Below are positions 1 through 15,836 of a stretch of 15,836 nt of DNA, one piece after another (position 1 is the stretch's first letter; every line of letters begins with the position of its first letter). The position numbers were made by a program, and so were the translations under genes. The notes under the pieces were generated by a model that worked only from the letters and a program-made list of their open reading frames with translations, did not search any database and was not told the DNA's origin. This DNA is from a virus (taxonomy: Duplodnaviria; Heunggongvirae; Uroviricota; Caudoviricetes): the IMG/VR virus record IMGVR_UViG_2645727970_000008. One strand, written 5' to 3'.

Positions 1-1245
1 AGCCCATCCCCAGACATACATCTCAAAACGGTTTCGCTGCGAGTCAATGCCCGCCGTCAGATAAACCACCCGGGCAGGCACCGCCGCCGTGTAACGCACC
101 ACCTTATCCATCAGTACCTGGTGATCGAGTTTTTCGCCCACGGCCTCTTCCCAGGTCTCGCCCAGCGTGGTGTTCACAAAGGTTTTCAGGCCGTTGGGAT
201 CTTTCAGTGCATCCAGCCAGTCATAGACAATCTGTACCCAGGTGGTGAACGGACTGTACGCCGTCCAGATATGGAACGTGATGGAGCGCGGCGGCGGAAT
301 TTCATCACCCCGGGCGCTGAAAAACGTCAGACCGTCACGGGTCCACATGCCCGTGTTTTCACAGATCCACCGCCCGTTGTTCTGGTCAAGCTCAGACTGA
401 TGGATCACGCAGCCATGATGTTCACAGAGGTAGAAAACGCTTTCGGGACTGTCCTTCTCCCATTTAAGCCCAAAAGGCGTGGACTCATCGCCAAATTTCA
501 GATACTGCGCCTCCCCACAGTGCGGGCAGGGCACATAAAAACGCATGAAATGCGCCGACTCGTTGGCCGCTTTTTCGATCTGGCAGGTGCCTTTGATTTT
601 AGGCGTCGAGCCGCGAATGGATTTTGGCCACACCGACCCCTCAATACGCTTATCCCCCAGCAGGGTTGGCGAGCCCTCTTTTTCGACATCCGGCTCGAAC
701 GAGGAAAGTTCGTCATAGCAGACCACGTCCACGGATTTTTCACGGTAGTTTTTGGCGGCAGCGCCGCCCAGGCACCAGAAACCGACGCCCGATGAAAAGC
801 GTTTCAGCGTGAGGGTATTATCACGATGTTTACGCCCAAACCACGGTGCAAGATCGAGTAAAACCGGCACATCCCTGATCGTGGGTTCCACATGAGATTT
901 CATAAAATCTTCAGCAGCAGAATCCGTGGGCTGGAAAAGAAGGCTGTTGCGTGATTTATGCTCAATAAAATAAGCCTCCACTCCCAGCAACATCTTTGTA
1001 TAACCAACACGGGCAGATTTAATCAGATTAACAGTGCGGATCCGGTCATTCCCCATGCTGTTCATGATGGCAACCTGAAACGGCAGTGTTTCCCACCGCC
1101 CCGGGGTGTAAGATGACTCTTTCGGAAGGTAATAATGTCGATCTGCCCACTGAACTGTCGTCAGAGGGACAGGAATTTTTAGCGCAAGGAGGCCGGTTGC
1201 TATCGCTCCTGCAGAATTAGCCGCCCTCAGTTCGTCTGAAATCAT
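1..1245 (-). CDS. A: Terminase large subunit (lambda gpA-like), partial; N-terminus at 1245, C-terminal part lies beyond the window start
   Basis: Minus frame is open from the window edge to the ATG at 1245, which overlaps the Nu1 stop. Translation ([13 protein letters not shown]...[25 protein letters not shown]...[10 protein letters not shown]...YLTAGIDSQ) is colinear with lambda gpA as recalled. Absent from the ORF track because there is no stop inside the window. Confidence 0.9.
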
Positions 1246-1765
1246 CAATCCACCTGCGCACATTCTCACCGGCTTCAGAAGCCACATCGGATGCTTTCGC
1301 GATTTCAGTTTTCACAGCATCAAGATGTGCGGGTGATATATCAGGGTATTTACGCTGCAGTGTCTGAGGGACACGGACAAGGATCCCTGATATATTCTGT
1401 GCCACTCGCTGAAAGATGTAGGTAAATAACTCCGTCTCGAGGACAAGGCCTTCCTCACGAGCATTTTTCAGCTCCTGTGCATCGGCCTGTGCCTTCGTCA
1501 GTCGGTAACGTTCGTAATCAATGGTGCCGGGCTGAAGGTCTGATTCGCTGGCAGCCCTCAAATCCTCGATCTCTTTACGGAGTTTTTCGTTTTCAATATC
1601 AGATTCCCTCTGCGCATACCACTGAATGGCAGCAGTTGTATCAAAAACTGATTCAGTCCCTTTCCCTCCACCAGAAACTAGTGGTAACCCCTGACTCTGC
1701 CAGGCGGTGATGGTCCTGACATCAACGCCAAAAATATCGGCCAGTTTTTTCTTATTGACGTTCAT
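1217..1765 (-). CDS. nu1: Terminase small subunit (Nu1-like)
   Basis: 182 aa ORF with ATG start. N-terminus [28 protein letters not shown] and the central EIENEKLR...[27 protein letters not shown] stretch closely resemble lambda Nu1 as recalled. Sits immediately downstream of the cos site. Confidence 0.9.
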
Positions 1766-1990
1766 ACACTCCCCCGGGAACCAGAAAGGATCTGAAAATG
1801 GCGTTTTCTAACAAAAACAGCCTTTGTCAGATCCTTTTATATTTTTAAAATTCTATTGATAATCAAACAGTTAAAAAGAAGAAGAACGGATCTGATTTTT
1901 CCCTAAAAATTTTCATAAATAGCGAAAACCCGCGAGGTCGCCGCCCCGTAGCCTGCCGGATCGCCGGAAAGGACCCAATAAAATGATAAT
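1766..1990 (-). other. cos: cos packaging site; cosN cohesive end at 1935-1946, cosB-like region between cosN and Nu1
   Basis: Reverse complement of 1935-1946 is GGGCGGCGACCT, the lambda 12-nt cohesive end, followed by CGCGGGTTTTCGCTATTTATGAAAATTTT as in the lambda left end. Position directly upstream of Nu1 is canonical. Confidence 0.8.
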
Positions 1991-2184
1991 AATTATCATT
2001 TATATAAATACCATCACACATCCCACGTACACCATAAAACCACGACAAATAATCAATTTTGTCCAAGTCATGCATTAATTGATCTGTGTCAACTTAACGT
2101 AAAGACATCTTAAGACAATACAAATCAGCAGCACTGAACACGGAAAAACACAATGTCATCAAAAAATAAAGCTTCCCAAACCAG

Positions 2185-2325
2185 ATGATTAATCAAATCC
2201 ATATTGCCCTTGAACGTAAGGGATCGGGTAATTTTTCGGCATGGGTTATTGAAGCCTGCAGGAGAAGGCTGGCAACAGATGCAAAGCACCTGCGCCCGGC
2301 CAGCATGAAAAATAACGAGAAATGA
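2185..2325 (+). CDS. Possible small ORF (46 aa, MINQIHIALERKGSGNFSAWVIEACRRRLATDAKHLRPASMKNNEK)
   Basis: ATG-initiated ORF in an AT-rich spacer, below the 60-aa track cutoff. Protein-like composition but no clear Shine-Dalgarno. Confidence 0.2.
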   Translation: MINQIHIALERKGSGNFSAWVIEACRRRLATDAKHLRPASMKNNEK

Positions 2326-2457
2326 ACGTTCGGTTACAGGAACCGGTAGCTACTGTCTTCTAACAATATTTCATCTTCATATCCGGCGAAACAAGACTTT
2401 ACCCTGCAGGGATGTACTGAATAGCAACAGAGTGATAATTAACTTCTGATAAAATAA

Positions 2458-2784
2458 TCAGGGTGCTGAAGGACTAAAGATAAATGTTTTCTTCACGCCT
2501 TTACGCGGCTTGTCCTTCTCAAATCGCCATTTTGCCATCGCCTTTACAACCTGCTCATCAAACAGATGGTGCGGCTCTGAACGGATAAACTCAATTCGGG
2601 TGACAGTACCATCAGCACCAATATCAAACTTCACATCAACCCGTCCCTTTATATAATTTGCCGCGGCATAGGCCGGATATTGTGGTAATGCCTTAACCAA
2701 CTGTCGAGGCATATCTGTTTTATGTTGCGTACAGCCCATAACCAAAGAAGACAACAAAATAATTAACGGAAGATTTCTTTTCAT
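2458..2784 (-). CDS. Lipoprotein consisting of a TonB C-terminal domain (signal peptide, lipobox Cys, TonB_C fold)
   Basis: Start taken at the second Met (MKRNLPLIILLSSLVMGC), which has a GGGA Shine-Dalgarno; the track ORF extends to 2799. The mature part ALPQYPAYAAANYIKGRVDVKFDIGADGTVTRIEFIRSEPHHLFDEQVVKAMAKWRFEKDKP aligns with the E. coli TonB C-terminus ([28 protein letters not shown]...FEREVKNAMRRWRYEPGKP) as recalled. Confidence 0.8.
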   Translation of the reverse strand: MKRNLPLIILLSSLVMGCTQHKTDMPRQLVKALPQYPAYAAANYIKGRVDVKFDIGADGTVTRIEFIRSEPHHLFDEQVVKAMAKWRFEKDKPRKGVKKTFIFSPSAP

Positions 2785-2804
2785 TTTTATTCCCGGCATA
2801 GATA

Positions 2805-2821
2805 AGAATAAGTCTTATTCT
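2805..2821 (-). promoter_or_regulatory. 17-bp palindromic operator candidate (AGAATAAG-T-CTTATTCT) overlapping a TAGAAT -10-like hexamer upstream of the TonB-CTD lipoprotein gene
   Basis: Perfect inverted repeat read directly from the sequence, 21-37 nt upstream of the start codon. AT-rich hexamer content is loosely Fur-box-like. Confidence 0.35.
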
Positions 2822-3459
2822 AACAATGCAGCCCTGTCGGTCATCAATCCTCTGCTTAATGGCAATGACAATTATCCGACTTAAATCACAAATCAGACAC
2901 ATGACATAACAGAGCTTGCGAGGTAACACATCGTCCGGTTTCTTCCACCATCGCACCGGACCAGCGACCATGAGGGGACAACGCCGCGCTCCGTTAACAC
3001 GGTAAACCCCGGTGTGTATCGTTTTTGATTATCCCCGCACACTCGCGCAGAGGAGTCTCCCTCTCGGGCTGTGGTCTCTGTTGATGCGGGAATACGGCGA
3101 CGATACAGTGCATAGTTATGTCAGGCTAAAATGCCTTTATCAAATCTGGGTAACGCAATCTGCCATTGTTGGCTCCGGTTGTGGTGATGATGTCAAGCAA
3201 GCCCATCTTGACTATCTCAACTAGTCGATTCATGACATATGTCACATTTATACCAACCAGATCATTGCGTTGAGTTTACAACTCAATAATTCTTGGTTGG
3301 ACGTCAAGTTTTGACGGTATTCGGGTGGCAGTTGATAGCAATCTTGGAACCGTCCACCTAATAGCTGCTTGTGTGGCGTTTAAATTGTGGAGTGCTCGCA
3401 ACAGAACTTTTCTTTCTTGTTTGCGAGCGATGTTTAGCAACTTTTAAGAGAGTTAAGTC

Positions 3460-3690
3460 ATGGAGTTTTTGAAAGAGCATCATTTGCCTTCAATAATTTT
3501 TGGAATTTTTTCCGCCATTTTTTGGATTATTTCATGTTTTGCATCTTCCAAAGAACACCCACCAAAAACGGAACAAGGCAGTTTCTCATCACTGGGTTGT
3601 TTTAAAGCCATTGAAATACAAAGTAAATGGAATAAACGGGCTGCTTTTTGCGCAGCGTTAGCTGTTCTTGCTCAAGTATTTAGCTTTTAG
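3460..3690 (+). CDS. Small membrane protein (76 aa, two hydrophobic segments); opposite-strand moron between Rz and cos
   Basis: ATG with GAGAG upstream, hydrophobic stretches LPSIIFGIFSAIFWIISCFA and AAFCAALAVLAQVFSF, and a strong intrinsic terminator immediately after the stop. Confidence 0.5.
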   Translation: MEFLKEHHLPSIIFGIFSAIFWIISCFASSKEHPPKTEQGSFSSLGCFKAIEIQSKWNKRAAFCAALAVLAQVFSF

Positions 3691-3696
3691 TTTCAA

Positions 3697-3735
3697 AAGT
3701 GTAAATCAGAACCACTCGTATAGCGGGTGGTTCTC
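3697..3735 (+). terminator. Rho-independent terminator (10-bp stem GAACCACTCG/CGGGTGGTTC, TATAG loop, T-rich tail); may also act on the minus strand downstream of Rz
   Basis: Hairpin plus TCTGTTTTATT read from the sequence, directly after the 3460..3690 stop and about 70 nt past the Rz stop on the other strand. Confidence 0.7.
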
Positions 3736-3806
3736 TGTTTTATTCGTGTTGCGACTAAAACTAACTAAAATCACGCATATGAAAGATAATGGGAAAATTA
3801 TCGCTA

Positions 3807-4244
3807 TCATCGAAGGCATTGCGTCCTAATGTACTCCTGCAAGTAGTTAACCTGCGCGGTTATCCTGTCGATTCCACTTCGGAGACGGTAATAATTGAGT
3901 TCAGCATCTGCTGTAAGTCCTGGGGTTTCTCCATTGCCCATGCCGCTGGCTCCGGTCGTTGACTTTGCACAGGTGGCGGCGACTTGCAGGCGCTTACGCC
4001 CAGCAGAAACATCAGCACGGAGACTTTCGATAGTCGCATTAGCATCAGCAAGCTCCTTTGTGTATCTGGCGTCAAGTTCTGCTACATCACGTTGCCGCTT
4101 CTGCATATCAGCGATGATGGATGTGGCTTTATCGCGCTGCTCTTTGTAGGCGATGGCGTTATCACGGTAATGATTAACAGCCCATGAAAGGCAGACGATG
4201 AGGCAGATGACCAGAACGTAGATAATCGCGGTTACTCTGCTCAT
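3807..4244 (-). CDS. Rz: Rz i-spanin (inner-membrane spanin subunit)
   Basis: From the ATG at 4244 ([31 protein letters not shown]...), near-identical at the N-terminus to lambda Rz as recalled. ATGA overlap with the endolysin stop. The track ORF begins at an upstream GTG (4256). Confidence 0.9.
3860..4045 (-). CDS. Rz1: Rz1 o-spanin, embedded in the +1 frame of Rz (lipoprotein, proline-rich mature part)
   Basis: Embedded ORF with signal peptide and lipobox ([20 protein letters not shown]) followed by [16 protein letters not shown]. Exact start Met is uncertain (track ORF starts at 4075). Confidence 0.75.
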
Positions 4245-4738
4245 TGTTGCCCCCACAAACAGACTTCACGCTCAATCTCACGGCGAGTCATCAGCCCTTT
4301 CCATTGCTTACCGCCAGCGTATGTCCAGCGCCGTAGCTGATCACATGCGCCTTTGATATCGCCCTGGTTTATTTTGCGAAGAAGCGTCGATGTTCTGAAA
4401 TTGCCAGCGCCCACGTTGTAAACGAACGAGTAAAGAGCGCCGCGCGTTGTTTCCGGTATATCGACGTTGATGTACGGGTTAATTTGTCTGGCGACCGTGG
4501 CAAGGTCTTTATTCAGGAGGGCTTTGCATTCTGCTTCGGTATACGTTTTACCGGGCATGATGTCTTTTCCGGTGTGTCCGTGACATACAGTCCATACGCC
4601 AACGATATCTTCGTATGGTATGTAGCTGACACCTTCCAGGCCATCGTCACCACTCGGACCAGTGATGAGCACAGACGCTATGGCAACAGCCCCACCACCA
4701 ATAGCAGCAGCAACGGCTTTTCGTAATGATGGAGGCAT
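4241..4738 (-). CDS. R: SAR endolysin (phage 21 R-type lysozyme)
   Basis: 165 aa. N-terminal Gly/Ala-rich SAR segment [27 protein letters not shown], then a lysozyme core ([19 protein letters not shown]...). Start ATG overlaps the holin stop (TAATG). Confidence 0.95.
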
Positions 4739-4944
4739 TATTCACCTCTCGCAGCCTTGCGCTTATCTTCTTTAATCTTGAAATAAAGGTTTGTCAGATA
4801 CGTCAGCAGGCCAAACAGCAGACTCCCCAGCACACCTATTGCCACCCACTGGGACGGAGAGACTTTGTCCAGCAGCTGCAGTAAACAGTATCCCGTCCCC
4901 ACCGCTGACGTGGTGTATGACACACCTGTTGTGATTTTTTCCAT
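4738..4944 (-). CDS. S: Pinholin (S21-type class II holin)
   Basis: 68 aa, [10 protein letters not shown]...[40 protein letters not shown], resembling S21-68 as recalled. GGAGA Shine-Dalgarno. Located immediately upstream of the SAR endolysin. Confidence 0.9.
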
Positions 4945-4993
4945 CTGATGTATGTCTCCGTCACCGCCGACAGAAAATGAAAGTAAAGAAAAA

Positions 4994-5027
4994 CAAAAAA
5001 ACCGCCAGTGTCACCCACTGACGGCCA
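4994..5027 (-). terminator. Rho-independent terminator on the minus strand between the esterase gene and the holin
   Basis: Minus strand reads GCCGTCAGTG-GGTGA-CACTGGCGG followed by TTTTTTTGTTTTTC. Confidence 0.75.
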
Positions 5028-5200
5028 ACGCCGGGAGCCGTGATTATGGCATTCAGGCTCTGCTAAAAATGCCAGATAACATTCCGGCCAACCCCTGATT
5101 CAGGTTATAAATGACACAATATCTTGACAACATCCGTCACTGTCTGTCAGAAAATGTACTGCCAAGTATAAGTATCATGTGAAGTACATCTACCCGTTTT

Positions 5201-5237
5201 AGCCAGCGTCCTTCAGAGTGGGCGCTGGCTTTTTTTA
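5201..5237 (+). terminator. Strong plus-strand-specific rho-independent terminator (11-bp stem, 8-nt loop, T6 tail)
   Basis: AGCCAGCGTCC-TTCAGAGT-GGGCGCTGGCT followed by TTTTTTA on the plus strand. The minus-strand version lacks a U-tract. Confidence 0.7.
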
Positions 5238-7103
5238 TTATGCTGCCGGTGCATTTATCTCCAGCACCAGACTTTCTATCTCAACGCCATACGCTGCATT
5301 TTTTGTAACATCCGTCAGCGTCAGCGCATTCAGTCCCAGTGTCAGACCGTCTTTTATAACCTGGAATGCCGGGCCAGCCACTCCATTCAGTTTCGGAGTA
5401 ACCGTGGCACTGCCGGCGGTGAACACCAGCTCCAGCGTCTGCCAGTCGTTACCGTAACCGCCGAACTCCCCCAGCTTCGTGTTTCCGGCTTTCCTGTGAT
5501 GCATCAGATTCACTCTGCCGTCAGTGGTCTGAGTGAAGTAAGACATCAGGAACGGATTACCAGTACCCGTCATCGCCACATCATCAGGAACGGGAGCGTC
5601 CGTATACAGATAAATCCCCAGCCCGAACTGATTGTTGGTCAGTGCGCCTGAGAGGCGGAACTTACAGGTCAGTCTGCCGCCCTGTGTCAGCAGGGTAATT
5701 GCGTCATCCACCGGATGCATCAGGGACCAGGTTTTATTGCTCTGCTTGGTGATCTTAAATACACCATCTGACAACTGAATTCCGCCATTCTTAATGCTCC
5801 AGCCCTGCGCAGCAGCATCTCCGGCTGTCGGCAACAGGGAGATTGTGCGTACGGATGCATCTTCAGACGGCCCCGATGGCGTGTCGCCGCCGGGCGAGGG
5901 TTTGATTTCCGGTGCCTTACCACTAATGAAGGCTAAGGTGCGACCGGCTACGTTCAGAATAGCAGTTGCCATACGATCGGGAATAATGCCACGACGCGCC
6001 CATGAGCTGAAATGCGTCGGGCGATTTGATGATACCCAGTTTTTGTTCGTTCGGGATGCCGAACCGTAATAACCAGACCCGGCAATATCAGGATCTTCTG
6101 ACGGGTTGTTTGTCGGTGTATTAACTCCGCTACCATCGGTCATAAAGGGAACAAAATAAATCTGCTGGGATTCTTTACCTTTATATGCACCATATACCAC
6201 TTCATATTGCGTACCGTGTTCTTGTTTCCACGCGTATGTCGTGTCGCCACAAATCCAGGGGACTGATGCCGGACTTCCACCGTGACACTGCGCCGCCAGC
6301 CCGGCAAAGTCAGCACGGAACTGCTGTACCATTGCAAGAAATGCTGCTGGCTGCTGGGCGTAACTGGCATTCGTCATATCGAATTCCCCCTGCATCCAGC
6401 ATATCGCCAGCAAAACGTTTTTCGGGTTTTTCTGCAATGCTGCCTTCGTGCGGAAAAGCAGATCCTGATATAACGGCTTACCCACTCCCCAGCGAGCCGA
6501 ATCCTGACTGGCCCCCGTGGACTCGCTGAATGTCCCCTCCGTGCCCTGGGTGAATGCCGAACCACCACGACAGCATGGTACCAGCAGGATCCCCGCGTTA
6601 TTCGGGATATACGGAAGCAGTTTTTTGGCAATATGTAAGCCCTGGCCGACACAGCCGTACTGCCCTTTGCTCAGGTCTGCCTTCGGATGATTCAGCGTAC
6701 TCATATCCTGCACATCATGCAGGCAGTGGTCGGCCGGAATAATATCGTTATATCTGCAGGCAGCCCCACCCGGCGTCACTGTACTGCGGCGCGCCAGCTG
6801 TTTAATGCGCGGATCCGGAGCATCGTATGAATCCGGCAGCGGAAGCCCTTCACCGTAAGCCATGGCATTGGACTGCCCGGCCAGTACGATGACGTAGTAC
6901 CAATCCGGCTCAGTTGCACCACTGACCACCACATCACCTTCTGCTGTAATCGCCTGCATCAGAGTATAAGGGGTTATGGCCACCGGACTACCAAACGGCT
7001 GCCAGCCCTCTTTCAGTTTATGTGTCAGCTTTTCCGCAAGATCTGACGGCGACGCCGCCCTGACAACATCATAGTGTTTAAATGCCATGGTTCTTTCCAC
7101 CAT
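5238..7103 (-). CDS. nanS-p: NanS-p-type sialate O-acetylesterase (DUF1737 N-terminus, SGNH/SASA esterase core, C-terminal lectin-like domain)
   Basis: 621 aa ORF with esterase motif VLAGQSNA and the N-terminal MAFKHYDVVRAASPSDLAEKLTHKL segment typical of the family found downstream of stx in Stx phages. The second Met at 7088 has the better Shine-Dalgarno, so the true start may be 7088. Confidence 0.85.
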   Translation of the reverse strand: MVERTMAFKHYDVVRAASPSDLAEKLTHKLKEGWQPFGSPVAITPYTLMQAITAEGDVVVSGATEPDWYYVIVLAGQSNAMAYGEGLPLPDSYDAPDPRIKQLARRSTVTPGGAACRYNDIIPADHCLHDVQDMSTLNHPKADLSKGQYGCVGQGLHIAKKLLPYIPNNAGILLVPCCRGGSAFTQGTEGTFSESTGASQDSARWGVGKPLYQDLLFRTKAALQKNPKNVLLAICWMQGEFDMTNASYAQQPAAFLAMVQQFRADFAGLAAQCHGGSPASVPWICGDTTYAWKQEHGTQYEVVYGAYKGKESQQIYFVPFMTDGSGVNTPTNNPSEDPDIAGSGYYGSASRTNKNWVSSNRPTHFSSWARRGIIPDRMATAILNVAGRTLAFISGKAPEIKPSPGGDTPSGPSEDASVRTISLLPTAGDAAAQGWSIKNGGIQLSDGVFKITKQSNKTWSLMHPVDDAITLLTQGGRLTCKFRLSGALTNNQFGLGIYLYTDAPVPDDVAMTGTGNPFLMSYFTQTTDGRVNLMHHRKAGNTKLGEFGGYGNDWQTLELVFTAGSATVTPKLNGVAGPAFQVIKDGLTLGLNALTLTDVTKNAAYGVEIESLVLEINAPAA

Positions 7104-7347
7104 CTGAAAAATAATTCTTTAAAATACCTGACATGTAATACAGAAAAAACACAAAACCATACCTTAAATAAAAACCTGATTATCAAGCAGATATGCATGG
7201 ATAAACTACAAGACGAGATATAAACCACCCTGTATTTAAATAAACAATAAACAACATCAGAAAAATAATTCTGCTCTATGGTTTAATTCAAAAATATCAT
7301 TTATACTTTTCAGAACATCACCAGCAAGGCATAAACAAGGAAAGTAA

Positions 7348-7683
7348 ATGAAGTGGATTGTGATTGATACAGTTATCCAGCCATCATGCGGAATATCTTT
7401 TTCAGTCATATGGAGTAAAATAAAATTAATAATCTGGTATCAATCGGATGCTTTCTTACCTCCTGAAAGTATATTTACACTGACTCACACAGGCATCATG
7501 CTCAATAACAAAGTGCTACCTGTAACCATTTACAACGTAGTACCATTCAATAAAACATTCTGGAATTTAATCAAAAACAGCCAGGAATGCCCTACAAATA
7601 CAGATAACGTATTGAATGAATGCTTTAATAACCGTTGCACTCTGCAAATATGTCCTTATGGACTAAAACAACAAAGTCCATAA
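7348..7683 (+). CDS. Hypothetical protein, 111 aa, AT-rich, Cys-rich C-terminus; opposite strand to the late operon
   Basis: ATG with AAGGAAAG Shine-Dalgarno at 6-nt spacing. Low-GC, Ile/Asn-rich composition. C-terminal motif C-x10-C-x4-C-x4-C. TATACT -10-like hexamer about 40 nt upstream. Confidence 0.5.
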
Positions 7684-7714
7684 GGAGTTTACTCACATCT
7701 GACAAAATCAATAT

Positions 7715-7745
7715 AAACAGCCCCTCCGGAGAGGGGCTGGAGAGT
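7715..7745 (-). terminator. Rho-independent terminator oriented for the minus strand (perfect hairpin CAGCCCCTC-CGGA-GAGGGGCTG)
   Basis: Perfect 9-bp inverted repeat; the minus-strand reading is followed by TTTATATTGATTTTGT. Confidence 0.65.
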
Positions 7746-7963
7746 GGCGCTATGTGCCATTGCATGGTGCCGGGTGCCTCCCGGTGAATTCAGTACCAGC
7801 ACCTGAATCCGCGATTATCCCATATACCTACTCGCTGATTGCCCCTCCGCACAGGGGGATTCACCATGCCAGTTTCTTTTAACAAACTCCCCGCAAACCA
7901 GACAACAGTCAACCGCCTGAATTGTGAAGTATTTAAAAATTTCTCCCGCTAACTGATACCCGG

Positions 7964-8050
7964 CTAACAGTCTGGCGTTTTCTTTTTCAGCAACGGGAAA
8001 GCAACAACCACCACACCCGCCACCAGCACACCGTCAGCCAGCACTGACAT
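7964..8050 (-). CDS. Possible 28-aa hydrophobic peptide (MSVLADGVLVAGVVVVAFPLLKKKTPDC)
   Basis: Short ATG ORF with a single hydrophobic helix and a KKK tail. Weak, poorly spaced Shine-Dalgarno. Below the track size cutoff. Confidence 0.15.
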   Translation of the reverse strand: MSVLADGVLVAGVVVVAFPLLKKKTPDC

Positions 8051-8130
8051 TATCCGGCTGCTGCAATGCCATTCACAAAAACAGTAAGCAATCACTTTTT
8101 ACCGTAACAGGTGATAATCCAGATATGTAT

Positions 8131-8457
8131 CTACCCCAGATGAGTAATCCGAAGTTCATCCATACCACAGGTCCTGGCTATTCTGTTGTACTCCTGAACA
8201 AGAGCAAATAATTCTGAATTAGCAACCATGAACTCATCGCAAACCCTCTGTATAGCATCACTATTCAGAATAATAACGTCTCTTCCCAAAAGACGATCAG
8301 GAGTACAGAACAAAACTGTCAAACGGCTGAAGGCCTTTGCTCGTGCTGCATTGACTATATCAATACGCTGCCTAAGGATGAAACACCCCGACGCCTCATC
8401 AATATTCACTCTACCCACACCATATGAATGATAAATATTTAATACTGAAAAAATCAT
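8131..8457 (-). CDS. Hypothetical protein at the stx-equivalent position (108 aa from ATG 8457; track ORF starts at a TTG at 8484)
   Basis: Uninterrupted minus-frame ORF directly downstream of the tRNA cluster, low-GC composition, no recognisable family motif. Shine-Dalgarno is weak for both possible starts. Confidence 0.45.
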   Translation of the reverse strand: MIFSVLNIYHSYGVGRVNIDEASGCFILRQRIDIVNAARAKAFSRLTVLFCTPDRLLGRDVIILNSDAIQRVCDEFMVANSELFALVQEYNRIARTCGMDELRITHLG

Positions 8458-15434: not shown

Positions 15435-15456
15435 ACCGCCCTTTCGGGCGGCCTCC
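15435..15456 (-). repeat. Copy 1 of conserved leader hairpin (GGAGG-CCGCCC-GAAA-GGGCGG-T), 6 nt upstream of the ATG at 15429
   Basis: Identical 22-nt block to 14371-14392. Confidence 0.8.
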
Positions 15457-15461
15457 CGACA

Positions 15462-15674
15462 TTAATCGTTGTGGTAACTCATGGCTTCATTTGCAGCATC
15501 AACCGGATCAACCTCCCACCAGCAATAATTTGGTGCGTTTCCTTCAGGTGTCCACGGTTCCAATTCATTTTTTGCCACATTCTCGTCGCCAGTAATTTTA
15601 AAAATCTGCTCAGAGAATTTTTTCACCCACTCGTTATATTTTTCAGTGTTAATAATTTTCTGTGTATTTGACAT
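15462..15674 (-). CDS. Small acidic hypothetical protein (70 aa)
   Basis: ATG with GGAGGT Shine-Dalgarno at about 8-nt spacing, supplied by the conserved intergenic block. Confidence 0.6.
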   Translation of the reverse strand: MSNTQKIINTEKYNEWVKKFSEQIFKITGDENVAKNELEPWTPEGNAPNYCWWEVDPVDAANEAMSYHND

Positions 15675-15681
15675 AGATATA

Positions 15682-15732
15682 CCTCCAGTTAAGGATTAAA
15701 TTTTATTTACAGTGCTGAACTTAATTATTCAG
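15682..15732 (-). repeat. Copy 1 of the approximately 50-nt conserved intergenic block; carries the stop of an IS1-interrupted upstream gene and the SD of the 70-aa ORF
   Basis: See copy 2 for the alignment. Confidence 0.8.
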
Positions 15733-15739
15733 ATTTGGA

Positions 15740-15836
15740 GGTAATGACTCCAACTTATTGATAGTGTTTTATGTTCAGATAATGCCCGATGACTTTGTCA
15801 TGCAGCTCCACCGATTTTGAGAACGACAGCGACTTC
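15740..15836 (-). mobile_element. IS1: IS1 insertion sequence, partial (right inverted-repeat end; the element continues beyond the window)
   Basis: Plus strand from 15740 reads GGTAATGACTCCAACTTATTGATAGTGTTTTATGTTCAGATAATGCCCGATGACTTTGTCATGCAGCTCCACCGATTTTGAGAACGACAGCGACTTC, which is the reverse complement of the IS1 right end as recalled. Confidence 0.9.
15755..15836 (-). CDS. insB: IS1 transposase InsB, 3' end only (partial)
   Basis: Minus-strand translation ends ...SLSFSKSVELHDKVIGHYLNIKHYQ with its stop at 15755-15757, matching the InsB C-terminus as recalled. Confidence 0.8.
   Translation of the reverse strand, partial: KSLSFSKSVELHDKVIGHYLNIKHYQ

Follow-up and report, generated by a model that had tools for sequence, protein, structure and literature searches.

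A lambdoid prophage gene between Rz/Rz1 and cos encodes a predicted lipid-anchored TonB C-terminal domain, a candidate competitor of TonB-dependent entry

The window, by which we denote the entire 15,836-nt stretch of DNA that was analysed, derives from a lambda-like (lambdoid) E. coli prophage and contains, at 2458..2784 on the minus strand, the coding sequence of a lipoprotein precursor of 108 aa (stop codon 2458-2460). The longest open reading frame in the ORF listing is slightly larger (2458..2799 (-), 113 aa), and starting at its ATG 2799 would lengthen the protein by 5 residues. The shorter coding sequence has the start of RefSeq entry WP_000828067.1 ('TonB family protein', 108 aa, beginning at ATG 2784) and is intact in relatives, most of which have GTG in place of the ATG at 2799; moreover, a Shine-Dalgarno-like GGGAA (GGGA core) can be read at 2790..2794 (-), i.e. 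5-9 nt 5' of ATG 2784. Source records name the protein generically as 'TonB family protein', a full-text literature search returned no paper on the lipoprotein and no expression or ChIP data on it, and the PADLOC defence-system libraries gave zero matches.

The gene sits in the 'Bor slot', that is between Rz/Rz1 and cos/terminase; besides the window, phage 21 and JLK-2012 as well as a Klebsiella phage and a Serratia prophage carry it between Rz and terminase. It lies on the late-operon strand and, in every phage examined, directly 3' of the holin-endolysin-Rz/Rz1 cassette; no terminator-like site was seen in 2300-3300. The lipoprotein family corresponds to PHROG 1267, which is labelled 'Rz-like spanin', a label that looks positional because a complete spanin pair is already there: Rz (PF03245, 1.1e-34) with an embedded Rz1 (PF06085, 4.5e-20) is encoded at 3807-4256. 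Spanin identity of the lipoprotein itself was ruled out, as Rz and Rz1 are present separately and the protein matches TonB_C and not the Rz/Rz1 profiles. A DUF3950 neighbour, without a match among PDB sequences, might at a guess be a ribbon-helix-helix regulator.

Of 5426 complete E. coli genomes, at least 1583 (~29%) gave megablast matches to a 701-bp segment with the gene, at up to 6 places per genome, and in 414 genomes the matches cover at least 80% of the segment. Close relatives of the gene occur in EPEC/STEC prophages, Stx1a phages and phage 21. The reading frame is unbroken at all 155 viral loci (82/82 close loci and 73/73 phage-21-type loci), and the comparison of the window gene with that of phage 21 gave a dN/dS of 0.13 at a dS of 1.5. 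Judged by these comparisons, purifying selection acts on the gene, which is functional and not decaying. Stand-alone lipoprotein genes of the same family are found on the chromosomes of Raoultella, Klebsiella, Serratia, Erwinia and Pantoea as well as in other phages, and temperate phages of E. coli, Klebsiella and Serratia hold their copies between the lysis cassette and cos/terminase. The chromosomal neighbourhoods are of a housekeeping kind (lacZ/lacI, dsbB/nhaB, araA, ahpCF), and no conserved partner gene stood beside the homologs among the chromosomal contexts inspected. Most of the family is chromosomal, and both its age and its range exceed those of the phage copies.

The translation of the precursor reads MKRNLPLIILLSSLVMGC-TQHKTDMPRQ... 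and starts with a signal peptide, MKRNLPLIILLSSLVMG, plus the lipobox Cys18 (2731..2784 (-); Cys codon 2731-2733, Thr +2 codon 2728-2730), leaving a mature protein of 91 aa. The arrangement MKRN-LPLIILLSS-LVMG-C18 has the properties of a lipoprotein signal, i.e. a positive n-region (K2, R3), a hydrophobic core of 12 residues and a lipobox (L-V-M-G-C18), the latter called purely by inspection with the pattern [LVI][ASTVIM][GAS]C, and its Cys is invariant across the 13 family members aligned. The residue at +2 is Thr19; homologs have T, S, A or V at this position and none has Asp, so that the E. coli Lol avoidance signal is absent. An earlier, sequence-only reading of the locus had derived outer-membrane sorting from the lipid anchor and the Thr at +2, and we arrive at the same prediction, with the domain facing the periplasm. 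The linker of about 14 residues that it had proposed is too long: the flexible tether (T19-M25) is nearer to 7-9 residues, because residues 26-33 align with the folded residues 153-160 of TonB and the pLDDT climbs early.

The remainder of the protein, residues 26-104 (2473..2709 (-)), corresponds to residues 153-231 of E. coli TonB according to profile, PDB-sequence and structure matches. The scores are well above the family cut-offs for both Pfam PF03544 (TonB_C; E=2.7e-15, 57 bits versus 24.6) and TIGR01352 (tonB_Cterm; E=1.9e-15, 56.9 bits versus 27.1), the C-terminal domain of E. coli TonB (1u07) is matched over the said residues at E=1.8e-16, and the only Pfam families matched are TonB_C and TonB_2. 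In the AF2 model (mean pLDDT 87) confidence rises from 83 in block 21-30 to 95-98 for residues 31-100, and a Foldseek search with this model recovered the TonB C-terminal domains 1u07, 2gsk_B and 2grx_C with an rmsd of 1.0-1.3 A and a probability of 1.00 (TMt 0.92 for TonB on BtuB, 2gsk_B, and 0.92 for TonB on FhuA, 2grx_C). Its structural neighbours are TonB and TolA domains, with FusB (7zc8, 9hi3) also matched; the viral structure library BFVD gave zero matches at E<0.001. The identification of the mature part as a TonB C-terminal domain is thus upheld by profile search and structure prediction alike, and fold and order of secondary-structure elements are those of the known domain (PF03544; E. 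coli TonB ~150-239; 1u07, 2gsk, 2grx). The lipoprotein family as such is uncharacterised.

Identity to the C-terminal domains of enterobacterial TonB proteins amounts to 38-44%, and the YP motif, W86 (W213 of TonB) and the edge strand beta3 are retained. This strand comprises residues 94-103 and its counterpart in TonB binds the TonB boxes; as no residues extend beyond it in the AF2 model, its edge is free. The differences from TonB are as follows. The last 8 residues of TonB (232-239) are missing. Q160 is replaced by L33, at a position that is variable within the lipoprotein family (Q160L being a known suppressor allele of TonB, PMC11658791), and R166 by Tyr39, a Tyr in 11 of the 13 family members aligned. 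Beta3 is charged, with V-K-K-T-F-I-F where TonB has I-V-V-N-I-L-F. Above all, whereas TonB has a transmembrane helix, a Pro-rich spacer and a link to ExbB-ExbD, the lipoprotein has an N-terminal lipid and a predicted location in the outer membrane. As had been noted from the sequence before, the N-terminal anchor and the Pro-rich spacer are lacking; the protein is too short for either, and has a cleavable lipoprotein signal peptide and about 8 residues between Cys18 and the domain in their stead. Without helix and spacer there is no link to the ExbB-ExbD motor. In line with this, the protein scores 50-74 bits against the functional-TonB equivalogs (NCBIfam PRK10819), below their cut-offs of 265-448.

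Upstream of the gene, the perfect 17-bp palindrome noted earlier is indeed there: AGAATAAG-T-CTTATTCT (8+1+8) occupies 2805..2821, at -21 to -37 from the start codon, its arms are 100% complementary, and it overlaps a -10-like hexamer TAGAAT (2822-2817). Together with a TG upstream the hexamer forms the extended -10 (TG-n-TAGAAT, 2825-2817) of a sigma-70 promoter-like site at 2817..2844 (-), with a weak -35 (ATGACC, 2844-2839), a spacer of 16 and a score of 9/12. A Fur-box-like 19-mer, GATAAGAATAAGTCTTATT, lies at 2801..2819 (+) and ends 16 nt 5' of the ATG; it agrees with GATAATGATAATCATTATC at 13/19 positions and with the 7-1-7 core at 9/14 (consensus forms scored: GATAATGATAATCATTATC and TGATAATNATTATCA). 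Only two other places in the 15.8 kb reach at least 13/19, namely 4160 and a dyad near cos; the latter (1979-2003, core 1984-1998) is a Fur-like dyad of consensus grade. The palindrome was also considered as an RNA hairpin, which was ruled out by the 1-nt loop and by the predicted transcription start inside the palindrome, and a search for structured RNA in 1700-3900 gave zero Rfam matches even at E<=1.

The window holds 4 perfect inverted repeats (arms >=8, spacer 0-3), versus 1.09 +/- 1.19 in Markov-1 simulations, 58% of which contain at least one, and 4 promoter-like sites versus 2.2 expected, which is no enrichment. On these statistics alone, neither palindrome nor promoter is significant. 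The exact palindrome is found in 76 of 84 window-clade loci (among them 74 of 80 IMG/VR loci) and in none of the 73 loci of the phage 21 clade; likewise, the -10 is invariant throughout the window clade and reads CAGAAT in phage 21.

The comparison with homologs places the upstream region in a wider context. Sites that match the Fur consensus at 14/19 or better occur within 100 bp upstream at 9 of 12 homolog loci versus 1 of 127 control upstream regions (4.7% of the controls score at least 13/19), they score 14-17/19 and 12-14/14, and their distance to the start codon is constant (the promoter sequence of the Raoultella/Klebsiella homolog is TGATAATTATTATCA). The degenerate Fur-like site of the window occupies the same position as these strong boxes. 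As far as such matches tell, the lipoprotein family is apparently iron-regulated, its genes usually lying behind a consensus Fur box, and the AT-rich dyad over the window promoter resembles the family's Fur operator in a decayed form. The initial guess of an iron- or Fur-like operator is therefore supported in part: the relatives have consensus-grade Fur boxes there, while the window's own site is degenerate and the palindrome is missing from the phage 21 loci.

There is, in our estimate, an appreciable though less than even chance that the palindrome has no regulator at all, its symmetry having arisen by accident from the AT-richness of the promoter region or from a 13-nt indel. Such palindromes are expected about once per window, this one occurs a single time (no second copy, which would point to a dedicated regulator, is found in the window at up to 3 mismatches), the gene is equally intact in the phage-21-type loci that lack it, and its conservation is not above that of the flanks (1/17 versus 24/130 variable positions in the window clade). 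Against this stand the exact coincidence in position with the Fur boxes of the relatives, the rarity of a 13/19 Fur match elsewhere in the window and the fact that the palindrome is unchanged in a 90%-identity variant (10% protein divergence) despite altered flanks.

In TonB, beta3 captures a transporter's TonB box through beta-strand augmentation (the TonB box of FhuA, for instance, pairs with TonB beta3, PMC11658791), and the domain of the lipoprotein would do likewise. The capture would come from the outer-membrane side and without delivery of force, so that the TonB boxes of TonB-dependent transporters, or those of incoming TonB-box colicins, would be occupied or jammed; the expected effect is less TonB-dependent entry of T1, phi80, group B colicins and microcins. 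Based on this model, the lipoprotein probably jams or modulates TonB-dependent receptors. Transcription in the prophage would be as part of the late operon, given the gene's orientation and its place between Rz and the gene of the terminase small subunit (Nu1 in lambda), and a promoter of its own (TG-n-TAGAAT) may serve the gene as well. The joint reading, i.e. a motor-less TonB_C lipoprotein tethered to the outer membrane that jams TonB boxes and is expressed from the late operon with or without its own promoter, is put forward tentatively, as having not quite an even chance of being right in all its parts. The decoy for superinfection exclusion that the earlier reading had suggested is plausible, but is complicated by the late-operon orientation of the gene, which bears on expression in the lysogen.

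A further, rather unlikely, extension of this reading is that the family constitutes an unrecognised class of 'anti-TonB' outer-membrane lipoproteins, common to enterobacteria and their temperate phages and induced via Fur when iron is scarce, which would occupy TonB boxes from the side of the outer membrane and gate all TonB-dependent traffic. If so, the class would offer broad protection from TonB-dependent phages, colicins and microcins just when the receptors are derepressed, and the copies in phage 21, Stx1 phages and other lambdoid phages would be co-opted morons that exclude at all such receptors.

Some observations speak against jamming. The TonB positions Q160 and R166 and the last 8 residues are not retained, and the Fur-like site of the window scores low (13/19, 9/14) and is lacking in the phage 21 clade. 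The shortest inhibitory fragment that Howard et al. tested in 2001 was reportedly about 118 aa, longer than the domain of the lipoprotein. In addition, the chromosomal relatives look Fur-repressed and would thus be made under iron starvation, precisely when a general competitor of TonB costs iron uptake most.

Known systems provide partial parallels. Overexpressed periplasmic TonB domains inhibit TonB-dependent iron import according to the account in PMC9841981 (citing Howard et al. 2001, J Bacteriol 183:5885), which lends support to the earlier appeal to inhibitory C-terminal fragments; these exported fragments likewise represent a motor-uncoupled periplasmic C-terminal part of TonB, but are, as far as that account goes, laboratory constructs that are soluble, overexpressed and longer, whereas the lipoprotein is natural, lipid-anchored and a single domain. 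Llp (T5) and Cor (phi80, N15, T1-like phages) are also small phage lipoproteins; they sit on the outer membrane, facing the periplasm, and disable a TonB-dependent transporter, which Llp jams from the periplasmic side (PMC9586334). Their folds are unrelated to that of the lipoprotein (Pfam, structural neighbours and PADLOC revealed no kinship in sequence or fold to either), they are receptor-specific, Llp contacting the FhuA plug and not the TonB box, and their function is demonstrated whereas that of the lipoprotein is inferred; the lipoprotein would be the broad-range counterpart of these FhuA-specific proteins. The lambda moron Bor/Iss likewise encodes a small lipoprotein and occupies the same Rz/Rz1-cos interval; it is unrelated in sequence and, unlike the TonB_C lipoprotein gene with its late-operon orientation, is read from a promoter of its own on the other strand. 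Phage 21 encodes both. In the Stx1 phages, finally, Calderwood and Mekalanos (1987) are said to have found stx1AB under the control of Fur. There a similar candidate Fur promoter lies inside the late region, and Stx1a phages carry the lipoprotein gene; for stx1 the control is demonstrated, whereas for the lipoprotein there are consensus boxes in relatives only and a degenerate copy in the window. With a candidate Fur promoter in the late region, the lipoprotein gene could respond to iron starvation and to induction alike.

The strongest alternative to jamming of TonB boxes as an exclusion device, unlikely as we hold it to be, is a factor in iron homeostasis that benefits the host and tunes TonB-dependent transport under iron limitation. 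It could hold or shield exposed TonB boxes, ration scarce TonB among derepressed receptors or damp cell-surface signalling, and the prophage copy would be a lysogenic-conversion gene that pays off in the iron-poor gut. The link between stand-alone chromosomal homologs and Fur boxes (9/12 versus 1/127), their housekeeping neighbourhoods and the greater age and range of the family compared to its phage copies are all consistent with such a role; a conserved adjacent partner gene is nevertheless lacking, the Fur box is decayed in the E. coli phage copies, and we know of no mechanism by which an unenergised TonB domain would aid uptake.

We consider it decidedly improbable that the gene has a late-phase function, exerted from the Q-antiterminated late transcript, for instance the inactivation of receptors that the dying cell and its debris display, or an aid in disrupting the envelope. 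T5 Llp has been proposed to prevent the loss of progeny on dying cells and debris, and the late-operon strand, the place directly after the lysis cassette, the lack of a terminator-like site in 2300-3300 and the spanin label of PHROG 1267 would fit. A full Rz/Rz1 pair is, however, already encoded, the family has non-phage chromosomal members, and the lambda-like C-terminus of gpJ in the near-identical E2348/69 prophage (96% identical to J proteins of Stx siphophages, 58% to lambda J) gives no sign that the phage uses a TonB-dependent receptor.

Slightly less probable again is a target other than the TonB boxes of transporters, as might be read from the substitutions at TonB positions 160 and 166, the charged beta3 and the presence among the structural matches of FusB (7zc8, 9hi3), a substrate-binding C-terminal domain of the TonB family; beta-augmentation rests mostly on backbone contacts, though, and 38-44% identity at an rmsd of about 1 A ties the domain closely to enterobacterial TonB. 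That the gene is the functionless, decaying remnant of a captured tonB is hardly credible, being suggested by database names alone ('partial tonB-like', 'TonB fragment'): a truncated-tonB pseudogene is ruled out by the dN/dS of 0.13 at dS 1.5 and the intact frame in 155 viral loci, and the gene has its own signal peptide and lipobox, in common with its chromosomal relatives. By its sequence relationships it is not a truncated tonB; it is a member of an Enterobacterales family of stand-alone lipoproteins.

Two annotations are hereby corrected, namely 'partial TonB / TonB fragment' and the 'Rz-like spanin' of PHROG 1267. TonB-dependent transporters admit iron, B12, many phages, group B colicins, microcins and siderophore-antibiotic conjugates, and a widespread natural docking domain of TonB, tethered to the wrong membrane, would amount to an inbuilt rival for this route. 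A role in tuning iron uptake would make the lipoprotein a new component of the Fur regulon. A block of TonB-dependent entry would make it the first exclusion factor directed against the shared energising step and not against one receptor, with relevance to phage therapy, colicin ecology and the susceptibility to cefiderocol-type drugs.

The product of the TonB-like gene (2458-2784, minus strand), a 108-aa lipoprotein precursor, belongs to the TonB_C domain family. It matches Pfam TonB_C with 57 bits (cut-off 24.6, E 2.7e-15) and TIGR01352 at 1.9e-15 and scores far under the cut-offs of the models for full-length TonB equivalogs, and its best matches among the PDB sequences are the TonB C-terminal domains of Salmonella and E. 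coli (about 1e-16), with residues 26-104 aligned to TonB 153-231. An AlphaFold2 model, made from a 17-sequence alignment, reached a mean pLDDT of 87 (95-98 across residues 31-100) and has the element order beta, alpha, beta, beta, alpha, beta. When this model was compared with the PDB by Foldseek, the top matches were exclusively TonB C-terminal domains, i.e. 1u07 (rmsd 1.3 A), 2gsk_B (TonB in the BtuB complex, 1.0 A) and 2grx_C (TonB in the FhuA complex, 1.1 A), with TolA domains far lower; the BFVD viral structure library held no significant match to the fold. Profile search and modelling thus both agree with the domain assignment made in an earlier, sequence-only reading, which had also noted that the TonB anchor and spacer are lacking. 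Neither was found, and the protein is therefore not a TonB energy transducer. At the level of the predicted model, computation shows the protein to be a TonB C-terminal domain whose beta3 edge is free and which is held by a short lipid tether.

The longest form of the reading frame spans 2458-2799 (minus strand), and the RefSeq start is the ATG at 2784 (WP_000828067.1, 108 aa), which is preceded by a GGGA Shine-Dalgarno motif 5-9 nt upstream; the upstream ATG at 2799 is GTG in most relatives. The resulting N-terminus, MKRNLPLIILLSSLVMG-C18-TQHKTDM, combines a positively charged n-region with a hydrophobic core and a lipobox, and the translation fits the proposed lipid anchor at C18, with Thr at +2. 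The linker of some 14 residues that had been proposed is an overestimate: the tether is about 7-9 residues long, because residues 26-33 correspond to TonB 153-160 and are part of the folded domain. This tether is predicted to place the domain at the inner leaflet of the outer membrane. The region's best sigma-70 match (TTCACA-16-TATAAT, 11/12; 2630-2657, plus strand) lies within the coding sequence on the opposite strand, and a transcript from it would run antisense to the gene's 5' end and promoter.

An exhaustive HMMER search recovered 4901 TonB_C proteins (E<=0.001), among which the best single-domain matches are short (107-133 aa), with alignments beginning at residue 1, and each of them has a signal peptide and lipobox at its N-terminus. 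The reading of the gene as a fragment of tonB was accordingly discarded in favor of a family of short lipoproteins with their own signal peptide and lipobox. In an alignment of 13 family proteins Cys18 is invariant, and the motifs Y-P-x-Y-A and S-E-P-x-H-L-F-D stand where TonB has Y-P-A-R-A and S-A-K-P-A-N-M-F-E. When one genome per species was scanned, 15 family loci turned up, in Raoultella, Klebsiella, Erwinia, Serratia, Pantoea and Pseudescherichia. Mapping of the neighbors with Pfam revealed ordinary chromosomal contexts (lacZ-lacI, DUF1440, dsbB-nhaB, araA, panE, prolyl oligopeptidase, aldehyde dehydrogenase, EAL/GAF), and a further member is flanked by ahpCF and a GST gene. No neighbor is conserved among the loci examined in this way, and therefore the family gene stands alone. 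Among the Serratia loci one belongs to a prophage: an endolysin homolog lies upstream of the gene and the terminase small subunit directly downstream. The Klebsiella-phage type is carried by 24 IMG/VR contigs. In a rough neighbor-joining tree the Klebsiella-phage copies cluster with the chromosomal copies of Raoultella and Klebsiella, and the E. coli phage copies form a branch of their own.

The gene is functional and common. Relative to its phage 21 homolog (70% protein identity) the dS is 1.50 and the dN 0.19 (dN/dS 0.13; 0.14 for the mature part alone), and the frame is intact in all 82 IMG/VR loci of the clade that contains the window and in all 73 of the phage 21 clade. A megablast search with the 701-bp segment around the gene (2300-3000) hit 1583 of 5426 complete E. 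coli genomes, at up to six places per genome, and covered at least 80% of the segment in 414 of them; the segment is 100% identical in E. coli O127:H6 E2348/69 and three further genomes. Deposited phages with relatives of the gene comprise Stx1a-converting phages, JLK-2012, Lys8385Vzw, phage 21, four other coliphages and one Klebsiella phage. Databases name it in generic or misleading terms ('TonB family protein', 'partial tonB-like membrane protein', 'TonB fragment'). PHROG 1267 (phrog_1267), which covers the protein end to end (3e-42) and is this TonB_C lipoprotein family, carries the label 'Rz-like spanin' in the category lysis. A spanin identity is ruled out by the separate presence of Rz (3807-4256, minus strand; PF03245, 1.1e-34) and the Rz1 embedded in it (3860-4075; PF06085, 4.5e-20), and for the same reason the label is best explained as a positional annotation. 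It is probably an annotation error, and one that is set to propagate into phage annotations.

With regard to genome context, the window represents the late region of a lambdoid prophage of E. coli, and over 95% of its length it is 97.5% identical to a prophage of the O111:H2 strain 12A. The annotated order on the minus strand is RusA, DUF1133, methyltransferase, two tRNAs, SASA esterase, class II holin, lysozyme RrrD, Rz, the TonB-like gene, cos and the small and large terminase subunits. With Rz/Rz1 on one side and cos on the other, the gene therefore fills the slot between lysis cassette and cos that is taken by bor in lambda. Between Rz and the gene, against the direction of the late operon, lies a plus-strand gene (3460-3690) that looks like a further moron; it encodes a hydrophobic protein of 76 aa, and behind it stands a strong terminator-like hairpin (3708-3734) whose stem measures 12 bp. 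The prophage also carries the STnc100 sRNA (7709-7898, minus strand, 132 bits), two tRNA genes (8598-8671 and 8772-8844, minus strand; Arg and Ile by annotation of close relatives), the sok antitoxin RNA of a hok/sok module (13090-13261, minus strand) and, upstream of the lysis cassette and adjoining the SASA-family (NanS-like) esterase gene, a copy of the anti-adaptor gene iraM (about 7350-7685, plus strand, placed from 7523-7858 of relative L105).

The 17-bp perfect palindrome reported over the promoter is present, as AGAATAAG-T-CTTATTCT at 2805-2821 (-21 to -37 from the start codon), and overlaps an extended -10-like element, TG-n-TAGAAT, whose -35 is weak. It occurs once in the window; in terms of sequence statistics alone it is unremarkable, with four such inverted repeats observed (two of them another site) and 1.09 expected per simulated window. 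Within the window clade its conservation is no higher than the flanks can reveal; it is exact in a variant with 10% protein divergence despite changed flanks. In the phage 21 clade the left arm is present, the right arm is absent in 73/73 loci, and the -10 reads CAGAAT. Further upstream, some 40 nt are strongly conserved in both clades (ATGGTGGAAGAAAC.GGA...; 2886-2981, minus strand, and 2846-2983 in phage 21 locus L002), and this stretch opens a short ORF of 21-31 aa in the window and 45 aa in phage 21, where its stop codon falls inside the left arm. A third perfect palindrome, GTTCCGGTACCGGAAC (8+8 without spacer), is found at 12459-12474 in the DUF968 gene region.

A search of the homologous loci for another motif brought to light consensus-grade Fur boxes directly upstream of the start codon. 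Matches to the 7-1-7 core are 14/14 in Raoultella lignicola and Klebsiella sp. R390 (TGATAATTATTATCA) and 13/14 in other Raoultella (TGAGAATTATTATCA) and in Serratia marcescens (TGATAACGATTATCA); matches to the classical 19-mer are 17/19 in Serratia grimesii and 16/19 in Erwinia typographi and the Serratia prophage. At 9 of 12 genome loci a match of at least 14/19 occurs within 100 bp upstream; for the other genes in these loci, taken as controls, the figure is 1 of 127 upstream regions. The box ends about 7-18 nt from the ATG in most loci and lies 35-45 nt upstream in S. grimesii, the Serratia prophage and one Pantoea locus; Klebsiella-phage copies match at 12-14/19. The suggestion of iron- or Fur-like control thus finds backing in the homologs, whereas the window's own 19-mer (GATAAGAATAAGTCTTATT, 2801-2819, ending 16 nt short of the ATG) reaches only 13/19, and 9/14 of the core. 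Only two other places in the 15.8 kb score at least 13/19 (position 4160 and a dyad near cos), as do 4.7% of the control upstream regions. On these consensus matches we read the family as probably under Fur control and the window dyad as a putative weakened descendant of its operator. A role of the lipoprotein in iron homeostasis, to which the same boxes and the same weak window site are relevant, is an alternative that we consider rather unlikely.

The window's best match to the Fur consensus is elsewhere, at the perfect 9+1+9 palindrome AATGATAATAATTATCATT (1982-2000), whose core TGATAAT-A-ATTATCA (1984-1998) equals the 7-1-7 consensus (16/19 of the classical box). This palindrome sits immediately upstream of a cosQ-like GGGTCCTTTCC (about 10 bp off) and of cosN (about 35 bp off), where lambda-like HK630 has TGATAATGATTATCA and phage 21 GTGATAATTATTCTC. 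To our knowledge, no function has been described for a dyad of Fur type next to cosQ. About 190 bp downstream of it, between cos and the TonB-like gene and convergent with the latter, is a DUF3950 (YlcI/YnfO) gene (2185-2325, plus strand, 46 aa; PF13132, 8e-19). The pattern of its product, a beta-strand-like N-terminal IHIALERK followed by FSAWVIEACRRRL, suggests a ribbon-helix-helix DNA-binding protein, which could be a local regulator; a PDB sequence search with it gave no match.

How might such a lipoprotein act? According to a passage in PMC9841981 that cites Howard et al. 2001, overproduction of a periplasmic TonB domain is inhibitory to TonB-dependent iron import. A phage lipoprotein, Llp, jams FhuA by acting from the periplasm, and coliphages may commonly encode lipoproteins of this type (PMC9586334). 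The TonB-like lipoprotein may bind, without exerting a pull, to the TonB boxes of transporters or of colicins on their way through them, and would then compete with TonB and reduce the entry of TonB-dependent phages and bacteriocins in a lysogen. Llp and Cor would possibly be similar in working and are unrelated; Bor has the genome slot in common. We give this decoy mechanism slightly less than an even chance because it has weak points. If under Fur control, the protein would be made at the very time when TonB is needed most. TonB Q160 aligns with a variable family position (Leu33 here; Q160L is a known TonB suppressor allele, PMC11658791) and R166 with Tyr39 (Tyr in 11 of the 13 aligned members). 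The last eight residues of TonB are absent. The gene lies on the strand of the late operon, and during the late phase the lipoprotein could also silence receptors; such a late-phase role as the explanation is improbable. A TonB-like domain with a different binding partner, on which the Q160 and R166 positions also bear, is slightly less probable still.

PADLOC has no model for the protein, and no study of it or of the chromosomal lipoprotein family was found in a full-text literature search. A known domain, TonB_C, thus occurs here in an architecture and a setting that have not been described, and its function is potentially broad.

Follow-up and report, generated by a model that had tools for sequence, protein, structure and literature searches.

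A remnant of a small terminase gene as the probable promoter and leader of a divergent gene in a lambdoid prophage of Escherichia coli

The window, by which is meant here the whole stretch of 15,836 nucleotides that was analysed, is an E. coli prophage of the lambdoid type. Over 901 bases around the region of interest it matches EPEC E2348/69 and five other complete genomes at 100%, and only 12 of 5426 complete E. coli genomes contain the region. The late operon is annotated on the minus strand and includes the lysis genes, a TonB-like gene and both terminase genes (Table 1). The segment under study, 3230-3459, falls inside 675 nt that carry no annotated gene in RefSeq E2348/69 and sits just upstream of an open reading frame (ORF) of 76 codons on the plus strand. 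According to the annotation of E2348/69 and of phage P22, this is a divergent orientation inside the late operon, between the lysis and the packaging genes. An earlier note on this DNA had described the ORF as an opposite-strand membrane-protein moron, and the description holds, as the ORF runs against the late genes and its product has two hydrophobic segments. Comparison with a Citrobacter homologue gave a dN/dS of 0.19 for the ORF, which is under purifying selection and is a real gene. Its product belongs to phrog_14357, a family of unknown function, and Pid of P22 to phrog_16546; searches of Pfam and PADLOC returned no match for either protein.

Table 1. Features of the window and identity to P22 along the segment (positions of the window)
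Feature	Position	Strand	Remarks
Nu1-type terS	1217-1765	minus	late operon; the prophage's working terS; large terminase also in late operon
TonB-like gene	2458-2784	minus	late operon
Left recombination joint, microhomology TCTGCC	3158-3163		alignment with RM10466 rha, P22 and locus L045; RM10466 annotation
terS relic, about 90 N-terminal codons (small terminase, Terminase_2 type)	3164..3434	minus	tblastn, DNA identity, Pfam
Identity to P22	3164-3232		94%
Identity to P22	3233-3300		88%
Identity to P22	3301-3393		70%
Identity to P22	3394-3434		66%
Identity to P22	3435-3459		unrelated (44% aligned)
Perfect 12-bp palindrome TGACATATGTCA	3233-3244		no demonstrated function
Imperfect hairpin, 48 nt, 19 pairs	3253-3300	minus (late-transcript strand)	folds
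Repeat CCAACCA / TGGTTGG, 7 perfect bp	3253-3259 / 3294-3300		the eighth base of the earlier note is G-T
Predicted -35, TTGCGT	3265-3270	+	3/6 consensus; 17-bp spacing to P22-mapped -10; P22 TTGCTT
Repeat TTGAGTT / AACTCAA, 7 bp, 3-nt loop	3270-3276 / 3280-3286		nested within CCAACCA / TGGTTGG
Predicted -10, AATTCT	3288-3293	+	aligned with P22 AATCCT
Predicted transcription start, G	3300	+	position 845 of locus L002 placed on the window by alignment; NC_011601.1 about nt 1295038, minus strand; predicted transcript about 445 nt
Stem-loop CGTCAA-GTT-TTGACG	3302-3316	+	+3 to +17 of predicted mRNA
Further 6-bp stems	3302-3307/3311-3316; 3298-3303/3351-3356; 3313-3318/3349-3354
Leader hairpin GCTCGCAA-N19-TTGCGAGC, 8 bp, 19-nt loop	3394-3428 (3394-3401 / 3421-3428)	+	+95 to +129 of predicted mRNA
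Original terS/moron intergenic spacer	3435-3459	+	homologous to the spacer beside intact terS of Citrobacter sedlakii (locus L084)
Shine-Dalgarno-like GAGAG	3448-3452	+	AAGGAGA here in the sister E. coli copy (locus L085)
Cargo gene, 76-aa protein, two hydrophobic segments	3460-3690	+	RefSeq hypothetical; hydropathy profile
Intrinsic terminator, 12-bp stem then T-run	3708-3744	+	strong; ends the moron transcript; not homologous to P22 terminator
Holin, lysozyme, Rz	3807-4256	minus	late operon

The segment almost certainly belongs to the fossil of a small terminase gene (terS). When translated on the minus strand, 3392-3174 reads LHNLNATQAAIR...SKLDVQPRIIEL, a stop and then TQRNDLVGINVTYVMNRLVEIVKMGLLDIITTTG, and aligns by tblastn with residues 15-89 of the TerS of E. 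coli GN25 at 60% identity (E 2e-20), interrupted by that one stop. At the DNA level the relic is 76% identical to the intact terS of GN25 and 68% to that of Cronobacter phage phiES15, and these distant matches fall within genes annotated as terminase small subunit. Intact homologues such as GN25 TerS match the Pfam family PF03592 (Terminase_2) at 1.5e-40; the window relic scores 21.7 bits (E 3.4e-4), below the gathering cutoff of 26.1, and the P22 relic introduced below scores 57.5 bits. The translation of the window relic also matches phrog_51, the terminase small subunit, at E 2.5e-7. The gene has decayed in several ways: a TAA at 3276-3278 interrupts the reading frame, the start codon has been lost (GCGATG against GTGCCAT in the Citrobacter homologue), the frame is cut off at about codon 92 (3164), and the window relic lacks an open frame of the full length of about 170 aa. 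With the stop codon and the lost start, an intact gene translated through this region is ruled out. The earlier note had called the segment noncoding, which agrees with the RefSeq annotation of E2348/69; the segment is not primordially so, being a fragment of a pseudogene, and its nature as a terminase-gene relic had been overlooked.

The same relic is found in P22, decayed there by a frameshift and two stops. The P22 and window relics have in common the codons TAA-ACT and a left joint onto the start codon of orf80, and thus the relic arose once. On its right, the microhomology at the joint is flanked by a ribosome-binding site and an ATG that belong to the lineage of the orf80 (DUF2560) gene, and then by the terS relic; on its left it is flanked by the tail of a rha gene (3′ end) together with the DNA downstream of it, and everything left of 3158 is unrelated to P22. 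Read from these alignments, a later recombination at TCTGCC swapped orf80 for the rha tail in the window lineage. The fossil would be the 5′ third of a Terminase_2-type terS, left over when the packaging module was replaced; the prophage today uses a terS of the Nu1 type.

The kinship to P22 gives the segment a characterised counterpart. A blastn alignment of 256 nt (E 6e-67) pairs 3165-3420 with the region upstream of pid in P22/BTP1 at about 83% identity, and 31 P22-like phages cover 87% of the query at about 83% identity, with pid annotated in BTP1 at the edge of the matching region. Alignment detects no homology between the window and P22 past 3434, and the downstream ORF is not pid. The pid promoter of P22 is weak, with its -10 box AATCCT located 181-186 bp before the start codon, and the mutations C-183A and C-182A in this box raise promoter activity 6-fold and 4-fold, respectively (Wolput 2022, PMC8835761). 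The start site, mapped by dRNA-seq in P22/BTP1, lies 174 nt upstream of the ATG and defines a 5′ UTR of 174 nt in a full transcript of 476 nt; the part of the P22 5′ UTR from +110 to +162 is required for a shorter second pid RNA, the 'S-band', and the terminator hairpin stabilises the mRNA, as documented with a terminator mutant in P22 (PMC8835761). A P22 fragment, Ppid232, which contains the core promoter and starts exactly at the position of the palindrome, had no promoter activity (PMC8835761), so that the P22 promoter needs sequences farther upstream (beyond -232). Expression of this kind of unit in the phage carrier state or in the lysogen is known for P22/BTP1 only, and a further paper lists pid among the most highly transcribed prophage genes in BTP1 lysogens (PMC7067206). 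When these landmarks are placed on the alignment, with the pid start site at nt 40880 of NC_002371.2, the whole P22 pid promoter and about 130 nt of its 5′ UTR lie inside the terS relic, in antisense. The words 'terminase' and 'remnant' do not occur in the two papers on pid (PMC3573128 and PMC8835761), and passages of related papers make no mention of a terminase origin of the region. A regulatory region of the pid type is already known for a moron; its terminase origin appears new relative to the pid literature, as far as those passages go.

By homology to P22, the segment is likely to serve the 76-aa gene of the prophage as a promoter and leader of the same type as those of pid. The plus strand of the fossil would provide a weak sigma-70 promoter and a leader of about 160 nt, from G3300 to the ATG at 3460, that drive the divergent cargo gene, and this promoter-and-leader module would be the one that drives pid in P22/BTP1. 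The window copy is predicted to fire from G3300, a start site carried over by alignment from the Salmonella phages; the -10 box, start site, 5′ UTR length and terminator role are experimental knowledge from P22/BTP1 alone. Judged by consensus the window promoter is weak, at 6/12 positions, and a simple consensus promoter scan did not call a promoter of the Ppid type, its only nearby match on the plus strand being 3469-3497, inside the ORF. The window left of 3158 is unlike P22 and the P22 promoter depends on upstream sequences, so activity in the window could differ. The earlier proposal of a regulatory region or leader controlling the 3460-3690 gene stands in its main lines, as a promoter-leader role is very probable from the homology to P22 pid, but its reading of the repeats as operators is not supported (see below). 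Against the promoter-leader role, the leader has diverged strongly from that of P22 (66-70% identity over 3301-3434), and as predicted from the plus strand (3300-3475) it folds no better than shuffles (z = -0.43).

The repeats for which the segment had originally been singled out are all present, and its description as dense in inverted repeats holds as a mild enrichment. Seven perfect stems of at least 6 bp occur in 3230-3459 against 2.55 ± 1.55 in 1000 dinucleotide shuffles (p = 0.013), about 2.7 times the shuffled number, and three of at least 7 bp against 0.64 in the same shuffles (p = 0.027); the longest stem of the segment (8 bp) is not unusual against shuffles (p = 0.15). Folded as RNA, both strands of 3230-3459 also go beyond shuffles, the minus strand (z = -4.20) further than the plus strand (z = -2.17). 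Conservation in homologous loci, on which the earlier note had made its regulatory reading depend in part, is a different matter, as the palindrome is absent from intact terS genes and most stems are specific to a lineage. In an alignment of 43 sequences the stems looked supported by covariation, but this set is biased: it was collected with a search pattern that contains the -35, and the structure tested on it derives from the window. When covariation was re-tested in a protein-seeded set of 61 rows (59 intact terS genes and two relics), it equalled that of shuffles, which rules out the stems as conserved features of the terS family. Apart from the hairpin at 3253-3300, the inverted repeats are for the most part peculiar to one lineage and belong to a pseudogene in decay.

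Two stems of the leader differ between the lineages. The one at 3302-3316 corresponds to TGTCAG...TTGACA in intact terS; the window type has C-G in place of a T-A pair, and in P22 the stem is disrupted. The hairpin at 3394-3428, the only stem named in the earlier note that lies within the predicted leader, has weaker counterparts at the homologous position of P22 and of intact terS genes. An A-T pair has become G-C in the window type, and one pair is found as G.U, A-U or G-C. The perfect 8-bp stem is specific to the window lineage, and a sister variant (locus L071) disrupts one of its pairs. Its P22 counterpart (+98 to +132) overlaps the S-band segment of the pid leader, and both leader hairpins of the window may affect the stability or processing of the mRNA.

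The imperfect hairpin at 3253-3300 takes in both CCAACCA/TGGTTGG and TTGAGTT/AACTCAA, the nested inner hairpin being specific to the window lineage. It spans the promoter from -35 to +1 and consequently lies outside the moron mRNA. The stability of the region 3233-3300 was compared with a simulation in which the observed substitutions were re-placed randomly on the consensus of intact terS genes, taken as the ancestor (600 runs). The simulated expectation is about -9 ± 2.4 kcal/mol. The window reaches -19.0 kcal/mol on the plus strand and -22.7 on the minus strand, and its P22 counterpart -10.6 on the plus strand (p = 0.13) and -21.2 on the minus strand; the minus-strand energies of the window and of P22 were each reached in 0 of 600 simulations. 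The eight differences between the window and P22 are compensatory for the hairpin (p = 0.007 and 0.037), and four of the P22 pairs are G.U pairs that exist only on the strand of the late transcript. The hairpin appears to have been kept non-randomly in both fossil lineages, most probably as an RNA element of the late transcript and less likely as an operator.

One could go further and regard this hairpin, and perhaps other stems, as an element of the late RNA between the lysis and the head genes that could serve as an RNase III processing site or as a stabilising hairpin, its overlap with the promoter being incidental. The stronger fold of the minus strand over 3230-3459, the length of the hairpin (about 19 pairs), the energies of both fossil lineages (-21 to -23 kcal/mol on the minus strand, and in P22 on that strand only) and the compensatory differences all favour this. 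Against it, the evidence comes from two independent lineages only, the simulation takes a consensus for the ancestor, and the hairpin has no covariation across the 59 diverse intact terS genes; as an account of the repeats it is possible, although rather unlikely. A role in the late transcript is compatible with a fossil promoter on the other strand and does not exclude it.

Another account, likewise possible although rather unlikely, is that the density of repeats is a neutral by-product without function, in which quasi-palindromes of terS were perfected by template-switch mutagenesis once the coding constraint had been lost. Over 3233-3300, a fold of -16.3/-14.5 kcal/mol is present even in the consensus of intact genes, and the inner stem of the window results from three neighbouring substitutions (GAA to ACT, 3281-3283) that are the exact complement of the other arm. 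Adjacent changes of this kind are the signature of templated (quasipalindrome) mutation. The stems moreover differ between the lineages, and the one at 3394-3428 is broken in the sister variant. Templated correction, however, yields perfect Watson-Crick repeats, and the P22 stem is held by G.U pairs on one strand only; in addition, the persistence of a 270-nt relic at about 17% divergence in tightly packed phage genomes suggests that it has been retained for a reason.

Operator sites were one of the two readings offered in the earlier note. In this reading a dimeric regulator (a phage repressor, a CRP-like activator or another) would bind the palindrome TGACATATGTCA at 3233-3244 and/or the repeat that brackets the promoter and so control the moron. 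With its centre at 3238.5, the palindrome stands at -61.5 relative to the predicted start, a typical position for a class I activator. Its right flank, TCACATTT, equals the right half of the CRP consensus, but the left half is poor (CATGA), and a CRP site here is speculation. The half-sites TGACA/TGTCA are present in both fossil lineages and absent from intact terS genes, the repeat enclosing the -35 and the -10 is kept in both relic lineages, and the P22 promoter depends on sequences upstream of -232. On the other side, the palindrome occurs once in the window, with no added site at up to two mismatches, and no set of at least two related dyad sites conserved in homologues was found at the promoter. 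At the position of the palindrome, P22 has TGACATGTGTCA, with a different centre, and intact terS genes have GGACGTATGTCG or GCACATAAGCAG. Instead of the perfect 12-mer P22 carries an overlapping alternative, ATGTG-T-CACAT, so that neither form has been fixed. The inactive P22 fragment begins at the palindrome and includes all of it, and the promoter-spanning repeat of P22 pairs well only as minus-strand RNA, with its four G.U pairs, a misfit to a DNA operator. Since none of the stems covaries either, operators are an improbable explanation of the repeats.

A small protein or an RNA of a known family as the product of this region, in place of a promoter and leader, is barely credible. ORFs of 40-54 aa do exist (plus-strand 3325-3447 and minus-strand 3276-3440) and phrog_36099 matches the relic translation at E 1.9e-16, but the minus-strand ORFs are the terS frame of the relic cut by the stop, the P22 frames are broken differently (the frameshift and two stops), and indels have kept the plus-strand ORF from being preserved. 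Rfam returned no family in the region when the whole window was searched at the gathering threshold, and nothing beyond noise up to E = 5 over 2800-3900. A peptide encoded in the leader and a relic ORF were likewise ruled out, as the frames are not preserved.

The promoter and leader proposed for the 76-aa gene can be set against the organisation of related loci. A DNA-pattern scan of viral contigs yielded 76 loci, 69 of them with full flanks that amount to 39 distinct core sequences. About 45 of the 76 carry an intact terS, and the rest are of the P22 type, of the window type or of a third relic type with other cargo (loci L045 and L081). Among the loci with full flanks, a divergent ORF is present in all but three distinct types, and where it begins with ATG its start lies roughly 15-30 nt beyond that of terS. 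The slot harbours at least 10 unrelated families of cargo in these viral contigs, including Pid, the 76-aa protein, an 83-aa relative of it beside an intact terS, a 111-aa ORFan, DUF2158 proteins, proteins of 129-172 aa and a HEAT-like peptide; matches of the other cargo were to DUF2158 or to Pfam families below threshold, and PADLOC identified no defence function among them. A second scan, independent of the first and seeded with protein, covered genomes and left 73 usable loci from a wide range of Enterobacterales; a crude classification of ORFs placed a divergent neighbour in 39 of the 73. Homologues of the window cargo adjoin an intact terS in Citrobacter (locus L084) and in loci L014 and L033. 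The Citrobacter homologue begins 27 nt from its terS, a spacer so short that the promoter of the cargo must lie within terS.

The codon usage of terS is consistent with such an embedded promoter. The first base of the Arg50 codon pairs with the last T of the antisense -10. In 51% of terS genes this residue has one of the rare codons AGA and AGG, compared with about 7% for five further Arg positions. The use of AGR at Arg50 is also associated with the divergent ORF (26/13 against 7/23; Fisher p = 6e-4, a value that ignores kinship). In relatives with an intact terS, the module would thus sit inside the coding sequence of terS, and the adjoining cargo genes would have been exchanged. One scan of metagenomes with a fossil-specific pattern found no further fossil lineages, returning the three known types and chance matches, and so small a number of fossil lineages (two or three) gives any test of constraint little power.

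A broader joint reading, with somewhat less than even odds, is that the N-terminal 60 or so codons of terS in enterobacterial Terminase_2 phages may act as a portable expression platform, in which an antisense promoter and leader serve the cargo of the divergent slot and the conserved terS offers a homology arm for cargo exchange. When terS is replaced, its 5′ third would persist as a non-coding 'promoter fossil', and a hairpin kept on the late transcript would occupy the same stretch, so that a coding and a regulatory element overlap; intact terS genes may also carry a covarying direct repeat with 10-nt spacing, at codons 42-47. If true, this would account for the 'exceptionally long 5′UTR' of P22 pid.

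The analysis links a part of an EPEC prophage that carries no annotation with the characterised Ppid module of P22 and predicts how a conserved 76-aa membrane protein is expressed. It also suggests an evolutionary account of the odd promoter and long 5′ UTR of pid as the antisense of a terminase-gene remnant. The widespread cargo slot beside Terminase_2 terS could be useful for finding genes of lysogenic conversion or of the carrier state, and the promoter predicted inside an essential gene is a tractable case, in that a synonymous change of an Arg codon can destroy the antisense -10.

Three known systems resemble the locus to different degrees. The bor gene of lambda is an opposite-strand moron located between the lysis cassette and the packaging genes, and forms an autonomous unit of promoter, ORF and terminator. 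The window resembles morons of this type in the kind of location and in having an autonomous unit transcribed against the late operon; there is, however, no sequence relationship, and the promoter and leader of the window would derive from terminase coding sequence and not from an imported intergenic promoter. The Terminase_2 terS genes (phiES15 gp28; GN25 WP_044704358) align through codons 15-89 with 3174-3392 on the minus strand and, as in the window, have a divergent small ORF directly upstream of their start, whereas the window copy, with its start lost, its TAA and its truncation, is no gene. The closest relative is Ppid of P22/BTP1 (Cenens 2013, PMC3573128; Wolput 2022, PMC8835761), which consists of homologous DNA at the same place in the late region and in the same orientation against the late genes, with a homologous -10 and start position, a long leader (174 nt against a predicted length of about 160 nt), a Rho-independent terminator after a small ORF, and the same left junction to the orf80 start codon. 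The two differ in that the window carries an unrelated 76-aa membrane protein in place of the 86-aa Pid, has AATTCT for AATCCT as its -10, and resides in E. coli with a rha remnant upstream of 3158 where P22 has orf80. Its leader, 66-70% identical to that of P22, has a perfect 8-bp hairpin of its own, and the last 25 or so nucleotides of this leader and the terminator are unrelated to those of P22.

Intact small-terminase (terS) genes carry a direct repeat of 5-6 nt, offset by 10 nt, in codons 42-47, and the form of this repeat changes among the compared intact loci (CTGTCA..CTGACA, TTGACA..TTGACA, TTAGCA..TTAGCG and CTAACA..CTAACA). Both copies covary from lineage to lineage, and the synonymous choice of the Leu42 codon contributes to this covariation. 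The two copies matched in 214 of 295 comparisons versus 162 +/- 6 after permutation, and none of 2000 permutations reached a value as high. This suggests that codons 42-47 of terS are under constraint at the DNA or RNA level, and the repeat is perhaps a pac site or a TerS-binding repeat. A small hairpin of the predicted leader of the cargo gene lies within the terS relic (see the table). This hairpin is conserved at the homologous positions of Salmonella phage P22 and of the intact terS genes, where it is encoded by the invariant helix-turn-helix codons LNATQAA. It resembles a terminator, yet its T-run is interrupted.

Coordinates of the features in the window
Feature	Position	Strand	Details
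TonB C-terminal-domain protein, late region	2458-2784	minus	PF03544, E 2.4e-15
rha downstream region	2900-3120		
Rha-family regulator gene, last ~14 codons	3121-3164		
Position equivalent to the terS direct repeat	3302-3318	minus	repeat in codons 42-47 of the intact terS of loci L086-L165
Small hairpin GCYGCTTGYGTGGC, then GTTTAAAT	3364-3377	plus	leader +65 to +78
sRNA family STnc100	7709-7898	minus	RF02076, full-length match, 132 bits, E 1.7e-29
Two prophage-borne tRNA genes	8598-8671 and 8772-8844	minus	
sok antitoxin RNA of hok/sok-type toxin-antitoxin locus	13090-13261	minus	RF01794, match of 107 bits

The conceptual translation of the relic (window 3174-3290, minus strand) matched phrog_36099, a 52-aa family labelled 'unknown function', with an E value of 1.9e-16. 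The members of this family are probably ORFs called inside the terS fossil of P22-like phages and, hence, phrog_36099 is likely to be a spurious protein family. At the left joint of the relic, the tail of rha is joined to the start codon of orf80, a P22 gene (DUF2560), at TCTGCC (3158-3163), and this fusion leaves a mini-ORF of 8 codons on the minus strand. Many E. coli prophages with an intact rha share 96% identity with the rha-derived stretch.

The counterpart of the late region in the EPEC strain E2348/69 also contains a small opposite-strand DUF3950 gene (plus strand), located upstream of terS. The TonB-domain gene and this DUF3950 gene thus represent further moron-like inserts between the lysis and packaging modules. 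E2348/69 has insertions of IS200C and ISEc13 in the stretch that separates its holin gene from that of the SASA-esterase (L001, the E2348/69 sequence, 10205-12174); judged from the ORF spacing, the window at ~5100-5240 is devoid of these ~2.3 kb, which indicates that its source is a related strain and not E2348/69. RNA genes are also found elsewhere in the window and, at the place corresponding to its two tRNA genes, the RefSeq annotation of E2348/69 gives tRNA-Arg and tRNA-Ile.

Follow-up and report, generated by a model that had tools for sequence, protein, structure and literature searches.

The spacer between the sialate esterase gene and the holin gene of the window, by which we mean the whole 15,836-nucleotide stretch analysed here (IMG/VR virus record IMGVR_UViG_2645727970_000008, Caudoviricetes), holds, as judged by its identity to a characterised locus, pasC, a free-standing small RNA (sRNA) gene of lambdoid, Stx-phage-like prophages that has already been published. 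The explanation that we hold with high confidence is that the spacer is the gene of an Hfq-dependent sRNA, most likely one that pairs with its targets in trans, accompanied by a separate terminator on the minus strand. An earlier reading made from the sequence alone had argued from a plus-strand-only terminator within minus-strand late genes to a short plus-strand RNA ending near 5237, and the publication of PasC for the identical sequence bears this out. pasC is in this respect a positive control for such sequence-only reading: a real sRNA was called from a terminator in the “wrong” orientation. The present analysis adds the promoter deduced from comparison with a paralogue, the onset of sequence variation at the transcription start (+1) and the distinction between single-unit PasC and tandem PasA loci.

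PasC (pathogenicity-associated sRNA C) stems from prophage PP5 of EPEC E2348/69 (PMC8550237). PasA to PasD were detected by Hfq RIL-seq in E2348/69 and confirmed by Northern blotting (Pearl Mizrahi et al, 2021; PMC8550237), and Table S6 of that work lists PasC at NC_011601 1290909..1290832, minus strand, with a size of 79 nt and opposite to both neighbouring genes. Alignment of window positions 5028–5250 with the PasC locus of E2348/69 PP5 showed 100% identity, base for base. The published ends fall on window positions 5159 (a C) and 5236 (the last T of a run of seven) of the plus strand. The reverse complement of the PasC Northern probe (CGCTGGCTAAAACGGGTAGATGTAC) has a single exact match in the window, at 5184–5208 on the plus strand, and none on the minus strand. 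Given the probe match, the published ends and the identity of the locus, the RNA predicted by the sequence-only reading is therefore PasC, and by this identity the pasC gene is placed at 5159–5236 (plus strand, 78–79 nt). The earlier expectation of an sRNA of about 60 nt ending at 5237 was right in the kind of RNA and, with 5236, in its 3′ end; the length is instead 78–79 nt according to RNA-Seq and Northern blot.

Three features assign the spacer to the PasA/PasC family, namely the match to the reference sequence, the location between esterase and holin genes on the opposite strand, and a terminator with compensatory changes. In the same vein, pasA and pasC have been reported from the interval that has the sialate-esterase gene on one side and the holin/lysozyme operon on the other, and phage 2B8 (NC_049952) has been named as a pasC carrier (Zhu, Shabalina and Storz, 2026, bioRxiv 10.64898/2026.05.13.724894); in our search of a phage collection, phage 2B8 was the best phage match to the spacer (98%). 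The search returned 344 deposited phage records matching the spacer, mostly Stx1/Stx2-converting phages, 28 of which matched over at least 80% of a 401-bp query that included sequence flanking the spacer. Only seven phage genomes with Pas homologues have been listed (Zhu, Shabalina and Storz, 2026, bioRxiv 10.64898/2026.05.13.724894), and the gap probably reflects the different databases and the flanking sequence in our query. There is no Rfam family for PasA/PasC, and the spacer had no Rfam match at the gathering score (whole window) or at E ≤ 10 (4940–5300), where only unrelated hits at chance level appeared. In the RefSeq and GenBank records examined, pasC-type sRNAs are unannotated; the records carry “terminator” features only, or nothing.

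The window comes from a lambdoid prophage and represents its late region, which is read on the minus strand. In the direction of transcription come a DUF968 protein, then RusA and a Q-like antiterminator (DUF1133; weak match to Phage_antitermQ), a DNA methylase, two tRNA genes, a match to STnc100, the esterase and, beyond the pasC spacer, a P21-type holin, lysozyme, Rz and Nu1. The minus-strand late-gene context had been recognised correctly; the spacer has the esterase on one side and holin, lysozyme and Rz on the other. The gene at 5238–7103 (minus strand) encodes a SASA-family sialate O-acetylesterase of 621 aa (Pfam SASA, DUF1737 and DUF6645), abuts the pasC terminator with its 3′ end and is the same pasC neighbour as in E2348/69 and phage 2B8. 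The first gene of the lysis cassette encodes a class II (P21-type) holin (4738–4944, minus strand; Pfam Phage_holin_2_1, E = 4e-31). Over its full length, the window shares 97.5–98% identity with prophages of E. coli O111:H2 strain 12A as well as with E2348/69 PP5, whose IS insertions it does not have. The two PasC loci agree in promoter, RNA and terminator sequence as well as in esterase neighbour, orientation and length. They differ downstream: ISEc13 follows pasC in PP5, whereas the spacer of the window runs unbroken into the holin gene, as described for phage 2B8. We rejected as spurious a 48-aa plus-strand open reading frame at 4952–5098 (“hypothetical” in phage 2B8), which has no Pfam match and spans poly-A and a terminator hairpin.

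The plus-strand hairpin is the top-ranked terminator-like site of the window. The intrinsic terminator of pasC (5201–5236, plus strand) consists of the arm AGCCAGCGTCC at 5201–5211, an 8-nt loop at 5212–5219 and the arm GGGCGCTGGCT at 5220–5230, forming 11 pairs (eight of them G-C), followed by a T7 tail at 5230–5236 whose first T closes the stem. The sequence-only reading had assigned an 11-bp stem and six Ts to 5201–5237; the stem stands, and the T run has seven residues and ends at 5236, position 5237 being an A. On its own the hairpin folds with −22.7 kcal/mol (z = −6.2, none of 200 shuffles as good), and its opposite strand folds more weakly and lacks a U tract after the hairpin. It ends 1 nt ahead of the esterase stop codon (5238–5240). 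Both this hairpin and the minus-strand one described below have the marks of intrinsic (Rho-independent) terminators: the stem is rich in G+C, and a U tract follows it on no strand but the transcribed one. The window has 29 terminator-like sites against 14.6 ± 3.7 in shuffled sequence, roughly a twofold excess, and both spacer terminators rank among the top four.

Among 20 family variants the terminator stem is the only common structure. Nine of its pairs are shared by all, and three of these nine carry compensatory double changes (C-G/U-A, A-U/G-C and C-G/U-A). The whole PasC RNA has a minimum free energy of −24.1 kcal/mol (z −2.74), with the 3′ terminator as its sole stable structure, and the preceding 5′ body (5159–5196) is unstructured and variable, the variation among relatives starting at the published 5′ end. 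UUUU stands directly 5′ of the terminator hairpin (5197–5200, plus strand). A U stretch in this position is generally known as a typical Hfq contact in sRNAs (PMC4104026), and by analogy the UUUU would be the Hfq contact of PasC. The only conserved island within the variable 5′ body of the PasA/PasC variants is AUGUGAA (5177–5183, plus strand), a start codon followed by a stop codon, which might serve in a seed or in contact with a protein. We rejected the idea that PasC is coding, as its sole AUG (5177) is directly followed by UGA.

The second terminator of the spacer lies on the late-gene strand, between the esterase and holin genes (4990–5026, minus strand). Its stem (5026–5000; 11 pairs, loop of five) is followed by the U-rich tail TTTTTGTTTT at 4999–4990, it is the fourth-ranked hairpin of the window (−18.0 kcal/mol, z = −5.3, none of 200 shuffles as good), and its opposite strand has a weaker fold and no U tract. 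The minus-strand terminator formerly proposed at 4994–5027 is thus confirmed as strand-specific, with a T-rich tail extending to 4990. It is nearly invariant in relatives, and the phage 434 record (OL657226) carries a “terminator” annotation for it. The esterase stop codon lies 210 nt upstream of this hairpin, and the holin start codon follows 45 nt downstream of it. Most likely, this terminator would stop transcripts not modified by Q, such as the esterase gene's own, before they reach the lysis genes; we read it in this way because of the moron organisation of late regions and the Q-like antiterminator encoded upstream. Moron organisation has been described for the late regions of lambdoid phages (Juhala et al, 2000, as cited in PMC4104026), and the window fits this pattern, with the esterase as an accessory gene that precedes the lysis genes and is followed by a terminator. 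The esterase gene is in fact flanked by terminators on both sides, at 7739–7718 (after the STnc100 match) upstream and at 5026–5000 downstream, and the latter would be the terminator of the moron. The earlier view of the spacer as bracketed by convergent terminators was correct in that both are real; they are, however, not a functional pair around one element but belong to two transcription units facing each other.

The behaviour of PasC is known from E2348/69. Northern blot and RNA-Seq coverage gave a size of 79 nt (PMC8550237), and deletion of hfq lowers the amount of pasC RNA (log2 change −2.13, adjusted p 0.015, activating conditions; PMC8550237). RIL-seq recovered 31 interactions in which PasC was always the second RNA of the chimera, like known sRNAs (PMC8550237), and its partners include core and accessory genes, among them the rne 5′ UTR (PMC8550237). 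Expression, size, strand, Hfq effect and partners were shown for the identical E2348/69 sequence and would carry over to the window through that identity. For the rne 5′ UTR, the strongest listed RIL-seq partner, the predicted duplex with the PasC 5′ region (−19.4 kcal/mol) was no better than the shuffle mean (−20.4 kcal/mol), and no seed can therefore be assigned to PasC.

Because an unstructured 5′ body, the UUUU and a stable hairpin with U7 coincide with the published Hfq data, we read PasC as a trans-acting Hfq sRNA, and base pairing in trans would most likely be its mode of action. In the proposed mechanism, a sigma-70-type promoter (−35 TTGACA, 5124–5129) would fire on the plus strand, against the late genes, and the resulting 78–79-nt RNA (5159–5236) would end at the 11-bp/U7 intrinsic terminator next to the esterase stop codon. 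PasC would then most likely act in trans, using Hfq to pair with mRNAs of the host and of prophages. As an independent second element, the minus-strand terminator would act apart from it, halting non-Q-modified transcription before holin, lysozyme and Rz in the lysogen and being read through by Q-modified polymerase in lytic growth.

Alternatively, PasC might act mainly in cis, with antisense pairing (RNase III cleavage) or transcriptional interference damping leaky lysis genes in lysogens and any trans effect being secondary. The arrangement of the locus would suit such a role, as pasC lies between the esterase gene, with which it is convergent, and the holin gene, to which it is opposite, and occupies the esterase–holin junction in essentially all carriers. 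Sense-strand RNA from the spacer was moreover captured with Hfq in uninduced E2348/69 (RIL-seq entries pasA.E2348C_0689.IGR and pasC.E2348C_1247.IGR). However, the RIL-seq behaviour of PasC, with 31 core and accessory partners, is that of a trans-acting sRNA, and in E2348/69 PP5 the gene is still expressed although ISEc13 cuts it off from the downstream region. Variation of the 5′ body is not needed for a pure cis-antisense RNA, though it is compatible with either reading. We therefore regard a mainly cis-acting PasC as unlikely. We propose only tentatively, as a rather improbable addition to any trans role, that pasC is a cis brake on the lysis cassette, the RNA being perfectly complementary to the late transcript at the esterase–holin junction, and that, separately, its 5′ modules could retarget the RNA. 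If the brake were real, pasC and the minus-strand terminator could together keep holin expression off in lysogens.

PasC might also be an anti-sRNA (sponge) of the type of AgvB and AsxR; its variable 5′ end would in that case sequester a core-genome sRNA and not act on mRNAs. AgvB, AsxR and EcOnc03 (Rfam RF02702 and RF02703) are short, Hfq-bound prophage RNAs that are encoded in the moron region opposite to the late transcript and combine a variable 5′ end with a conserved terminator (PMC4104026). PasC shares with them both the niche, a moron site in the late region of a lambdoid prophage with the RNA antisense to late transcription, and the design, a variable 5′ part joined to a conserved 3′ part. 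In length it differs, the anti-sRNAs having 51–60 nt and PasC 78–79 nt. Homology in sequence to AgvB, AsxR and EcOnc03 was examined and rejected. The conserved 3′ block of AgvB and AsxR (about 42 nt, AGUAUCUCAUGC..UUGCCCGAACCCAYUCGGGC) is absent from the window at up to three mismatches, the Rfam models of AgvB and AsxR do not match the spacer even at E ≤ 10, and alignments of PasC with AgvB, AsxR and EcOnc03 (sequences from the supplement of Tree et al, 2014) reached z values of 0.8–1.7, which is the level of shuffles. Given further that more than two-thirds of the partners of each new sRNA are coding or 5′ UTR segments under the selection criteria of Table S6 (PMC8550237), a sponge function of PasC appears quite improbable, and pairing with mRNAs remains the reading that we prefer.

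Turning to the promoter, hexamers by themselves are no evidence in this window because promoter-like hexamer pairs occur at chance level (22 versus 22.5 expected), and a consensus scan listed neither of the two candidates put forward earlier; comparative data alone single out TTGACA. Comparison of six independent loci showed almost no variation over the 210 bp that extend from the holin start codon to 5158, and dense substitutions from 5159 to 5200. TTGACA at 5124–5129 (plus strand), which had been called promoter-like at this very position, is invariant in the six loci, lies 29–35 bp upstream of the published PasC 5′ end (5159) and is likely to be the −35 hexamer of the pasC promoter. The putative −10 region TGTCAGAAAAT (5145–5155, plus strand) offers TGn with either CAGAAA (18-bp spacer) or GAAAAT (20-bp spacer). 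The TGTCAGAAAAT block is invariant among relatives, and the paralogous unit has TGTGAAAAAT instead. Together with TTGACA, the TGT-CAGAAAAT block is unchanged throughout, and the sequence past +1 varies. The layout of TTGACA, 18 bp ending in TGT, and GAAAAA is even kept in the diverged second unit described below (phage 434, E2348 PP2 and Sakai Sp12), and this layout, together with invariance in relatives, supports the earlier call of TTGACA. We infer that the pasC promoter consists of TTGACA and a weak, A-rich, TG-preceded −10 element whose exact hexamer is ambiguous, with transcription starting at about 5159–5163. The published 5′ end derives from RNA-Seq coverage, and the start may be a few nucleotides off or the end a processing site.

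The other candidate promoter, CTGTCA-17-TATAAG, would yield an RNA of about 60 nt starting near 5179. Its hexamers are present where they had been reported (5144–5149 and 5167–5172) at a spacing of 17 nt, and yet the pair is a poor promoter candidate: it runs into the transcript, CTGTCA is a poor −35, the pair is absent from the scan list, and the TATAAG position belongs to the most variable part of the locus, where relatives retaining the gene have TAGAAG or CTGAAA. With the published 5′ end at 5159 and 79 nt in Northern blots, we rejected this promoter and consider a 60-nt RNA very unlikely. That the spacer yields no functional RNA, and that the plus-strand hairpin, which sits exactly at the gene boundary, is a mere safety terminator against stray antisense transcription into the esterase gene, is extremely improbable in view of an abundant, discrete, Hfq-affected RNA with many partners from exactly the same sequence and of a conserved dedicated promoter upstream of the RNA start.

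PasA of E2348/69 PP2 is a paralogue of PasC (alignment z = 22.7) and shares with it the promoter, the position, the 5′ framework and the association with Hfq. PasA differs from PasC in its terminator (GCCAGCACC...GGUGCUGGC, 17-nt loop) and its length of 85 nt; in most cases a second unit stands in tandem behind it, and a read-through form of 236 nt exists. The predicted seed of PasA is GCCAGCACCU, where PasC has GCCAGCGUCC. Hfq-binding sites of this kind have been reported from EHEC Sakai as EcOnc51 (prophage Sp12) and EcOnc52 (Sp4) (Tree et al, 2014; PMC4104026), and by locus mapping EcOnc51 is a PasA-type unit and EcOnc52 a second unit.

The esterase-proximal second unit (EcOnc52 in Sakai Sp4, and its counterparts in phage 434, E2348 PP2 and Sakai Sp12) borders on the esterase stop codon just as PasC does, and the 5′ arm of its terminator with the preceding U stretch (UUUUAGCCAGCGUC) is identical to that of PasC. 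The second unit is likewise a clear paralogue of PasC (alignment z = 13.4), with another 5′ body and its own promoter copy, and does not occur in the window. In phage 434 the spacer is the same except for an insertion of 154 bp, by which a unit of promoter-like block plus terminator is duplicated. These likenesses suggest that PasC resembles a fusion of the promoter and 5′ part of the first unit with a terminator like that of the second. In many PasA-type loci the second unit follows PasA on the side of the esterase stop codon; we observed it at 2540–2690 in phage 434, at 2765–2915 (minus strand) in E2348/69 PP2 and at 2499–2576 (minus strand) in Sakai Sp4. It carries its own TTGACA-N18-GAAAAA promoter-like block and a terminator, and coincides with the EcOnc52 Hfq peak. 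The region has been taken as a 236-nt read-through form of PasA (PMC8550237) and may be a separate sRNA gene.

PasA/PasC family members were found in 692 of 5,426 complete E. coli genomes, 208 of which carry the full-length PasC type; the annotation under these matches comprises the esterase gene only, or nothing. A pattern scan of IMG/VR yielded 120 loci, which we pooled with the loci from other collections and with the window. The PasC variant of the window occurs 12 times among the IMG/VR prophage contigs. Across the pooled loci there are 26 distinct first-unit variants, which combine 5′ modules, middle modules and one of two terminator types in varied ways, and through such mixing and matching of 5′ modules the RNA could acquire different targets in different strains. 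The PasC-type terminator always belongs to a single unit that borders immediately on the stop codon of the esterase gene (25 of 26 scorable IMG/VR loci; in the 26th the stop-codon landmark was not found), whereas PasA-type loci mostly have a second unit. A search with the 16-mer CTGTCTGTSARAAAAT through one genome per species (596 Gb) gave only chance hits in unrelated phyla, the pattern being too short to define a host range. pasC is one of a group of Hfq-binding prophage sRNAs that are enriched in EPEC and EHEC and interact with transcripts of the host and of virulence genes.

The spacer is also represented in the RIL-seq data by its other strand. A published chimera joins PasB to a sense-strand RNA mapping to window positions 5146–5164. 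Beside it, within 5140–5164 (minus strand), the sense RNA reads GACAGACAG and can pair over a local match of 9 bp with UUGUCUGUC, which immediately precedes the terminator of PasB. The leader of the holin gene may thus be a target of PasB, although the global duplex energy of PasB with the whole sense-strand spacer was no better than that of shuffles.

Further RNA genes are found upstream and elsewhere in the window. STnc100 has a full-length match at 7709–7898 (minus strand, 132 bits), upstream of the esterase gene and with its own terminator at 7739–7718. In E2348/69 PP2, PasD2 occupies the equivalent position; the PasD probe sequence is absent from the window, which has the STnc100 match instead. 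Two tRNA genes on the minus strand, 8595–8671 and 8769–8844, lie between the DNA methylase gene and the STnc100 match and correspond to tRNA-Arg(UCU) and a tRNA with a CAU anticodon, which ARAGORN calls Met and for which RefSeq has tRNA-Ile at the corresponding place of the related prophage L010. The Rfam sok antitoxin model matched at 13090–13261 (minus strand, 107 bits), indicating a toxin–antitoxin locus of the hok/sok type, and hokD is annotated at the equivalent place in L010. Finally, the window contains another strong plus-strand terminator-like hairpin (12 pairs, 3708–3734), just past a 76-aa plus-strand open reading frame (3460–3690) that faces the end of the Rz gene and has a 76-aa hypothetical protein as its counterpart at the equivalent place in L010.
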